This document shows positions 1 to 64,000 of a stretch of DNA of 64,000 bases, piece after piece. This DNA comes from Longimicrobiales bacterium (GTDB lineage Bacteria; Gemmatimonadota; Gemmatimonadetes; Longimicrobiales; Gaopeijiaceae). The notes beneath the pieces were generated by a model. That model was not told the origin of the DNA. It made no database searches and worked only from the letters and a program-made list of their open reading frames with translations. Where the stretch lies: assembly GCA_965218295.1 (NCBI GenBank), contig CBDCKN010000003.1, positions 32,001-96,000 of the forward strand, given 5' to 3'. A program made the translations under genes and the position numbers. The number at the start of each line of letters is the position of its first letter. Within the stretch, counting starts at the first letter, position 1.

Positions 1-820
1 TCCCGCTCTGCGGGTCCATGATATGGGAGTAGCGCACGCTGTCGACCTCGATGAATCGGTAGGCGTCGCCCGACGTGGCCACAGCGCCCAGTGCCAGGTG
101 CCGGATCTCAGAGACGACGCGCCCGTCCTCGACGCCGGGGATCTCGACGCGCCACCCCGTCGTGCCCGGGGGCGCATCGCCCAGCACGACGTCGCCCCCC
201 GCATCCACCAGCGCGTGGTGGACGCCGAAGCTCCGCAGCACGTCGAGGGCAGCATCGGCGGCGTAGCCTTTGCCGATGCCGCCCAGGTCCAGCCGCATCC
301 CGTCCAGCTCCAGCCGGACGCTCCGGGTTGCCGGGTTCAGCAGGAGAAAGCGGTAGCCGACGGACTCACGCGCCCGGTTCAACCGTTCATGCGGTGGGAA
401 AGTGGCCCGCCGGCCCGCCCAGCGCCACAGCCGGGTGAGGGGCCCCACCGTTACATCAAAGGCGCCGTCGGTCCGCGCGGCCCAGTCCTGCGCTGCTGCC
501 AAGACTGTCCACAGATCCTTGCTGACCGAAACCCATTCGCCGGATCCCGCGGTCGCCGAGAGACGCGACACCTCGCTCGAGGGATCGTAATCGCTGAGGC
601 GCCGCTCCAGCGCGTCCACTCGCGCAAAGGCTGCCACCGTGCCCTGTCGGGCGCGCACGCTGTCCATGGCGTAGAGTACGATGCGGAACGGAGTCCCCAT
701 CAGGGCCCGGTCGAAGTGATATCGCTCGAGCTGCTGTGCGCAGAGTGCCGGCGCGAGTGCCGCCCCCGCCCCCACCGCCACCCCCGCCCACAGGGCGCCA
801 ACTCTGATGACGGCCCGCAT
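1..820 (-). CDS. apbE: FAD:protein FMN transferase ApbE (runs off window start; absent from ORF track)
   Basis: Manual minus-strand translation from ATG at 820: signal-like N-terminus, then ALMGTPFRIVLYA, LSDYDPSSEVSRL, GAFDVTVGPL, GMRLDLGGIGKGYAAD, YSHIMDP, which are ApbE motifs. Confidence 0.9.
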   Translation of the reverse strand, partial: MRAVIRVGALWAGVAVGAGAALAPALCAQQLERYHFDRALMGTPFRIVLYAMDSVRARQGTVAAFARVDALERRLSDYDPSSEVSRLSATAGSGEWVSVSKDLWTVLAAAQDWAARTDGAFDVTVGPLTRLWRWAGRRATFPPHERLNRARESVGYRFLLLNPATRSVRLELDGMRLDLGGIGKGYAADAALDVLRSFGVHHALVDAGGDVVLGDAPPGTTGWRVEIPGVEDGRVVSEIRHLALGAVATSGDAYRFIEVDSVRYSHIMDPQSG

Positions 821-829
821 GCGACCGAT

Positions 830-2176
830 CTACAGGGACCGGGTGACTCCCGGCATCGGCACCGGATAATTGCCGTGGTCGTCAGGCAGGACCGGGGGAT
901 CCGCGTCCCACGCGAATCGTTGGGGCATGAGGCTCAGGTCGGAGGCGAGTGCCGCATCCCACTCGACGACGCTCCCCGAGTACGTGGCCATCCGTCCCAT
1001 GATGGCCGTCATCGTCGCCTCGGCCCCCATCGCGGCGTCGGCGAACGTGTAGTCGCCGTTGGCAATCGCCGTAAACAGCGCGTCGAGCTCCACCTGATAG
1101 GGGTCCGGATCGTGCTCGTCGTCGTGCTCGAACAGCGTGTGCCCGGAGCTGGACAGTATCACCCCGGGTCGGGGCGCGGTGCCGTTGGTGCCGTGAAAGC
1201 TCTCGGACACGCGGTTCATGCAGTCCGGCATGTGGCGGCATTGGCTCAGGACCCGGCTGCCGTCCTCGTACTCGAACTCGACGAAGTGGTGATCGTAGAT
1301 CTGTCCGTGATCGGGACCCGTCCGGATCAGACGGCCGCCCTGTCCCTGGGCGCGAACGGGGTGTCCCTGCTTCACCCAGTTGCCCACGTCGATGTTGTGG
1401 ATGTGCTGTTCTACGATGTGGTCGCCGCACAGCCAGGTGAAGTAGTACCAGTTGCGCATCTGGTAGTCCATCTCCGTCTGCCCGGGCTGACGCTCCCTCA
1501 CCCAGACGCCGCCGCTGTTCCAGTAGACGCGTCCCAGAACGATGTCACCGATCATGCCCGCGTGCAGCCGCCCGACCCATTCCCGGTACATGCGCTGATA
1601 GTGCTTCTGCAGGCCCACGACCACGTTGAGCTGCTTTTCCTTCGCGATCTCGGCCGTCTCGAGCACCTTCCGGATACCGGGCGCATCGGTGGCCACCGGC
1701 TTTTCCATGAACACGTGCTTTCCCGCTGCAATCGCCGCCGCGAAGTGGATCGGCCGGAACCCGGGCGGCGTCGTGAGAATCACCACGTCCGCCAGCGGGA
1801 TCACCTCCTTGTAGGCGTCGAACCCCACGAAGCGGTGCTCCCGGGGAACGTCCACCTGCGCCGTGAGGTCTCTATTCCCGCCGGGCCGCTCGGTGCTCGT
1901 GATGGTCTCGAGGCTGCCGTCCAGCCGGTCCTGGAAGGCATCGGCAATGGCCACCAGCTTCACGTTGGGCCGCGCGCTCAGGGCTTGCACGGCGGCGCCG
2001 GTGCCGCGTCCACCGCAACCCACGAGCCCCACCCGGATCGTGTCGTCGAACGGGCGGGAGGGGTAGGTGCGCGGCTGGAGCCCCACCGCGGTGACGCCGA
2101 AGGCGGTGGCTGAGGTCTTTACGAACTCGCGGCGGTCGATCGCGCCCGTGGAATCAGAGTCAGGAATCATGGCCAT
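830..2176 (-). CDS. Tat-exported Gfo/Idh/MocA family oxidoreductase
   Basis: Twin-arginine IDRREFVK, Rossmann motif VGLVGCGGRGTGA, KHVFMEKP; start at MAMIPD (2176 or 2170). Confidence 0.9.
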   Translation of the reverse strand: MAMIPDSDSTGAIDRREFVKTSATAFGVTAVGLQPRTYPSRPFDDTIRVGLVGCGGRGTGAAVQALSARPNVKLVAIADAFQDRLDGSLETITSTERPGGNRDLTAQVDVPREHRFVGFDAYKEVIPLADVVILTTPPGFRPIHFAAAIAAGKHVFMEKPVATDAPGIRKVLETAEIAKEKQLNVVVGLQKHYQRMYREWVGRLHAGMIGDIVLGRVYWNSGGVWVRERQPGQTEMDYQMRNWYYFTWLCGDHIVEQHIHNIDVGNWVKQGHPVRAQGQGGRLIRTGPDHGQIYDHHFVEFEYEDGSRVLSQCRHMPDCMNRVSESFHGTNGTAPRPGVILSSSGHTLFEHDDEHDPDPYQVELDALFTAIANGDYTFADAAMGAEATMTAIMGRMATYSGSVVEWDAALASDLSLMPQRFAWDADPPVLPDDHGNYPVPMPGVTRSL

Positions 2177-2304
2177 AGCCGGAATCCTCGTTCGTTTCGC
2201 GCGGGTGCCTCCCTTGTGCGAGACACCATCCCGCCACGATCTGGGGAGAGGAATGAATGTGCGGTTACATTGTCTACCTGGCCCCGACCGCACAAGCCGA
2301 GGGC

Positions 2305-3326
2305 TCAGGATCCCAGCAGCTCGGCCCAGTACGCCCCGATCTCTTCGATGGTGAACGTCCGTGCAGGGCGCACCAGGCGGAAGCCCACGTGGGGGGAGTC
2401 GGTGTTCCACCAGCGACTCTGGGGCAGCTGGGGATCGCGTCGCTTCCACCTGAGTGTCGATTGCAACCGGTCGGCGCAGCGCAGGGCCCGGGGTTCGTCG
2501 TCGAACGCACCCCCGCGCACCGAGCGGGGATGGGTGTGACTGGGCCGTGCCCAGGGAGAGCGGGCGCCGTCTCCGAGGGTGCCGTAGAACCCGGCGTCGT
2601 ACTGGTCGAGGGTCCACTCGGCCACGTTCCCCAGCATGTCGTGGAGGCCCCAGGGGTTGGGGGCCTTGGCGCCGACCGGGTGGAATACCTCTCCGCTGTT
2701 GGAGGCATACCACCCGTGCGCGTCGAGCGCGCCCGGATCGTCACCGAACGGGTAGGCCGTGCTGGTACCGGCGCGGCAGGCGTACTCCCACTCCGCTTCG
2801 GTGGGTAAACGGTAAAGCCGGCCGGTTTTCTCGGAGAGCCAGCGGGCGTATTGCAGGACGGCCCACTGGGTCATCCCCGCCGCCGGGTGACCATCCCGTC
2901 CCATCCCGTGTGCCGGGTCCTCTTTTACGGGGGACTGGGGCGCGACACCGCGTCCACGTCGAAGCGTACGCCTGCAACCGCGGTGGCCTCGCTGTCGAAA
3001 CGCCGGAATCGGAAGATGGCGAACTCGTCGTGGGTGACCTCGTGCGTGCCGATCCAGAAGGGCTCGAGGGTCACGCGGCGTTGCGGCCCCTCGTCCGGCT
3101 CCCGGCCCGCTTCGTTCTCCGGGCTACCAAGCCGGAAGGTCCCGCCCGGCGCAATGGCCATGGTGAAGGTCACCTCGGTACCGGGAATGGTATCGACGTA
3201 GGTAGCGCCCACCTGCTGCCGTGGGCTTTGGCGCTCGTTGTGGGTCGCGGGCGACCGGGTGGGTGGGCTCGTTGCGGTAAGCCCGGGGAGCAGGCAGAGC
3301 AACAGGACGACGATCAGCCTGGGCAT
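2305..3326 (-). pseudogene. Formylglycine-generating enzyme (FGE/SUMF1)-like protein, disrupted near 2925
   Basis: N-half has GGTFRLGSPENE and FWIGTHEVT; C-half has YRLPTEAEWEYACRAG and NPWGLHDMLGNVAEW; junction reads CCG TAAAA GAG GAC where one Tyr codon would restore the frame. Confidence 0.8.
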
Positions 3327-3441
3327 ACTCGATGAATCCCGCATCCCGTCCCCCCACCATCTGCTATCCACTGAGCGATCGCTATATGACCAGCATGTGA
3401 CCGACCGCTACTTTCATGAACCGTCCATCAATAGTCGCATC

Positions 3442-4017
3442 CTAGGACGCCGGGTATTCCACGGACCCAATAACCGCGTCGCACACGGACAACAACCACA
3501 CCTGGTGCACCATTTCCACGATATTGTAGGCTCTGCTTTCGACCCAGAGATTGAGGTCTCCGAGACTGCGGAGAGGATTGTCATGGGCAAATCCAGAAAG
3601 AGTCACGAGGGGGATCCCCAACTCCCTCGCCGTCCGGCCGGCCCTTAGGATGTTCTCCGATTGACCGCTGGAACTGATCAAGACGACAAGGTCGTTCGAC
3701 TCCCCGTACATTTTCAGACTCCTCGCAACCCACTCCTCATACCCGAAGTCGTTGGCCAGACAACTCACCCATGCAGCGCCCGAAAAACTCACGGCCCGCA
3801 CACCAGCGTTCTTCGTGAAGTCAACTACACAGTGATCCGCGATTGCAGCGCTCCCCCCATTCCCTGCGATGATTACCTTCCCACCACGGTTCTGTACCGA
3901 AAGCATTCGATCTCGGAGATCAAGTAGATCCGCTTGGACTGCGGCACCCCTCAGGGCCGTGCCGAAGAGGTCGAAATAGTCGGAGAACCACTCTCGGTCG
4001 ATCATAGACTCAGTCAT
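3442..4017 (-). CDS. gmhA: SIS-domain phosphoheptose isomerase (GmhA-like)
   Basis: IAGNGGSAAIADH, LANDFGYE, ISSSGQSEN, VEMVHQ motifs. Confidence 0.8.
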   Translation of the reverse strand: MTESMIDREWFSDYFDLFGTALRGAAVQADLLDLRDRMLSVQNRGGKVIIAGNGGSAAIADHCVVDFTKNAGVRAVSFSGAAWVSCLANDFGYEEWVARSLKMYGESNDLVVLISSSGQSENILRAGRTARELGIPLVTLSGFAHDNPLRSLGDLNLWVESRAYNIVEMVHQVWLLSVCDAVIGSVEYPAS

Positions 4018-4170
4018 TCGGGGTCCTCAGAGAAGTCGGTTTGGAGTCGAAGAATTGGTTCACCTCAGACTCCCAGGATTTGTTCGTGTGATAACCCGCG
4101 GCCGTCCACCGGCGCAAGGCACCGAGATTCCGCCCCCATTGTAGACCCCGCGTCGACTCGATCTCACTCT

Positions 4171-4250
4171 CCTAAGTCACCCTGGTGCGTGCCTCGCACG
4201 GTCTAGCACACCTCGACCTTGTCTTCATCGATGCGCAGCTCATCTCCGGC
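4171..4250 (-). pseudogene. Fragment of SnoaL-like ester cyclase
   Basis: Reads ELRIDEDKVEVC*TVRGTHQGDLG, resembling the ester-cyclase segment GDKVxVRWTxRGTHxG with a stop at the Trp position. Confidence 0.45.
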
Positions 4251-4289
4251 TCGATCATGGAAGACCCGCGGGCGTACCCGGGATCCAAA

Positions 4290-4650
4290 TCATGCTCCCA
4301 GCCAATAGGCCACCACCCTCCGCGATGGGACATGGACGTACACCGTCAGATCCCCGCCCGCCACAGCATACATTTGGCCCTCGACGACGTAGGTAAAGGG
4401 GGGAGCGTAGTAGACCGCCCAAAGAGAATCACGCTCGTCGATTCCCTCCCTCATCGAGGAAGTCATGATCGTAGGGCCGCAACTCTCTGAGGACCTCAGG
4501 CCCGGTGGTCTCCGGGTCGAACCCCAGCTCTACGGCTTTCTGGTCGGCAGCCAGGCGGACCTCCGCCTCGCGCGTCGCGTCGATGTCGATCTCCCCACCG
4601 GCAGAGCCGTCGGCCGGCTGGTCGCTTCCTTTCCCAGACTCGGGTCCCAT
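4290..4650 (-). pseudogene. Degraded small hypothetical gene with several frameshifts
   Basis: RBS plus ATG at 4650; protein-like text continues across frames (LWAVYYAPP, QMYAVAGGDLTV, RVVAYWLGA*). Confidence 0.35.
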
Positions 4651-5002
4651 GTCTACCTCCGATCAGGCGCGAAGCCATGAACGATGTCGCACCCTATGGA
4701 CCGTCACTCGCAGGGACAAGCATACACCCTGAGAGCCGGCTTGCCGCTGCCGAGGCACGCACCTAACCTCTGAGAGACAAAAGGTTCAAACCGCACGTTT
4801 GGGATCTGTGGACAGCCACCGAGGACTACGTACGTTCCTTTGTCGAGTATACGTATACCGATGATACCGCCGTGGATGCCTCGTACCGGCCCGCCTGAGT
4901 CTTTCGGCATGTGGGGAATGGCCGTAGATCCATGGGTGAGTGACTCTCGCGCCGAACGCTGTCGGTACTCGCCCCGGACTTCCGCTGCACCAGGAGATTG
5001 AG

Positions 5003-6166
5003 ATGGTCCGCATCGCCTCGGCATTCGCTGCCGCTGGTCTCTTCCTGTCTGTTGCGACCACCGCGCACGGCCAGTCGCCGGTCTACCGGTCCGCCCTCCA
5101 CGACTACCGGCTGGTGACGGTGGCGGATGGACTGGAGCATCCCTGGTCCATGGCGTTCCTTCCGGACGGCGACATGCTGGTGACGGAGCGGCCCGGGCGG
5201 CTCCGCATTATCAGGAACGGGACGCTGCTCTTCGACCCGGTGCCCGGGGTTCCCGAGGTCCTTGCCGAGGGTCAGGGTGGGCTCCTCTCGGTGGTGCCTC
5301 ATCCCGACTTCGCCTCGAACCGACTTCTCTATCTGAGCTTCTCGAAGCCCGTCGGCGATGGCTCCTCCGCGACCACCGCGGTGGTACGCGGTCGCTTCGA
5401 GAATGATCGTCTCACTGACGTCGAGGAGATCTTCGAGGCGGCATCCCGGGGTCGTGGCCACTACGGCTCCCAGCTTGCCTTCGATGCCGACGGCTACCTC
5501 TTCATCACCGTCGGTGATCGCCAAGTGCCGTCGACGGGAGATCTGGAGGCCCATCCCGCCCAGGATCTGTCGAACAACCACGGCACGATCAACCGGCTCC
5601 ACGACGACGGCCGTATTCCCGACGACAATCCCTTCGTCGGCCGCGACGGCGCTCGTCCGGAGATCTGGAGCTACGGGCACCGGAACCCTCAAGGGTTGGC
5701 CATTCACCCTGAGACGGGAGACATCTGGGCCACTGAGCACGGGCCGCAGGGAGGGGACGAGCTCAACCTGATACGCTCGGGCGTGAACTACGGTTGGCCC
5801 GTGGTGGGGTACGGGGTGAACTACCGCAGCGGATCGGTAATCCACGAGGGGACGCACCGGGACGGCATCCAACCGCCGATCCACTTCTGGGTGCCGTCCA
5901 TCGCTACCGCCGGCATGATGATCTATACCGGTGACCGCTTTCCGGCATGGCAGGGAAACATCTTCGTCGGAGGAATGGCCGGCCAGCAGCTCGCGCGCCT
6001 CACCATGGACGGACCGGCCGTCGAGATCGAGGAGACGCTCGTCCATGGGATGGGCCGCATCCGGGACGTCCGCCAGGGACCGGACAGCTACATCTACCTG
6101 GCCATCGACGACCGAGGGGGCGCGCCAACGCCCATCTATCGGATGGAGCCTGCCGGCGCAAGGTGA
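5003..6166 (+). CDS. PQQ-dependent sugar dehydrogenase (glucose/sorbosone dehydrogenase, YliI-like)
   Basis: Signal peptide; GLEHPWSMAFLPDG, GQGGLL, IWSYGHRNPQG, EHGPQGGDELN, NYGWP, GRIRDV. Confidence 0.93.
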   Translation: MVRIASAFAAAGLFLSVATTAHGQSPVYRSALHDYRLVTVADGLEHPWSMAFLPDGDMLVTERPGRLRIIRNGTLLFDPVPGVPEVLAEGQGGLLSVVPHPDFASNRLLYLSFSKPVGDGSSATTAVVRGRFENDRLTDVEEIFEAASRGRGHYGSQLAFDADGYLFITVGDRQVPSTGDLEAHPAQDLSNNHGTINRLHDDGRIPDDNPFVGRDGARPEIWSYGHRNPQGLAIHPETGDIWATEHGPQGGDELNLIRSGVNYGWPVVGYGVNYRSGSVIHEGTHRDGIQPPIHFWVPSIATAGMMIYTGDRFPAWQGNIFVGGMAGQQLARLTMDGPAVEIEETLVHGMGRIRDVRQGPDSYIYLAIDDRGGAPTPIYRMEPAGAR

Positions 6167-6194
6167 TCGCAGGTCGGAACCCCGGCCTTCTTGC

Positions 6195-7100
6195 TCATGG
6201 TGCCTCCAGAACGTCTACAAGCAGGCCGGCCAGCTCCCCTGCGTATCGACCGGTCGGATCCAGATCCGGGTCGAATATGGTGACTTGCAGACCGTGGACC
6301 TCGGGAGCCGCTAGGAGTGTGGACAGCAGTTCATGGAGCTCAGCGAAGCTCAGTCCGTCCGGTTGAGGTGAGTCGACTGCGGGCATGATCGTGCTGTCGA
6401 GGACGTCCACGTCCACGTGGACCCACACACCATCGAGGGGTGCCCGGGCGAAGCGATCGAGCACTACCCTCGCCGACTCGGCCATGCCCTGCGACCGCAG
6501 TCGCTCGAGGGACGCCGAGTACATCGGTCCGCGCGCAAGCTCGAGGTATTCGGATGGGTAGCCGTCGTCCCCGTCGCGATGACCCAGGAGCGCCACATCC
6601 TCGGCACGCACGAGGGAGTCGGTCCCGTGGAGACGAGTGAGCACGTCGGGCCCGTGACCGGTCACTAAGGCGAGGTCCATTCCCGCAGCGCCACCCGTTT
6701 GGGAGGTGTTCGGCGACAGAAGATCCTGGTGACCATCCAGGAAGACGAGCCCATACCGTCCCCGCCGCCTGAGACCCAGCATCGACCCCAGCAGAATGCT
6801 GCAGTCGCCGCCCAGGACGAGTGGTGCATGGCCGGTGTACAGGGCGCCACCGACCGCCTCAGCCAGGTCGTGGGCGTAGGCGGCGACGGCCTCGGCGTTG
6901 AGCATTCCGCTCTCCGGATCTCGGTCGCCGGAGTACGGTGGAGAGGGGACGAGGACCCGATCCCTCACTCGCAGGCCCTCCAGCAGGCCCGCCTCGATCA
7001 ACGCCTCGGGGAGACGTCGCACACCCGGCTCCCGGCCGGGACTAGGCGGTCGAAGGCCCAGATTGGAGGGGGCCTCAACCAAGGATAGTGGTGGCCGCAT
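6195..7100 (-). CDS. Arginase/ureohydrolase family protein
   Basis: LGGDCS, FLDGHQD, WVHVDVDVLD, PDGLS metal-binding motifs. Confidence 0.9.
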   Translation of the reverse strand: MRPPLSLVEAPSNLGLRPPSPGREPGVRRLPEALIEAGLLEGLRVRDRVLVPSPPYSGDRDPESGMLNAEAVAAYAHDLAEAVGGALYTGHAPLVLGGDCSILLGSMLGLRRRGRYGLVFLDGHQDLLSPNTSQTGGAAGMDLALVTGHGPDVLTRLHGTDSLVRAEDVALLGHRDGDDGYPSEYLELARGPMYSASLERLRSQGMAESARVVLDRFARAPLDGVWVHVDVDVLDSTIMPAVDSPQPDGLSFAELHELLSTLLAAPEVHGLQVTIFDPDLDPTGRYAGELAGLLVDVLEAP

Positions 7101-7108
7101 GTGGAATA

Positions 7109-7759
7109 TCACTGCTCCGTGACACAGAGCCGTGCGAAGCCCTCGGGGATCGGCACCTCCAGCCGTTGTTGTGTCCAACTGCTCGGAAGCCGCCGAACCT
7201 CCAGGTGGGGCAGCTCCCGGGATCCCACCTCGAACGCGTGGTTCTTCCCGTATTGATCGTGCAGCTCGAGGCGGAGACGGAGTTCGGTAGGGTCCGGGAT
7301 CGGGCCTCTGTTCTGGAAGTCCAGCCTGAGGGAGATGCCCTGGTTGGGAATGCCGGACGCCTGGGGCGAGAGCATGATGGGGCATACACTGGCGTCCACC
7401 CACTCGTGAACGATCTCGTTGTGGTGACGTGGTTCTCCACTCGACCCGCCGTAGTCTGTGCTGGTTTCCATCCGCTCGTCGAGCCGCGTCCCGTGGACGT
7501 CGCCATCGAGCCAGCCGTTGCCGAGGTTGACCGACGCGTCCAGGCGAACGACGGTGTTCGGCTTGTCGCTCAGATTCGTGACGATGAAGTCGGCATCCGT
7601 GTGGACGTGAAGCGTGTTGAAATCGTCGTCGACCACCAGTCCATCGGGAGCGAAGCGGAAGACCTGGAGCCGCGGCAGCCGCGCCAGCTTAGTGGCGAAG
7701 AACTGGTAGAGCGAGAGGAGGGCACCGCTGACTGCGATGATGAACGTGACGATTTGCAT
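7109..7759 (-). CDS. Hypothetical protein with N-terminal membrane anchor
   Basis: RBS AGGAGG before ATG; hydrophobic N-terminus; stop lies 9 nt before the arginase start. Confidence 0.6.
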   Translation of the reverse strand: MQIVTFIIAVSGALLSLYQFFATKLARLPRLQVFRFAPDGLVVDDDFNTLHVHTDADFIVTNLSDKPNTVVRLDASVNLGNGWLDGDVHGTRLDERMETSTDYGGSSGEPRHHNEIVHEWVDASVCPIMLSPQASGIPNQGISLRLDFQNRGPIPDPTELRLRLELHDQYGKNHAFEVGSRELPHLEVRRLPSSWTQQRLEVPIPEGFARLCVTEQ

Positions 7760-7923
7760 TCGGGACCTCCTAGCCGATGTGCCGCGGAAGCGTACGTCCG
7801 TGGGCGACACAGAGCAAAGCTCGAGCGCGTGCGGGTCGCTCGAGATTCCTTGTCTTCTGGCCCGAGACACCACAGGATCTGATGTCGCAGTCGGACACTA
7901 GCCTCCCCTCATCGAGGTCCTCC

Positions 7924-8893
7924 ATGAAAATCGTCCTGAGGGTCATCGGCGTACTCCTCGTCACTCTGCTTCTGGCAGGGGCCGGCGTCTACGTGTGGGC
8001 ATCCACCACGAGTACCCGACTGCGGTCCCGGACGTTCGAAGCCCATACGGTGGACTTCCCGATGTCCTTCCCGTTGAGTGAGGAGGAGTTGGCTGAGTCA
8101 GGACTCAACGCGGAGGAGGGTGAGCAGCTCGCGATGGAGCGTGCACTCCAGCGGGGCAAGCACCTGGTCGAGGTGCGATACGCGTGTACCGAATGCCACG
8201 GACAAGACTTCGGCGGCGGCGTGATGATAGATGCTCCACTCCTCGGCCGGATCTTGGGCCCGAACCTCACGTCGGGGACGGGGAGCCGAACCGTGGGCTA
8301 CCGACCCGCCGATTGGGACCGGATCGTGCGGCACGGTCTTCTCAGGGACGGGAGGCCCGGAGCGATGCCCTCGGAGGACTTTCAGCTCATGTCGGATCAG
8401 GAGCTGTCCGACATCGTGGTCTATCTGTTGTCGCAACCGCCGGTCGACAACGAGGTCCCGCCTCCCACCTTGGGCCCCTTGGGCAAGGTGCTCATGGCCA
8501 CGGGCCAGCTGCGGCTCTCCGCCGACCTGATCGAGTCCCACGACGCCCCACACGCCGTGAACCCACCTCCTGCTGAGGTCTCGGTGGAGTTCGGTGAGCA
8601 CCTCGCGGGGATCTGCACCGGATGCCACCGTGAGAACCTCGCCGGTGGTCCCATCGCCGCGGGCGATCCGAGCTGGGCACCGGCTCGCAACCTCACGCCC
8701 CACTCCGACGGGTTGGCGGGATGGACCTACGAGCAGTTCATCGCGGCAATGCGTGACGGGATACGGCCGGACGGCACGGAGCTGCTGATGCCGATGAGCC
8801 TGATGCTCCCGTACGCGCAGGAGGACCGACGTGGAGATGGAGGCGCTATGGACCTATCTCCAGTCGGTGCCGGCGGTCGCGAGCCCGGACTAG
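7924..8893 (+). pseudogene. Membrane-anchored di-heme cytochrome c, frameshifted near 8820
   Basis: CTECH and CTGCH heme motifs, NLT motifs; expected C-terminus TDVEMEALWTYLQSVPAV lies in another frame ending TAG at 8893. Confidence 0.8.
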
Positions 8894-8952
8894 CGCTCGG
8901 CGTTCACTGTGCAACCCGCCGGGTTTCAGTGACCCCCGCCGGACGCACACGA

Positions 8953-9571
8953 TCAATCCGACTGGAAGCCCGTAACGATCAGGCGATACGCCTCGTTCTC
9001 CGCATCGTACTCGGCGCGGAATTGAGTCGGATACCGGACTTCCGCAGGAAGGTTCTCGACCGCCGGTACGTCTAGCGAGAAGCCCGCCTCCTGGAGGAGT
9101 AGCTCCCGGGTCAGCATCGGCTCGAAGAAGAGAGCCTCGCCACGGTAATACCCCACCAGCATACTGGCCCGAAGAGTTCAGTCTGCGAAAGCTCTTCCTC
9201 CAGCATCGCGTGCATTCCCATCTGGGGCACGCACAGACCGACGAGCATTCCTATCTCCGGAATTTCGATGTCGGGTAGCGTATACCCGGCCGGAACCCGC
9301 TCGGGCTTGCCCAAATCCGCACTGCCGCCTCCTGTGCGGGTGGCCAAACCATCTCCGCCTCGGCGGGCGCCGCCTCGATCGATGCGAGGGGGACCGTGGC
9401 GCCAAGCTCCACTACCGTCTCTCCCTCCATCACCGCCCACGTACACACCTCCGCACCATACATATCGGCGCACTCGCCGGACGCCAGGCGGGAGTCCGGA
9501 GTACAGGAGGTCAAAAGGACAAGCACCGCAGCAACGAGGGGGGCCGCCGTAGCGACGTGTTTCGCACTCAT
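8953..9571 (-). pseudogene. Secreted/lipoprotein hypothetical (DUF5602/TTHB210-like) in three frames with probable internal deletion
   Basis: Signal LLTSC, then VPQMGMH, then MLVGYYRGEALFFEPM and YPTQFRAEYD in successive frames. Confidence 0.6.
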
Positions 9572-9634
9572 GGATAGCCTCACTTTCCGTTGACGGAATC
9601 GAACAGTTTGAGAGGTTGCCCGCTGGAACGGCCC

Positions 9635-10426
9635 CTACGCTTGTACACCTCCACTCGAGTGCAGCGCGAACGCCGCCCCTTGGGGGTCCATGCACTGCAC
9701 GACCCGATCCCCGCCGGGCACGTCCATGGGTCCGTTGAGCACCTGGCCGCCCAGTGACTTCACGGTCTCGGCGGCAGCCTCGACGTCAGGCACCTTGGCA
9801 TACAGGAGCCAGTGTGGAGGCGCGGGGATCTCGGGAAGCAGGTTGTACATGCCCCCCAACTCATGCTCGCCGCTCCCGTACATCTGGTAGACGCCCATCT
9901 CGCCCATATCCATCGCGGTGGTCTTCTGCCATCCGAATAGGGCCGAGTAGAAGTCGAAGCCGGCCTCATAGTCGGAGGTGGCGAGCTCGTGCCACGAGAA
10001 CTCGCCGACCTGGGGCGGCCCTTCGCGCCCCGGCGAGTCGGCCTCGGCGGTGAAGACCGCGAAGACCGCTCCCTGGGGATCGCGCAGGACGGCCATGCGT
10101 CCCACGTCGGGGACGCTCATGGGCTCCATGAGGACCTGGCCGCCCAGCTCCTTGGCCCGCTCGACGGTGGCGTCCGTGTCGGGGGTCGAGACGTACGCCA
10201 GCCAGTGCGGAGGGGCGCCTGCGGCCCTGGCCTCCTCGGGAAGATCCATGATTCCTCCCACCGGGGCCTCCCCGATGGTGAACATGGTGTAGGGTTGCTC
10301 GCCGGCCTCCCAATCCTGCGTGCCCCACCCGACGACCTCCTTGTAGAACGCGATCGTGGGGCCCTTGTCCACCGTGAGCATCTCGTACCAGACGAAGCGT
10401 CCATGCGGCGACTCTGCCATTGCCAT
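9635..10426 (-). CDS. VOC/glyoxalase family protein (two-domain, Cfp30B-like)
   Basis: Duplicated domains: FVWYEM/FSWHEL, PPHWLxY, DPQGAxFA. Confidence 0.9.
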   Translation of the reverse strand: MAMAESPHGRFVWYEMLTVDKGPTIAFYKEVVGWGTQDWEAGEQPYTMFTIGEAPVGGIMDLPEEARAAGAPPHWLAYVSTPDTDATVERAKELGGQVLMEPMSVPDVGRMAVLRDPQGAVFAVFTAEADSPGREGPPQVGEFSWHELATSDYEAGFDFYSALFGWQKTTAMDMGEMGVYQMYGSGEHELGGMYNLLPEIPAPPHWLLYAKVPDVEAAAETVKSLGGQVLNGPMDVPGGDRVVQCMDPQGAAFALHSSGGVQA

Positions 10427-10708
10427 CCTCCCATCCGAAATAGGAGCCGAGGGTCAGGCCACGCTGACGCGGGCTAACCCGGAAAGGGTGTCAATAATGC
10501 CCTCGTTCGGGTCCCGTGGCCAGCGTCGAAAACTGTTTGCCTCAGGGGCTCGTCGGCTGAGCGGACTCCGCTCGCCCCCCCGTGGCGGCGGGGGTGGCGC
10601 CGGTGGCGGCCCACGGGCATCATGAGTGCCACTTCGCCAGAGTGGACGGCGCGGGCCGATCTCGCGCGGGGCCGATTGTCCCCGATCCATCTCGAACACG
10701 GAGGATCC

Positions 10709-11464
10709 ATGGAGGGCGTCGTCAGCCGAATGGACGCTCGCGTCGCGCTGGTCACCGGGGCTGCCAGGGGCATGGGTAGGGCCATCGCCCGGCGCCTCCA
10801 CGAGCTGGGCGCGTCCGTGGCGCTGAACGACCTGGATCCCAAGGCCACGAGCCGGGTGGCCGAGGAGCTGGGGGAAGATGTGCTGCCCACCCCGGCAGAC
10901 GTGACCTCGTCGGACGCCGTCCGGGAGATGGTGGCCACCACTCTGGACCGCTTCGGGCGCCTCGACATCCTCGTGAACAACGCGGGGATCCTCTTCCCAA
11001 CGCCGCTGGAGGAGATCTCGGAGGAGGAGTGGCGGCGGACCCTCGAGGTGAACCTCACAGGCGTGTTCTTTTGCACCCAGGCCGTGATCGATCCGATGAA
11101 AAGGGAGGGGTACGGGCGCATCGTGAACCTCTCCTCTACAGCCGGCAAGACGGTGAGCACTCTGGGTGGGGCCCACTACACCGCGTCCAAGCACGGCGTC
11201 CTCGGCCTCACCCGAGCCTCGGCCCTGGAGCTAGCACCCCACGGCATCACGGTGAACGCCGTCTGCCCGGGTCTCATCGACACCGAGATGGCCCACGAGA
11301 ACACGACGCCCGAGCGGTTGGAAGCCTACCGCACCGGCTTCCCGCTGGGGCGCCTGGGTCGGCCCGAGGAAGTGGCCGACCTGGTCTGCTTCCTGGCCTC
11401 CGAGGCGGCGGGCTACATCACCGGATCCGCCTACGACATCACCGGCGGAGACCTCATGGCATGA
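10709..11464 (+). CDS. SDR family NAD(P)-dependent oxidoreductase
   Basis: TGAARGMG, NNAG, YTASK, VNAVCPG. Confidence 0.93.
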   Translation: MEGVVSRMDARVALVTGAARGMGRAIARRLHELGASVALNDLDPKATSRVAEELGEDVLPTPADVTSSDAVREMVATTLDRFGRLDILVNNAGILFPTPLEEISEEEWRRTLEVNLTGVFFCTQAVIDPMKREGYGRIVNLSSTAGKTVSTLGGAHYTASKHGVLGLTRASALELAPHGITVNAVCPGLIDTEMAHENTTPERLEAYRTGFPLGRLGRPEEVADLVCFLASEAAGYITGSAYDITGGDLMA

Positions 11465-11545
11465 CGGCCCCCCGGGGGCATGGCACCCTCCCCTGGTGGG
11501 TGACCGGCACCTCGATCGCCGCGACATGGTTCGCCACCGACGCGC
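11461..11545 (+). pseudogene. Remnant of a sodium:solute symporter N-terminal region
   Basis: ATGA overlap with the SDR stop; LPWWVTGTSIAATWFATDA resembles the SSS motif LPWWxxGxSxxATxFxxD, then similarity ends. Confidence 0.55.
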
Positions 11546-11652
11546 TCAGGGGGCGGTCTGCTCCTCCTCGGAATCTTGACCGGATTCGTTACCTTGAGCG
11601 TCGCCGTGGACGGTCGCCCGGAATCGGAGAACTGACGCCGGACTGACTCCGC

Positions 11653-12339
11653 TCAGTCCCCGGCCACGCGCCTGGCTTCCTCCCGGTACTCCTGGCTGGC
11701 GAAGATGGCGACTTCGACCCGGCGATTCTCCTGTTGACCCGCCTCGGTCTCGTTGGATGTCACCGGCTCTATCTCTCCCAGACCCTGGACGTGAGTGAGC
11801 TCAGCCGGGATGCCCCGAGTCGTCAGGAAGTCGGCAGCCGCTTGAGCACGACGCTCGGACAAGCTCTGGTTGTACGCCTCGGCGCCCACCGAGTCCGTAT
11901 GTCCCGCGATCAACAGCTCGTAGTCGTCCAAGTCGTCCGAGAGAACACGAGCGAGGTCGCTGAGGTTCTCGCGGGCTTCGGGTTGAAGCTGTGACGAGTC
12001 GAAGTCGAAGAGGATGCCGGAGCCGAACGTAACCAGGATTCCTTCTCCGACCCGCTCGACCGTGGCGTTGTCGAGCTCTCGGGCCAAGGTCTCGGCCCTG
12101 TCGTCCATCCGACTTCCGATCAGGGCTCCCGCCGCACCTCCTACAACCGCTCCGATGATGGCCCCCTTCGTGGTGGAGCCCGCGGCGGCTCCAATCACGG
12201 CGCCGAGGACGCCTCCCGCCCCCGCACCGATCACGGCTCCCCTCTGGGTAGTGCTCATGCCCGAGCACCCGACGCTCGCGAGGGAGATCACCCCAGCCGT
12301 CACGAATGTTCCTGCACAGCGAAATATGTCGGTTCTCAT
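11653..12339 (-). CDS. OmpA family lipoprotein with glycine zipper
   Basis: Lipobox SVGC, GAVIGAGAGG zipper, ILFDFD, GHTDSVG, LSERRA, NRRVE. Confidence 0.93.
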   Translation of the reverse strand: MRTDIFRCAGTFVTAGVISLASVGCSGMSTTQRGAVIGAGAGGVLGAVIGAAAGSTTKGAIIGAVVGGAAGALIGSRMDDRAETLARELDNATVERVGEGILVTFGSGILFDFDSSQLQPEARENLSDLARVLSDDLDDYELLIAGHTDSVGAEAYNQSLSERRAQAAADFLTTRGIPAELTHVQGLGEIEPVTSNETEAGQQENRRVEVAIFASQEYREEARRVAGD

Positions 12340-12546
12340 AGATCGAATCCCGGTTTGGTACTCTTCCCCGTTTCGCACGACCACCGCTCCCTCCAATCTA
12401 GCCAGTGCTCACGGCAATCAGAACAACGCCGTGGGGAGTCTTCGGTCGACGCTCCGATCCTGCACGTCTATATTGATGCCGCCGCTTCCGCCACGAGGGT
12501 CCCGGTGACCATCCACCCTACACATTGCGTGAGGTTGGGCATACCC

Positions 12547-12618
12547 GTGCAGAGAATCCTGGTGACAGGAGCCGGCGGGCAGATCGGCTCCGAGCTCGTC
12601 CCCGCACGGCAGCCCTGA
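12547..12618 (+). pseudogene. Remnant of NAD-dependent epimerase-type (SDR) L-threonine 3-dehydrogenase
   Basis: VQRILVTGAGGQIGSELVPA followed directly by RQP*, immediately upstream of kbl. Confidence 0.7.
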
Positions 12619-12637
12619 ACCCAGGAGATAGACGAAG

Positions 12638-13864
12638 ATGCCTCTCGATCGTATAGCCGGTGTGCTGGATGCCCACGTGGCGGGCCTCGAGGAGGCCGGA
12701 ACCACGAAGGGCGCAGAGACCGTGGTCACGGGAGTACGAAGGGCCGAGGGAGATCGGGGCCCCCGATTCCTGCTGGAAGGTGAAGGGGACAAGGAGTTCA
12801 TGCGCATGAACTCCAATTCCTACCTGGGTCTGGGCCTCCACCCCGACGTCATCCGGGCCGGGGAGGCCGGATCTGCCGAGTTCGGGGCTGGCCCGGGAGC
12901 GGTTCGCTTCATAAGCGGATCCTACTCGGCGCACGTCGATCTCGAGCGGAAGCTGGCCGAGTTCCACGCCCGGGAGTCGGCCATGATCTTCTCGTCGGCC
13001 TACGCGAGCATCGTCTCGACGATCTCGCCACTGGTCACCTCCGAGACGGTCCTCATCAGCGACGCCCTCAATCACAACTGCATCATCATTGCCACGCGGC
13101 TGACCCGGCCCACCGGGAAGGTCGTCTACGACCACAATGACGTCGCGGGCCTGGAGAAGGCGCTGGAGGAGTGGGCGGGCAAGGCCAAGCGGGCCCTCAT
13201 CGTCACGGACGGCATCTTCAGCATGAGGGGAGATCACGCTCCCCTGGACGAGATCATGGAGGTCGCCGCCCGTCACGATCACGCCTACGAGGAAAACGCC
13301 GTCGTGCTGGTGGACGACTCCCACGGAGTGGGTTCGTTCGGAAGAACCGGGCGTGGAGTCGAGGAGTACACCGGCTCCCCGCCGGCGGACATCCTGCTGG
13401 GCACCCTGGGGAAGGCTTTTGGTGTAAACGGCGGATACGTCACGGCTCCCGAGTCGGTCATCGGCTTCCTCCGCGAGAGCTCACAGATGTACATCTACTC
13501 CAACCCGATCACCGTCGGAGAGGCTCGGGCGGCACTCAAGTCGCTGGAGATCGTGGACAGCCCCGACGGCCTGGCCCTGCTGGAGAGGCTCCGGGCCCTG
13601 ACCACGCGCTTCGAGGAGGGGTTGGCCCGCATCGGTGTGGAAACCATCCCCGGCGGGCATCCGGTCGTCCCGCTCATGATCCGCGATACTCAGAGGACGC
13701 GGGCCCTCGTGGACTACCTGTACGAGAACGGAGTGCTCGTCACGGGGCTGGCCTACCCGGTGGTGCCCCAGGGTGACGAGGAGATCCGTACCCAGATCAA
13801 CGCGGATCATACGGAAGCCGACATCGACCAGGTTCTCGGACTGCTGGAAGCGTACGATAGATGA
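12638..13864 (+). CDS. kbl: 2-amino-3-ketobutyrate CoA ligase (glycine C-acetyltransferase)
   Basis: NSYLGL, GAVRFISG, SDALNHNCII, TDGIFSM, DDSHG, GTLGKA (PLP lysine). Confidence 0.85.
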   Translation: MPLDRIAGVLDAHVAGLEEAGTTKGAETVVTGVRRAEGDRGPRFLLEGEGDKEFMRMNSNSYLGLGLHPDVIRAGEAGSAEFGAGPGAVRFISGSYSAHVDLERKLAEFHARESAMIFSSAYASIVSTISPLVTSETVLISDALNHNCIIIATRLTRPTGKVVYDHNDVAGLEKALEEWAGKAKRALIVTDGIFSMRGDHAPLDEIMEVAARHDHAYEENAVVLVDDSHGVGSFGRTGRGVEEYTGSPPADILLGTLGKAFGVNGGYVTAPESVIGFLRESSQMYIYSNPITVGEARAALKSLEIVDSPDGLALLERLRALTTRFEEGLARIGVETIPGGHPVVPLMIRDTQRTRALVDYLYENGVLVTGLAYPVVPQGDEEIRTQINADHTEADIDQVLGLLEAYDR

Positions 13865-13940
13865 TGCCCGCGCCGGCCTCGCCGGCGGCCGGAGACCGAG
13901 GACCGCACTTCTCGTGCTGACCCTGGCGTCGGCGTCGGCC

Positions 13941-14507
13941 ATGCCGTTCGCGCGTGCTGCCGCCCAGGACTTCGAAGGCTCGGTGGCCATTACACTCCGC
14001 ACGGACATGGGCGACCTCGAGCTCTACGCCGATCGGGCGCCCGTCACCGTGGCCAACTTCCTCGCCTACCTCGACGCCGGTCACTACAACGGGGGCAGCT
14101 TCTACCGGGTGGTGCGCTACGACAACGACAACGGCAACCCGAAGATCGAGGTCATCCAGGGCGGCGTGAACGACCAGGGCCGGGGGGCGTTTTCGCCCAT
14201 CGCCCACGAGAGCACCGAAGACACGGGACTGCTGCACGTCGACGGCGCGATCTCCATGGGCCGGGGAGGCGTGGGAACGGCAACCTCCGAGTTCTTCATC
14301 TGCGTCGGCGACCAGCCGGGACTCGACCACGGTGAGTCCCGCAACGCCGACATGCAGGGATTCGCGGTCTTCGGGCAGGTGGTGGGGGGCATGGAAGTGG
14401 TGCGTGCCATCGACCGCATCGAGGCCACCGCCCCCTCGGACAGCGAGTACACGAGAGGCCAGATCCTGGAGGAGCCGGTGCGGATCGTGGAAGCGGTGCG
14501 ACGGTGA
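13941..14507 (+). CDS. Cyclophilin-type peptidyl-prolyl isomerase (start uncertain; signal peptide appears to begin upstream)
   Basis: APVTVANFLAY, FYRVV, VIQGG, GAISMGR, ATSEFFI, FAVFGQVVGGM. Confidence 0.85.
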   Translation: MPFARAAAQDFEGSVAITLRTDMGDLELYADRAPVTVANFLAYLDAGHYNGGSFYRVVRYDNDNGNPKIEVIQGGVNDQGRGAFSPIAHESTEDTGLLHVDGAISMGRGGVGTATSEFFICVGDQPGLDHGESRNADMQGFAVFGQVVGGMEVVRAIDRIEATAPSDSEYTRGQILEEPVRIVEAVRR

Positions 14508-14752
14508 GCGCGCTGGTCGGCCCCGACACCCTGATCCTCACCCAGCCCGAGGTGCGTCGTCTGGCGATTCGCCTTCTGGTGCTCCGGAACCGGCTTATCG
14601 CAGAGGGTGCCGGGGCCGCCCCCGTGGCGGCCGCCATGGCGGGGCAGGCGGGGAGGGTGCCCAAACGTCGACTGCGGGGCGGACTGGCAGGCCCACGCAG
14701 ATTTTCCTGGCATCGTGAGCCATCGTTGGGTAAGGTGGAGGAGTCCCGCTAA
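14504..14752 (+). pseudogene. Chimeric deletion scar: ornithine cyclodeaminase-like N-terminus fused to a Ser/Thr dehydratase-like late segment
   Basis: TLILTQPEVRRL then AIRLLVLRNRLIAEGAGAAPVAAA; compare AILLLLERERTVVEGAGAIPLAAL in the dehydratase at 17626-18846. Confidence 0.55.
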
Positions 14753-14820
14753 CCTTCCTCATTCAACCAGAAACCCAACCACTCGGACGCCAACCCAAGA
14801 CTAGACGGACCCGAGGCTCT

Positions 14821-15399
14821 ATGCGATCCAAGCTGCTCTACATTGTTGTGCTGGGTATCGCTCTCCTCTTGGACGCTGTCGTCATCTACGTGTTCACCGA
14901 TCCGCTGGCGCGGGTCACCGTTGGGCTGCTCTTTCTCCCTCCCATCCTCTGGGCCGCGGACGCTCTGGGGATCGCCGACGTGGTCAGTGATCTGCCCGCG
15001 ACCCGGATCCACTATCGGCAGTACGGTGCTCTTCGGTCGCAGGTGAGGCTGCTCCTCGACGTGGTGCGACGGCTGAACTGGTTGGCCGTGGATCTGGAGC
15101 GTGGAATCCGCAGCGAGGACGACGTCAGGGAGGAAATGAACCAGGCCCACGACCGACTCAAGGGGATCGTGGAGGGGATCCGGGACACAGCAGGGCGGGC
15201 CTCGGCGGGTCCCGAGGTGCTGGTGGAACCGAACCTGCCTGTGGACCGCAGTCAGCCTCCCCAGGATCAGCAGCACCAGCGCTGCGACCCACGCCCACAG
15301 TGTCGTCCGCATCATCCTCCCTCCCCCTCTTCACTCTACCGGCCGCCCGGCACCTACCTCGGCAGGTGCTCCTTCGGGAACTTCGCGACCACCGTGTAG
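14821..15399 (+). CDS. Hypothetical membrane protein (two TM helices plus coiled region); C-terminus probably run-on
   Basis: Protein-like to about codon 140, then low-quality tail overlapping the convergent gene. Confidence 0.55.
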   Translation: MRSKLLYIVVLGIALLLDAVVIYVFTDPLARVTVGLLFLPPILWAADALGIADVVSDLPATRIHYRQYGALRSQVRLLLDVVRRLNWLAVDLERGIRSEDDVREEMNQAHDRLKGIVEGIRDTAGRASAGPEVLVEPNLPVDRSQPPQDQQHQRCDPRPQCRPHHPPSPSSLYRPPGTYLGRCSFGNFATTV

Positions 15400-16322
15400 A
15401 TCGGGTCGACGATGTTGGCGATCGTGTTCTCGCCGAGCTGCCCGACGAGCATATAGGCGTCCCACTTCCCAAAGCCGTACTCGTCGACGAGCCACTCGAT
15501 GAGCTCGACGTGCGCGAGCCTGAAGGCGTCGATGAGCGGCCGCGCGCTCCCGGCCACCATGATGTGCGTCTCGTCCTCGAAGCGCGGCCACGCGATCGTC
15601 TTGTTCTTGATGAGGTCGATGCGGAGCATCACGTCCATCGACGTCTCGAGGCCGGTACCGTTGACCTCCCCTTCGCCCTGCCGGGCGTGGCCGTCGCCGA
15701 AATAGAAGTACGCGCCGTCGTTGAAGATCGGCAGATATACCGTCGTGCCTTCCCGCACCTCGGGTGCGTCCATGTTGCCACCGAAGTTGCCGGGCCAGAG
15801 CCCCGTGAACGCTTCACCGGCTCCGGGGGCCACGGCGACCCGGCCGAGCATCGGCCGAAGCTCGATCGTGATCTCGCCCATCTCGGAGTCCGGAAGCTCG
15901 ACCGTACCCGTCAAGGCTTCGGTGTCCAGGCTCCACTCGTAGCGACGAGCCTGGATCGGATCGTTCAGCAGGCGCACACGCGAGTCGGTCGCCAGGCCTC
16001 CGAAGTCCGAGTAGAGCTGGGCGCCGGCCAGGTCATGGTTCGGCCGGACCTTGAGGATTTCCACGACCAAGACGTCGTTCGTTGTCGCGCCCTCGATCCA
16101 GAACGGGCCGACCTCACCCGGGAAATCCCCTCCGCCGGGATCGTAGTACGCCCCATGATTCGTGTTGGAGATGAGGATCGTGCCGGGCCGGATCGTGGCG
16201 ACCGGCTCGCGCACGTCGAACGTCGGATACGCGACCGTCGGCGTGAACCGGAGTGTGTCCTGCGCGGACGTCGACGTTGCCCCGAACAGGGCGGCTGCGA
16301 GTAGGGGGGTTGCGAATCTCAT
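15354..16322 (-). CDS. Acetamidase/formamidase family protein with signal peptide
   Basis: GPFWIEGA, PMLGRVAVAP, GNFGGNMD, GDGHARQGEGEV. Confidence 0.9.
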   Translation of the reverse strand: MRFATPLLAAALFGATSTSAQDTLRFTPTVAYPTFDVREPVATIRPGTILISNTNHGAYYDPGGGDFPGEVGPFWIEGATTNDVLVVEILKVRPNHDLAGAQLYSDFGGLATDSRVRLLNDPIQARRYEWSLDTEALTGTVELPDSEMGEITIELRPMLGRVAVAPGAGEAFTGLWPGNFGGNMDAPEVREGTTVYLPIFNDGAYFYFGDGHARQGEGEVNGTGLETSMDVMLRIDLIKNKTIAWPRFEDETHIMVAGSARPLIDAFRLAHVELIEWLVDEYGFGKWDAYMLVGQLGENTIANIVDPIYTVVAKFPKEHLPR

Positions 16323-16579
16323 GACGGCTCCATCGGTTGCTTGTGTGCGATCGCTGCGCGGGCCGTAGTCCAGGGACCAAGGGTCGCCTGCGGAACAACC
16401 TGCCCGCCCGCACACACCGGACGCAACCACGGTCCCCCTCGTCGCGTCCTTGCAGGGGCGAGCGGCGAGCGTGCACCTTAGGCTGGGAACGGCCTCGCAA
16501 GGGGAGTTCAAGCGGTCGAAGTGGTGCACCGTCTGCGCACCGCAACCGCGATGTCCTTCAAAGAAGAGAGTAACCCGAC

Positions 16580-17620
16580 ATGTGTTCTCGCACCGAGGGA
16601 TGGATACGGACGTCCAACTTGGTCTGCGGCCTTTTCCTCGTAACCGTTTTCCCCCGGATCCTTTACGCCCAGGCCACCCAAGCCCGCTTCGAAGTCCCCA
16701 ACACGTCCGGGACGTCCTGGTTCAAGGGCAACACACACACGCACACGCTTGAAAGCGATGGGGATTCTTCGCCCGAGTACGTCGCCACCTGGTACAGAAA
16801 CCACGGATACCACTTCCTCGTCCTCTCCGATCACAACGTCATCACGGACCCCGCCCAGCTCGCGCATCTCACCAGCCCCGAGTTCATCCTCATTCCGGGT
16901 GAGGAGGTAAGCTCGAGCTATGAAAGCCATCCCGTGCATGTGAACGGCCTGAACCTCCCGGGTCTCGTCGATCCTCGGACGGGTGAAACCCTGGTTGTCA
17001 CCATTCAGAACAACGTCGACGCCATTCGGCAAGTCGACGGTGTGCCTCACATCAACCATCCGAACTACGGGTGGGCCTTCGGGGCTGAGGAGCTCGCGCA
17101 GATCGAGAATGACCGGCTTCTCGAGATCTACAACGGGCACCCTGCGGTGCATAACGAGGGTGGCGGCGGATATCCCAGCCTCGAAGAGATCTGGGACGTT
17201 CTCCTCACCGGAGGCAAGAGGATCTACGGAATTGCGGTCGACGATGCGCACCACTTTCAGGAGGAATTTTCCGCTGATCGATCGAATCCCGGAAGGGGTT
17301 GGATTGCCGTTCGTGCTCGGTCCCTCGACGCCCCAGAGGTCATGCGGCAACTGGAGGCCGGGCAATTCTATGCAAGTACGGGTGTCGAACTATCCGATGT
17401 CGTGACCGAGAACGACCGCCTCGAGGTCTACGTCGCGCCTCGGGGGAACTTCCGCTACACGACCACCTTTATCGGTTCGGAAGGCAGGGTGTTGGCCGTC
17501 TCTTCCGAGAATCCCGCCGTGTACAAACTCCAGGGCCGCGAGGGTTATGTGAGGGCCAAAGTGGTCGATTCCAGAGGTGACGCCGCCTGGGTGCAGCCGG
17601 TTTTCGTGATCACGCCCTGA
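16580..17620 (+). CDS. PHP-domain metallohydrolase (CehA/McbA-like), secreted
   Basis: WFKGNTHTHT, SDG, SDHN, GEE, INHP, DDAHH. Confidence 0.85.
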   Translation: MCSRTEGWIRTSNLVCGLFLVTVFPRILYAQATQARFEVPNTSGTSWFKGNTHTHTLESDGDSSPEYVATWYRNHGYHFLVLSDHNVITDPAQLAHLTSPEFILIPGEEVSSSYESHPVHVNGLNLPGLVDPRTGETLVVTIQNNVDAIRQVDGVPHINHPNYGWAFGAEELAQIENDRLLEIYNGHPAVHNEGGGGYPSLEEIWDVLLTGGKRIYGIAVDDAHHFQEEFSADRSNPGRGWIAVRARSLDAPEVMRQLEAGQFYASTGVELSDVVTENDRLEVYVAPRGNFRYTTTFIGSEGRVLAVSSENPAVYKLQGREGYVRAKVVDSRGDAAWVQPVFVITP

Positions 17621-17625
17621 CAGCC

Positions 17626-18846
17626 ATGTCGCGATCCCTGACTATAGATGACATCCGCGAGGCGAGGGAGCGCCTCGGAGATCAGGTGGTGCTCACCCCC
17701 TGCACAAGATCGACGGCGTTTGGCGATCTGCTGGCATGCTCCCTCTGGCTCAAGTTCGAGACCCGGCAGCGCACAGGCTCGTTCAAGGACCGCGGTGCGC
17801 TCAACAAGCTGCTTCAGTTATCAGGCGAGCAGCGTTCACGGGGAATCGTGACGGCTAGTGCCGGTAACCATGCGCAAGCGGTCGCGCACCATGCCACGCG
17901 CCTCGGGATTCCGGCGACGGTGGTGATGCCGATCGGTACACCCTTGGTGAAGAGCTCGAACACGCGTCGCTTTGGAGCGCGTGTGATCCTGCATGGGAAT
18001 ACGGTTTCCGAGTCACTCGCCGAGGCCCGCCGCATGGTGGATCAGGAGGGCCTCACCATGGTGCACCCCTACGATGATCGGGCCATCATGGCGGGCCAGG
18101 GCACCATCGGCCTGGAGCTCGTAGAGCAGGTGGCTGGCTTGACGCACGTGGTGGTGCCTATCGGAGGGGGCGGGATCATCTCGGGAATCGCGGTCGCCGC
18201 GAAAGCCCTGAGCCCTTCGGTTCGTGTGATCGGCGTAGAGGCTGCGGCCGCACCTTCGGCGTATCGCTCGCGAGAGATGGGTGAGATGACTGACATCGAG
18301 AGCGCTGAGACCATCGCCAACGGCATCGCGGTGAAGCGGATCGGCGACCTCACGTTTCCTCTGATCGAGGAGTACGTGGATGACATCGTCGTCGTTGAGG
18401 AGGAGGAGATTGCCAGCGCGATCCTACTGCTTCTGGAGCGCGAGCGAACCGTAGTCGAGGGGGCGGGAGCCATACCCTTGGCGGCGTTGGTGCGTGGGCG
18501 GATCCCGGTCGGGGCCGACGACGTAGTGGCCGCGGTACTGTGCGGCGGCAATATCGACGTGAACCTGATCGCCCGCATCATCGAACGGGGGTTGGTAGCG
18601 GATGGGCGTCTGGCCAGGCTGATGGTCACCGTCCGGGATCGCCCAGGATCGCTAGCGGCACTGACCAAGGTCGCAGCGGGTCTGGGTGCTAACGTTCTTG
18701 AGATTGGCCACCGTCGCGCGTTCGCTGACATCACCGTAGGCGATGTGGAGATCGTCATGCATTTGGAGACACGTGGGAGAGAGCACGTAGAGGAGATCGT
18801 CGCGGCGCTGGAGGCTCTCGGGACCTCGGTGCGGGAGTACGTCTAG
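17626..18846 (+). CDS. ilvA: Threonine ammonia-lyase with C-terminal ACT domain
   Basis: QRTGSFKDRGA, ASAGNHAQ, PIGGGG, CGGNID, DRPGSLA. Confidence 0.9.
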   Translation: MSRSLTIDDIREARERLGDQVVLTPCTRSTAFGDLLACSLWLKFETRQRTGSFKDRGALNKLLQLSGEQRSRGIVTASAGNHAQAVAHHATRLGIPATVVMPIGTPLVKSSNTRRFGARVILHGNTVSESLAEARRMVDQEGLTMVHPYDDRAIMAGQGTIGLELVEQVAGLTHVVVPIGGGGIISGIAVAAKALSPSVRVIGVEAAAAPSAYRSREMGEMTDIESAETIANGIAVKRIGDLTFPLIEEYVDDIVVVEEEEIASAILLLLERERTVVEGAGAIPLAALVRGRIPVGADDVVAAVLCGGNIDVNLIARIIERGLVADGRLARLMVTVRDRPGSLAALTKVAAGLGANVLEIGHRRAFADITVGDVEIVMHLETRGREHVEEIVAALEALGTSVREYV

Positions 18847-18991
18847 CGGCTCGGTGCACTTCCTCAGCCGGCCTCTAGGCGGGGTCTCGCGGCGTTGATG
18901 CATGGCTCTGGGCTTCGCCACATCCTTCCCTGCGCAGGAAGGTGCGCAACGCGGCCTGACCGTCCAGGACCGAAAGGGAGAGCGCCGTCTG

Positions 18992-20368
18992 ATGTCAGAA
19001 CGAGAGGTCGGCGCGGACGGTCTGGTCCGCACGCTGGGCGCGGTGGCCGCCGGAGCGTTCGTCGTCACCAACATGATCGGCTCCGGAATCTTCACGGTCC
19101 CGGCCTTCGTGCGCGTGGCGACGGGGAGCGCCCTGGGCTCATTGGGCGTGTGGGCCGCCGCCGGCTTCCTGGCCCTTTGCGGCGCGCTTTGCTACTCCGA
19201 GCTGGCCACGCACATGCCCACGGCAGGAGGCGAGTACCGCTACCTGACCCGGGGACTCGGCCAAGTCTGGGGCTTCTTGAGCGGCTGGACCTCTTTCGTG
19301 GTGGGGTTCTCGGCCGCCATGGCGGCGTCGGCGTTGGGGGTGATGGCCTACCTGGCCCCCCTGCTCGACGGATGGAACGCCGACGCGCCGCTCATCGAGG
19401 GGCTCGGGATCAGCCAGGGCGCGGCCGGGGCTTCCCTGATGGTCCTCCTGCTCACACTGGTCCACTCGGTGGGCGTGCGCTAGAGCGGTGGCTTCCAGAC
19501 GGTGCTGGCCACCATGGTCCTGGGTTCCATCGGGATCATGGTGCTGGCCGGGTTCTCGACGGGGAACGGCTCGTGGTCGGGGCTGGTGGCCCGCACTGAG
19601 CCCGGCAGCAACTGGTGGGTGGCCTTCCTACAGGTGACTTACGCGTACGCCGGATGGAACGCCGCCGCGTACATCGCCGGAGAGGTACGCGACCCCGGGA
19701 GGAACCTCCCGCGAGCGATTCTCGGGGGGACGCTCTTCGTCATGACGGTCTACCTCCTCATCAACGCGCTCTTCTTCTACGCCCTGCCCCAACCCGAGTG
19801 GGAGCCGGCCATCGCCGTGGGACAGCTGGCCGCGGAGAGGCTGTTCGGCTTCCGGGGCTCGCTGGCCGTCACGAGCCTCATCGCCCTGGCGATGTTCGGT
19901 TCCGTGAGCGCCATGACTGCCGTGGGCCCGTGGATCTACTTCGCCATGGCTCGGGACGGGATGGCGCCACGCTTCCTGGGACGAATCTCCGATCAAGGAC
20001 ACGTGCCGGTGGTGGCCATCGTGGCGCAGGGCATCCTGGCGGCGGTCCTGGCCCTGACCGGAGCTTTCGAGACCCTGCTCATCTACATCGGGTCGTCCCT
20101 GTTGCTCTTCAACGGACTCACCGTGGCGACGCTGTTCGTGTTCCGGCGCCGGGCTGGACGTGCCGACCGACTGGAGAGCACCGGACCGGAGATCTTCCGC
20201 ACACCCCTGCATCTGCTTCCGGCATTGATCTTTCTGGGGATGACGATCGCCGCGTGGATCAACGGCCTCCTGGGCGCTCCTCTTCCTACGGGAGCGGCCC
20301 TGGTCACGCTCGCTGCGGGCGCCGCGGTCTACGCCTTCGGGAACCGCAGAGGGTGGTTCGCAGCCTGA
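18992..20368 (+). pseudogene. APC family amino acid permease with in-frame TAG at 19481-19483
   Basis: ORFs 18902-19483 and 19502-20368 share a frame; NMIGSGIF, AGGEY, YAYAGWN, GEVRDPGRNLP, MARDG. Confidence 0.88.
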
Positions 20369-20595
20369 GAGTCCGCCGTACCGGATATGCGCCCTCGCCC
20401 GTCCGCTCGCGTCTAACCCCTCCATTCCCATGATCCCCAAGTCATACGGCGCGGGCGCGGCGGATCCGACGAGTAGGTGGACGGCAAGATAGGCGACTGC
20501 AATCATGTCTGTGTCCGCTTCTCGTAGATGTTCGTTCGTCGGAGTGATCTACGAGAACCACACCCCGAGTTCCACACTCGACGAGAGGGCGAGCC

Positions 20596-21138
20596 ATGTC
20601 CGATCCCACCCCACTGGACGATCTCAGAAGCGAGCATCGTCGCCTGAAACGGTTGACCGAGAGGGCCCTGGCCCAGGTCTCCGACGCGGACTTCTTCCGG
20701 TCGCTCGGTCCGGAGAGCAACAGCCCGGCGATCCTCGTGAAGCACATGGCCGGTAGCATGCGCTCGAGGTGGCGGGACTTCATGACCACGGACGGTGAAA
20801 AGCCGGACCGTCACAGGGACACGGAGTTCGTCATTGGCGACGAAGACACGCGGGAAGCCCTCATGGAGCGATGGCAGTACGCCTGGGACCTCACCCTCGG
20901 AGAGCTCGACGACCTCACCGACGCTCATCTCTCGACTTCGGTGACCATCCGAGGCGAGCCGTTCACCGTGAGTCGCGCCATCGCGCGCCATCTCTCCCAC
21001 CACGCCTATCACGTGGGACAGATCGTGCAGCTCGCCGTGCACTACGCGGGAGACGACTGGAAGACCCTGAGCATCCCCAAGGGTGGATCGGAAGCGTTCA
21101 ACCGGGCGCCCGGCCGCTACCGGGAAGAGGAGGAATAG
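20596..21138 (+). CDS. DinB/DUF1572 family protein
   Basis: NSPAILVKHMAGSMRSRW, DGEKPDRHRDTEF, HHAYHVGQIV. Confidence 0.88.
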   Translation: MSDPTPLDDLRSEHRRLKRLTERALAQVSDADFFRSLGPESNSPAILVKHMAGSMRSRWRDFMTTDGEKPDRHRDTEFVIGDEDTREALMERWQYAWDLTLGELDDLTDAHLSTSVTIRGEPFTVSRAIARHLSHHAYHVGQIVQLAVHYAGDDWKTLSIPKGGSEAFNRAPGRYREEEE

Positions 21139-21436
21139 CTCATGACTGCGCGGCCTTCTCCACCCGGGCTCGACCGAGGCCTTGACCATTTCGTCGGACG
21201 CGTCCGAGCCGACCACATTGCTGGCCGTGTGAGACGGGCCCAGGTTCCTTTCCCCGGAACTCCTTTGATCCTGCACGCGGGCAGGGCGATCCTGACGGTC
21301 CGGAACCGTATCTTCCCGATCGGGACGACCCAATGTCGCTGAGGATCGACGACGTATTCGATCCCCACGATGATCCGGAAGATTGATCGGAGGAGGTTCG
21401 CATGCCGCGGTATATCGGACTCGGGTACCCGTACTG

Positions 21437-22726
21437 ATGAGTACCACAGCCGAAGGGGCCGGGGCTCCGGTGGGGTGGAAGGCCGTCCTGACCCGCCCGG
21501 TCATGTCCTGGGCGCTCTACGATCTGGCCAACACGATCTTCTCGATGAACATCGTGTCGCTCTATCTCTCCCTTTGGGTGCTCAACGTCATGGGAGGTAC
21601 GGACGCGACCTGGGGCTACGCCAACAGTCTTGCGATGGTCATGGTCTTCCTGAGTGCTCCGATTCTCGGAGCCCTCTCGGACCAGGCGGGACGTCGTCTT
21701 CCGTTCCTCATGGTGTGCACGATCGCCTGCGTCGGGTTCACGGCGGCGCTAGGCACGGGCGGCCTGATGATGACGCTCGTCTTCTTCGTCATCGCGAACT
21801 ACTTCTTCCAGGCGAGCCTGATCTTCTACGATGCGACGCTCTCGGTGGTGAGCACGCCCCAGACGCGGGGCATCGTCGGAGGCTTCGGGGTGGGCATCGG
21901 GTACCTGGGCTCGTTCACTGGGGTGCTCACCGGGCTACTGCTTCTGGACCGGATCGGGTACGTGGGTGTCTTCCGGGTGACCGCGGTCCTCTTCCTGCTC
22001 TTCGCCGTTCCCATCTTTCTCTTCGTGAGGGAGCCCAAGCGTCCGGGGAACCTTCGACTCGACCCCGGCGCCATCGGACGCGCGCTGCGTCAGGTGAAGG
22101 ACACGATCGGTCATCTGCCGCGTTATCCCGGGCTCGCACGGTTCCTGGTAGGGCGGGTGTTCTACACCGACGCCGCCAACACGGTGATCATCTTCCTCGG
22201 CATCTACACGGTGAACGAGATCGGCTTCACCGAGACTGGAGCTCAGGTGCTGTTGCTAGTGGCGATCACCTCGGCGGCGGTGGGTGGCCTCGGCCTGGGG
22301 ATGGTAGTGGATCGGATTGGTCCGAAGCACACGCTCAACATGGTTCTGGCGCTCTGGGCGGTGGCACTGGTGGGCGCGGTGGCCGTGCCCGTCCTCGGGC
22401 TGCCGATGGCGTGGTTCTGGCTCATCGCCTGCATCGCTGGCATCGCGCTGGGAGGGACGTGGACGGCCGATCGCCCGTACATGCTCATCCTGGCTCCCCC
22501 GAAGAGGCTAGGGGAGTTCTATGGACTCTACAGCATGGTCGGGCGCTTCGCGGCCATCATCGGCCCCGCGATGTTCGCGTTCGTGGCGGCGACGCTGGGC
22601 CTCGGCCGGCCGGCCGCGATGGGGAGCCTGCTCGCCTGGATCGCAATCTCCTACCTCATCCTCAGGGGCGTGGACGACGAGGAGCGAGCGTGGGGGCCAG
22701 AGGACCTGGTGGAAGCGGAAGCCTAG
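21437..22726 (+). CDS. MFS transporter (UMF1/ATG22-like)
   Basis: SWALYDLAN, APILGALSD, GEFYGLY; about 12 hydrophobic segments. Confidence 0.9.
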   Translation: MSTTAEGAGAPVGWKAVLTRPVMSWALYDLANTIFSMNIVSLYLSLWVLNVMGGTDATWGYANSLAMVMVFLSAPILGALSDQAGRRLPFLMVCTIACVGFTAALGTGGLMMTLVFFVIANYFFQASLIFYDATLSVVSTPQTRGIVGGFGVGIGYLGSFTGVLTGLLLLDRIGYVGVFRVTAVLFLLFAVPIFLFVREPKRPGNLRLDPGAIGRALRQVKDTIGHLPRYPGLARFLVGRVFYTDAANTVIIFLGIYTVNEIGFTETGAQVLLLVAITSAAVGGLGLGMVVDRIGPKHTLNMVLALWAVALVGAVAVPVLGLPMAWFWLIACIAGIALGGTWTADRPYMLILAPPKRLGEFYGLYSMVGRFAAIIGPAMFAFVAATLGLGRPAAMGSLLAWIAISYLILRGVDDEERAWGPEDLVEAEA

Positions 22727-22737
22727 GACCACGCAAG

Positions 22738-24521
22738 CTAGTTGCTGGGTTGCTGCGCCTCGATATGCATCTCAACGAGCATCGCCTGGAACCTGGGGTC
22801 CGCCCTGATCGCATCCACGTCCGGCAGCCGCACGAGCGTCGCTACTCCGAAAGCACGGAGGTCGATTGCCCGCTGCAGTGTGGCGATGGCCGAGTCGTAC
22901 TGACCGACTGCCAACTGATACCGTGCCAGGTCGACCGATCGCTCGCCCAGCGCCGCGCTCAGTCCGGCGGGGATCTCCTGGGGCTGCCCGGTTGTGGCGA
23001 GGCGCTCGGCACTGGCCACGAATGTGGCCGTCAGCTCCGGATTGAACCCTCTCACCTCCGGTACGCGCGCTAGAGCGTCCCCGCATCTCCGTAGCGGTTC
23101 TCGGCGAGGAACAGGAACCCGATCTCGGTCTAGATGCGTTCGTCGTCCGGGCTCAGCCGAATCCCCTCCTGAGCCTCGCGGATCGCCTGGTCCAGCCGCC
23201 CCGTAGCGGCAAATACTCGGGCGGCGGCGAGCTTCACGGCCGACGACATCCCATCCACGCGCTCAGCGGCTCGAATGGTAGCGACGGCCTGCTCGTGTTG
23301 TCCGGCACCCGCGAATGCGAGGGCCTGGCGCAGGAGGGTCAGTGATGACGTGGGCCCACTCGCCGATGCTCGCTCGAACTCCACGTCGGCGCCGGCCCAA
23401 TCGAAGGACCTCGACAGGAAGAGCCCCATCGCCGAGTGCGCCCCGCTCGACTCCGGGTCGACCCTCAGCGCTTCCCAGGCGGTGCTCGCACCCACCTCGA
23501 GAGCGTCACGGGCTTGCCGATCAGGAAGGATCTCAGAGGCCCGCGCGTACGCGTCTGCGGCACCTGCCCAGGAGGGCGCATATGTGGAGTCCAGTGCAAT
23601 CGACATCTGGTAGTTGTCGATCGCTGCCAGGATCCCGGCCTCGGTACCACGATTCAACGTGAACAGGCCCCATAAATACTTGTCGTACGCCATCTGGTTG
23701 GTAGTGCGCACTTCATCGATCACGGGCAACTCGCCATCGGCGAATCGTAGCTCGAGTGCGTCGAGGATCGAGCGCGACACTTCGTCTTGCACCGCGAAAA
23801 CGTCGTCGATGAGGCGCTCGTACTCCGCACTCCAGATCTCCCCTCCATCGGCGGACAACAAGCTCGTCTGGACCCGAACACGGTCGTCACTTTTCACCAC
23901 CGTACCGGCGAGCAGGCTGCGGACGCCCAACGCCGAAGCTATGGCCGGGTGGTCTGCACCTCCCGTCATAGCGGCGAGAGAGGACGCTCGGGCGGCAACA
24001 TCGAGCTCGGTAACGCGTGACAGATTAGAGCGCAACTCATCCGCGAGCCCCACCGTGAAGTAGGCGTCCTCTGGATTGTCCCCCACGTTCTCGAAGGGTA
24101 GAACGGCGATCGATCGGATCGCGCCGCCGCTCGCATTGGGCGCGGGAGCCACGGAAGTCGCTTCGGTGAGGAACCACCCGAGCACTCCAGCGGCCAAGAC
24201 ACCCGCGAACACGAGCGCGGATCCGACGCTCAGGAGACGAATTGGAGCCGGTAACTCGCCTCGACTCCCAGCTGTGCGGACGATCCCCTCGGACGTGATG
24301 TCGAAGAGCCACGACCCCGCGATCGCGATGGGCAGCCCCACGAGCGTCGTGATCACGATGAGCCGCATGACGGAATCCGGCAGCCCGAGAGCGGGGAGCA
24401 TGATGTCGGCGGCTTGCAGCAGTACGAACATCGCCGCCCCATATATCACAACTACGCGAACGACCCGGCGTCGCTTGAGCTCAGCGACGAATTCCTGCAA
24501 TGCGGACTGGTCTCTTTCCAT
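22738..24521 (-). pseudogene. Membrane-anchored TolB-like/TPR protein with premature TAG at 23130 and a nearby frameshift
   Basis: ELKRRRVVRV N-terminus, SIAVLPFEN, AYDKYLWG, TPR-like repeats; C-terminal IRADPRFQAML lies in ORF 22738-23055. Confidence 0.8.
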
Positions 24522-24649
24522 TTACGCCGCCCTCGCCCGCACTTGGGGCTCGGTGGGAACGCTGAGGCTTTCGTTCGAGTCGGTGGTCATGCGCTCAAGA
24601 TGGGTCTAGGCTGAGTCAACCCACAAGGACTAGCGCGCCGACGCTCGGC

Positions 24650-25102
24650 TCATGAGTCCGTGGAAGCGGCCTCCCGCGCCCGCCTACTGAAGTGTGTCTT
24701 GGTGCGGGTGCGACGGGTGACGAGGATCCCGCCCAGGATCGCGGCCGGAGGAACCAGGACGCCGAGGACGAAGGGGTACCAGGAGGGCTGGCCGGGAGCC
24801 GGGTCCCCTCGGTTGACCACCAGCCACGAAAAAAGGCCGAGGACCATCATGAAGCCCGCCAGCCCAGCCGCGTGTCCCAGGGGTGAGTGATCCGCGACGG
24901 TGGCGGCTATGTATCCCCCAATCACCGCGATCAACACGCTGTAGGCTAGGTTCACGACAAGGTAGAAGGCCACCGTGATCTCCACGTCGGGACCCATGCC
25001 TCCCAGCATGAGGTTCGAGGAGAGAGCGGTCGCGAGCCCCACTAGAACCACCACTACGAAGAACGCGCCCAGGATCGACAGAGCACTTCGCCAGATCGAC
25101 AT
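24650..25102 (-). CDS. Hypothetical four-TM membrane protein
   Basis: Strong RBS GGAGGGAGG; four hydrophobic segments; GQPSWYP. Confidence 0.75.
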   Translation of the reverse strand: MSIWRSALSILGAFFVVVVLVGLATALSSNLMLGGMGPDVEITVAFYLVVNLAYSVLIAVIGGYIAATVADHSPLGHAAGLAGFMMVLGLFSWLVVNRGDPAPGQPSWYPFVLGVLVPPAAILGGILVTRRTRTKTHFSRRAREAASTDS

Positions 25103-25256
25103 GCCCTCCCTCCGGAACGAGAAGATCGGTTACTGTCAAGAAGACAGTAGGAACCAAGCCGACCCGGGGGAAGTACGCCATGGACCCTCCTTGCCAAGCA
25201 GCCTACTTTGGACCACGGTCGAGACGCAGGGGACTCACACGGGGGATCGTCGATAG

Positions 25257-26057
25257 ATGGCACAGGCCATGGAGCAGCTCGAGGACATCCAAGGCGTTCT
25301 TCTCGACCTGGACGGAACGATCTTCGTCGGCGACCGCCTCATCCCCGGGGCGGCGGACGCCATAGCCACACTGAGGCGGGGTGGTCTACCCATGCGCTTC
25401 GGAACCAACACCACCCGGATGTCCCGCGTCTCCCTCGTCGAGCGGATGCATCGCCTGGGCGTCGAGCTGGATCCGGACGAGGTGCTCACGGCCCCCCTGG
25501 CCGCAGCGTCCTGGTTGGAGAAGAAGGGGCTCTGGAGCCTCTCTCTCTGCGTGCCCGAAGCCACGCACGCCGACTTCGCCCACTTCACCGTAGACGAGAC
25601 ATCACCACAGGCCGTCATCGTTGGCGATCTGGGCGCGGGGTGGGACTTCGGCCGCCTCAACCAGGCGTTTCGTCACATCATGGAGGGCGCCGAGTTCGTG
25701 GCTCTCCAGCGCAACCCGTACTGGGACACCGGTCAGGGACTGGCCTTGGACGCTGGCGCCTTCGTGACGGCGCTCGAGTACGCCACGGGACAGGAAGCCA
25801 TGGTCGTGGGAAAGCCCAGCCCGGCCTTTTTCCAGGCGGCGGCGGACTCCATGGGCGTGGACCTCTTCAATATGGCCGTCGTGGGCGATGACATCGGTAC
25901 GGACGTGGCCGGCGCACAGGCGTGCGACGCGGCGGCGGTCCTGGTCCGAACCGGCAAGTTCCAGGAGGGCGATCTCTCCCGGGGCTCCCCGAAGCCAGAC
26001 CTGATCCTCGACTCCGTGGCCTCCCTCCCTTCGGCCCTGGGAGTCGGCTTCACTTGA
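25257..26057 (+). CDS. HAD-IIA family hydrolase (TIGR01458-like)
   Basis: [29 protein letters not shown]. Confidence 0.92.
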
Positions 26058-27067
26058 GTAACGAGCAGGAGGCCGCCGAGCACTGGCGCCGACTTCTCGG
26101 GCCGTACGGCCGCGCGGACCTTCGCCGTAGCGTCATCCAGATCCTCACTTCGGCCCCACCGTATTTCCTCTGCTGGTACGCCGCCTATCGCGCACTGTCG
26201 GTGAGTTACTGGCTCACCTTGGCGCTGGCCGTGCCGGCGGCGGCGTTCCTCACGCGGCTCTTCCTCATCCAGCACGACTGTGGGCATGGATCGTACTTCA
26301 AGTCCCAGAAGGTGGCGGACACGGTGGGGTTCTGGATCGGAGTCCTGACGCTCACGCCCTACCGCTACTGGCGGAAGACCCACGCCTACCACCACGCTCA
26401 CTCCGGTGACCTGGACTTCAGGGGCTTCGGAGACATCGACACGCTCACCGTGAACGAGTACTACGACAAGTCGATTATCGGGCGGCTTCGATACAGGGCC
26501 TACCGGCATCCGGTGGTCCTCCTGGGGCTCGGCGGGCTCTATCTCTTCGTGGTCAAGCATCGCTACCCATGGGACATCCCCAGGCGCTGGAGGCGCGAGT
26601 GGACCAGCGTCTGGCAGACCAACGCCGTGCTCGCCGCCATCGTCACCTTCATGTGGCTCACCATCGGGCTGCAGGCCTTCGTCCTGGTCCACCTCCCGGT
26701 TCTGCTGTTCACGGTCACCGCCGGGGTGTGGCTCTTCTACGTACAACATCAATACGAAGATACGTACTGGCACGAGCACGAGGAGTGGTCGTACTTCGAA
26801 GCGGGGCTCGAGGGAAGCTCCCACCTGGCGCTTCCAAAGCTGCTTCAGTGGGTCACGGCCAGCATCGGGATCCATCATGTTCACCACATCAGCGCGCGCA
26901 TCCCCAACTACAAGCTCCAGGAATGCATGGACGCCATCCCAGAGCTCCAGAACGTGACCAGGATCACGATCTGGGACGGGATCAAGACCCTTCGTCTCTC
27001 GCTCTGGCACGAGGACACCCGGACGCTGGTCAGCTTCAGAGAGGCACAACGCCTGGCACGGACCTGA
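26054..27067 (+). CDS. Fatty acid (acyl-lipid) desaturase
   Basis: His boxes HDCGH, HAYHH, HHVHH; QHQYE; TTG start overlaps the HAD stop. Confidence 0.92.
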
Positions 27068-27243
27068 TCCGTGTAGCGCCACCGAGGTCGGATCATGGCT
27101 GAGACACCGCCGCCTACCCGTCGGAATTCGGAGATCGATCTCGACCTCGGTTTCCAAACTTGTCGCTCCGGTGCTAACGTGGATCAGGCTCACACGGAGC
27201 CGAGCCCAGTCCTGTCCGCTTCTGATAAACGGGCGGAAACGCC

Positions 27244-28296
27244 ATGGAAATCCACCGTTCACACTTTGCTGCGGTAGTCTCCGCCTCAGCCTCCCTGGCG
27301 TTTCCACTGCTCGTTCCCCTGCCCCTGATGGCGCAGCAGATCGTAGAGGCCGGAAGCGCTGAGTTCGAGGTGGATCGGGCGATGCTTCTCGACTCCACTG
27401 TCTACGTGCGCTTCGATGTCACGGATACGAGGCCACTCCGGGAGGCGTTGGACGAAGGGCTACTGCAGGCGCAGACGCGCGTGCTCATCATGGAGCACTC
27501 GAAGGGCCGTCTGGCTTTGGTTACGGACCAGATGGCCTACCACCACACGGCCCAGGGAGAGATCGACGGCGAACCGTGGATGGTCTCGTTCTGACCCGCC
27601 TGTAACTCAGGGGTCAGTATGACGCCCACGATCGATGGTCGGATGCACCACTTCGAATATCGCGGCCTCTTCAACGGTGGCTCCGTCCTGTGGGACCGGG
27701 AGAGTGGAACCTACTGGCACCACGTGTCGGGAATGGCCCTTCAGGGGCCATTGATGGGACAGCAACTTCCAATCTTCAACCTCTTGCAGGGGACGGTGGA
27801 CCAGGCTTTGGAGGCCCACCCCGATCTGGAGGTGGCCCTCTCCAACCGGCCGATCCGGCGCAGGAGTCGCTGGGCGCCCCTGACCGAGCGTATTCGAGGT
27901 CTGTCCGACCGGCTCAAAGCCACTATGCGCGGCGAAGATCCTCGGAGGCCTAGCATGGACATTGGCCTCGGGGCCTGGACGGAGGGCGCGCAGAAGTACT
28001 TCCCCATGGCCGTGGTCGAAGAGCATGGACGATTCGTCTTCGACGAACTGGACGGTCGGCGCCTGCTGGTCCACATCGAGCCGACCGCCAACTCTGTCCT
28101 GTCCCTCTACACGGACGCCGAGACGGCCACCTGGGACGGCGTCCTGCTCAGACTGAGCGATGGACGCTACGTCCGGGCCGGCGCGCTCCTTGCTCCGGAC
28201 GGCACCGAGCTGGAGGCGGAGCGGCCCATGCAGGTGTTCACTCGCTGGTACGAGTTCGCCCTTACGTTCCCGGAGGCCGAGGTCTACGAGCCGTAG
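27244..28296 (+). CDS. DUF3179 domain probable selenoprotein (UxxC; TGA at 27592-27594 read as Sec)
   Basis: ORFs 27244-27594 and 27619-28296 share a frame; reads MVSF-TGA-PACNSG; YHH, LWDRESGTYW and RWYEF match my recollection of DUF3179 motifs. Confidence 0.82.
27610..27627 (+). promoter_or_regulatory. Candidate bacterial SECIS hairpin
   Basis: GGG-GTCA-GTA-TGAC-G-CCC stem-loop with a G-initiated apical loop 23 nt after the TGA. Confidence 0.6.
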
Positions 28297-28307
28297 CCCG
28301 CCACACC

Positions 28308-28898
28308 GTGAGGATTCGATTCGCCGCCGAGACGGATGCCAGCCAGATCCTCGAGATCTACACGCCCGTGGTCGTGGACACTCCGATCTCCTTCGAGGAG
28401 GCCCCGCCCTCGCCGGTGGAGATGGCCGGTAGAATCCGGAAGACGCTCGACCGCTACCCCTGGCTGGTTTGCGCCCGGGACGGACGCGTCTCCGGATACG
28501 CCTACGCCACCGCCTTCAGAGAGCGGCTGGCGTATCAGTGGTCCGTGGAAGTCTCGGCCTACGTCCACGCCGACGCCCGGCGCCGGGGAGTCGCGAGAGG
28601 ACTCTACACCTCCCTCTTCGAGATCCTCCGCATCCAGGGCTTCGTGAACGCGTTCGCGGGGGTCGCCCTTCCCAGCGAGGCGAGCGTAGCCCTGCACGAG
28701 TCCCTGGGGTTCGAGAGGGTCGGCGTCTACGAGCAAGTGGGCTACAAGCTGGACGGATGGCACGACGTCGGGTGGTGGCAGCTCGGCCTCCGGAAGCCCG
28801 AAAGCCCTCCGCCCCAACCCATCCCGTTCGCGGAGGTGAAGGGTTCAGAAGCGATTGCCCAAGCGCTGACGTTGGGCGAGGCCCTGCTTGGCCTCTAG
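28308..28898 (+). CDS. GNAT N-acetyltransferase (phosphinothricin/arsinothricin acetyltransferase-like)
   Basis: ISFEE, GYAYA, RLAYQWSVEVSAYV, SVALHESLGF, GYKLDGWHDVGWWQ. Confidence 0.9.
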   Translation: MRIRFAAETDASQILEIYTPVVVDTPISFEEAPPSPVEMAGRIRKTLDRYPWLVCARDGRVSGYAYATAFRERLAYQWSVEVSAYVHADARRRGVARGLYTSLFEILRIQGFVNAFAGVALPSEASVALHESLGFERVGVYEQVGYKLDGWHDVGWWQLGLRKPESPPPQPIPFAEVKGSEAIAQALTLGEALLGL

Positions 28899-29139
28899 GG
28901 TTCCGTTACCGAAGTTCGCGAGCCACCAAGAGGGTCGGGGCGCCATGGGATCAAGGCGGGACGACGCGGCGTAGCGCAAGCGGGCACCGCGCGAAGCGTG
29001 GTCGCAAGGAGTCCCAACGCCGAGCCCACGGATGCACCGTACCCTCGACTGGCCGAGACACTTTGATAACGGGACACTAAGGAACCGCAGTCCCGAGCCC
29101 CACTACCGTACCATCGGCCTCCCCGCTAGCGTTCGTGCC

Positions 29140-29793
29140 ATGTCCATCAAGTCCACGCTGAAGTCCGTCATGACCCTGGGGAAAGGCGTCACCCGGGGCC
29201 TTCCGGAGTCGACGGCCGACCGGGACCCCATCGAGTTGTTCGGCGAATGGTTTGAAGAGGCGAGGGAGTCCGGGATCATGCTTTCCGAGTCGACCTGTTT
29301 GGCCACGGCCACTCCGGAGGGCGTACCCTCCTCGCGGATGGTTCTGCTGAAAGCGTTCAGCGCCGAGGGTTTCGTTTTCTACACCAACTACGGAAGCCGC
29401 AAGGCGCGGGAGTTGGACGCGAATCCCCGGGCCTCCCTCATGCTGTACTGGCCCGTCCTCCACCGACAGGTGAGGGTGGAGGGTAGGGTGGAGCGGATCG
29501 GCCACGAGGAGTCCAAGGCCTACTTCCGGACCCGGAGCCGGGGTAGCCAGATCGGGGCGTGGGCGTCCCGGCAAAGCGACACCCTGGACGACCCATCCGA
29601 GCTGGAGCAGCGGGTATCGGAGATCGAGGAGCGCTTCGAGGACCAGGACATCCCGCTCCCGGAGTTCTGGGGAGGGTACCGGGTCATGCCCGAGCGCATC
29701 GAGTTCTGGCAGGGACGACTCAATCGCCTCCACGACCGGCTCGTCTTCAAGAGAGTGGACGGGAGATGGGAGACGAAGCGCCTCTACCCCTAG
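29140..29793 (+). CDS. pdxH: Pyridoxamine 5'-phosphate oxidase
   Basis: RMVLLK, FYTNYGSRK, RQVRVEG, SQIGAWASRQS, EFWQGRLNRLHDR, RLYP. Confidence 0.95.
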   Translation: MSIKSTLKSVMTLGKGVTRGLPESTADRDPIELFGEWFEEARESGIMLSESTCLATATPEGVPSSRMVLLKAFSAEGFVFYTNYGSRKARELDANPRASLMLYWPVLHRQVRVEGRVERIGHEESKAYFRTRSRGSQIGAWASRQSDTLDDPSELEQRVSEIEERFEDQDIPLPEFWGGYRVMPERIEFWQGRLNRLHDRLVFKRVDGRWETKRLYP

Positions 29794-30676
29794 ATTCCGG
29801 CCAGCACTCCTCCACCCGCCCTACGAACTCATCGGTCTCCTCCGCGAGGAGACCCGCCCCCAACGGTCCCGCTTCCTCCCAAATGTCCTGCCGACGCTCC
29901 TCCAGATCGAGGAGGAGGGGGGAGCGTTGTCGACGGGTGACGGATCGCACCGAGCTGGCGTACGTCGCCAACACCGCAATGTCGTTGGCATCTCCCAGCA
30001 GATCGGTGAGGCGATGGAAGCCCTCGGCCATGGGGACCAGCGTCTCGGGCGAGGCGGGGCTCAGGAACTCGAGCTGGTGCCGCAGGTCCTTCGCTTTCTT
30101 CCGCAGCTCGTGATGGGCCCTGGCGCTCGCACCCTCACCGAAGGCCCGCTCGGCGTGAGCTCGGACCGATTCGTAGGAGGTGGCCAGGCCCATGCGTAGC
30201 AACTCCCCGTCGTCGAGCTCGCCTGCCTGCGGCCAGTCGATGGCGACCGATCGGAGCAGGTCCCGCGCCCGGGCGAGGGGCCCGTCCTCCCCGGGGGCCG
30301 TGGCAAAAAGCGAATCACGCTCGTCCTGGAGCTCTTCGAGAAGTTGCGCCCAAGCCGAGTCGAGCTCGGCTTCCTGCCCTTGTCCGCGTACCGATCGAGC
30401 CGTCTCGACGAGCACGTCGCCGTCGCGAATGGGAGCCACGCACCTCCCCGCATCTCTCATCGTGAGGTTGCCTCGGAGATAGGCGTCAGGGGCGAGCGAG
30501 GGCCGCGCCAGCTTGAGGAGCGCACGGGCGCGCTTGACGATCCGTCGAGCCTCGTGCGCCGCCCGACCGAGGTCGGTCGTCTGCGACAGATCGTCCAGGG
30601 CCCGCTGGATCTGTACGTGGACTTCCCTCCTCAGACCCTCGAGGAGGGACTCTGTGCTGTGAATGCCGAACGTCAC
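29747..30676 (-). CDS. CHAD domain (polyphosphate-binding) protein
   Basis: AHEARRIVKRARALL, IRDGDV, HHELRKKAKDLRHQLE, LGDAND. Confidence 0.88.
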   Translation of the reverse strand: MTFGIHSTESLLEGLRREVHVQIQRALDDLSQTTDLGRAAHEARRIVKRARALLKLARPSLAPDAYLRGNLTMRDAGRCVAPIRDGDVLVETARSVRGQGQEAELDSAWAQLLEELQDERDSLFATAPGEDGPLARARDLLRSVAIDWPQAGELDDGELLRMGLATSYESVRAHAERAFGEGASARAHHELRKKAKDLRHQLEFLSPASPETLVPMAEGFHRLTDLLGDANDIAVLATYASSVRSVTRRQRSPLLLDLEERRQDIWEEAGPLGAGLLAEETDEFVGRVEECWPESRGRGASSPISRPLS

Positions 30677-30921
30677 GGAGAACGGAGTGGAGTGTCTTGG
30701 GAACGGGTCGCACGGCGGTCCATGGACCCGGACGAGCTTTGGTAGACTAGGGTCCGGTCACATCGCCGTCCAGCGCCTCCTTCCGTTTCCATCGACCCCT
30801 CCCCAGGCTAGGGGATCATGGCGCAGAGAGACCCCTTCGAGCGATAATGTGGCCAGCAGGCCTGCTGGACCGGAGACCTTTAGGATGAAGGTGGCGGATC
30901 TGGAGTCGGCCGAGCCGACAG

Positions 30922-31095
30922 CATCCTCCGGTGGTCATCATGACCGCCTCCGAGGACCCGGACGATCAGATCCTCCTCCTGGCCGCCGGCGCCGACGACT
31001 ACATCAAGAAGTCCATCAATCCGCCGTGGGCGGTCAACCGGGTCCAGGCCGTCCTACGTCGGGCGAGTCGTGAGAGGTCGCTGATCACCGCGTGA
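30922..31095 (+). pseudogene. C-terminal half of a response-regulator receiver domain
   Basis: HPPVVIMTASEDPDDQILLLAAGADDYIKKSINP...RVQAVLRRA; no N-terminal half or phospho-Asp region upstream. Confidence 0.65.
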
Positions 31096-31152
31096 GCGGT
31101 CGGAGCTCCGCCCCCCCTAGCTCAACGCGGTAGCCGATCCGGCAATGTACCG

Positions 31153-31890
31153 TCAGATCGCTTCGCCGGACTCCAAGGAGGAGATCAGGTTCACACAGCT
31201 ACCCGGTCGAGTCTGGCTCCCCAACGTCACCGTCATGAGACGGGCGAGGGTGCCGGGCTCCTGACGACCTGCGAACGCCCCGGAATTGGCCAGCTCGAAG
31301 AGTGCTCCATCCCCCGGGAGCCGGACGAGGGACGCCTGGACTCGATCGAGCCACTCCTGATACGTCTCGTCGGGCCCGAAGACCATTTTCTGGAGGTTGA
31401 TGCACGGTGCCAGCATGTTGAAGGTGGCCAGGTACTCCCACCTCAGGCCACGCAGGGCGCCCTCGTTCTCTACGATGTCGGGGATGCCCCTGAGAATCGT
31501 GTGGATGTCCTCCTCCGTCAGGCCCAATCGTGCAGCGTGAGCCGCGTTCGCCGAAGACTCGCGAGCCCACCGGAGGGTCTCCAGCTCACCGTCCCGGCTC
31601 TGCACCTCGTAGAGCCCCTCCAGCGCGTCTCCCCCGATGTTGGCCACCACGACCCCCACCAGATTGTCGATGAGCGTGGGTCCTTCATCGACAAGCAGGA
31701 AGCCTGCGGAGATAATCTCGCGGATGGACGTCTCGGCCTGATCCGGCTGCCCTCCGACCTGCTCGACAATAGCCTTCGCCACTCGTGCCAGCGCGGCGTA
31801 GCGCACTTCGGTGAAGTGGGGGAACGGTAGGGTGAACACCGTCAAGCTGTCGGGGAACGGGGTGATCCGCCTGGTGGACACCATGTCGAT
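31153..31890 (-). pseudogene. 3' part of a multi-TM hypothetical gene interrupted by the IS66-family element
   Basis: IDM|VSTRRITPFPD... continues the 35193-36532 frame once the IS and one target-duplication copy are removed. Confidence 0.85.
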
Positions 31891-31939
31891 GTAACTGTTC
31901 GGCCAAGCCGTGGGGAGCGTCGTGTTGTCGGATCGTGTG
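31891..31939 (+). repeat. Left terminal inverted repeat
   Basis: GTAACTGTTCGGCCAAGCCGTGGGGAGCGTCGTGTTGTCGGATCGTGTG. Confidence 0.95.
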
Positions 31940-31983
31940 GTGGGGTCTGGTAACGTGATCCGGAATGTAGTATCGTCGAGGGC

Positions 31984-34254
31984 ATGGCGATGCGGGACGG
32001 CAACGGACATGCGAACGTGGCGCTGGCCGAGGGGCTGGAGGAGCTTTGGCCGGTGCCCGGTTCCGTGGAGTCGGAGCTTGGGGACTGGCGGTCGCTGTAC
32101 GAGCGGGAGCGCGAGCGAGCGGAGGCGGCGGTGGCCCGCGCGGAGGAGTTGCGGTGGGCGGAGGTGCGGGCGCGCTGCGAAGCGGGATCGTGGAAGTGGC
32201 GGTGGGAGGCGTCGCGCCGGAAGCTGAGGGCGGTGATCGCGGAGACGCGGGAGGCCCGCCGCGCGGCGTGGGACGCCCTGGCGTTGCAGCGCGAGGTGGG
32301 GCGTCTGCACGGGCTGCTGCGGGAGGCCGGGGTGGACGCGGGGAAGCGCGGCACGGAGATGGCGCTTCGGATGGAGGTGGCACGGCTTCGCGAGGAGGGT
32401 TGGGCGCTGGAGAAGGCGCTCGATGCCCGCGCGGCCGAGGTGCAGAACCTTCACAAGGCCCGCATCGAAGCGGACGCGGACATCCTGGCGCTGCGGCGGC
32501 AGTTGCGCGAGATGCTCGAGATCCACGGCGAACTGTCGAAGCTGGGGGACCAGCGGGACCGGGTCGAGTCGCTGTCGGAGGAGGTCGGGGCGCTTCGCTG
32601 GGCGCTGAAGGTCTCGGAGGCGTCGAAGGGCCGCCTGACGGCGCGGCTGCGGCGTGCGGTCGAGGCGGGGCGGGCGCGGTCGCCGTCGGCCGCCGACGCG
32701 GAGTTGCGCAAGGCCTTGCGCAGATCGCGGCGCCAGAGGGCGACGATCGGCTCGCTGACGCGGGAGAAGACCCGGCTCGGCAGGAGGATGCGGGCGTCGC
32801 GGCGGCGGATCGAGCGCCTCGAGGGCCAACTGGCGAAGCTTCGCGCGTCGCGCACGGTGCTGCCGAAGGGGCAGTCCGGCGGCGCGTGCGAGAGGCAGGA
32901 GCGACCGCGTTCGGGGCGGCGGCGGGGCCAGCAGCCCGGCACGCCGGTCCACGGCCGCACCCCGCGCCCGGGGCTTGAGGAACGCACCGAGGAGCACAAC
33001 CCGCCCGCCGATGCGCGGGTGTGCCGGGGTTGCGGGAGCCCGTACGCGGCCAACGGCGCCGAGGAGTCGGCCCTCGTCGAGATCGAGGTCCGGGCGCACC
33101 GGCGGGTGATCCGCCGCCCGCGCTGGCGGCGGACGTGCGGGTGCGCGTCGTCGCCCGCCGAAGTGACGGCGCCCCCCGTGCCTCGGCTGTTCGCCCGCAC
33201 GCCGTACGGGACGAGCGTCTGGTCGCGCTTCCTGTTCGAGCGCTACGCGTGCCTGCGCCCGCTGCACCGGGTCTGCGGGTGGCTGTCCGACCAGGGTCTG
33301 CCGGTCTCGCCGGGCACGCTGGCGGACAGCGTGCACCGCTTGGCGCCGTTGTTCGAGCCGGTGGGCGCGGCGATCCTCGCGCACCAGAACGGCTCGGCGC
33401 TGCGCCATGCCGACGAGACCAGCTGGCGGGTGCGGGCGCTGCGCGACAGCGACGGATCGGGGTACGCGTGGCTGTGGATCTCGGTCGGCCGCGGCGCGGC
33501 CTACTTCCATGTGGATCCGTCACGCAGCGCCGAGGCGGCCCGGAAGCTGTTCGACGGGGCGCTGTGCCCGACGGTCCTCGTCTGCGACCGCTACAGCGGC
33601 TACAAGAAGCTGGCGCGTCTCCTCGGGGGCAGGGTCACGCTGTCGTTCTGCTGGGCGCACATGCGCAGGGACTTCATCCGGTGCGCGGCCGGGCACGTCC
33701 ATCTGACCGGCTGGTGCCGGGAGTGGCTCGGGCGGATCGCCACGGTCTACCGCCTGCACAAGGCGCGGCTGGAGCTCCACGACCCCGGCCTCGAGCGCCA
33801 GAGCCCGGCGTTCGACGCGGCGCACGACGCGCTGAGCGAGGCGCTCGGCGGCATGTTCGCGGCCTCCGAACGCCAACTCGCCCGCCTGTCGCCAAAGGCG
33901 AGGGAGGGAGGGCCGCTGCGCTCGCTCCTCAACCACCGCGAGGGGCTGAGCGTCTTCCTCGACCGGCCCCGCGTGCCGCTCGACAACAACCTCGCCGAGC
34001 GGCTGCTGCGCGGCCCGGCCATCGGGCGGCGCCTGTCGTTCGGCTCCGACAGCGAGTCCGGCGCCCGGTTCACCGCGCTCATGTACTCGGTGACCGGCAC
34101 CCTGAGGCTGAACGGCCTCGACGTGCCGCGCTGGCTCGCCGACTGGTTGGCGGCGTGCGCGCGCGGCGGCGGTCGCCCGCCGGGCGACCTGTCGCCCTGG
34201 CTGCCGTGGTCGATGGACGCCGGACGCAGGCGCGAAATGACGGCGTCCGCATGA
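31984..34254 (+). CDS. IS66-family DDE transposase (TnpC-like) with long N-terminal coiled-coil extension
   Basis: GQQPG, CRGCG zinc-finger, HADETSW, VCDRYSGY, CWAHMRRDF, DNNLAERLLR. Confidence 0.92.
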   Translation: MAMRDGNGHANVALAEGLEELWPVPGSVESELGDWRSLYERERERAEAAVARAEELRWAEVRARCEAGSWKWRWEASRRKLRAVIAETREARRAAWDALALQREVGRLHGLLREAGVDAGKRGTEMALRMEVARLREEGWALEKALDARAAEVQNLHKARIEADADILALRRQLREMLEIHGELSKLGDQRDRVESLSEEVGALRWALKVSEASKGRLTARLRRAVEAGRARSPSAADAELRKALRRSRRQRATIGSLTREKTRLGRRMRASRRRIERLEGQLAKLRASRTVLPKGQSGGACERQERPRSGRRRGQQPGTPVHGRTPRPGLEERTEEHNPPADARVCRGCGSPYAANGAEESALVEIEVRAHRRVIRRPRWRRTCGCASSPAEVTAPPVPRLFARTPYGTSVWSRFLFERYACLRPLHRVCGWLSDQGLPVSPGTLADSVHRLAPLFEPVGAAILAHQNGSALRHADETSWRVRALRDSDGSGYAWLWISVGRGAAYFHVDPSRSAEAARKLFDGALCPTVLVCDRYSGYKKLARLLGGRVTLSFCWAHMRRDFIRCAAGHVHLTGWCREWLGRIATVYRLHKARLELHDPGLERQSPAFDAAHDALSEALGGMFAASERQLARLSPKAREGGPLRSLLNHREGLSVFLDRPRVPLDNNLAERLLRGPAIGRRLSFGSDSESGARFTALMYSVTGTLRLNGLDVPRWLADWLAACARGGGRPPGDLSPWLPWSMDAGRRREMTASA

Positions 34255-35132
34255 GCGAGCGCATCGAATGCCGCTACCACGGGCGCGACTTCACCGCCGC
34301 GGAAATGGCGCTGCTGCGCCGACTGATCGCCGGACCGCCCGCGCTCAACCGCCACGCCCTGTCGAAGGAGTTCTGCCGGCGCATCGGCTGGTTCAAGCCC
34401 GACGGCGGGCTCAAGGACATGATGGCGCGCGTCACCATGCTCGCCATGCACAGCGACGGCCTCATCGTCCTGCCGCCCCCGAAGTGGAGGCAGAAACGAC
34501 CCGGCCCCATCGTCTTCGGACAGGACACCGAACCGCCCCTCTTCCCCCCGCCCACGATCCTCGACGAGGTCCGCCCCCTCGAACTCCGCACCGTCGTCGG
34601 CGGCACCCGACAGGGCAGGCTGTGGAACGAGTTCGTCGCGCGCCACCACTATCTCGGCTACAAGACCCTCGTCGGCGCCCAGATGCGCTACGCCGTCCAC
34701 GACCGCAACGGCTGGCCGCTCGCCATACTCGGCTTCAGCACCGCCGCCTGGTCCCTCGCTCCACGCGACCGCTTCATCGGATGGACCCCGACCCTGCGAA
34801 AGAAGAACCTGCCGCTCGTCATCGACAACCCCAGGTTCCTCATCCTGCCCTGGATCCGCATCCCCAACCTCGGATCCCACATCCTCGCCCTCGTCCGCCG
34901 CCGCCTGCCCCGCGACTGGACCCGCCGCTACAACACCACCCCCGTCCTCATCGAGACCTTCGTCGAGGTCCCCCGCTTCACCGGCGGCGTCTACAGGGCC
35001 TCCGGTTGGATCCGCGTCGGTACCACACGGGGACGAGGGCGCTACGACACCGCCAAGCAGTACGGCAAGCCCACCAAGGATGTCTGGCTCCGCCCGCTCG
35101 CCAAGCACTGGAAGCGCATCCTCAACCGCTGA
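34251..35132 (+). CDS. DUF4338 domain protein (Druantia DruA-like), 293 aa
   Basis: HHYLGY, GAQMRY, RDRFIGW, RFLILPW, NLGSHIL, LIETFVE, GGVYRASGW, GTTRGRGR; ATGA overlap with transposase stop. Confidence 0.88.
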   Translation: MSERIECRYHGRDFTAAEMALLRRLIAGPPALNRHALSKEFCRRIGWFKPDGGLKDMMARVTMLAMHSDGLIVLPPPKWRQKRPGPIVFGQDTEPPLFPPPTILDEVRPLELRTVVGGTRQGRLWNEFVARHHYLGYKTLVGAQMRYAVHDRNGWPLAILGFSTAAWSLAPRDRFIGWTPTLRKKNLPLVIDNPRFLILPWIRIPNLGSHILALVRRRLPRDWTRRYNTTPVLIETFVEVPRFTGGVYRASGWIRVGTTRGRGRYDTAKQYGKPTKDVWLRPLAKHWKRILNR

Positions 35133-35143
35133 GCACCCCCACA

Positions 35144-35192
35144 CACACGATCCGACAACACGACGCTCCCCACGGCTTGGCCGAACAGTTAC
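35144..35192 (-). repeat. Right terminal inverted repeat
   Basis: Exact reverse complement of 31891-31939. Confidence 0.95.
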
Positions 35193-36532
35193 ATGTCGAT
35201 CCGCTCCGCCCTCGTGATCAGATAGAGATCGTTCTGTGCAGGATGGGAAGCGGCCTGGCGGAGCGCGTCGAGCTCGTCGCTCGAGAAGCCGCCCTCGATC
35301 TGCAGGACGAGGTCCCGCCCCACACCCTCCTGGAAGATGTCCGGGAAGTTAGGGCTGGGGAACCAGGGGGTCGCGTAGTGCGTGGCAGGTGGTAGCTCGA
35401 GGTGCTCCGGGTGCGGCCCAGCGGAACCGACAAAGGCCACGTTGTTCATAGCCCGCCCCGCCTCCAAGGCGTCGATGGTAGGATCAGTGTCCACGCGATA
35501 GCGGCGAAGCGCCTCCGCCGCTCCCGCCATCTCCTGGACGGAGAGGAACTGGGGGATGGCGATGTCCGCCAGAACGGGACCCACAGAGCTGGCCAGGGAG
35601 ACCGTGATGGTCGGGACGACGACCACGATGAAGAGGAGCACCACCAGGAAGGCGGCGCTTCGAAAACGCCGGCCTTGACCGAGGGAACCCGCCCCCATGA
35701 CCACCTGGTCCCCTGCCTCCTCCAGCTCGTTCGTCCAGTCCACGACCTCCTGATGGATCCGCTCGATGCCGCCTTCCTGCGCCCGCCAGGCTGACAGGGC
35801 CAGTCGGACTCGGACGAACTGGAACCCGTGGATGGTTCCCCCGAACACGAGGAACACGAGCGTCGGTGCCAAGGTCACCAGCCAGATCTCTCGCTCGGTG
35901 AGAAGCTCACGGGCGGCCAGCACCACGGATAGCGAAAAGCCCACAGCGAGCCAGAGAGCACCAGCGAGGATCAAGGCCGCCGCGGCGAGACGCAGTTTGG
36001 TGAGCCGGGTCCGGTCGGCCTCGGAAAACCGGGAAAAGTGCCGTTTCCCCATGAGGAGGAACCCCTGGTCACGACGGAGATCCGTGGCGACCTCGGCGAT
36101 GGTCAGCAAGCCATACCCGAGGTCGGCGGCACGCCCACCTGCCCTCACCAGAGACTGAAGGAGGAAGAACGCCCCGAACAGAATCGCGGCGCCCACGAGA
36201 CTTACGGTCAGCCCCAGGGCCCAGTTGTCCTCCAGCGGACCGAGGCTCCAGAACTCCTGGGGTGTGGCCAGGGACCAGATGAGGGGAGTCACCAGGACGA
36301 TGCTTCCCAGCCAGGCCAGCGTCGTGATCTTCCAGAGAGCTCCCTGTATCCACTCGAACCCCGGGGGCGGCCAGGGTAGACGTACCCCACTCCGGTCTTC
36401 TCTGGTGCCCTTACGGAACTGTTGCGCCGGGGCGTCTTTCGACGCCTCGGGATACGGCGGCGGCCCACCTGAAGACTCCGGGGGTGACGTGGGTGGCGTC
36501 GGCTCCGGTGGGGTCAGTTCGTCTTCGCTCAT
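35193..36532 (-). pseudogene. 5' part of the IS-interrupted multi-TM hypothetical gene
   Basis: MSEDELTPPEP start with RBS, about five hydrophobic segments, ends AERIDM at the target duplication. Confidence 0.85.
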
Positions 36533-36634
36533 TGTGCTTCCTCTAGGCGGTGAACCGTCGAGACGGGGCCTGTAGGAATACCGACTCAAGAGCCTGCTTT
36601 GGGCAAGGACTTTCCTACCGCTGTCCGGTCTCCG

Positions 36635-38800
36635 TCAACCTTCTCGGATGGGCTCAGTGGGAGCGTGGAGCTCGAGTGGCTGTGACGAGTCGGCGACGGC
36701 GCTCCCGCGCCCCGAGAGACTCGGATTGGTCATGAAGTAGCTGTGAGCGTCGAAGGGATCGTCATCCGGCGCGGCACGCTGGTATGTCCGGTCCGGCTGA
36801 AGGTACCAGCTCTGGAGAGTGTCCCTGAGGTTGGCCTGCATGATCTCGTCGAGGACCTGACTGTGGACCGTGGGGTTCTCGATGGGGACGAGGTGCTCGA
36901 CCCTCCGATAGAGGTTCCGAGGCATCCAATCCGCCGATGAGATGAAGACCTTCGCGGAGCGTGATGGCAGTGGGTGCCCGCTCCCGAAGCAGACGATGCG
37001 GCTGTGCTCCAGGAAGCGTCCCACGATGCTCTTGACGGTGATGTTCTCAGAGAGGCCCGGGATCCCCGGTCGTAGGCAACAGATCCCCCTCACCACGAGA
37101 GAGATCTGGACCCCCGCCTGTGACGCCCGGTAGAGGGCGTCGATGATGCTGCCGTCCACCAGGGCGTTCAGCTTCGCCCAGATGGTGGCAGGTCGGCCGG
37201 CCTCGGCGTGGGCCATCTCCTCCTCCATGAGCTTCACGAGGGTGTCGTGCAGATCGAAAGGGGCGACCACGAGCTTGTTCAGATTGCGCGGGCGGCCGTA
37301 CCCGGTGGTGAAGTTGAAGACCCGAGCGGCGTCGCCGCAGAGGTCTTCGTCACAGGTGAAGTAAGAAAGGTCTGTGTACACCCGCGCATTGACGGGATGG
37401 TAGTTGCCAGTGCCGATGTGGGCGTACGAGCGGAGCTCGCTCTCCTCCCGCCGCACCACGAGGGAAAGCTTGGCGTGGGTCTTCAGGTCCATGAAGCCGT
37501 AGACCACATGCACACCTGACGCCTCCATCTTCTGCGCCAGGCGGATGTTCGCCTCCTCGTCGAATCGAGCCTTCAGCTCCACGAGCGCCGTTACGCTCTT
37601 TCCGGCCTCCGCCGCTTCGATGAGCTCGCCCACGATGGGCGAGTCGTCGCTGGTCCGGTAGAGCGTCTGCTTGATGGCCACGACGTCCGGATCGCGGGCC
37701 GCCTGGCGGACGAACTGTACGACCACGTCGAAGCTCTCGAACGGATGGTGAACCAGCAGATCCTTCGCTCGAATGGCCGCGAAGTGGTCTCCGTCGAAGT
37801 CCCGAATCCGCTCCGGAAAGCGTGGGGTGAAGGGGCTGAAGACGAGGTCGGGGCGGTCGGGTGTGATCAGCTCAGCCAGATCCCCCAGGCCCAAGAGGCC
37901 CCCGGCCTGGAACACACTGTTCGCCTCGGCTGCCAACTCGATGATGAGGAAGTCCCTCATCTCCTTGGACATGAAAGTCGACACGCGAAGGGAGATGACC
38001 GATCCCCTCTTCCGGCGCTTGACCAGCGACTCGAACTCCTGCAACAGATCCTCCGCCTTCTCCTGGATCTCCACCTCGGAGTCCCTGAGGACCCGGAAAT
38101 GCTCCACCTCTTCCACCTCGAACCCGGGGAAGAGCGTGTGCAGGTATCTGCAGATCAGCTCCTCCACTCTCAGGAAGCGCGGCTTCTTCAACTTCCCGGG
38201 GAGGCGCACGAAGCGGGGCATCTGCAACGGGAGGGGCAGCAACGCCGACATCCGCCCGCCGCTCTCCGGACGGCGAAGGGAGAGAGCGAGGCACAGTCCA
38301 CCGTTGGGTATGAACGGGAAGGGGTGAGCCGGATCCACGGCTAGGGGCGTGAGCACCGGAAAGACTTGACGGATGAAATAGTCGTCCATCCACTCTTCGT
38401 CTTTCGTCTTTAGATCCGAGGGATGGAGGACCGACACCCCCTTTGCGGCAAGCTCCTCGCGGAGGACCTGCCAGATCTCCTGCTGGCGCGTCATCAGCTT
38501 CGCCGCCCGGCTGTTGACCTGGCGAAACTGCTGGAGGGGCGTTCTCCCGTCCTGGCTCAGAGACGTGACCCCGGCCTTTACCTGCGCCCTCAGGCCGGCG
38601 ACCCGGACCATGAAGAACTCGTCTAGGTTGGTACCGGAGATGGAGAGAAATCGGACGCGTTCGAGAAGGGGGTGCCGCTCGTTCATCGCCTCCTCGAGGA
38701 CGCGCTCGTTGAACGCCAACCAGGACAGCTCCCGGTTGATGAAGCGCTTGCGCGAGCGTGGCCCGATGGCCGCGAGATCCTTGGTCGCGACGTCTTCCAC
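36635..38800 (-). CDS. ppk1: Polyphosphate kinase 1
   Basis: NRELSWLAFNERVL, NLDEFFMVRVAGL, HHPFESF, IKQTLYRT, KARFDEEANI, KTHAK, GTGNY, GRFLEHSR, SADWMPRNL. Confidence 0.97.
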   Translation of the reverse strand: MEDVATKDLAAIGPRSRKRFINRELSWLAFNERVLEEAMNERHPLLERVRFLSISGTNLDEFFMVRVAGLRAQVKAGVTSLSQDGRTPLQQFRQVNSRAAKLMTRQQEIWQVLREELAAKGVSVLHPSDLKTKDEEWMDDYFIRQVFPVLTPLAVDPAHPFPFIPNGGLCLALSLRRPESGGRMSALLPLPLQMPRFVRLPGKLKKPRFLRVEELICRYLHTLFPGFEVEEVEHFRVLRDSEVEIQEKAEDLLQEFESLVKRRKRGSVISLRVSTFMSKEMRDFLIIELAAEANSVFQAGGLLGLGDLAELITPDRPDLVFSPFTPRFPERIRDFDGDHFAAIRAKDLLVHHPFESFDVVVQFVRQAARDPDVVAIKQTLYRTSDDSPIVGELIEAAEAGKSVTALVELKARFDEEANIRLAQKMEASGVHVVYGFMDLKTHAKLSLVVRREESELRSYAHIGTGNYHPVNARVYTDLSYFTCDEDLCGDAARVFNFTTGYGRPRNLNKLVVAPFDLHDTLVKLMEEEMAHAEAGRPATIWAKLNALVDGSIIDALYRASQAGVQISLVVRGICCLRPGIPGLSENITVKSIVGRFLEHSRIVCFGSGHPLPSRSAKVFISSADWMPRNLYRRVEHLVPIENPTVHSQVLDEIMQANLRDTLQSWYLQPDRTYQRAAPDDDPFDAHSYFMTNPSLSGRGSAVADSSQPLELHAPTEPIREG

Positions 38801-38892
38801 GGTGGTCCCCCCCTGTCGGAGAAGCGAAAACCGCCCCCGGGGCGGTTCTTTTATACTAGCACGTTGAGCGCCAAATGTTTATGGGTATAGGC

Positions 38893-39405
38893 ATGAGGAC
38901 TCTCTACCTGCTCCGTCACGCCAAGTCGAGCTGGGCCGATCCGTCGCTGGCCGATCACGACCGCCCATTGAACGGCCGGGGAAGACGAGCGGCCCCATTG
39001 ATGGGTGCGTACCTCCGAGAGGGCGGTCACCGACCGGACCTAGTTCTCTGCTCCACCGCCGCCCGCACCCGGGAGACGCTGGCGGCCGTGATGGAGGAGC
39101 TGGACGTCGAGCCCGAGATCGACTGGGACGGCGACCTCTACCTGGCTGCGCCTCAAGAACTGCTCGACCTCGTTCGGGCGGTGCCTGACACGGTCGAGTC
39201 CGTTCTCATGGTAGCCCACAACCCCGGAACGGCCATCCTGGCCCACGTACTCTGTGCCGACGGAGACGCTGCCGAGCTCGACCTCATGCGCACCAAGTTT
39301 TCGACCGCCGCCCTGGCGATAATCGACCTGGAGGTAGATCGTTGGGAAGAGGTGCGAAGCGACTGCGGACGCCTGAGGAGCTTCACGCGACCTCGGGACC
39401 TCTAG
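38893..39405 (+). CDS. sixA: SixA-like histidine phosphatase
   Basis: LLRHAKSSW, DHDRPLNGRG, STAARTRET, VAHNPG. Confidence 0.9.
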   Translation: MRTLYLLRHAKSSWADPSLADHDRPLNGRGRRAAPLMGAYLREGGHRPDLVLCSTAARTRETLAAVMEELDVEPEIDWDGDLYLAAPQELLDLVRAVPDTVESVLMVAHNPGTAILAHVLCADGDAAELDLMRTKFSTAALAIIDLEVDRWEEVRSDCGRLRSFTRPRDL

Positions 39406-39461
39406 TGATGCTTCTCCCGGTTCCGCTCCCGTCATCTCGTGATATGTGCTGGAGGTGCACC

Positions 39462-39698
39462 ATGCTGAGGAATGTTTCGCTGACGGCGTTGGCCGGCATG
39501 ACCATCGTCCTGCTGGGCTGCTCCGGTGGCGGGAACGCCGGCGACAACCCCGCCGATACCCTGACGCGGCGTCAAAAGGACAGCATCATCGCCACCTTCC
39601 CGATTCCTGGAGCGCGTGGAGTGGGCAAGGCCCTCGATGCCCTGGAGAAGTCCAACGCGCGGGCGGCCCAGCACGACTCCGTCGCCCTCGGCCGCTGA
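39462..39698 (+). CDS. Small hypothetical lipoprotein
   Basis: RBS GGAGG, lipobox LLGC. Confidence 0.7.
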   Translation: MLRNVSLTALAGMTIVLLGCSGGGNAGDNPADTLTRRQKDSIIATFPIPGARGVGKALDALEKSNARAAQHDSVALGR

Positions 39699-39877
39699 CC
39701 CTCCGAAGGGATCCCTGCCGGAAGTTCCCCGTTTCCGGGGCTTCGTACGTGGCGTTTCTGCCTACGTAATCGTCGGGTCGCGCTACGTATTCCGACGTAT
39801 CGAGCCGGCAAGCCGCTCTGACCATCGTTCTCCTGTGGGACCACCCCACGCCCGAAACTCTTGAAGGAGAACGAAAG

Positions 39878-40423
39878 ATGTCACGCACCGTACTCGCCTA
39901 CACGATCGCAGCCCTGGCCCTGAGCGCAGGAACCGTCGCCGCTCAGGAGCCCTTGGTCCCGGAGGACATGCGGGTCAAGAAGCTCCCCCGGCAGAAGCTC
40001 AGCGGTCCACGCTTCGGCTTCACCGTATTCACGGGGGACGTCGCGGATCAGAGGGACGACGCCGGCCTCGAGCCAATGATGACGCAGTTCGGCTGGCAGT
40101 GGGAAACCCAGATCGTATCGATGCAGGGAGGGAATCAAGCCCTCATGGAGTGGATTCTGCTGGTCGGCGGCGTGGAGCAGAGCGAGTTCAGCCTGTCCTT
40201 GGGCTGGCTGGCGGGATACCGGCTCGAAAACGGCGTCGAATTCGGTGTCGGCCCGAACTTCAGCGTGAACAAGGACAACGACTGGGAGCCGAACACCTCG
40301 ATGGTTTTCGCAGCCGGCTCCACTCTGCCGTTCGGTGATCTCTACCTGCCCCTGAACCTGGCGGTCAGTGTGGCGAAGGGTGGGCCGAGGATCACCATGC
40401 TCATGGGATGGATCGTGGGCTGA
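39878..40423 (+). CDS. Hypothetical secreted protein, small beta-barrel-like
   Basis: RBS AAGGAG, signal peptide (VAA-Q), amphipathic beta-strand pattern. Confidence 0.7.
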   Translation: MSRTVLAYTIAALALSAGTVAAQEPLVPEDMRVKKLPRQKLSGPRFGFTVFTGDVADQRDDAGLEPMMTQFGWQWETQIVSMQGGNQALMEWILLVGGVEQSEFSLSLGWLAGYRLENGVEFGVGPNFSVNKDNDWEPNTSMVFAAGSTLPFGDLYLPLNLAVSVAKGGPRITMLMGWIVG

Positions 40424-40571
40424 TGGAGAAGCCAGACACGGCGCATCGATCCCTGGGACGTTCGCCGCTGCTACCGGGTCCCTCTCCCTCGAGGGAGGCG
40501 ATCCGGTGGCAGAGCGGCCCCCGGGGGATCACCCGTCGTTGGACTGCGGCGCCTTGGGCTCGCTTGGTCGG

Positions 40572-40961
40572 TCAGCCGTGGGTGAGCGTCCAGACGTATG
40601 CGGCGACCGCCTTCACCTGGTCATCGGTGATAGCCGAGCCACCCTTGGGAGGCATGATCATGCCAAGGGTGTTCTTGACTTCCGCCAGGGAGACTCCGTT
40701 GGTGATCTGGTCGATGAGCTCCGGGTAGGTCCCCTCGCCCGTGAGCCACTCGCCGTCGGTGAGATTCGGACCCACGGCCCCGGAGCCGTCCATTCCGTGG
40801 CACACGGCGCACAGGCCTGCACCCATGAAGATCGTCTGGCCCTCTTGGACCATCGCCTCGGTCACGCCCTCAGGCAGTGCCTCCTGAGCCTGAAGGCTGG
40901 AAGCGCCGATGAGGGCAATGGCGAGTCCGGCAAACGTCAGGGAAATACGCTTCATTTCCAT
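40572..40961 (-). CDS. Monoheme cytochrome c
   Basis: Signal peptide, CAVCH, GPNLTD, MPPKGG, VAAYV. Confidence 0.92.
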   Translation of the reverse strand: MEMKRISLTFAGLAIALIGASSLQAQEALPEGVTEAMVQEGQTIFMGAGLCAVCHGMDGSGAVGPNLTDGEWLTGEGTYPELIDQITNGVSLAEVKNTLGMIMPPKGGSAITDDQVKAVAAYVWTLTHG

Positions 40962-41332
40962 CCCCTACTCTGATGTACGCACCGACGACCGTCGCGAGAC
41001 CACCCCGGACACTTTCCGTCAGATGAATCCTCGAAGATAAAATCGCCACGCCGTGATCCCAAGACTGGTGAGGTCGAAGACGGGCATGCCCGTGGGGGAG
41101 GTCGGGTTTGACCGCCCTGCACCGTCCACGGCGGGTGACACCCGGTGTCCCGCTTATCGGTCATACGAACGACCCGTCGAGTCAACAAACACGCGGTATT
41201 ACAGGGATTCGGTCATCGGCATGCATCTTGCCCGTAGAAGCGTAGTCGAGCCAAGCTCGAAACGCATTGCCCTGGTCCGCGGGATGGCCCGGAGGTAGTG
41301 TCAATCGTCGGGTTATCGCCTGGAGGTGCAAC

Positions 41333-42094
41333 ATGAACGCTCACCGCAATCGGGTTCAGCGGAGAGTTCTCCTCGCAGCCATCGCGGCCATGATCTCGCT
41401 TCCAATGGCAGCCTCGGCGCAGGCGGGCGGCCCCGGCTTCCTCTTTCGTAGGCCCATGATGTCCTTCGGCATAAGGGCCGGATACGCGCGTCCCCAAGCA
41501 GGCAGCGAGGTCTTCGACTTCGCCCGCAACATCCTCACCCTCGGCACGAGCGACTTCGCGTCGTCGGCGTGGGGGGCGGATCTCGCGATCCGGGCGACCG
41601 AGCGTCTCGACATTGCGGCCGGCGTAGGCCTCACCCGGAGCAGCACGCGTTCGGAGTTCCGGGACTGGGTGGATCTCGACGACCTCCCCATCGAGCAGAC
41701 CACGACCTTCCTTCGCGTCCCTATGACGCTTAGTGCGAAATACTACTTCCGGGACCGAGGCCGCTCGGTGAGTCGGTTCGTGTGGGTGCCGGAGCGATGG
41801 TCGCCTTACGTAGGCGTGGGTGGCGGCGCGGTCTGGTACCGGTTCGAGCAGGAAGGCGACTTCGTGGACTTCGAGACCTTGGACGTCTTCAACGCCTTCC
41901 TCGACTCCGAGGGCACGACGGGCACGGCGCACGTATTCTCCGGCGTGGACCTCTCACTGAGCCCGAGGATGGTGCTGACCGGTGAAGCGCGGTACTCGTG
42001 GGCTAGCACGGATATGGGACGGGACTTCGTGGACTTCGACGGCATCGATCTCGGTGGCTTTCAGGCTACACTGGGATTGTCGATACGCTTCTGA
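41333..42094 (+). CDS. Outer-membrane beta-barrel protein
   Basis: Signal peptide, SPYVGVGGG, GEARY, C-terminal GLSIRF. Confidence 0.8.
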   Translation: MNAHRNRVQRRVLLAAIAAMISLPMAASAQAGGPGFLFRRPMMSFGIRAGYARPQAGSEVFDFARNILTLGTSDFASSAWGADLAIRATERLDIAAGVGLTRSSTRSEFRDWVDLDDLPIEQTTTFLRVPMTLSAKYYFRDRGRSVSRFVWVPERWSPYVGVGGGAVWYRFEQEGDFVDFETLDVFNAFLDSEGTTGTAHVFSGVDLSLSPRMVLTGEARYSWASTDMGRDFVDFDGIDLGGFQATLGLSIRF

Positions 42095-42112
42095 CCGAAA
42101 GGGACAGTGACG

Positions 42113-43385
42113 ATGAGCGCACATCGAGATATCCGGGGCGTGATCGCCGGGGGACTTCTGGCCAGCGCGCTGCTGCTGACTACCGCGGCACCGACACTTG
42201 CCCAGGATCGGGACTACGACGCCCGCTGGCTCCCCTGGCTCGGATGCTGGGAGCCCGTGGCCGGGTCCGACGATGCCGACGCGCCCATGCTGTGTCTTCG
42301 CCCCGTGGCCGGGGACGACGGTGTGGAGATGCTGACGGTGGCCGACGGCGAGATCGCGTCCCAGGAGACCATCCGGGCCGACGGCATGAGCCGCCGGACG
42401 AGCCGCGAGGGGTGTGACGGCTGGGAGCGCACGTCGTTCTCGGACGACGGCCATCGCGTCTATCTCCGTGCGGAGTTCGTGTGTGAGGGCGGGGTGGAGC
42501 GGAGATCCGCCGGTCTCATGTCCATGGTGTCCCCGTACGAGTGGCTGGACGTGAGGACCGTGGACGTAGCCGGAGAGAGCGTCCCCTGGGTGCTCCGCTA
42601 TCAGCTGGCTGCCCTCAAGGCCGTCGAGGCCGCCGGTCTCGAAGACATCGCGGCGGACCGCACCATGGCCCAACAGTCGGCCCGCATCGCCGCTTCGTCC
42701 GCTCTCACGATCAAGGACGTGGTTGACGCCTCTTCGCACCTGGACGCGAAGGCCGTCGAGGCCTGGATCGTGGTGCGCGGCGACCAGTTCGCGCTGGATG
42801 CCAGCCGGTTGATCGCCCTGGCCGACGCCGGCGTGCCGGAGAGTGTAATCGACATCGTGGTGGCGGTCTCCTACCCGGAGCAGTTCGTTGTCGACCGTAA
42901 CCTGGCGGGCGGCGCCGATCTGGCCGAGTCCGAGTACATGTCGACGGGACGCTATGGGCGGGCCGGGCGGGCCCGTTTCGGATACGGGCGCTACTATGAC
43001 CCGTTCTACTACGATCCCTTCTTCCTCAGCCCGTTTTACTCCCCGTATGCCGGGTACGGCTACTACTCGCCCTACCGCTACGGGTTCGGGTACGGCCTCG
43101 GCTACGGAGGGTTCGGATTCGGGTATGGAAGCTACGGCACCTATCGCCCGACCATCGTTGTGGTCGGGACGGCGCCAGCAGGAGTCAGCGGGGCGTCCCC
43201 GAGCAGTGAGAGGTCGCGGCTACACCCGGGGCGTGGGCAGCAGCTCCTCACGCTCGGGGGGTGCTCGTTCGAGGGGAGGCACCGCCGGTGGCGCCGCAGC
43301 GGCGCCGTCACGATCCGGCTCCTCGTCGTGGGGGTCGAAAGCCACCGGCCGAACAGCCAAGCCGAGAGGTGGTCGAAATCCCTGA
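42113..43385 (+). pseudogene. Secreted hypothetical protein with Tyr/Gly-rich region; probable frameshift near 43190
   Basis: Signal peptide, WLPWLGCW; plausible Gly/Ser/Arg-rich C-terminus (RAVRGRGYTRG...TGRTAKPRGG) lies in another frame ending at 43385, followed by hairpins. Confidence 0.55.
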
Positions 43386-43479
43386 CCAACCCCCGCGGGA
43401 GTCGCTCTCCCGCTTGTTCGGGCATTCGACTCCGGAGGGCCAACAAGGCCTTCCGGCGTTTGGTGTTTCCGACCTCCTA

Positions 43480-43541
43480 TTGACACGATATATCGGCAAG
43501 TATATTGTAGGAATATGAAACGATATATCGGTACGATATAC
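43480..43541 (+). promoter_or_regulatory. Sigma70-type promoter with palindromic operators upstream of padR
   Basis: TTGACA (43480-43485), 17 nt, TATTGT (43503-43508); CGATATATCG at 43486-43495 and 43521-43530. Confidence 0.75.
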
Positions 43542-43566
43542 TCACTCTAACGGGAGGATCGGGAAG

Positions 43567-44226
43567 ATGTTCTGTGCAACGGATTATGGTTTCGACTTCG
43601 ACGCCTTCATCTTCGGGCCACGCGGGCGCCGCCGCCGACACGCGAAGTGGAAGATCTTCGAGCGCGGCGATCTGAAGTTCGTCATCCTTCGCCTCGTCTC
43701 GGAGCAGCCCATGCACGGGTACGAGGTCATGAAAGCGCTCGAGAAGGAATCGGGGGGATACTACCGACCGAGCCCCGGATCGGTGTACCCTACCCTGCAG
43801 ATGTTGGAGGACGAGGGATACGTCACGGCCGAGGAGGGGGACGGAAAGAAGGTCTGCTCCATCACCGAAGAAGGGCGGACCTATCTGGACGAGAACGAGG
43901 ATGTCATCGACGAAGTCTTTGAGCGGGTGGAGCACTTCACGGATCGCTTTTTCGGCCGTGACATGAAGGAGCTTTCGAGGTCCTTCTCGCGATTGGCGCA
44001 AATCGCCTTCGACCAGGCCTTCCAATGGGGCGCTGCACCCGAGGACCTGGTGAGGATGAACGAGATCCTCGAGCAGGCCGTGCACGACATGAAAGAGGCC
44101 CGGCAGCAAGCGCGGGAGCGACGCCGAAGCCGGGGCCGGGGACCTAAGGAGGGACGCAAGGCTCGCCGAGGCCGGCATCGGGAGGCGGCGGTCGAGGACG
44201 TGGAAGTGGACAACGACGAGGAGTAG
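43567..44226 (+). CDS. PadR family transcriptional regulator
   Basis: RGDLKFVIL, MHGYEVM, PSPGSVYPTLQMLEDEG, ITEEG. Confidence 0.92.
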   Translation: MFCATDYGFDFDAFIFGPRGRRRRHAKWKIFERGDLKFVILRLVSEQPMHGYEVMKALEKESGGYYRPSPGSVYPTLQMLEDEGYVTAEEGDGKKVCSITEEGRTYLDENEDVIDEVFERVEHFTDRFFGRDMKELSRSFSRLAQIAFDQAFQWGAAPEDLVRMNEILEQAVHDMKEARQQARERRRSRGRGPKEGRKARRGRHREAAVEDVEVDNDEE

Positions 44227-44259
44227 GGACGGCAAGCCCGCCACGGGGGCCACTGCCTT

Positions 44260-45172
44260 CTACACCTTCCGGCGAGCCTCGAGCCCCTCTTCGAGCTCCT
44301 CGAGGGTTCTGGGCCAATCCTCGCGCAGGAGTCGGGACAAGGCTCGATCCTTGAGGAGCTTTCCTCCTGTCTGGCAGGGTGCGCAGTAGTTGGTCTCACG
44401 CTCACCGTAGACGATCCGCTGGATGGGCGCTCCGCATCGGGGGCACGGCTCGCCGAACTTCCCGTGGGCGCCCATCGCGGGGTGAAAGGCCGTGATCTTG
44501 TTCGGGAAGTCCTCCCCGAACTCCTCACGAAGGCGCGCCACCCATTCGGTGAGGGAACGGCGGGTCGCCTCAAAAAGTTTCTCGATTTCCTCGTTGTCCA
44601 GCTGGCCCGTGCGCTTGACGGGTGAGAGCCCTGCTTCGAGGAGGATCTCGTCGGAGTGGGCATTCCCGATCCCGCTGAGGATACGCGGGTCGGTGAGGGC
44701 TCGCTTGAGTGTACGGTTCTCCCTCAGCAGTGCCTCGCGGAACCCCTCGAGCCCCACGTCCAGCGGCTCGACCCCGCCCGGGTCGAGACCGGCGAGGGCC
44801 TCTTCTCCTCGGACCACATGGAGCGAGACACGCTTGTGCGAGCTGGCCTCCGTGAGGAGGAGCGTCCCGTTGGAGAAGTCCAGAGCGGCATGAGCTCGCT
44901 TCTTGGGAATGGCTGCACCTCGCTCCTTCCACTGGAAGCGTCCGGAGATCATGAGATGGATCACGGCGAAAAGATCGTCCTCCAGCTCGAGCACCACCCG
45001 CTTCCCTATCCTGCGGAGTCCCGTCACCCGCTTCCCCTCCAGCTCGGAGACCCTCGGCTCGTAGGTGCGAAGGAGTGACGGCGTGCGGATCCGGACCTTC
45101 TCCAGCACCCTGGTCGACGATGCGGCTCTCGAGGGCGTCGATGTAGGCGACGATTTCGGGAAGCTCGGGCAT
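44260..45172 (-). pseudogene. Fpg/Nei family DNA glycosylase with +1 frameshift near 45108
   Basis: MPELPE start in one frame; HLMISGR, GIGNAHSDEIL and zinc finger CPRC...CAPCQ in another; junction CAG GGT GCT versus expected CAG GTG CTG. Confidence 0.85.
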
Positions 45173-45187
45173 ACGCTTTTCCGTGGG

Positions 45188-45682
45188 CTATCCGAACACC
45201 ATGCCGAGACCCCCGACAACCAGCACCACCACACCCACACCGATCTTCAGCCCGATGGCCAGCGTGCGCGCCAGTAGGACGCCCACCCCCACCCTGGAGG
45301 CCTCGCCGATGGAGCGGGACTCCCATAAGGTCACGAGACCGGCTCCGATGAACGTGCCGAGGAAGCCCGCCACAAGGGATCCGATGACGGGGACCGGCGT
45401 CCCCACGACCACCCCCACGAGACCGCCCAGAATCGCTCCCCAGAAGGCCCACCTGGACGCGCCGTAGCGGTCGCCCATCCGCTTGAGAATCCAGAACTCC
45501 CCGACTTCCGCAACCAGGGCGAGGCCGACGAGGAAGAGCCATATAGTCCAGGACAGAGCGCCGGTGAAGGTGCCGGCCAGCAGAAGCAGCACCATGATCC
45601 AGACGCCGGGCAGACCGAGCGGAATGGCCAGGAGTGCCGCCGCCATGAAGAGCACCACCACGAGTGCTACCGCGAGTGTCAT
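45188..45682 (-). CDS. DUF456-like membrane protein
   Basis: LGLPG, YGASRWAFWGAILGGLVG, PVIGSLVAGFLG. Confidence 0.75.
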   Translation of the reverse strand: MTLAVALVVVLFMAAALLAIPLGLPGVWIMVLLLLAGTFTGALSWTIWLFLVGLALVAEVGEFWILKRMGDRYGASRWAFWGAILGGLVGVVVGTPVPVIGSLVAGFLGTFIGAGLVTLWESRSIGEASRVGVGVLLARTLAIGLKIGVGVVVLVVGGLGMVFG

Positions 45683-45758
45683 CGTCCAACCTCCTCTGCC
45701 GTTGATCGCCAAACTGGACTCTATTGAGTTCATAGCGAAAGAGCCGATCTTCAAGTCC

Positions 45759-46484
45759 ATGGCGAAAGGACCGAGCTTCCGGATCCGCTACACTGAGTCA
45801 CGAACGGAGGGCGATGGACCATCCGGAGTCCTCAACCGGAGTCAGCTCCTCGACCGGGTCCGTGAAGCGACCGCCGCAGCGGCCCACGGCAAAGTCTGGT
45901 GGTATCGGGCTCCCCTGCTCCTGCCCCTTGCTTGGATCCTCTACCGGCACCTGGGAGCCGAGGACTACTCGAGCATCTTCGGGGGCCTGAACCTCGCCAT
46001 CCACGAAGCCGGTCACCTGCTCTTCATGTGGTCTAGAAGCGACTTCCTGACGGTGGCCGGGGGCACCATCCTCCAATGCCTCTGCCCGGTCTTCGCAGGC
46101 TTCATGTTCTATCGCCAGAAGGACTTCTTCGCGATCACCGTCGCCCTGTTCTGGCTCGGTACCAACTTCACTCACATCGCCCCGTACGCAGCCGACGCCA
46201 GGGCGCAACTCCTGCCGCTGGTCTCTCCTTTCCAGGGCGCACCCGGACACGATTGGAATTATCTACTCGGCACCCTGGGCCTACTCCAACAGGACCACAT
46301 GGTTGGAGGGGCCTTCCGTGCCACCGGGATTCTGATCATGGGGGCAAGCCTGTGGGCGGGTGTGTGGGTTCTCCGGATCATGGCCGAGCTGGCCGCCACC
46401 AAAAACGGGTCGTTCTCCGAATCGGATCGTCCGTCGGAGCATCGCGGTGGCGAGGATGGCCATGGCACCGACGGAGGCGAGTGA
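45759..46484 (+). CDS. Hypothetical membrane protein with HExxH motif (possible membrane metallopeptidase)
   Basis: NLAIHEAGHLLF, AGGTILQ, YAADARAQLLPL, HDWNYLL. Confidence 0.65.
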   Translation: MAKGPSFRIRYTESRTEGDGPSGVLNRSQLLDRVREATAAAAHGKVWWYRAPLLLPLAWILYRHLGAEDYSSIFGGLNLAIHEAGHLLFMWSRSDFLTVAGGTILQCLCPVFAGFMFYRQKDFFAITVALFWLGTNFTHIAPYAADARAQLLPLVSPFQGAPGHDWNYLLGTLGLLQQDHMVGGAFRATGILIMGASLWAGVWVLRIMAELAATKNGSFSESDRPSEHRGGEDGHGTDGGE

Positions 46485-46495
46485 CATCCCGCGCC

Positions 46496-47554
46496 TCAAA
46501 CCCCTAAGCCCAGCTGCTCGACCGCTCCCGGCCGCCGAAAGGCTTCAGTGGACAGAGCCGGGGGCCGCCCCGCGAGGCCCACACGCCGACGCGCCACCCT
46601 GAACAGCTCGATCACCTGCTCGGCCATCGGCCCCTGCCCCCGCATCCGCGACACCAGACGCGGATCGTTGAGGCGCCCACCTCGCATGGCCCGGATGCGG
46701 TTCAGGACCTTCTCCTTCCGGTCCGGGAAGTGCCGACCCAGCCAATCCACGAAGAGGTCCTTCACGCCGAACGGGAGGCGAATCGGTACGCAGCTGGCGG
46801 CGATAGCTCCACTGGCGGCTGCAGCCTCCAGGATGGACGGGATCTCGTGATCGTTGAGCCCCGGGATGACGGGGGCTAGGAAGACCGCCACCGGGATGCC
46901 CGCATCCGTCAGGCGTTGGATGGCCTCCAGTCGTCGTGCCGGGGTCGAGGCCCGCGGCTCCATCAGCCCATGGAGGCTCGGGTCCAGGGTCGTTACGGAC
47001 ACGGCGACGCAGACCGCGTCGTGATGGGCGAGTTGGGCGAGCAGGTCGATGTCCCTCGTCACGAGAAAACCCTTCGTGACGATCAATACCGGGTTCCTGA
47101 ATTCGGTGAGAACCTCGAGGCATTCCCGAGTGATCCCCAAGCGCCGCTCGACCGGCTGGTAGGGATCCGTAACTCCCGAAAGAGCGAGGGGCTGCGGCTT
47201 CCACCTGGGCGAGGCAAGCTCCCTGCGCAGGAGCTTCGCGGCGTCGGGCTTGACGAAGATCTTGGACTCGAAGTCCAGACCGGCCGATAGGCCGAGGTAC
47301 TCGTGGGTGGGCCGGGCGTAGCAGTAGACGCACCCGTGCTCACAGCCCCGGTAAGGATTCACGCTCACGTCGAATCCCACGTCCGGGCTCGAGTTCCTGA
47401 ACACGATGCTTCGAGACGAATCCACCAGGAACTCGGTGCTGGGAGCGGGGTCTTCGGCCAGACTCCACTTGTCTCGCTCCACCGAAAGGCGCTCGAAGCG
47501 GTTGGGCGGGTTGGGCGTGGCGCCCCTCCCCCGGAGAGTTGGAAGTTGTCTCAT
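46496..47554 (-). CDS. PA0069/Rv2578c family radical SAM protein (SplB-related)
   Basis: NPYRGCEHGCVYCYARPTHEY, TDPYQPVE, PVIPGLND. Confidence 0.92.
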   Translation of the reverse strand: MRQLPTLRGRGATPNPPNRFERLSVERDKWSLAEDPAPSTEFLVDSSRSIVFRNSSPDVGFDVSVNPYRGCEHGCVYCYARPTHEYLGLSAGLDFESKIFVKPDAAKLLRRELASPRWKPQPLALSGVTDPYQPVERRLGITRECLEVLTEFRNPVLIVTKGFLVTRDIDLLAQLAHHDAVCVAVSVTTLDPSLHGLMEPRASTPARRLEAIQRLTDAGIPVAVFLAPVIPGLNDHEIPSILEAAAASGAIAASCVPIRLPFGVKDLFVDWLGRHFPDRKEKVLNRIRAMRGGRLNDPRLVSRMRGQGPMAEQVIELFRVARRRVGLAGRPPALSTEAFRRPGAVEQLGLGV

Positions 47555-47629
47555 AGTATACTATGTTCGGTTTTTCTTCGGTAAGAGTACTTCCTGGCTC
47601 ACGAGAAGGAAAGGGTTCATCTTCCCGCG

Positions 47630-48250
47630 ATGAAGCCGACCACCGCGGAGATGCGGGAGCTCAAGCGAAGGGACCCCGCTCTGGGAAAGGCCATGACAGG
47701 TCTCCCACCCTTTCCGGATTTTCCGATTGGGAATCTGCGGGGTCCGCACTTCCACGCGTTGGCCCGGTCCATCACCTACCAGCAGCTTGCCAGCAGGGCC
47801 GCCGCCGCCATCTACGGTCGCGTGCGGGAGCTGACGTCCGGATCGGGCTTTCCCACCGCTCAGCAGGTGTTAGCCTTGTCGGACGACGATCTGCGGGGAG
47901 CCGGGCTCTCGCGCAGCAAGACACGAGCCATCAAGGATCTGGCCGCAAAGGCGGTCAACGGCGACCTCCGGTTGAGGAGCATCGGTCGCCACGGGGACGA
48001 AGAGGTCATCCGACGACTTACCACCGTCTGGGGAGTCGGGGAGTGGACGGCACACATGTTTCTCATCTTCAAGCTCGGGAGGCCCGACGTCATGCCTGCC
48101 GGTGACCTGGGGGTCCAGGAGGGCCTGAGGATTCTTGACGGGCTGGACAAGCGTCCGGAGCCGGAGTACCTCCTGGCCCGGGCGGAGGTGTGGCGGCCAC
48201 TCCGAAGCGTCGCCGCATGGTTCCTTTGGCGCCTCACGGACAAGCGATGA
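47630..48250 (+). CDS. DNA-3-methyladenine glycosylase II (AlkA family)
   Basis: ITYQQLA, GLSRSK, GVGEWTAHMFLIF, PAGDLGV, WRPLRS. Confidence 0.9.
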   Translation: MKPTTAEMRELKRRDPALGKAMTGLPPFPDFPIGNLRGPHFHALARSITYQQLASRAAAAIYGRVRELTSGSGFPTAQQVLALSDDDLRGAGLSRSKTRAIKDLAAKAVNGDLRLRSIGRHGDEEVIRRLTTVWGVGEWTAHMFLIFKLGRPDVMPAGDLGVQEGLRILDGLDKRPEPEYLLARAEVWRPLRSVAAWFLWRLTDKR

Positions 48251-48318
48251 TCCGACGTGTAGTGATGAGGCGACGTGCAGCAAATCTCCGACGTGCAGCG
48301 GTGATCCGACGTGCCTTG
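48247..48318 (+). repeat. Four degenerate 18-bp tandem repeats
   Basis: ATGATCCGACGTGTAGTG / ATGAGGCGACGTGCAGCA / AATCTCCGACGTGCAGCG / GTGATCCGACGTGCCTTG. Confidence 0.8.
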
Positions 48319-48807
48319 ATACCGGTCGCAGCGCTGCTCGCCACGGGCTCGCTCGACGCGCCTCGGCCTGCCGCGACCCAGATCCTGGCCCCCATCGGAG
48401 GCGCGCTGGCAGGGGCCGGAGCGGGCGCATGGATCAGCGTAGCCTACATCACCGTGCAGGCGCGGAAGGGCAACTACCTCGACTCGGGGGAAGAGGCCGT
48501 CGGTATTGCTGCCATTCCCCTCTTCACTGGACTCGCGGCCGGACTCGCCCTGGGTGTGTTCGCCGAGGATCGGATGAATCAGGCGCTACTCTGGGGCGGA
48601 GTGGGGTGGGCCTCGGGGATCGGGGTCGGCGCCCTTATCGGGGACCAGGTTTGGGACGATCCGCAGGGGAAATGGGCGGGAGGGGTCATCGGAGGCGCCG
48701 TGGGGTTGATAGTGGGTGGCGTGGCCGGCCTCGTCTCCTCCCAGGGTGACGGGAAGGACAGTCAGCAGCCCGACGGCCTTCCTCTTCTGATCAGGTTCCG
48801 ATTCTGA
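48247..48807 (+). CDS. Hypothetical glycine-zipper membrane protein
   Basis: ATGA overlap with the AlkA-family stop; Gly-rich hydrophobic helices. Confidence 0.6.
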   Translation: MIRRVVMRRRAANLRRAAVIRRALIPVAALLATGSLDAPRPAATQILAPIGGALAGAGAGAWISVAYITVQARKGNYLDSGEEAVGIAAIPLFTGLAAGLALGVFAEDRMNQALLWGGVGWASGIGVGALIGDQVWDDPQGKWAGGVIGGAVGLIVGGVAGLVSSQGDGKDSQQPDGLPLLIRFRF

Positions 48808-48851
48808 GGATGCCCGGCGCAACTCTGCGTGCCCCTGTTCGAGGGCAACTC

Positions 48852-50076
48852 ATGCCGGCGATCCGGGGGCCGCAGCAAAGCCGGAGCCTGGCGCACCGAG
48901 TCTGCTCGCTCCTGACGCCGCTTGTGGCCGCAGGTGCTTGCGCCTACGCCCCGGCACCCCTTCCCGGCGCCCCACCCATGGCCGACCCTCGGCCCGACAG
49001 CGTGGACACCGTCGTCTTCCTGGTCGGCGACGCTGGGGAGGCCGACGGCGTCGGCAGTCCCGTCCTGCAGAAGCTCGCCAACGAAGTGGAGAGTTGGTCC
49101 GAGGCTCTGGCGCGTGACTCGGCGGTGGCCGTCGTCTTTCTGGGAGACAACGTCTACCCCGACGGATACCACGATCCCTCCGAAGGCGACTACCCTCGGG
49201 ACTCGGTGCGCCTCGGAAACGAAATCGCCACGGTGTCCGGCCCACAGGCTCGCGCGCACCTGACACCCGGGATCTTCATCTCCGGCAACCATGACTGGGC
49301 AAACACTTCAGGGCCCGTAGCCCTGGCCCGCCTCCGCAACCTGGAAACGAGGCTCGAGCGGGAGCGAGCCGCCGGGACGCTGGTGGAGCTCATGCCCGCA
49401 GCCGGACTAGCGGGACCGGAGTATGTCGACCTGGGCCAGAGCCTGCGGATCGTGTTCCTCGACACGCAGTGGTGGCTGGCCGAAGGCCAAGACGAGCATC
49501 GGATTCTCGAAGCCTACCAGCGTCTCGCCGAGGTCATGGCGGACTCCGACGATCGTGACGTGATCGTCGCCGCTCACCATCCCATGGTGACAGGCGGTGA
49601 GCACGGAGGCGCCGTGGGCTTCTTGGTCCACCGGCGGCGTCCGTTGGCTCCTCAGCCGCACCGGCGCCATCAGACAGGACCTTACCTCCCTCACGTACCA
49701 GGGCATGATCCGCGGATTTCGGGAGGCGTTCTCCCGTGGTGGCGCTCCGCTGGTCTACGCTTCGGGCCACGACCACAACCTCCAGGTCATCGCCGCAGTC
49801 GAAACTGGTGACCCCGAGTTCACCCTGGTGAGTGGGTCCGGCAGCAAGTTGTCGACGCCTCTGAGGGGTGTCCCCGGGATGCATTTCGGAGTGGCCGCCC
49901 CCGGCTACATGCGCGTTGTCTTCCGCCGGGACGGCGTTGTCGACGTGTTCGTGATCTCCGGACCCCGAAGCTTCACGGCATGCCCCGAGGACGCGACGCC
50001 AGAGCACGACTGTCTCACCCTCTGGCCCACGGCCTTCCGCGTCGTGTACTCCCAGCGCCTGAAACCGGCTTCTTGA
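48852..50076 (+). pseudogene. Calcineurin-like metallophosphoesterase with frameshift near 49622
   Basis: GDAG, LGDNVY, GNHDW, AHHP in one frame; SGHDHNLQ and VSGSGSK in another. Confidence 0.8.
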
Positions 50077-50165
50077 CACCCCGGGCCCTGGAGGCCCGTA
50101 GTATAGGCAGGACGTCCGACCACGTGGGTTCGGACGGGGACAGTCATCCATCGAGGAGGTTCCTG

Positions 50166-50348
50166 ATGGCCAAGAGTAGTCGAGGACGTGCGCCACGGGA
50201 CAAGAAGCCCTCGCTCAAGCTTCCCGAGTGGCCCTGCACGCCCAAGCCGCCGCGCACACCCCCACCTCCGCGGCCCACGGATCCCGTGGGCACGACGCCG
50301 GGCCCCGACTTCAAGAAGGTGATCAGGAAGCTAGGGAAGAAGCGCTAG
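50166..50348 (+). CDS. Small basic Pro-rich hypothetical protein
   Basis: Strong RBS GAGGAGG before ATG; 60 aa. Confidence 0.45.
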   Translation: MAKSSRGRAPRDKKPSLKLPEWPCTPKPPRTPPPPRPTDPVGTTPGPDFKKVIRKLGKKR

Positions 50349-50494
50349 CCGGTCCGGGGGCTTTTCTGCGAGAAGGGCTGAGCTACGGCGAGCCGGGGTC
50401 CGGGTTGCACGTGCCTCTCAGTCGGAAGCGCGGGTTCGTCCAAGGTCGAGGCGTTGTCGAGCTGATCCTCAGTGAAACGTGACCTGACGTCTCC

Positions 50495-52258
50495 TCAGCC
50501 GCGAAAGTAGACGTAGGCGAGCGCGATCATCAGCAGGACGACGCCCGAGCCGATCACGTCCCTACGATCCCAGCTCCCGCGCGACTCCCTGCGGTGCTCT
50601 TCGGTCACGGTGGCGTACGTGAGGCCGGAGATCCGCTCGTACGCCGGCGATTCGGTCAGGTAGCTCACCGAGACCATGACGACGACCGAGACCACGAAGA
50701 TGAACAGGCTGTAGTACTGGAAGTAGATGTTGTTGACGATCCACAGGAAAGAGCCGGAGGTGTACCCACCCTCGTAGCCTGCCAGCTGCAGGCTCACCGG
50801 CGTGTCGATGGCAAGTCGGAAGGCGCCGAGCAGGAAGCCGACGACGAGCGCAGCGAGAGCTCCCTTGTCGTTCAGCCGCTTGGTGAACACGCCGAGGAAG
50901 AAGACCGTGAAGATCGGTGGCCCGAGGTAGCTCTGCACGCCCTGGAGGTATTCGTAGAGCCCGCGGGCGCCCTGAATCACCGGAATCCAGAGTAAACCGA
51001 TGACGACCATCATCGCCGTAGCGACCCGGCCCACCCACACCAATTGGTGCCGAGACGCCTCGGGGTTCCACTTCTGGTACAGGTCCATCGTGAAGAGCGT
51101 CGAGGAGGCGTTGAAGACGCCCGCCAGAGAGCTCATCAGCGCGGCAAGGAGCCCCGCGACAACCAGGCCGCGCACCCCGACCGGCAAGACGCTCATAACC
51201 AGGAGCGGGAAGGCCGCTTGGGCGGATTCCGGGATCACGTCACCGTTCGCGTCCACCATCTGGCTCAGCGCGCCGTATTCGCCGGTCCTGGCGAGCACGA
51301 GCGCGATCATTCCGGGGATGATGAAGAGGAAGACCGGCAGCAGCTTGAGGAGGCCCGCGAAGATGCTCCCGCGGCGCGCCTCGGTCTCGTTCCGGGCACC
51401 GAGCGCCCGCTGCACGATGTACTGGTCCGTGCACCAGTACCACAGACCGATGATTGGGGCGCAGAAGAGCATCCCGAACCACGGATAGTTGCCGTTGAAG
51501 TACCAGGCGAGGCGCTCGGGCTCCATCACCGGGGCCCACGTCCCCTGTATCCCGTCGGGGATCAGCGGCTTCCACAGGTTGAAGAGGTCGGGATCGAGCG
51601 CCGCGCGGAGCTCGCCCCAGCCGCCGAGAGCCGAGAGCCCGAACCAGGTGAGCAGCGACGAGCCGACGACGAGGATCAGCGTCTGGAGCGCCTCGGTGTA
51701 GGCGACGGCCCGCATTCCGCCGGCCACCGTGTAGATGCCTGTCAGGATCACGAGCACCACCGAACCGATCCAGAAACTGCCCCATACCGTGGACCCGATC
51801 TGGAGCTGCACGTCGGGGAGGAGGGTCGCGAACACGACGCCGCCCGCGAAGATCCCCACCGCGATCTTCGTCAGGACGTATCCCACGAGGGAGATGAGCG
51901 ACAGCAGCCAGCGGGCAGCGGGTGAGAAGCGACGCTCCAGGAACTCGGGCATCGTGTAGACGCGCGAGCGCATGAAAAACGGGACGAACACCCAGGCCAG
52001 GATGAGCAGGCACCAGGCGTGGAGCTCGTAGTGCGCCATCGCCACGCCGTCGGTGGCGCCGGAGCCCGCGAGGCCCACGAGGTGCTCGGAGCCGATGTTG
52101 GACGCGAAGATCGACGCTCCGACGATGAACCAGCCGAGGTTGCGATTGGCGAGGAAGTAATCGTCCGGAGTGTCCTGGCGTGTGAGAAAGACCCAGGCTG
52201 CGAGGCCCAGGATCGCGCCGAGGTACGCGAGGATGATCAGCCAGTCGAGGGTGGCCAC
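50495..52258 (-). CDS. Sodium:solute symporter (SGLT-like sugar transporter)
   Basis: ASNIGSEHLVGLAG, TMPEFLERRF, WYWCTDQYIVQR, AALMSSL. Confidence 0.93.
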   Translation of the reverse strand: MATLDWLIILAYLGAILGLAAWVFLTRQDTPDDYFLANRNLGWFIVGASIFASNIGSEHLVGLAGSGATDGVAMAHYELHAWCLLILAWVFVPFFMRSRVYTMPEFLERRFSPAARWLLSLISLVGYVLTKIAVGIFAGGVVFATLLPDVQLQIGSTVWGSFWIGSVVLVILTGIYTVAGGMRAVAYTEALQTLILVVGSSLLTWFGLSALGGWGELRAALDPDLFNLWKPLIPDGIQGTWAPVMEPERLAWYFNGNYPWFGMLFCAPIIGLWYWCTDQYIVQRALGARNETEARRGSIFAGLLKLLPVFLFIIPGMIALVLARTGEYGALSQMVDANGDVIPESAQAAFPLLVMSVLPVGVRGLVVAGLLAALMSSLAGVFNASSTLFTMDLYQKWNPEASRHQLVWVGRVATAMMVVIGLLWIPVIQGARGLYEYLQGVQSYLGPPIFTVFFLGVFTKRLNDKGALAALVVGFLLGAFRLAIDTPVSLQLAGYEGGYTSGSFLWIVNNIYFQYYSLFIFVVSVVVMVSVSYLTESPAYERISGLTYATVTEEHRRESRGSWDRRDVIGSGVVLLMIALAYVYFRG

Positions 52259-52277
52259 GGTCAGTTCGTTTCGGTGG

Positions 52278-53390
52278 TCAGCCCGCCACGCCGAACGCCA
52301 TCACCGTGCGCGTCCGGTACTCCTCTCCAAGGCGCAGGATCGTCGAGGGGAAAGACGGCTGGTTGGGGGAGTCCGGATAGTGCTGCGCCTCGAGGCAGAA
52401 GCCGCTCCGGTGTCCGTAGACGTGTCCATCCTTTCCGGTAATGGTGCCGTCGAGGAAGTTGCCCGAGTAGAACTGCAGGCCCGGCTCCGTCGTCAAGATG
52501 TCGAGCGTGCGGCCGGTCGTGGGCTCCGTGACGCGCGTCGCATGCTGGAGGCCCACGCCCGAGCGGTCGAGGACGAAGTTGTGATCGTAGCCGAGACCGT
52601 TTCGGAGCTGAGCGTCGTCTTGTTCAATCCGAGCCCCGATCGCGGTGGGCATTCGGAAGTCGAAGGGCGTGCCCTCCAGCGTCGCGATCTCCCCGGTCGG
52701 GATCAAGCCCGAGTCCACCGGCGTGTAGGCACTGGCGGCAACCATCAGCTCGTGCGCGAGGATGTCACCGCTCCCCGCGCCCGCGAGGTTGAAATAGCTG
52801 TGCTGCGTGAGGTTGACCGGCGTCGGCCGGTCGGTCGTGGCCAGGTAGTCGACGATGAGCTCGTCCGAGTCGGTGAGCGTGTAGGTCACCCGCACTCTCA
52901 GCGTCCCCGGGTACCCCTCCTCCCCGTCGGGGCTCGTGTACGTGAGCACGACACCCACGGCGGTGCTGCTCTGGAACGGCTCGCCGCTCCACACGACTTT
53001 GTCGAACCCCCGCACTCCGCCGTGTAGGTGGTTCGGGCCGTTGTTGGTCACGAGCGTGAAGGTCTCTCCGTCGAGCGTGAAGCGGCCTCCGGCGATCCGG
53101 TTTCCGTAACGACCGATGATCGAGCCGAAGTAGGGCGATCCCGCCAGGTACCCGTCGAGCGCGTCGAAGCCCAGGACGATGTCGCCCAGGCGCCCATCGC
53201 GGTCGGGCGTCCGCAGCGAAACGATGATCCCCCCGAACGTGATGGCGCGCACCTCGATGCCATTCGGGTTGGTCATCGTGAACAGATCGACGGGCTCGCC
53301 GTCCGGCGTGGCACCGAAGGGGGCGCTGGTGATGCTTCGTGTCACGGGGGATTCTCCCGACGAGCAGCCGACGAGCGAGAGCAGCGTCAC
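52278..53390 (-). CDS. galM: Aldose 1-epimerase (mutarotase), lipoprotein-like
   Basis: GRYGNRI, HLHGG, EEGYPG, NLTQHSYFNL, GYDHN, QFYSGN, FCLE. Confidence 0.93.
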   Translation of the reverse strand: MTLLSLVGCSSGESPVTRSITSAPFGATPDGEPVDLFTMTNPNGIEVRAITFGGIIVSLRTPDRDGRLGDIVLGFDALDGYLAGSPYFGSIIGRYGNRIAGGRFTLDGETFTLVTNNGPNHLHGGVRGFDKVVWSGEPFQSSTAVGVVLTYTSPDGEEGYPGTLRVRVTYTLTDSDELIVDYLATTDRPTPVNLTQHSYFNLAGAGSGDILAHELMVAASAYTPVDSGLIPTGEIATLEGTPFDFRMPTAIGARIEQDDAQLRNGLGYDHNFVLDRSGVGLQHATRVTEPTTGRTLDILTTEPGLQFYSGNFLDGTITGKDGHVYGHRSGFCLEAQHYPDSPNQPSFPSTILRLGEEYRTRTVMAFGVAG

Positions 53391-53485
53391 GACCGACGAC
53401 GCGAGCGTCCGGACGCTTCGAAGCTTCGCGTAGGCTATGGTTAGGCGCCCTCTTCCAGGAGTTCCGTCCCGAGCCGCACGATGGG

Positions 53486-53515
53486 CGGGACAGGATACGA
53501 CGGGACAGGATACAA
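53486..53515. repeat. 15-bp tandem direct repeat upstream of galM
   Basis: CGGGACAGGATACGA CGGGACAGGATACAA. Confidence 0.7.
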
Positions 53516-53982
53516 CAGTGGGATCGACGGCGCGAACGGGCTCGAGGGATAGGCATCATAGGGGCCTGGCGTCTGCTACCGGTCCACCCAGCAGCAAAGC
53601 AGCACGAAGATGACGAGGCGTTCTCCCCCTGGAGTGGGTGCACTTTCGAGAGTGCTAAGAAGAATCCCACGACTGTGATGGCTTCGGTGCCCGTGGCGTC
53701 CAATCCAATCATTTCGTCCATACGAGTGCCTCCGAGAATCGCGGCTACGCTGAGGTGGGGCGAGTGGCCCGCTTGCGCTCCCTCCAGTGCGGGGTGCATC
53801 GTAGTGTCGATTTCGTCGTCGTGACCACTCTGCGAAGGGCTTGTTGTGAGCCGGAAACCCTGCCTACACGTGCCGATGCTCGCCACGATCGTAGTCCTTT
53901 TTGGCTGCGCGAGCGGCCGGTCCCCGGAAGAACGTGCGGCATCCTTCGTGCAGACGTTCTCAACGCCGCGTGGGAGGAGATC

Positions 53983-54429
53983 ATGAGACGAATACGCGCA
54001 CTCTCGCGGAGCCCCGCACTCGCCGCTACCAGCTTCGCCTGCGTTCTACTGGCGGGCTGCCACACGTGGAGACCCTCTGAGCTACCCTTGGTCGAATTGG
54101 TGGCTGAGCGACCAGGATCACTAAGGGTTTATGACCGTGCCGGGGACGATCACGTCCTCGACAGTCCGAGGATCGAGCAGGACAGTCTGGTCTCCTCAGA
54201 CTACATGGAGTTTGCGGATGGGTCACGCCTTGGGGAACGCATTGCTCTTGAGGATATCACTGCTGTAGAGGAGCGTAAGTACTCTGAGGGACGGACAGTG
54301 GTGGTCGCACTCGGCATAACTGGGGCTCTGGTGGTGGCATTCGTGCGCGAAGCCTTTACGCGTATCCCGGGTAGCGCGGGGGACGTCCCACCCAACGACG
54401 TGGGCGAGGGACACCACGAGCAATTCTGA
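53983..54429 (+). CDS. Hypothetical lipoprotein
   Basis: RBS GGAGGAG, lipobox LAGC, C-terminal hydrophobic segment. Confidence 0.65.
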   Translation: MRRIRALSRSPALAATSFACVLLAGCHTWRPSELPLVELVAERPGSLRVYDRAGDDHVLDSPRIEQDSLVSSDYMEFADGSRLGERIALEDITAVEERKYSEGRTVVVALGITGALVVAFVREAFTRIPGSAGDVPPNDVGEGHHEQF

Positions 54430-54440
54430 GAGCAACGATC

Positions 54441-55205
54441 TCACGCCTTCACGTTGTCGATCAGGCGCACGCCTTCAATGAAGACAGCCGCCAGCCGTCT
54501 CCCCGACCAGTCTTCCACGTAGTCGACCTGAATACTACGGTCCTCGAGGCTGTTCCGAACCCCCAACGACGAAGCTCCCTTCTTCAAGACAGAAGCAAAC
54601 TCGGACGCCAGCTTTCGGCCGTGGGCCGACAAAAGTGCGTTACGTGAACTCAGCGCCACGCCGTCGGCATCCCGCACGATGGGACATGAACGGATCTGCA
54701 CCTCCATGGAAAAAGCAGCCGCCATGTCTTGGATGAGGCGATACTGCTGGTAGTCTTTTTCGCCAAAATATGCTCGGTGCGGGCGAATGATGTTGAACAA
54801 ACGCATGACGACCGTCAGTACCCCGTCGAAATGGCCGGGTCGATGCGCTCCGCAGAGTCGCGTGCTCAAATCGGTCTCGGACAGTTTGTACCGATAGTCG
54901 TCAGGATAGACCGTGCTCCGGTCCGGGAGAAACAGATAGTCGACGCCAAGCTCTTCGAGCGTTTGGGTGTCGACATCCAGGGTGCGTGGATAGTTCTCGA
55001 GGTCGCTTGGGTCGTTGAATTGTGTAGGGTTGACGAATACGCTGACGACGGTCTTGGTGTTTTCCTCGAGGCTGCGCTCGACCAACGAGGTATGGCCGGT
55101 GTGAAGTGCACCCATCGTCGGGACGAAGCCTAGCGTGCTGCCCGAGTTCTCGATCTCGGCGCGCACGGGTTTCCAATCGGCCACCGAGCCAACCGTTCGC
55201 ATCAA
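54441..55205 (-). CDS. panC: Pantoate-beta-alanine ligase
   Basis: FVPTMGALHTGH, FVNPTQF, RPGHFDGV, FGEKDYQQ, ALSSRN, RLIDN. Confidence 0.96.
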   Translation of the reverse strand: MMRTVGSVADWKPVRAEIENSGSTLGFVPTMGALHTGHTSLVERSLEENTKTVVSVFVNPTQFNDPSDLENYPRTLDVDTQTLEELGVDYLFLPDRSTVYPDDYRYKLSETDLSTRLCGAHRPGHFDGVLTVVMRLFNIIRPHRAYFGEKDYQQYRLIQDMAAAFSMEVQIRSCPIVRDADGVALSSRNALLSAHGRKLASEFASVLKKGASSLGVRNSLEDRSIQVDYVEDWSGRRLAAVFIEGVRLIDNVKA

Positions 55206-55990
55206 CTGTAGCTCTGGGCGTCGGTTGGGAAGGACCCTTCCTTTGTTTCTCGATCGAATGCATTGACTGCGCGTTGCACGAGGTCGAAGCCGTCCTCGAA
55301 GACCTTCACGAACTTTGCGTGAAAATCACGGTTGAATCCAGCGAGATCGTGTAACACCAACACTTGCCCATCGCAATGCGGGCCCGCACCGATCCCGATA
55401 GTGGGAACCGCCACATCCGCCGTAATCTGCCTCGCGGTGTCGACGGGAACGCATTCCAGCACTATGCCGAAGCATCCGGCATCGGCGACTCTCTTAGCTT
55501 GATCGGCGAGTTGAGCCGTCGACTCCTTGCTACCACCTTGCACCTTGAACCCACCGAGACGGTTCACGGCTTGTGGGGTGAGGCCCAGGTGTCCCATGAC
55601 CGGCACACCGGCGAGTACGACGCGTTCAACGACATCCTCGATTCCGTCGATTCCCTCCAGCTTGACCGCGTTGGCACCGGCGTGGATCAACGCTTCGACG
55701 GTGTCCATCGCCGGCTTGAGCCCTTTGTGAAACGAGAGAAAGGGTATATCCGCGATGAGGAATTTCTCGGGTGCGCCTCGGGCAACCGCTTCGGTGTGCA
55801 ATACCATGAGATCCGTCGTGGCCGGCAGTGTTGACGACTGTCCGTGCATGACCATGGCCGCGCTGTCTCCCACCAAGATGGCGTCGATGGACGTCTCTCG
55901 AAGGATTCGCGCCGACCAGTAGTCGTAGCACGTAGTCATCGAGACTTTTTCTCCGTCAGCTTTCTTGCGGCGAAAGTCCAAAGCATTCAT
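55202..55990 (-). CDS. panB: 3-methyl-2-oxobutanoate hydroxymethyltransferase
   Basis: ILVGDS, ADIPF, AVKLEG, HLGLTPQ, LECVP, IGIGAG, DGQVLV. Confidence 0.96.
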   Translation of the reverse strand: MNALDFRRKKADGEKVSMTTCYDYWSARILRETSIDAILVGDSAAMVMHGQSSTLPATTDLMVLHTEAVARGAPEKFLIADIPFLSFHKGLKPAMDTVEALIHAGANAVKLEGIDGIEDVVERVVLAGVPVMGHLGLTPQAVNRLGGFKVQGGSKESTAQLADQAKRVADAGCFGIVLECVPVDTARQITADVAVPTIGIGAGPHCDGQVLVLHDLAGFNRDFHAKFVKVFEDGFDLVQRAVNAFDRETKEGSFPTDAQSYS

Positions 55991-56700
55991 GAGCGACCCT
56001 CGAGCAGTTCCGGGGCAACGGCCTTTACGAAAGCGGCGTATACGTCATGATATGGATCGCCGGACAGGGCGGCGAGGTTGGCTCGAATCGTATCTCGATC
56101 GCCCCGCGTGATGGGTCCCGTCGAAGCGGTGTCAACTTTCTCGAGGTTGGCTGCGACCTGACGGAGATAGGGAAGAGCGACGCTGGGTGGCAGCTGCAAT
56201 TGCTCTTCAAACGTGTGAAACAGCTTGTTCCACAATAGCATGGTAAAATTGCCGGCCATTACGGCAAGGCTGTGATACAACGGCTTGAGACCCGCGGCGA
56301 GAGTGTAACGGGGGTTTGGCAACTCTGGAAACACGTCTTCAAAGCGGGGCTCGCCCTCTTCGCAAATAAAAGGTATGGATTCGTATGTCACTCGATCGTA
56401 GAGATCTGCGCCGAACGTTGTGAGGGGATGCATCCCCGTGGCCGAAGACGTGACGAGGCTTCCCGAAAAATGGATGAGCGTTTTTTCCCGTAACCCATCG
56501 TTCGCAGTGATGAACTGTTCGATCGCGGCGTCGCTGACGAGTAGGAGAACGGCATCACTCTCGGCAAGAGCGGCGCTTGGTGGGGCGTTCCCCGCCGACC
56601 GGCGCGACCAATCGACATGAGGCAGGTCGAGGAGATCGAAGTAGTGTGTCATGTGCCGTGCCACGCGTCCATCGCCCACGATTCCATACCGGATTGCCAT
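55987..56700 (-). CDS. Rossmann plus DUF2520 protein, probable PanG-type ketopantoate reductase
   Basis: GIVGDGRVA, HFSGS, HPLTTF, YHSLAVMAGNF, TGPITRGD; 4-nt overlap with panB. Confidence 0.8.
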   Translation of the reverse strand: MAIRYGIVGDGRVARHMTHYFDLLDLPHVDWSRRSAGNAPPSAALAESDAVLLLVSDAAIEQFITANDGLREKTLIHFSGSLVTSSATGMHPLTTFGADLYDRVTYESIPFICEEGEPRFEDVFPELPNPRYTLAAGLKPLYHSLAVMAGNFTMLLWNKLFHTFEEQLQLPPSVALPYLRQVAANLEKVDTASTGPITRGDRDTIRANLAALSGDPYHDVYAAFVKAVAPELLEGRS

Positions 56701-56825
56701 TCGTTAATCTACCTACTGAGCCGAGGGCCGGGCACCAGCACACGGTTGCCGGAGGTGCAAGCACATTGTGATACAGTCGCGCGGAGCGTTTATGCGGCGT
56801 CGGTGCCCGCGGGCCAGGAGGGCGG

Positions 56826-56942
56826 CCCAGCGGGAGGGGCGGGAGGAGCTGGGGTCTGAAGCTTTCAGTGGCGCCCCGACCGCGAGTGACCATGCTCCAT
56901 ACACATTTACCCCACGAAAGCCTTTGTCGTGGATGTGTTGGA
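56826..56942. repeat. Decayed direct-repeat copy of 63630-63792 (3' end of the hyi-like gene plus flank)
   Basis: Shared blocks GGGGCGGGAGGAGCTGGGGTCTGAAGCTTTCAG, GCGCCCCGACCGCGAGT, CCATGCTCCATAC, CCCCACGAAAGCCTTTGTCGTGGATGTGTTGGA; about 44 bp missing internally. Confidence 0.9.
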
Positions 56943-57159
56943 GTCCGCTACGGCGGCCAAATCGTGTAGCGGAGCGACGCCTCACGGGGATTCGCAGCTG
57001 AAGCCGAAGGAATCGTCCAAGTCCTCAGGCAGGACGAGCGTTGGCAATCCGCGTCCCGGGCCGATGGAATCCCGTCGGGTTCTCGAAACCGTCGACATTG
57101 CCCGCCTCGACCCTGTCACAGCCACGTTGAACCACGAGGTCCCTGCGCCCCTGACCTCC

Positions 57160-57510
57160 CTAGCTCACTGGCGTGACCGCCGCCATATCCCGATCCCCGG
57201 TTCGGATTCGGTGGACCTGATCCACCGGACACACGAAGATCTTCCCGTCTCCAACCTCGTCCGTGCGCGCAGAACGCATGATCGCCTCCACGACAGTCTC
57301 GGTGAACTCGTCCGATACGCCGATGTCCAGCAGGACTTTCTCCTGCAGCTCCATCATGACCGTCGTTCCCCGGTAGGTCGCCACCGGAGTGGTCTCACCT
57401 CCGTGACCCTGGACCCGGGACACCGTGATTCCCCGCACATCCGCCTGGAATAGCGCCTTCATCACGTCGTTCAGCTTTTCCGGGCGAATGATGGCCTTGA
57501 TCAGCTTCAT
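57160..57510 (-). CDS. glnK: P-II family nitrogen regulatory protein
   Basis: KAIIRPEKL, YRG, VGDGKIFV, RIRTG; adjacent to amt. Confidence 0.93.
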   Translation of the reverse strand: MKLIKAIIRPEKLNDVMKALFQADVRGITVSRVQGHGGETTPVATYRGTTVMMELQEKVLLDIGVSDEFTETVVEAIMRSARTDEVGDGKIFVCPVDQVHRIRTGDRDMAAVTPVS

Positions 57511-57534
57511 CTGGGTTTCCTCTCCGTGTGGGGT

Positions 57535-58956
57535 TCAGACAGTGTCCGTGGGGTACGCAGAAGCCGTGGAGCCCGCCGGTGTCGTCCCGGGCGAGGACTC
57601 CGCGCCCGACCCGCCGTTCCTCTCCTCGTCCAGGAGGAGGACGGCCCCGCCGCTCCTTGCGTACGCTTCCTCTCCGTGGTTCAGGAGGTCCATGCCGCGG
57701 GCTTCCTCTCTCTCCGAAGGCCGAAGCGGGCTGACGAGTCCGATCACCTTCAGGATGATGAAGGTCATGGCCCCGCAGTAGACGGCGACGGCGAGAACGG
57801 CGATCGCCTGTATGCCGACCTGGCCGGGATTGCCATAAAAGAGCCCGTCGGCCACGCCGTTTAACGCGGCGCTGGCAAAGACCCCGGTGAGGATCGCGCC
57901 GCTCATGCCACCTATCCCGTGCGCCGCGAACACGTCGAGGGAGTCATCCAGGCGGGTGCGCGCCCGCCATTGAAGGACCGCATAGCTGGGAACGGCCGCG
58001 ATGGCGCCCAGCAGCAGCGCATATACCGGAGAGATGAAGCCCGACGCCGGCGTGATCGCCACCAATCCGACAACGATTGCGGTCGCTACGCCCACCGCGG
58101 TGGCCTTCCCCGTACGGAAGTGATCCAGCAGCGCCCAGACGACGAGCGCCGCGGCGGGGGCCAGAAAAGTATTCACGAAGGCCAGCGCCGCGATGCCGTC
58201 CGAGGCAAGCGCGCTCCCACCATTGAACCCGAACCACCCGAACCAGAGGAGCGCCGCGCCGAGGAGCACAAATGGAACGTTGTGAGGCAGCAGGGCGGTT
58301 CGTGCGTACTCATGTCGGCTTCCCAACACGAGAGCAGCCACGAGCGCGGCAACCCCCGCGTTCACATGCACGACCGTTCCGCCCGCGAAGTCCAGCGCGC
58401 CCAGCCCGGCCAACCATCCGCCACCCCAGACCCAGTGTGTTACGGGGGCGTAGACCACGAGGCCCCAGATCGCGATGAAGGCCACGTAGGGCACGAAGCG
58501 CATACGACCGATCAGAGCACCAGAGATGAGCGCCGCGGTGATAATGGCGAAGGTTGCCTGGAACGCCATGAAGAGTATGTGGGGGATCGTCCCGTTGGGC
58601 TCGAGGCCCACTCCGCGCAGCCCCGCCATCGAGAAGTCACCCACGAGGGCGGTCCCGCTCCCGAACGCGAGCGAGTACGCCAGAAGGGCCCAGATCACAG
58701 CTGACACGCCGAGCGCGACGAAGCTCATCATCATCGTGTTCAGGGCGTTCCTGGAGTTCACGAGGCCGCCGTAGAAAAAGGCGAGCCCCGGGGTCATGAG
58801 GAGAACCAGCGCCGTCGAGATCAGCATCCAACTGGTGTCGGCCCCCGAGATCGCGCCCTCCGCCGCCTCCTGGGCCGCAACCGGGGCGGGCGCTCCCACG
58901 GCGTACAGCAGCGGAAGGACGAGAAGAACGAGTAGTAATTTACGTGAGAGCTGCAT
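57535..58956 (-). CDS. amtB: Ammonium transporter
   Basis: LMTPGLAFFYGG, DFAGGTVVH, WFGWFGFNGGS, GLVAITP, DDSLDVFAAHG, HGEEAY. Confidence 0.96.
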   Translation of the reverse strand: MQLSRKLLLVLLVLPLLYAVGAPAPVAAQEAAEGAISGADTSWMLISTALVLLMTPGLAFFYGGLVNSRNALNTMMMSFVALGVSAVIWALLAYSLAFGSGTALVGDFSMAGLRGVGLEPNGTIPHILFMAFQATFAIITAALISGALIGRMRFVPYVAFIAIWGLVVYAPVTHWVWGGGWLAGLGALDFAGGTVVHVNAGVAALVAALVLGSRHEYARTALLPHNVPFVLLGAALLWFGWFGFNGGSALASDGIAALAFVNTFLAPAAALVVWALLDHFRTGKATAVGVATAIVVGLVAITPASGFISPVYALLLGAIAAVPSYAVLQWRARTRLDDSLDVFAAHGIGGMSGAILTGVFASAALNGVADGLFYGNPGQVGIQAIAVLAVAVYCGAMTFIILKVIGLVSPLRPSEREEARGMDLLNHGEEAYARSGGAVLLLDEERNGGSGAESSPGTTPAGSTASAYPTDTV

Positions 58957-59026
58957 GGGTGGTCTTCCTCCAGTCGGTCCCCAGGGCAACTGCATGCGCC
59001 AAGACGCGCACATGGAACCGCCATTG

Positions 59027-59041
59027 GCAAGGCGTGTGCCA
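59027..59041 (-). promoter_or_regulatory. Sigma54 (-24/-12) promoter of amtB-glnK
   Basis: Minus strand TGGCAC-ACGCC-TTGC. Confidence 0.85.
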
Positions 59042-59130
59042 TGAAACTCAAAACTGGAGAAAACCCTTCATTTAAAAGGGTAATTCCCAATTTTAGGGAC
59101 CTTCTGAGGAGCGTTCTAGGGGCGGAGACT

Positions 59131-59175
59131 CCTACGCCGCGGTAGGACCAGAAAACGAACCTACAAGAATGTAGG
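59131..59175. promoter_or_regulatory. Tandem palindromic upstream activator sites for the amtB promoter
   Basis: CCTACG-CCGC-GGTAGG (59131-59146) and CCTACA-AGAA-TGTAGG (59160-59175). Confidence 0.7.
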
Positions 59176-59191
59176 CACAAGTCCGGAGGGA

Positions 59192-60709
59192 TCAAGTCAG
59201 ACCGTATTTCTTGACTCGAAGGCCCATGATCCGCTCGGTAAGGCCCAGCTGCCGGCCGGCGGCCGCACGGTTGCCCTTGTTCACTTTGAGGGCGTCGATG
59301 ATCAGCTCTTTTTCCAGCACATCCAGCTGGACCTTGAGCGGTCCGGACCGCCCATCGTCGACCTTGGCCATCTGAAGGCTGGGCGGGAGCAACCGAGCGT
59401 GGATGACCTTTCCGTCGGCGAGCAGCACCGCCCGCTCAATGGCGTTCTCCAGCTCTCTGACATTTCCCGGCCAATGATAGGCCATCAATAGATCGATGGC
59501 AGGCGTGGACAGCCTTACGATGGACCGCCCATGCCTCCGCCGGTACTTCTCGATGAAATGATCCGCCAAGAGGATGATGTCGGTACGGCGATCCCGCAGC
59601 GGCGGCACATGAATCGGGAACACGTTGAGGCGATAGTAAAGATCGGCCCGGAACCGTCCCTCTTCCATGTCCCGCTCGAGGGGACGATTTGTCGCTGCGA
59701 CAAAGCGGACATCGGTCCTCAAAACCTTATTGCTGCCGACCCGCTCGAACTCCCGCTCCTGAAGGACCCGGAGAAGCCGGAGTTGGATCGCACCCGTGAG
59801 CTCACCGATTTCATCGAGGAAGATGGTGCCTCCCGAAGCGCGTTCGAAGCGCCCCTCTCTCTGCTGCACCGCGCCACTGAACGCGCCTTTCTCATGGCCG
59901 AAGAGCTCGCTCTCGATGAGGCTCTCGGGCAGCGCAGCGCAGTTGACCTGGACGAAAGGGCCCTCCGACCGTCGACTCCCGTAGTGAACCGCGTGGGCGA
60001 TGAGTTCCTTTCCCGTCCCACTTTCACCCCGGATCAGCACCGTGGCATCGCTTTGGGCCACCTGGCCGATCATCTCGTACACCGGCTCCATTTCGTGCGA
60101 ATTGCCCACGATGTTGGACGGCCGGTAACGGTCGGCAAGCTCCCTCCGCAGGCGCTGGTTCTCCTCCATCAGCGCCTTCTCTTCTTCGGCGAACTGGCCG
60201 AGGCGTACGACATGGGCGATGAGAGAGGCAAGGATGGAGAGGATGCGGATGTCCTCGTCGAAAGAGGCGTCCTGCCCGTACCGCCGCTCGGCGCTTAGGG
60301 CCCCGATCGTCTCGTTCCCCAGCCGAACCGGTACACAGACGAAAGCCAACTCTCTCTCCGGGCGATCCTTCAGAGGACGGGCTCGGCCCAGGAAAAGCGG
60401 CTCGCTGGCGATGGACGGCACGACAACGGGCTCGCCCGTCTTGATGACGCGCCCCGTGATCCCCTCGCCCAAACGGTATCTCCCAGGCTCCCGCTGATCG
60501 GCGGAGAGGCCGATCGCCTCGTGAACCAAGATCTCGGATGTCCGGCGGTTCAGGACGGTGAGCGTCGCGCACTCCACATCCATGTGACGTGAGAGGGCCT
60601 CGAGAATCGGCTTCATGGACGTGCTCACGTCCGAAGCCTCGTCGAGGAGTGTGCTGGCCTCGTGAAGAAGCGACAGCGAACTCGATTGTCCAATGGAATC
60701 AGCCAACAT
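59192..60709 (-). CDS. NifA-like sigma54-dependent activator (GAF, AAA+, HTH)
   Basis: GAF segment [11 protein letters not shown]...[58 protein letters not shown], Fis-type HTH. Confidence 0.92.
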
Positions 60710-60807
60710 CGACCCTGTCCTACATGCTCAAGCATGGCCCGCAGAGCCCGCCGCCGCCAAGCCAACGACAGGCGCCTCAGAGGGCCGGGTGGGTGTGAAG
60801 CCACCAA

Positions 60808-60823
60808 GCTACATAAATGTAGG
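60808..60823. promoter_or_regulatory. Palindromic site upstream of the activator gene (possible autoregulation)
   Basis: GCTACA-TAAA-TGTAGG, same motif as 59160 and 61834. Confidence 0.6.
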
Positions 60824-60880
60824 GGCCGGCGCACGCCGTGTGTGCGAGTGCATCGGGTCCAAGGGGCAAAAATCTCCCCC

Positions 60881-60928
60881 AAAAGAAGCGGGGCTGCTCC
60901 GATCCAGTAACGGATCGGAGCAGCCCCG
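60881..60928 (-). terminator. Intrinsic terminator after the TorF porin gene
   Basis: 17-bp perfect stem (60889-60905 / 60912-60928), 6-nt loop, followed on minus strand by CTTCTTTT. Confidence 0.8.
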
Positions 60929-60951
60929 GCCAACGCTAAAGCAGTCGAGCG

Positions 60952-61608
60952 TCAGTCGATGTTGATGTCGAACGTGTGGCTGATGCCGAACACGAGCGTG
61001 TGGTCGTCGTCCGCGGTGCCGAGGATTGTATCAGTGCTGTAGATCCACGCCGCCGATAGGTCCAGATCCGCTACCGATACGGTGTACCCACCCTCGAAGT
61101 ACTCGCCGTCGAGGGCGTCACCGAACGTGCCGAAGGTGGCGTAGAGCCCCCATTGCTCCACCGTGGCGGCCAAGAACAAGTAGTTCTCGCTGTCCGGGTC
61201 GGCTGGGACGGCCTGGTCGAGACTATGCCGGCCGTAGGAGAACTCTGCGGAAAGGGCTCCGTACCCCACGTTCAGGTTTCCCTCCAGGTACGTGTTGTCG
61301 AAATCGCCCGTGTAGAAATACCCCGTGCCACCTACGCTGACGCTGAAGTCCTCCACCTCCGTACCGACACCGGCGTACAGGTCGACCTCGTTACCGTCAC
61401 CGACATCCGCCGCCCAAGTGCCCAGATACACTTTACCGACGGCCACGTCCAAACCTGCACTCGCGGAGGATGCCTTCTGGGGAATCCCGCGGTAGAAATA
61501 CTCAGAGAGCCAGCCTAGGTTCGCCGACACCTCCGCCTCCTGGGCTACGCCGACCAGAGGCGTAACCACAACCGCGACCAACGCCACCGCACCTATGCTC
61601 ATTTTCAT
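60952..61608 (-). CDS. TorF family putative porin
   Basis: Signal peptide, SANLGWLSEYFYRGIPQ, YLGTWA, EVDLYAG, LVFGISHTF. Confidence 0.85.
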   Translation of the reverse strand: MKMSIGAVALVAVVVTPLVGVAQEAEVSANLGWLSEYFYRGIPQKASSASAGLDVAVGKVYLGTWAADVGDGNEVDLYAGVGTEVEDFSVSVGGTGYFYTGDFDNTYLEGNLNVGYGALSAEFSYGRHSLDQAVPADPDSENYLFLAATVEQWGLYATFGTFGDALDGEYFEGGYTVSVADLDLSAAWIYSTDTILGTADDDHTLVFGISHTFDINID

Positions 61609-61697
61609 CCGTTAATCTCCGTAAAGACGTGATGGAGCGAACGCGAGCGGCGACATCCACCATTCGGACGGCTCCGGAACCATCGGGCCCGACACAG

Positions 61698-61713
61698 TGC
61701 GAGTCTCGTGCCA
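61698..61713 (-). promoter_or_regulatory. Sigma54 (-24/-12) promoter of the porin gene
   Basis: Minus strand TGGCAC-GAGAC-TCGCA (GG-N10-GC). Confidence 0.75.
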
Positions 61714-61804
61714 CAAATCACGAACCGGAGCCCAAGACACGCTATCGCGTTGGCGGACAACGACCTGGCTAGAGCGGGCATTGGCAGGAGGGGGACGTTT
61801 CCAT

Positions 61805-61849
61805 CATACGAGACCGTGGGACGATCGTAATTTCCTACTAAAATGTAGG
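61805..61849. promoter_or_regulatory. Upstream activator sites for the porin promoter
   Basis: CCTACT-AAAA-TGTAGG (61834-61849) and degenerate CATACG-AGAC-CGTGGG (61805-61820), 29 bp apart as at amtB. Confidence 0.65.
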
Positions 61850-62168
61850 ATCGAAAGGACGCTCGCGCTTGGCGAGCGGGCCCGGATCCGGTCGCGGCGT
61901 GAGCGAGCGCCGGCCTTCATCGTCCACCTACGCGCATGAGAGATCGGGGTTGTGCCGGCCTTTCCGTTGCCTGGGATCTCCTCCTGAGTGAGATTGGTCC
62001 GTCCGTCATGTCCGCCTTTCGGCGACGGAGCTTGTCTCCAGGCCATAGCTCCGTGTAGCCGGAGTCTACGAGGCGCGGACCGCCGATAGCGCCATTTACG
62101 GGGGCTCCCGGTGGCGCGATACCGCTCGGCTACGATCCCCGGAACTGCGAGGCACAATCCACAGGCGT

Positions 62169-63620
62169 ATGGATCAAGTGCGATCACACGAAGAGCGGGT
62201 GCGTTGGCCCCCCTGCCGAGGTCGGACGACCCGACTCACGGTGTCACCTGCTCTCCTTGTTTGCCTCTTGGTCCTTCCGGGTCCCGGCCATGCTCAGACT
62301 CCGCACGGGGGCGGCACTACACCGAACCCCGCCCTGGCGGACAGTGTGGGCCACGCCACGCTCCGGACGTGGGAAGAAGAGCTTTGGCTCACCCTGCTCG
62401 ACCGTAAGGACTCCTTCGGTGGGCAATTCAGCGACAGAGGAACGCTGAAGCGATTCACCGACCTGATCGACAGGAAGTACTTTCTCGATCTGCTGGGCTT
62501 TCGCTTCAGCCCGATGGAGAGCTACCGCTGGTACCAACGTGACGAAGGCTTCCGCTGGAGGGGTGGGAGTGCCACCTCCCTGGATCTGGCCGCATTCGCG
62601 GAGCTCAAGGCCAAGGTCCCGCTGGGAGGGCCCTGGAACATGGGGGTCCGAATCGATCAGATCTCCGGACCCCGCTTCGACGGGAGCGCCGTGCGGATCC
62701 GCTTCTCGCGCGACCTCGAAGAGACGGCGGTGGCATTCGCCGGATTGCACCTCGATCCACACAAGAACGGGGGGGACATATGGGTGGGCGGACAGTGGAA
62801 CCCCGGCCCCGCGAAGCTCACCGCCCAGTTCACCGTACTCGACTTTCTCAACAACCTGCTCTTCGTGAGGCGTGGCACCGCCGTTTACGCTCGGGGAGAC
62901 ACAACGGTCGTCTACGAACGCCAGCCCACCGCGTTACGCACCTCCGGGGAGGTGGCGCTGAGCGACGAGGTACGCCTCGAGGCCTACGGGAGCGTCGTTC
63001 TTCCGTCGAGCGTCGTGGTCCACCAGGGTGATGATCGTGCGTTGGGCTTCACGCTCGACGAGTCGGTCTGGTATGCGGGCACGATGCTGGAGTGGACCCC
63101 GAACCCGCGCGTCCTCGTCGCCGGTTCGGTCACCAATGTGAGGGCTCGTTCCAAACGGACACCCAACTCCCTCGCCGCGTCCGTCGAGGGTTACGAGTTG
63201 GTCGAGCGCAGCACCGAGGCCGAGGCCTTCCTCGCCTTTCGTCCGTCCGAGCGATGGACGATCAGTGGCACCGCCGTGCGAATGTGGCTGCCCGAGCGCC
63301 GTGCCGTGATGGATGACCCGTCGAGAGACGTCGACTACCTGCTCAACGCATGGCTGACCAAGCTCGACCTCGCGTTCACCGCGAGGGGCGGATTCCTGAG
63401 TCGCGTGAGCCTTCTGACCAGCACCACGAGGGTTCCGCGGGGGTTGGGCAGGATGGACGTGAGGGGGATTCTGGACGACGAGTTCTACCGGTTTCTCCTG
63501 AACCTCGGATGGAGTTTCGAGAACGCCAGGATCGTCGTCGGTGGCGCGTACGATTACGACCCCCACCCCGCCGGTTGGACCTGGGGCACGGCCAATGGCC
63601 GGGTCATCCTTAGGTGGTGA
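62169..63620 (+). CDS. Hypothetical outer-membrane beta-barrel-like protein (start uncertain)
   Basis: Signal-like segment ending GHA-Q, beta-strand periodicity, C-terminal aromatic (VILRW). Confidence 0.65.
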   Translation: MDQVRSHEERVRWPPCRGRTTRLTVSPALLVCLLVLPGPGHAQTPHGGGTTPNPALADSVGHATLRTWEEELWLTLLDRKDSFGGQFSDRGTLKRFTDLIDRKYFLDLLGFRFSPMESYRWYQRDEGFRWRGGSATSLDLAAFAELKAKVPLGGPWNMGVRIDQISGPRFDGSAVRIRFSRDLEETAVAFAGLHLDPHKNGGDIWVGGQWNPGPAKLTAQFTVLDFLNNLLFVRRGTAVYARGDTTVVYERQPTALRTSGEVALSDEVRLEAYGSVVLPSSVVVHQGDDRALGFTLDESVWYAGTMLEWTPNPRVLVAGSVTNVRARSKRTPNSLAASVEGYELVERSTEAEAFLAFRPSERWTISGTAVRMWLPERRAVMDDPSRDVDYLLNAWLTKLDLAFTARGGFLSRVSLLTSTTRVPRGLGRMDVRGILDDEFYRFLLNLGWSFENARIVVGGAYDYDPHPAGWTWGTANGRVILRW

Positions 63621-63670
63621 CTCGGCAGTCCCAGCGGGCGGGGGGCGGGAGGAGCTGGGGTCTGAAGCTT

Positions 63671-64000
63671 TCAGCGGGGATCCACACTCCGATACGCGTC
63701 GATTACCGCCCGCTCCCCTTCGCGCCCCGACCGCGAGTTCCCATGCTCCATACCCAGCACCCCACGAAAGCCTTTGTCGTGGATGTGTTGGAACACGTTC
63801 TTGAAATTGATCTCGCCGGTGGTCGGCTCTCGGCGTCCCGGGTTGTCGCCTATTTGGAAGTACGCGATCTCGTCCCATGCCCGGTCGATGTTGGGAATGA
63901 GATTGCCTTCGTGGATCTGTTGATGGTACAGGTCGTCGAGGATTTTGCACGACGGACTGTTCACCGCGCGACAGATTTCAAACGCTTGGGCCATCTTGGT
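63671..64000 (-). CDS. Hydroxypyruvate isomerase family TIM-barrel protein (C-terminal part only)
   Basis: LYHQQIHEGNLI, QIGDNPGRREPTTGEINF, GMEHG. Confidence 0.88.
   Translation of the reverse strand, partial: TKMAQAFEICRAVNSPSCKILDDLYHQQIHEGNLIPNIDRAWDEIAYFQIGDNPGRREPTTGEINFKNVFQHIHDKGFRGVLGMEHGNSRSGREGERAVIDAYRSVDPR

Follow-up and report, generated by a model that had tools for sequence, protein, structure and literature searches.

The 64,000-nucleotide stretch of Longimicrobiales DNA analysed here (the window) contains an IS66-family element of 3,302 bp (31891..35192) with two genes, one for a transposase and one for a protein of the Pfam family PF14236, which bears the name DruA. The locus raises the question whether this second gene is defence cargo or a working part of the transposon, and what its product does. 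Three options had been considered in the first-pass annotation, a DNA-modifying or protective factor, a transposition cofactor and stand-alone defence cargo. Our analysis makes the last of these the least likely.

Boundaries and copies of the element

The element is exactly delimited, as had been described from the letters alone. Sequence and repeat search agree on perfect 49-bp inverted repeats with 100% complementary arms and on an 8-bp target duplication, ATGTCGAT, at both ends (Table 1). The repeat tool reports 51 nt rather than 49, because the neighbouring target bases (AT/AT) pair too. Deletion in silico of the element and one target copy yields a single host frame of 708 codons on the minus strand, the 5' part of which encodes a hydrophobic product with no Pfam family above the cut-off. 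The left end is separated from the transposase start by 93 bp, and a sigma-70-like promoter was not detected in the region (0 found, 0.1 expected).

Table 1. Features of the element and of the host gene that it interrupts, in window coordinates
Feature	Position	Strand	Basis
Interrupted host gene, 3' part (host DNA outside the element)	31153..31890	-	frame reconstruction
Left target duplication copy, ATGTCGAT	31883..31890	.	sequence
Left inverted repeat, 49 bp, starts GTAAC	31891..31939	+	sequence and repeat search
ORF1, IS66-family TnpC-like transposase, 756 aa	31984..34254	+	Pfam, NCBIfam
ORF2, DUF4338/PF14236 gene, 293 aa, predicted Mom-like GNAT	34251..35132	+	Pfam, model, profiles
N-terminal three-helix domain of the ORF2 protein, aa 1 to ~75	34251..34475	+	full model
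GNAT domain of the ORF2 protein, aa 105-293	34563..35129	+	predicted model, profile, residue mapping
Right inverted repeat, 49 bp	35144..35192	-	sequence and repeat search
Right target duplication copy, ATGTCGAT	35193..35200	.	sequence
Interrupted host gene, 5' part (host DNA outside the element)	35193..36589	-	frame reconstruction

The further copies envisaged for the host assembly exist. The genome holds seven, six of them identical and one with three 1-nt indels, and the 8-bp duplication is exact in five and off by 1 nt in the remaining two. The seven copies occupy six sites with different target duplications, which rules out an assembly artefact. In one sequencing run (X1), a contig joins across the insertion site. 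Judged from these copies, the element is intact, mobile and recently multiplied. An end-to-end circle junction was not seen among the joints listed for seven sequencing runs, the contigs of which drop rare forms. Among related loci, repeats together with an exact 8-bp duplication are present in 37 of 74 (22 GTAA, 10 GAAA and 5 GTAT).

The transposase and the IS66 family

Canonical IS66 elements, such as IS66 and IS679, have the gene order tnpA-tnpB-tnpC, and the family is characterized by ends that start with GTAA and by an 8-bp target duplication. The element shares with them the DDE_Tnp_IS66 transposase, the GTAA ends and the duplication, but differs in the absence of tnpA and tnpB, the long perfect repeats, the fixed downstream GNAT gene and a long extra N-terminal region of the transposase. 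ORF1 matches DDE_Tnp_IS66 (PF03050) with E 3.6e-53 and the NCBIfam IS66 transposase model NF033517 with 264.9 bits (cut-off 180). The catalytic-type domain spans aa 407-695, and D477, D535 and E672, near-invariant among relatives, are inferred to form the DDE triad. Four cysteines (347, 350, 385 and 387) are conserved, and the N-terminal region of about 300 aa has only weak coiled-coil-type Pfam matches. Over its core, the transposase shares about 29-33% identity with its best matches among plasmid IS66 transposases.

Pfam detects neither a tnpA nor a tnpB domain in ORF1. TnpB_IS66 (PF05717) has no match in the host genome (90.7% complete), nor in any of the genomes G000, G064, G203 and G992; in the control scan, 3 of 14 genomes were positive. 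Third-position GC is of the coding type in ORF1 (0.94) and ORF2 (0.92). Two long overlapping shadow frames, with values of 0.72 and 0.74, are not of that type and were rejected as genes.

The ISBst12 group consists of single-ORF elements, and the ISDge4 transposase has 449 aa and one end with GTAAC (PMC12898284). Our element resembles the group in lacking tnpA and tnpB, in its 8-bp duplication and in the GTAAC start, but it has two overlapping genes and a transposase about 300 aa longer than that of ISDge4. The single ORF that defines the group does not apply to close relatives of the element either, since all 57 informative ones have a second ORF.

The second gene as a fixed part of the transposon

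The ORF2 protein matches PF14236 (DruA, formerly DUF4338) with E 3.1e-39 and 135 bits (cut-off 27), and the ATG of ORF2 overlaps the TGA of ORF1 (ATGA at 34251-34254). Together with the PF03050 match, this bears out the two-gene layout with an ATGA overlap that had been noticed at first sight. The overlap is retained in 34 of 40 relatives. Where the transposase is at least 39% identical, the DUF4338 gene is present at 57 of 57 informative loci, against 0 of 28 loci with more distant transposases, and the pairing is constant across three bacterial phyla. By the NG86 method, dN/dS is 0.24 for the second gene versus 0.43 for the transposase core, and lower for the second gene in 727 of 742 usable pairs. 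High GC compresses dS in this method, and for that reason we rely on the relative values of the two genes only. On this comparison the second gene is under purifying selection and better conserved than the transposase. Locus counts, selection and gene overlap together support the earlier view of DUF4338 as an integral component of the transposon, which makes it more than the "passenger" it had been called.

The first-pass annotation also saw the gene as standing "instead of tnpA/tnpB". This holds for the present lineage, but not in general. In one relative (L179), tnpB, DUF4338 and tnpC occur all together, so that the DUF4338 gene is probably no substitute for TnpB, and replacement of TnpB as a general rule is contradicted. 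The closest IS66 relatives without DUF4338 (L097-L099, 36-37% transposase identity) have one transposase frame in the locus, as in the ISBst12 group, which implies that the gene is dispensable for IS66 transposition in general. A derivative (L047) retains the DUF4338 gene and is missing the transposase.

Kinship of the ORF2 protein to phage Mu Mom

When the AlphaFold2 model of the ORF2 protein (pLDDT 91) was compared with 48,161 solved chains, the first rank went to Mu Mom (8bv8_B; Z 14.7, rmsd 3.5, 168 aligned), and the next GNAT had Z 12.5. Foldseek placed Mom ninth among near-tied GNATs, and in a viral structure library Mom-annotated and other phage proteins were the top matches. The ORF2 protein is therefore predicted to have a GNAT fold, with Mom as the best solved match. 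Mu Mom (PDB 8bv8, Pfam PF25680, PHROG 1384) moves glycine from Gly-tRNA to the N6 of adenine in double-stranded DNA (PMC13219725), and like ORF2 it is encoded by a transposable element.

Profile comparison points in the same direction. A 100-row profile of the IS clade and a 10-row Mom alignment match in HHalign with probability 97.8 and E 1.2e-12, while an ordinary GNAT from the window, run as a single-sequence control, scores 0.4. The kinship is clear because a Mom alignment was used. Mom as a single sequence gives a weak match (HHalign 6.0; HMM 7.2 bits versus 5.4 for the best of 2,000 shuffles). PHROG 1384, "Mom-like DNA modification protein", matches the ORF2 protein with E 0.0015. The Pfam Mom family PF25680 does not match the ORF2 protein at E 0.1, and the best-scoring relative of the ORF2 protein reaches 26.2 bits (cut-off 27.1). 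A sequence search of solved structures with the ORF2 protein alone gave no match, and an alignment-profile search gave only Tn5 transposase, through transposase-fused rows.

The active site residues of Mu Mom are H58, Y59, R111, S124, D149 and Y159 (PMC13219725). ORF2 residues H133, Y134, R195, S209, E239, G245 and Y248 correspond to Mom H58, Y59, R111, S124, D149, G156 and Y159, and alignment A1 shows all seven positions conserved in 88 of its 100 rows, alignment A3 in 37 of 41; the E239 column holds D in 55 and E in 36 of 100 rows. An active site match with Mom is predicted from the model. The first-pass annotation had linked the HHYL motif with Mom-type enzymes, and fold search, profile comparison and residue mapping agree with that link. 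Mom R151 is essential as well (PMC13219725). R242, one position off, is present in 66 of 100 rows and invariant in 41 IS66 rows, and R151 itself varies in the Mom alignment.

The differences from Mom are also marked. Identity is 16%, and the ORF2 gene resides in an insertion sequence and not in a lytic phage. The HTH-like insertion of Mom (aa ~175-209), essential in Mu (PMC13219725), is missing from the IS clade, with 13-25 residues between the anchor columns in 98 of 100 rows (22 in 72), compared with 36-56 in Mom and 55-60 in phage versions. The ORF2 protein also has an N-terminal helical domain, which neither the sampled phage versions nor several of the versions fused to transposases possess. 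Modelled alone from a single sequence, this domain reaches pLDDT 52.9 and a best fold match of Z 4.9, and its Atlas matches are unnamed; the poor stand-alone model gave no clear match to a helix-turn-helix or other known fold, and the family may be unlisted.

The Mom authors consider the substrate not predictable from structure (PMC13219725). Charged tRNA is the target of GNAT toxins, tRNA is also bound by Mom (PMC13219725), and overexpressed Mom is lethal (PMC7261163). ORF2 could thus encode a tRNA-acylating toxin of the TacT/AtaT type, which would slow growth or make the host retain the element. The element has no antitoxin gene, no TacT/AtaT-like toxin is among the best 50 rows of a wide fold search, and seven copies are tolerated in the genome, which makes a toxin very improbable. 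The substrate could also be a protein, as proteins or small molecules are the substrates of most GNATs near ORF2 in the fold searches, and the DNA-binding insertion of Mom is missing. This possibility is best judged in the light of the relatives.

Relatives in transposons and phages

According to database annotations, ORF2 relatives are fused to or located beside IS4, IS50/Tn5, ISAs1, IS701 and UPF0236-type transposases, with fusions at either end. These proteins belong to the same GNAT clade and have the conserved residues, but in our element the gene is separate and downstream. Each transposase partner group forms its own branch in the tree, as does a second IS66 lineage with the DUF4338 gene upstream of tnpC. 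P0140 (IS66-fused) and P0141 (DDE_Tnp_1-fused), with near-identical GNATs, were rejected as a partner swap, since each of the two clusters comprises 1-2 members and could reflect nested insertions. Our literature search, which did not extend to ISfinder or to likely papers by Iyer and Aravind, found no paper on the DUF4338-transposase partnership.

Stand-alone phage relatives adjoin genes for DNA polymerase, clamp loader, nucleotide kinase, methylase or dCMP deaminase, and the scan of their neighbouring frames revealed no transposase. They keep a long Mom-like insertion, and their profile matches are 99.9 to the IS clade and 96.0 to Mom.

The fusions at either end would suit a cofactor that promotes or stabilises transposition by acylating or binding a protein, be it the transposase or a host factor such as a nucleoid protein or a protease target. 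Protein targets have indeed been proposed for DUF4338 GNATs in a paper on DndF (PMC10853773). Against such a cofactor, the conserved residues are the Mom-specific set, the several partner transposase families make a single protein interface unlikely, as we infer, phage relatives have no transposase in the scanned frames, and L047 keeps the gene without one. We therefore regard a protein-directed role as rather unlikely.

Copies with 90% identity over 3.2-3.3 kb are present in Longimicrobiales and Acidobacteria records, and relatives occur in metagenome runs from sponges and corals. Sponge metagenomes are enriched in restriction systems (PMC5099237). Contigs of relatives span both genes in three metatranscriptome runs from two studies, but these matches, mostly below 95% identity and in contigs only, do not tell whether, from which strand or how strongly the genes are transcribed. 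Of 72,556 plasmid records, only 2 contain an ORF2 relative, so plasmids of that collection are not the main carriers.

Relation to Druantia

Pfam and Atlas names call the ORF2 protein DruA, and DUF4338 occurs in Druantia type I (PMC7251935) and fused to DndF, where it has been described as a GNAT (PMC10853773). The Druantia and DndF proteins belong to the same Pfam family PF14236 (PADLOC PDLC00001/2). A stand-alone DruA-like gene could aid the host, as genome-wide modification could restrict or confuse phages. However, the PADLOC DruA score of the ORF2 protein is 20.7 bits, over part of the model only, compared with 267.7-967.2 bits for four DruA-type proteins. It has 293 aa rather than ~400-700, stands in a transposase context, and in the tree the only DruA-type row forms a long branch of its own. 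DruA-type proteins match the IS-clade profile with probability 89.6, and the HHY motif is not kept in true DruA. By these comparisons the ORF2 protein is not a DruA orthologue.

The genomic context also speaks against defence cargo. Druantia type I is an operon that includes druB-E, with the DruE helicase among them, unlike the two-gene element, which is without a nuclease partner, and MZB/DUF1998 (DruE, PF09369) has no match in the 90.7% complete host genome (control positive in 8 of 14). No Druantia-type family was detected in the 51 of 85 long window frames scanned (Pfam, E 1e-8), in line with the first-pass annotation. Transposase fusions are atypical of cargo. In a sample of 401 Pseudomonadota genomes, 17 of 30 inspected PF14236 loci are at a transposase and four are DruA-type, so that counts of Druantia from that domain alone are likely inflated. 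A stand-alone defence function is thus quite improbable.

A link of another kind is provided by the adenine mark called by PacBio, CAGCTGNC, that Druantia type I leaves although no methylase gene accounts for it (10.1101/2024.04.14.589459). As true DruA is without the HHY motif, this mark is indirect support for DNA modification.

A proposed function in DNA modification

We tentatively favour the view that the ORF2 enzyme acylates DNA adenines and so shields transposon DNA from restriction enzymes; we give this view a chance somewhat short of even. The Mom-like predicted shape makes it likely that the enzyme marks DNA and that the transposon itself profits from the mark. An acyl or aminoacyl group would be transferred onto DNA adenines, the donor being a charged tRNA, as for Mom, or acyl-CoA. 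The overlapping stop and start codons would couple translation, so that the enzyme is made alongside the transposase, and this coupling would limit an activity that is lethal in excess. With Mom's DNA-gripping insertion lost, DNA may be reached through the N-terminal helical domain, while in other IS families a fused transposase may serve this end; the mark would then fall mostly on or near the element and on transposition intermediates. In this way the element would survive when it is excised, integrated or passed between unrelated, restriction-rich hosts. One objection is that an insertion sequence travels from cell to cell within a carrier, most of which a strictly local mark would leave unprotected on entry.

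The same chemistry could have another purpose, namely an adenine mark at or near the ends that acts as a transposition switch or labels used ends. Dam methylation regulates the transposition of IS10 and IS50. The Mom evidence from fold, profile and residues applies equally here, the gene overlap and the transposase fusions are in favour, and loss of the DNA-binding insertion fits a tethered local enzyme. Head-to-tail dimers with 7-9-bp spacers show that element ends get reused as targets or junctions. The ends of the partner transposases are unrelated, so no shared target motif is evident, and we regard a switch as somewhat unlikely.

The proposal of DNA modification can be widened. At least five IS transposase lineages may each have acquired, and retained under strong selection, a tRNA-fed DNA hypermodification enzyme that descends from Mom, has dropped the DNA-binding insertion and is directed to its target by the transposition machinery. 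They would form a hitherto undescribed class of epigenetic writers encoded by transposons, and the same chemistry would explain the Druantia type I mark. This broader scenario is possible, if doubtful.

Implications

For annotation, PF14236 is named DruA, yet most of the inspected Pseudomonadota matches are IS genes, and ORF2 is probably not a phage defence gene despite its database label. Base-modifying shields or switches have been described for phages and defence systems, and a literature search outside ISfinder found none for insertion sequences. If the proposal is true, ORF2 would provide a small, testable enzyme for a new DNA chemistry, possibly aimed via the transposase, and a candidate for the unexplained Druantia type I mark. 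Should DNA modification by the enzyme prove true, even mobile elements of the simplest kind would carry their own base-modifying shield or switch.

The element and its copies

The first-pass annotation described an exactly delimited element with two genes only, and repeats, duplication and both reading frames were all recovered. Its perfect inverted repeats measure 49 bp, the 8-bp target duplication ATGTCGAT flanks it at both ends, and it interrupts a host frame. Both genes lie on the plus strand. The first encodes an IS66 transposase of 756 amino acids (Pfam E 3.6e-53; NCBIfam 264.9 bits, cut-off 180), and the second, whose start overlaps the transposase stop, a 293-amino-acid PF14236 (DUF4338) protein (Pfam E 3.1e-39), so that profile searches confirmed both family assignments. 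The search of the host assembly (G000) for further copies, which had also been proposed, yielded seven in all, six of them identical, the seventh with three 1-nt indels; they occupy six sites with differing target duplications. In one sequencing run (X1), a contig bridges the insertion site and carries 16 other letters instead, as an empty allele of a diverged strain would. Judged from these sequences and from its relatives in other genomes, the element is real, active and widespread.

The canonical IS66 layout is tnpA-tnpB-tnpC. TnpB_IS66 was not found in G000 (90.7% complete) or in three other carrier genomes, and the element thus appears to move without TnpB.

Coordinates of the element, its relatives and neighbouring features
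Feature	Location	Strand	Remark
IS66 element	window, 31891-35192		3,302 bp
Interrupted host gene	window, 31153-36589	minus	708 codons, 708 aa
Amino-acid permease gene	window, 18899-20365		
In-frame stop in permease gene	window, 19481-19483		
Tandem dimer, G000	C12:175839-182451		
Element remnant, G000	C13:207732-208035		
Element remnant, G000	C12:183229-183502		
Three tandem dimers, genome G203	L230 (= L069), L231, L232		
Tandem dimer	L009:4408		
Tandem dimer	L090:2794		
Shortened derivative	L047:5218-6919		1,702 bp
IS66 with tnpB, DUF4338 gene, tnpC	L179:4294-7099		viral contig
DruA-type gene after TniQ gene	L200:1333-3635		
GNAT-only DUF4338 frame	L229:3-2058		218 aa
Mom-like gene, Microbacterium phage Dropshot	L194:145-878		

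The interrupted host protein is without a Pfam family. A paralogue of its C-terminal part, 43% identical, is encoded on contig C5. This insertion site alone among the six shows a long reading frame that stays open when the element is removed. In G000, two related elements survive as remnants (DNA identity about 77-87%), one of them adjoining the tandem dimer. The permease gene is split by a single in-frame stop, across which the Pfam match runs; the stop is either a nonsense change or a sequencing error.

Head-to-tail dimers with spacers of 7-9 bp occur once in G000, three times in G203 and in two other loci. The chance that a random insertion falls within 10 bp of an element end is about 4-6 in 100,000, and the dimers point to re-integration of a circle or to insertion directed at the element's own ends. 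The spacer of L230 is identical to the target duplication, in L231 the duplications of the two copies are offset by one base, and L232 is a simple match to neither pattern. In another genome, G992, two copies lie 3,609 bp apart.

The second gene as part of the transposon

Querying GTDB genomes with the second gene confirmed at least 252 stretches among the 361 candidates listed, and the best 74 loci were analysed. Their records are titled Longimicrobiales, Gemmatimonadaceae, Acidobacteria, Bryobacterales, Alpha- and Gammaproteobacteria, and others. For 72 of them, a same-strand match to an IS66 transposase ends no more than 3.5 kb upstream; the exceptions are L010, truncated at the contig start, and L061, without an upstream transposase. 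By a strict test, repeats were recovered together with an exact 8-bp duplication in 37 of these 74 loci and alone in 17, and 20 showed neither.

The reverse search, with the transposase core, gave 111 loci, of which 85 were informative (transposase end reached, with 400 bp of room) and 26 were set aside. The second gene lies directly downstream in all 57 informative loci with transposase identity of at least 39% and in none of the 28 below that value; the counts are not independent, as the 57 (7 own copies, 17 from genomes already found with the second gene, 33 via the transposase alone) include many copies from the same genome. Across 41 distinct elements, median identity is 82% for the second protein versus 66% for the transposase core, and dN/dS (NG86) is 0.24 versus 0.43, lower for the second gene in 727 of 742 usable pairs (820 in total). 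The two trees are broadly congruent, with some swaps (L012, L080), and the 4-nt stop/start overlap is kept in 34 of 40 relatives. The pairing in both search directions, the conservation above that of the transposase core and the retained overlap argue, as the first-pass annotation had proposed, that the second gene is integral to the element.

Two variants were also seen. The L047 derivative is bounded by both repeats and by an exact 8-bp duplication, with the GNAT gene whole and the transposase mostly lost. In L179 the three genes are consecutive, and a second copy (L181) sits in inverted orientation at the opposite end of the viral contig.

Relation to DruA and Mom

Although the second protein shares PF14236 with Druantia DruA, its PADLOC DruA score is 20.7 bits versus 267.7-967.2 for four DruA-type proteins; by this measure it is not DruA. 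A DruE-type MZB domain was not found in G000. That the gene is defence cargo of the transposon is quite improbable. The DruA-type gene at L200, immediately after a TniQ gene, is probably Tn7-like cargo.

In the predicted model (pLDDT 91), a proline-rich linker joins a three-helix N-terminal domain to a GNAT domain. The suggested comparison with Mom and GNAT folds placed phage Mu Mom first in a wide structural search (Z 14.7, rmsd 3.5, 168 aligned; next Z 12.5) and ninth among near-tied GNATs in Foldseek; a profile against a 10-row Mom alignment gave probability 97.8 and E 1.2e-12. Mom residues H58, Y59, R111, S124, D149, G156 and Y159 correspond to H133, Y134, R195, S209, E239, G245 and Y248, all seven conserved in 88 of 100 rows, and six of the seven are active-site residues according to the Mom crystal paper (PMC13219725). 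The second protein thus appears to be Mom-like in predicted fold and residues. However, it lacks the essential HTH-like insertion of Mu Mom and has only an offset counterpart of R151. The N-terminal domain was detected in all unfused IS-type proteins sampled except L228, and it is missing from phage versions and several ISAs1/IS701 fusions, which suggests that a DNA-reaching module may come either from this domain or from the transposase.

Among 13 viral loci, five stand-alone phage proteins sit amid replication and nucleotide genes; they have kept a long insertion and connect the IS clade to Mom. The stand-alone proteins on phage contigs L185-L191 (238-254 aa), with genes for DNA polymerase, clamp loader, glycosyltransferase, methylase or dCMP deaminase nearby, are candidate new phage DNA modifiers; L186 has an additional DUF4338 protein of 402 aa. 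In phage Dropshot, a tRNA-Gly gene comes next after the Mom-like gene, in keeping with Mom's use of Gly-tRNA as donor.

Possible function

We tentatively favour, at slightly under an even chance, an enzyme that would be co-produced with the transposase and would acylate DNA adenines, so that the acylated transposon DNA could withstand restriction. Dam methylation controls IS10 and IS50, and the second protein might likewise serve as a switch that marks the ends, which we regard as unlikely. Taking shield and switch jointly, DNA would be the substrate with a likelihood of about two in three. A cofactor directed at protein is slightly less likely than the switch, and a GNAT toxin acting on tRNA very improbable.

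Prior reports and the wider pattern

No description of a DUF4338 or Mom-like gene as an IS component was found in the literature searched, mostly titles and abstract openings, and an IS66 variant with a built-in gene for a putative Mom-like enzyme is apparently uncharacterised so far. The association may already be on record in Iyer 2009 and 2013, which reportedly survey Mom-family systems, in Gourbeyre 2010 or in ISfinder. PMC10853773 describes DUF4338 as a GNAT fused to DndF, and its supplements and those of PMC13219725 may give such architectures. A term search of 10.1101/2025.09.15.676423 gave no match. Further related literature includes PMC7824862, PMC4738411, 10.64898/2026.05.12.722862, PMC7251935, PMC12839542, PMC7261163, PMC12898284, PMC5099237 and 10.1101/2024.04.14.589459.

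Many of the 110 longer relatives of the second protein have a transposase domain in the same chain. Five fused proteins tested in NCBIfam exceed the cut-offs for IS4 (two models), IS701, ISAs1 and IS66. Because these cut-offs are passed and several clusters are large (P0165, 89 members; P0202, 60), the fusions are real, although many close IS66 fusions are singletons and may stem from reading through a frameshift. Among 401 evenly sampled Pseudomonadota genomes, 26 have a PF14236 match. Of the 30 loci inspected of 44 matches listed (two from genome G201), 17 have the gene fused to a transposase or with one as its same-strand neighbour; the other 13 comprise four DruA-type loci and nine fragments, contig ends or unassigned cases. 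In a tree of 56 domains, in which several deep forks are without support and the DruA and Mom rows form long branches, the grouping of the GNATs mostly follows transposase family; IS66 falls into two separate branches, the gene lying downstream, as in the window, or upstream.

At L201, L202 and L223, a DUF4338 gene precedes a UPF0236-type ORF. The frame at L229 lies downstream of cas1 and cas2, and a transposase was not found in that locus.

The fusions and adjacent pairings with several transposase families make the second gene a general transposase partner, and IS66 with its Mom-like gene is one case of a broader pattern among IS families.

Follow-up and report, generated by a model that had tools for sequence, protein, structure and literature searches.

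A GAF-domain sigma-54 activator related to AnfA and VnfA and its probable paired sites in an ammonium-uptake gene cluster of a Longimicrobiales bacterium

Results

Genes and promoter elements

The cluster described here lies in a window of 64,000 nucleotides (the whole stretch of DNA that was analysed) and comprises four genes, all on the minus strand, for a putative porin, a sigma-54 activator, the ammonium transporter AmtB and a P-II protein (Table 1). An initial annotation of the window had reported this clustering, calling the activator NifA-like, and all four genes are where it placed them. The porin scores just below the TIGR02001 cut-off (46.8 against 47.15 bits). AmtB retains both His motifs and the C-terminal tail motif, and the P-II protein, the sole one found in the genome, has a Thermus-type T-loop without Tyr51. 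Contigs from public RNA runs (four runs from two studies, mostly of related strains) span parts of all four genes; because contigs cannot reveal starts, strand or level, they are left out of the evidence.

Table 1. Features of the cluster. Palindrome mismatches are counted against CCTACA-N4-TGTAGG; scores are matrix scores.
Feature	Position	Strand	Details
P-II (GlnK) gene	57160..57510	-	PF00543; best PDB match 1ufl, E 1e-50
amtB ammonium transporter gene	57535..58956	-	TIGR00836, 425 bits, above cut-off
Predicted sigma-54 -24/-12 box of amtB-glnK	59027..59041	-	Perfect TGGCAC-N5-TTGC; kept in relatives
Candidate proximal enhancer palindrome, amtB promoter	59131..59146	.	2 mismatches; score 13.0
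Candidate distal enhancer palindrome, amtB promoter	59160..59175	.	0 mismatches; score 24.1, the genome's best
GAF-AAA+-HTH sigma-54 activator gene, AnfA/VnfA-related	59192..60709	-	505 aa
Single palindrome about 100 bp before activator start	60808..60823	.	1 mismatch; score 21.3
Intrinsic-terminator-like hairpin 3' of porin gene	60889..60928	-	18 pairs, T tail
TorF/Gcw_chp-family putative porin gene	60952..61608	-	PF09694; TIGR02001; Atlas 0.98
Predicted sigma-54 -24/-12 box of porin gene	61699..61713	-	TGGCAC-N5-TCGC, 1 mismatch; kept in relatives
Candidate proximal, degenerate enhancer palindrome, porin promoter	61805..61820	.	4 mismatches; score 11.7
Candidate distal enhancer palindrome, porin promoter	61834..61849	.	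1 mismatch; score 21.7

Predicted -24/-12 boxes precede both the porin gene and amtB, as had been proposed, with transcription predicted to start near 61687 and 59015, respectively; rpoN is present in the genome. Upstream of each box lie two palindromes 29 bp apart, which start 134 and 105 bp (amtB) or 136 and 107 bp (porin) before it. This pairing too agrees with the initial annotation, with the qualification that the proximal porin site at 61805 is weak: 143 genome positions reach a score of 10, and the case for this one comes solely from relatives, which keep a palindrome at the 29-30 bp offset, often nearer the consensus. The extra copy that had been noted before the activator gene is present, and neither a sigma-54 box at this 60808 palindrome nor a sigma-70 promoter over it was found. 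The motif itself needs correction. The palindromes are where they were said to be, but only 44% of sites have A as their sixth base, so that CCTACA-N4-TGTAGG is better written CCTAC-N6-GTAGG. Canonical NifA and NtrC likewise activate sigma-54 promoters from upstream sites (TGT-N10-ACA for NifA and TGCAC-N7-GTGCA for NtrC), and NtrC has the same targets, glnK-amtB. The three intergenic regions contain no TGT-N10-ACA, and neither sigma-54 promoter is preceded by an NtrC-like site; one NtrC-like match, with two mismatches, lies at 60830.

Genome-wide occurrence of the sites

In the window, five matches to the motif at up to two mismatches (a set without 61805 that includes one unrelated match at 40964) compare with 0.90 ± 0.88 expected. 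The bare count for the whole genome at up to one mismatch is three, no higher than the reversed-pattern control (four), and across 80 genomes bare counts fail to set activator carriers apart from either the controls or the reversed pattern. The informative part is therefore position and pairing. All three genome-wide matches fall inside this cassette; scored with a matrix from relatives, the cassette sites at 24.1, 21.7 and 21.3 are the genome's top three, the next site reaching 16.1; and the only two combinations of a site with a box in 3.57 Mb are the porin and amtB promoters. The matrix scan of this genome brought up no further regulon members, and no such combination accompanies a second Amt/Rh-family gene (C3:285515) or glnA (C1:52944), which the initial annotation had singled out as an example for such a scan. 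Its description of the regulon as self-contained looks right for this genome but does not extend to the relative G353, where a distant amt-glnK operon has the same promoter.

Conservation in relatives

Conservation of the motif upstream of orthologous operons, on which the initial annotation had staked its reading, is what we found: in all 28 close loci of this order (likely Gemmatimonadota) there are site pairs 28-30 bp apart (44 pairs, with gaps of 28 bp in 10, 29 bp in 30 and 30 bp in 4), a result that is partly circular because the matrix was trained on 27 of the 28 loci. Across seven promoters the palindrome arms are conserved at 0.93, against 0.53 for other columns. Relatives keep the proximal amtB palindrome at an offset of 103-107 bp, and the distal site falls into two classes, one helical turn apart, at 132-136 and 146-147 bp ahead of the box. 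Of 38 genomes with a close activator, 24 show the composite pattern of site, gap and box; it occurs in 2 of 37 genomes lacking a match to the activator, and a reversed control in 5 of 75. These counts include kin and hence are not independent samples. The strict pattern misses 14 of the 38: G339, and 13 from genus g6, in which the boxes deviate. Upstream of eight amt loci in activator-less relatives we found neither site nor box, and twelve distal amt regions in activator-bearing relatives yielded no strong upstream site and a box in one.

Gene order tells a similar story among the 27 close relatives fetched: amt and P-II genes lie downstream of the activator in 25, glnA further on in six, and a porin gene precedes the activator in 12. 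A site like 60808 stands before the activator in 13 of 26 close relatives and in three spirochaetes. The homologues in these spirochaetes (50-56% identical) have the recognition helix ERxMGLR, as here, and their loci add a pair before the sigma-54 box of glnA or amt-glnK. The link from helix to motif is nonetheless loose, since paralogues with another recognition helix (about 50% identical) have similar sites; moreover, for three of six distant homologues with an ERxMGxR-like helix (L015, L017 and L018) no strong site adjoins the gene. The neighbours of activator homologues in other phyla are glnA, gltB, glnD, amt and P-II.

The activator

The activator has a GAF domain where NtrC has its receiver domain, followed by PF00158 (E 5e-72) and a C-terminal PF02954 HTH at about residues 452-505. 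Its sigma-54-contact loop reads GAFSGA and not GAFTGA, the form in many close relatives; the variant is listed as active in the available text of PMC4641369. Against the NifA model TIGR01817 it scores 506.3 bits, below the cut-off of 528.85, although this model separates poorly, a glnA-linked relative scoring 554. The cut-off of the NtrC model TIGR01818 is passed in none of five genomes, but also in only 1 of 14 control genomes. The protein has three cysteines (C47, C125 and C257) and lacks the N-terminal cysteines that all AnfA/VnfA-type rows carry. Its AlphaFold model (pLDDT 76, pTM 0.44) and a fold search with it agree with an activator fold; a deep profile search added nothing specific. 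The best solved relative of the GAF domain is Aquifex Nlh1, followed by NifA. Seven other sigma-54 activators are encoded in the genome, several with receiver domains.

Trees were inferred from 56, 53 and 26 rows, picked from a larger set to reduce redundancy and leaving out three short or broken rows, the frameshifted G286 and L058. The activator falls in one branch with AnfA/VnfA-type proteins, separate from NifA (support 97 in a quick tree, 99 with FastTree and 88/88 in a careful one), although an AU test does not reject a single clade of NifA plus AnfA/VnfA (p-AU 0.142). NifA is a separate branch from the activator (100/100), and the activator group is a fully supported sub-branch of its own. 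A pDV protein that we take to be DVUA0143 (L086) is 46% identical to the activator and falls with canonical NifA. The absence of nif genes, first remarked on for the window, holds more widely: a nitrogenase subunit (PF00148) was found in 0 of 54 activator-bearing genomes, and PF00142 was not found in this genome.

Discussion

Sequence and comparison establish the genes, boxes and sites, their fixed geometry and their co-occurrence with the activator, and on this footing we consider it likely that the regulon is real, with the activator reading the paired sites and driving the two predicted sigma-54 promoters. When nitrogen is short, two dimers of the activator would probably bind the paired CCTAC-N6-GTAGG palindromes and switch on the porin and amtB-glnK promoters. 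By analogy with known enhancer-binding proteins, the two dimers would nucleate an active AAA+ ring, with DNA looping to the sigma-54 holoenzyme; until the signal comes, the GAF domain would hold the activator off. The lone 60808 site, behind the porin terminator, likely serves negative autoregulation of the activator. The nitrogen/carbon signal may be 2-oxoglutarate bound by the GAF domain itself, in which case P-II would mainly gate AmtB. The contrast with proteobacterial NtrC control drawn in the initial annotation is beside the point, because the close homologues are named Gemmatimonadota.

The control logic is known already, and what we describe is a well-supported variant of it; both the core motif and a one-component GAF activator of amtB are in print, which limits the surprise. 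The initial annotation had the sites down as a different, new motif, whereas their core, TAC-N6-GTA, is the AnfA consensus given in the available text of PMC7294313. Its one-component GAF activator is the likely reader on comparative evidence, but not of a different, unread code. AnfA of Rhodobacter capsulatus and AnfA/VnfA of Azotobacter vinelandii share the GAF-AAA-HTH build and, as far as the available sources describe them, two dyad sites per sigma-54 promoter. AnfA binds two such sites, both needed for full activity (PMC7294313), and VnfA sites are given as GT(T/A)C-N6-GTAC and also as GTAC-N6-GTAC (PMC9542535). The AnfA core is matched exactly by four of the five sites here, and the recognition helices are similar (TERIMGLRV here, TRRxLGLRM in AnfA/VnfA). 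Besides the absent cysteines, the differences are the CC/GG flanks, the fixed 29-bp spacing and the targets, which here are porin, amtB and glnK and not anf/vnf genes; in 54 of 54 carriers no nitrogenase was found.

Other regulators invite comparison, each cited from the part of its source available. EbpA of Leptospira interrogans, together with RpoN, binds DNA upstream of amtB, and both amtB transcription and growth under nitrogen limitation require it; by its description it too is a one-component GAF sigma-54 activator of amtB, but it carries two GAF domains and is termed FhlA-like (PMC12655853). Nlh1 of Aquifex aeolicus (PDB 4g3w/4g3k), compared over the GAF domain only and its closest solved match (E 2e-24), is a NifA-like protein speculated to govern nitrogen assimilation instead of fixation, whose GAF domain represses assembly until an unknown ligand binds (PMC9866876). 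In Desulfovibrio vulgaris, the single-component DVU1949 is predicted to control an ammonium-transporter operon and other nitrogen genes from CA-W4-TG palindromes, which unlike the sites here are AT-rich at the flanks (30 of 117 rows), while sites predicted for DVUA0143, such as CTACA-AAAA-TGTAG (22 rows), nearly equal the present motif but belong to a regulator that, unlike the activator here, serves nif genes (PMC4641369). Work on Nlh1 or EbpA may already have described the site; a literature search, mostly without subscription journals, returned no report of this regulon in Gemmatimonadota.

If the regulon is read correctly, 2-oxoglutarate sensed by the GAF domain itself has a little short of an even chance of being the signal, P-II binding is a lesser prospect, and another ligand such as glutamine is improbable. 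The GAF domain of Azotobacter NifA binds 2-oxoglutarate (PMC12998190). The activator is accompanied by two P-II types only about 40% identical, and in two loci by none, so that a metabolite signal fits better than a dedicated P-II contact; GlnD was found in none of five genomes tested, which together with the lack of Tyr51 makes classical uridylylation control unlikely. A relay through P-II would be a variant within the same explanation and not a separate regulon: unmodified P-II might bind the GAF domain under nitrogen excess, or P-II with ATP and 2-oxoglutarate might activate it, and, glnK being one of the targets, regulation would feed back on itself. The relay is a live rival, since in Rhodopseudomonas palustris the GAF domain of AnfA mediates its inhibition by PII, which also acts on NifA in Azospirillum and Rhodospirillum (PMC12093980, available text). 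P-II is moreover co-encoded in 25 of 27 close loci, but gating of AmtB would alone explain a P-II gene beside amt, and with the P-II types so dissimilar, or missing, we think such a relay rather unlikely.

Much less probable is that one of the seven other activators, or a repressor, reads the sites, leaving the neighbouring activator a bystander or co-factor. Two activators are predicted for Desulfovibrio amt (PMC4641369, available text), and several of the seven have receiver domains; against this, the composite pattern tracks the present activator within its family and across phyla, and a site copy stands before the activator's own gene. A shade less credible again is a non-nitrogen cue (redox, metal or a specific amine), with porin and Amt importing another substrate. 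AnfA/VnfA do use cysteines to respond to metal or redox (PMC9542535, available text), but those cysteines are missing here, the AmtB motifs are intact and the neighbours in other phyla are the nitrogen genes listed above. Least credible is a reading of the palindromes as RNA hairpins (terminators) or as chance occurrences: the bare motif count equals its control and 59176-59159, 16 bp past the activator stop, is rated terminator-like, but pairing is fixed at 28-30 bp and phased to the box, the arms preserve sequence rather than pairing, and the same pair precedes the porin gene, where the upstream frame points away, although the distal amtB site could still do both jobs.

For a largely uncultured group, the locus suggests a promoter grammar for nitrogen scavenging, in which two 16-bp dyads 29 bp apart are phased to a sigma-54 box, and it implies that the label 'Nif-specific regulatory protein' in metagenomes is no sign of nitrogen fixation. 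More tentatively, the activator might belong to a family of GAF activators without these cysteines that spans several phyla. In Gemmatimonadota, spirochaetes and further lineages outside the Proteobacteria, this family would take the place of NtrB/NtrC, recognise TAC-N6-GTA pairs and sense nitrogen status directly, with no need of GlnD; AnfA and VnfA would have been recruited from it as nitrogenase regulators, independently of NifA. If the tree holds, AnfA/VnfA would descend from an assimilation regulator, which would explain why their site differs from that of NifA. As to the history of the locus itself, recombination between two amt leaders was rejected as the origin of the arrangement in this genome, because relatives hold two amt operons that each have a promoter copy and have been lost in different combinations.

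A conserved cassette with a probable role in nitrogen assimilation

The putative porin, activator, amtB and P-II genes form a real, well-conserved regulatory module. Both its motif and its regulatory logic have published precedents; what is new is their combination, the lineage and a possible link to the origin of the nitrogenase regulators AnfA and VnfA. The cluster of four minus-strand genes and the five palindromes of the initial annotation were all found where it had placed them (see table), and rpoN is present in the same genome. An 18-pair terminator-like hairpin lies between the porin and activator genes, and the amtB spacer is 56% A+T in a genome of 65% G+C. Close homologues carry Gemmatimonadota names, which makes this the likely phylum. 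An opposite-strand GG-N10-GC pattern (59024-59039) overlaps the amtB sigma-54 box and is probably a by-product of that near-palindromic element.

Genes, sigma-54 boxes and palindromic sites of the cassette (window coordinates)
Feature	Position	Strand	Basis, or mismatches to CCTACA-N4-TGTAGG
Putative porin, TorF/Gcw_chp family	60952-61608	-	profile matches
Sigma-54 activator, GAF-AAA-HTH, 505 aa	59192-60709	-	domain matches
amtB	57535-58956	-	profile match
P-II gene	57160-57510	-	
Sigma-54 box of amtB	59041-59027	-	
Sigma-54 box of porin gene	61713-61699	-	
Palindrome	59131		2
Palindrome	59160		0
Palindrome	60808		1
Palindrome	61805		4
Palindrome	61834		1

The window contains five motif matches at ≤2 mismatches (0.9 expected). 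At ≤1 mismatch the whole genome has three, against four for the reversed control, and all three fall within the cassette. A matrix trained on 62 sites from relatives, with the window's genome excluded, gave its highest genomic scores to 59160 (24.1), 61834 (21.7) and 60808 (21.3), the next being 16.1. Adenine occupies the sixth motif position in only 44% of the matrix sites; this base is therefore free, and the code is CCTAC-N6-GTAGG rather than the full CCTACA-N4-TGTAGG originally read. The proposed genome scan for sites near sigma-54 promoters returned site plus box at the amtB and porin promoters only, with no further targets in 3.57 Mb (90.7% complete), neither glnA nor a second Amt/Rh-family gene having the combination. 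The regulon thus looks self-contained here, as had been suggested, but this does not hold throughout the order: in one relative, G353, the same promoter also stands before an amt-glnK operon at a remote locus, and its regulon is therefore spread over more than a single cluster.

Conservation within the order and beyond

Activator homologues (E 1e-130 or better) occur in 54 of 401 genomes of the order: 38 have the close type (75-92% identical) and 16 a ~50% identical paralogue alone, while three genomes have both. No nitrogenase component was found in the 54 carriers, nor NifH in the window's genome, nor GlnD in five genomes tested. Of the 27 close loci retrieved, 25 have amt and P-II after the activator gene; a porin gene precedes the activator in 12, and glnA lies after it in six. 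The motif is conserved upstream of orthologous operons, with site pairs in 28/28 close loci (44 pairs, gaps of 28, 29 or 30 bp only), a count with some circularity, given that these very loci supplied the matrix. The distal site lies 132-136 or 146-147 bp from the box in nearly all cases and 60 bp in one. Across seven compared promoters, conservation is 0.93 in the palindrome arms and 0.53 in spacers and flanks; the weak 61805 site has the same offset in relatives, where it is often closer to consensus. A lone site precedes the activator gene in 13/26 close relatives. The strict site-gap-box pattern is found in 24/38 close carriers versus 2/37 genomes without the activator, and 13 of the 14 misses belong to one genus with deviant boxes yet plain site pairs. 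Eight amt loci were taken from genomes lacking the activator; neither a site nor a box lies upstream of any of them.

Among 80 loci kept from at least 597 matches in a genome-collection scan, full-length homologues (45-56% identity) adjoin glnA, gltB, glnD, amt and P-II genes, and two adjoin nitrogenase genes. Significant sites flank the gene on both sides in four of 35 scored loci, from three spirochaetes and one acidobacterium. All three spirochaete proteins share the recognition helix of the window's activator (ERxMGLR), and downstream of each gene a site pair is followed by a sigma-54 box and then glnA or amt-glnK. A similar helix also occurs at three further loci, where no significant site lies near the gene. 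Of the evidence that the activator reads the motif, this cross-phylum footprint of predicted sites is the least circular. An Acidobacteriales genome (L014:6836-13359) carries a complete anfHDGK set with an AnfA-type activator.

Precedents, placement and proposed mechanism

The motif had been taken for a different code. However, its core, TAC-N6-GTA, equals the AnfA consensus, established by mutation and binding at two Rhodobacter anfH promoter sites (PMC7294313). VnfA binds paired GT(T/A)C-N6-GTAC (PMC9542535). For Desulfovibrio, predictions by Kazakov and colleagues give DVUA0143 sites resembling CTACA-N4-TGTAG, while the single-component DVU1949 is assigned CA-W4-TG palindromes and a target set that includes the ammonium-transporter operon (PMC4641369). 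Reviews describe the Leptospira GAF activator EbpA as binding upstream of amtB and required for its transcription (PMC12655853), and Aquifex Nlh1, the best solved relative of our activator's GAF domain, as a probable nitrogen-assimilation regulator of unknown ligand (PMC9866876). The HTH of a pDV plasmid activator (L086:1477-3024) equals the row labelled DVU1949 in supplement file 2 of PMC4641369, which suggests that row labels are shifted in that table of DNA-binding domains.

The activator is neither NifA nor NtrC. Judged by sequence, its action on DNA would resemble that of AnfA, but it does not count as an AnfA itself, because it lacks the N-terminal cysteines and nitrogenase targets. One scan homologue adjoins anfHDGK and carries these cysteines; with its relatives, which include an Azotobacter protein assigned to AnfA/VnfA by its cysteines, its helix and where it groups, and the window's activator it shares a branch apart from canonical NifA (support 97, 99 and 88/88 in three trees). 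That AnfA/VnfA descend from an assimilation regulator is no more than a suggestion, since an AU test did not reject a tree that unites every nitrogenase activator in one clade (p-AU 0.142).

The most likely mechanism, as we infer it from binding to self-limitation, is that two activator dimers bind each site pair and assemble an AAA+ ring, which at nitrogen shortage would open both sigma-54 promoters, the one before the porin gene and the one before amtB-glnK. The AT-rich amtB spacer may help looping, and the single palindrome upstream of the activator gene probably lets the protein restrain its own production. The least secure part of this scheme is the signal. The GAF domain of Azotobacter NifA binds 2-oxoglutarate (PMC12998190), and in Rhodopseudomonas PII acts through GAF to inhibit AnfA (PMC12093980). 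We lean towards direct metabolite sensing because the window's P-II, of Thermus type, lacks Tyr51, and in relatives the activator occurs with another P-II type, likewise lacking Tyr51, or with none.

Tandem operons and a possible gain or rearrangement of the cassette

Relatives (L118, L119, L151 and L004, from G355, G338, G325 and G011, respectively) have tandem pairs of different amt-glnK operons, each with a promoter copy, and operons or promoter copies have been lost in different combinations. At one G325 promoter no more than 60 bp separates the site pair from the box, and in G338 an orphan copy of the promoter lies on a separate contig. A second activator type (L138-L149, L005; ~50% identical, helix xRIxGYK, often GAFTDA) appears to drive amt-glnK-porin clusters in the same family from related ACA-N4-TGT sites. 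G255, G268 and G364 carry both types; in the latter two, the close-type gene is preceded by its own paired-site sigma-54 promoter and has no adjoining amt. Two other sigma-54 activator genes of the window's genome (C3:445965-447463 and C13:262480-263229) look frameshifted or truncated in the assembly.

The cassette aligns to another genus at 77-89%, and this alignment breaks off sharply on either side (57155-61852). No copy turned up in the two genomes of its own genus, which match its flanks at 95-97% at unlinked places; a recent gain or rearrangement is possible. A partial direct repeat (56826-56942 and 63630-63792; pieces of 34-72 bp, 91-100% identical), which comprises the 3' end of a sugar-isomerase-like gene ending at 63671 and sequence that follows it, brackets the cassette plus one ORF. 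This plus-strand ORF (62169-63620, 483 aa) has no Pfam or NCBIfam match, is 95% identical in DNA to a G001 locus, and its product looks secreted. Directly after the cassette end lies a 60-bp element (61871-61929) that may be a small mobile element or a repeat; it has two 98% copies at other places in the same genome (C13:547749 and C12:80050) and further copies in G001 and G355.
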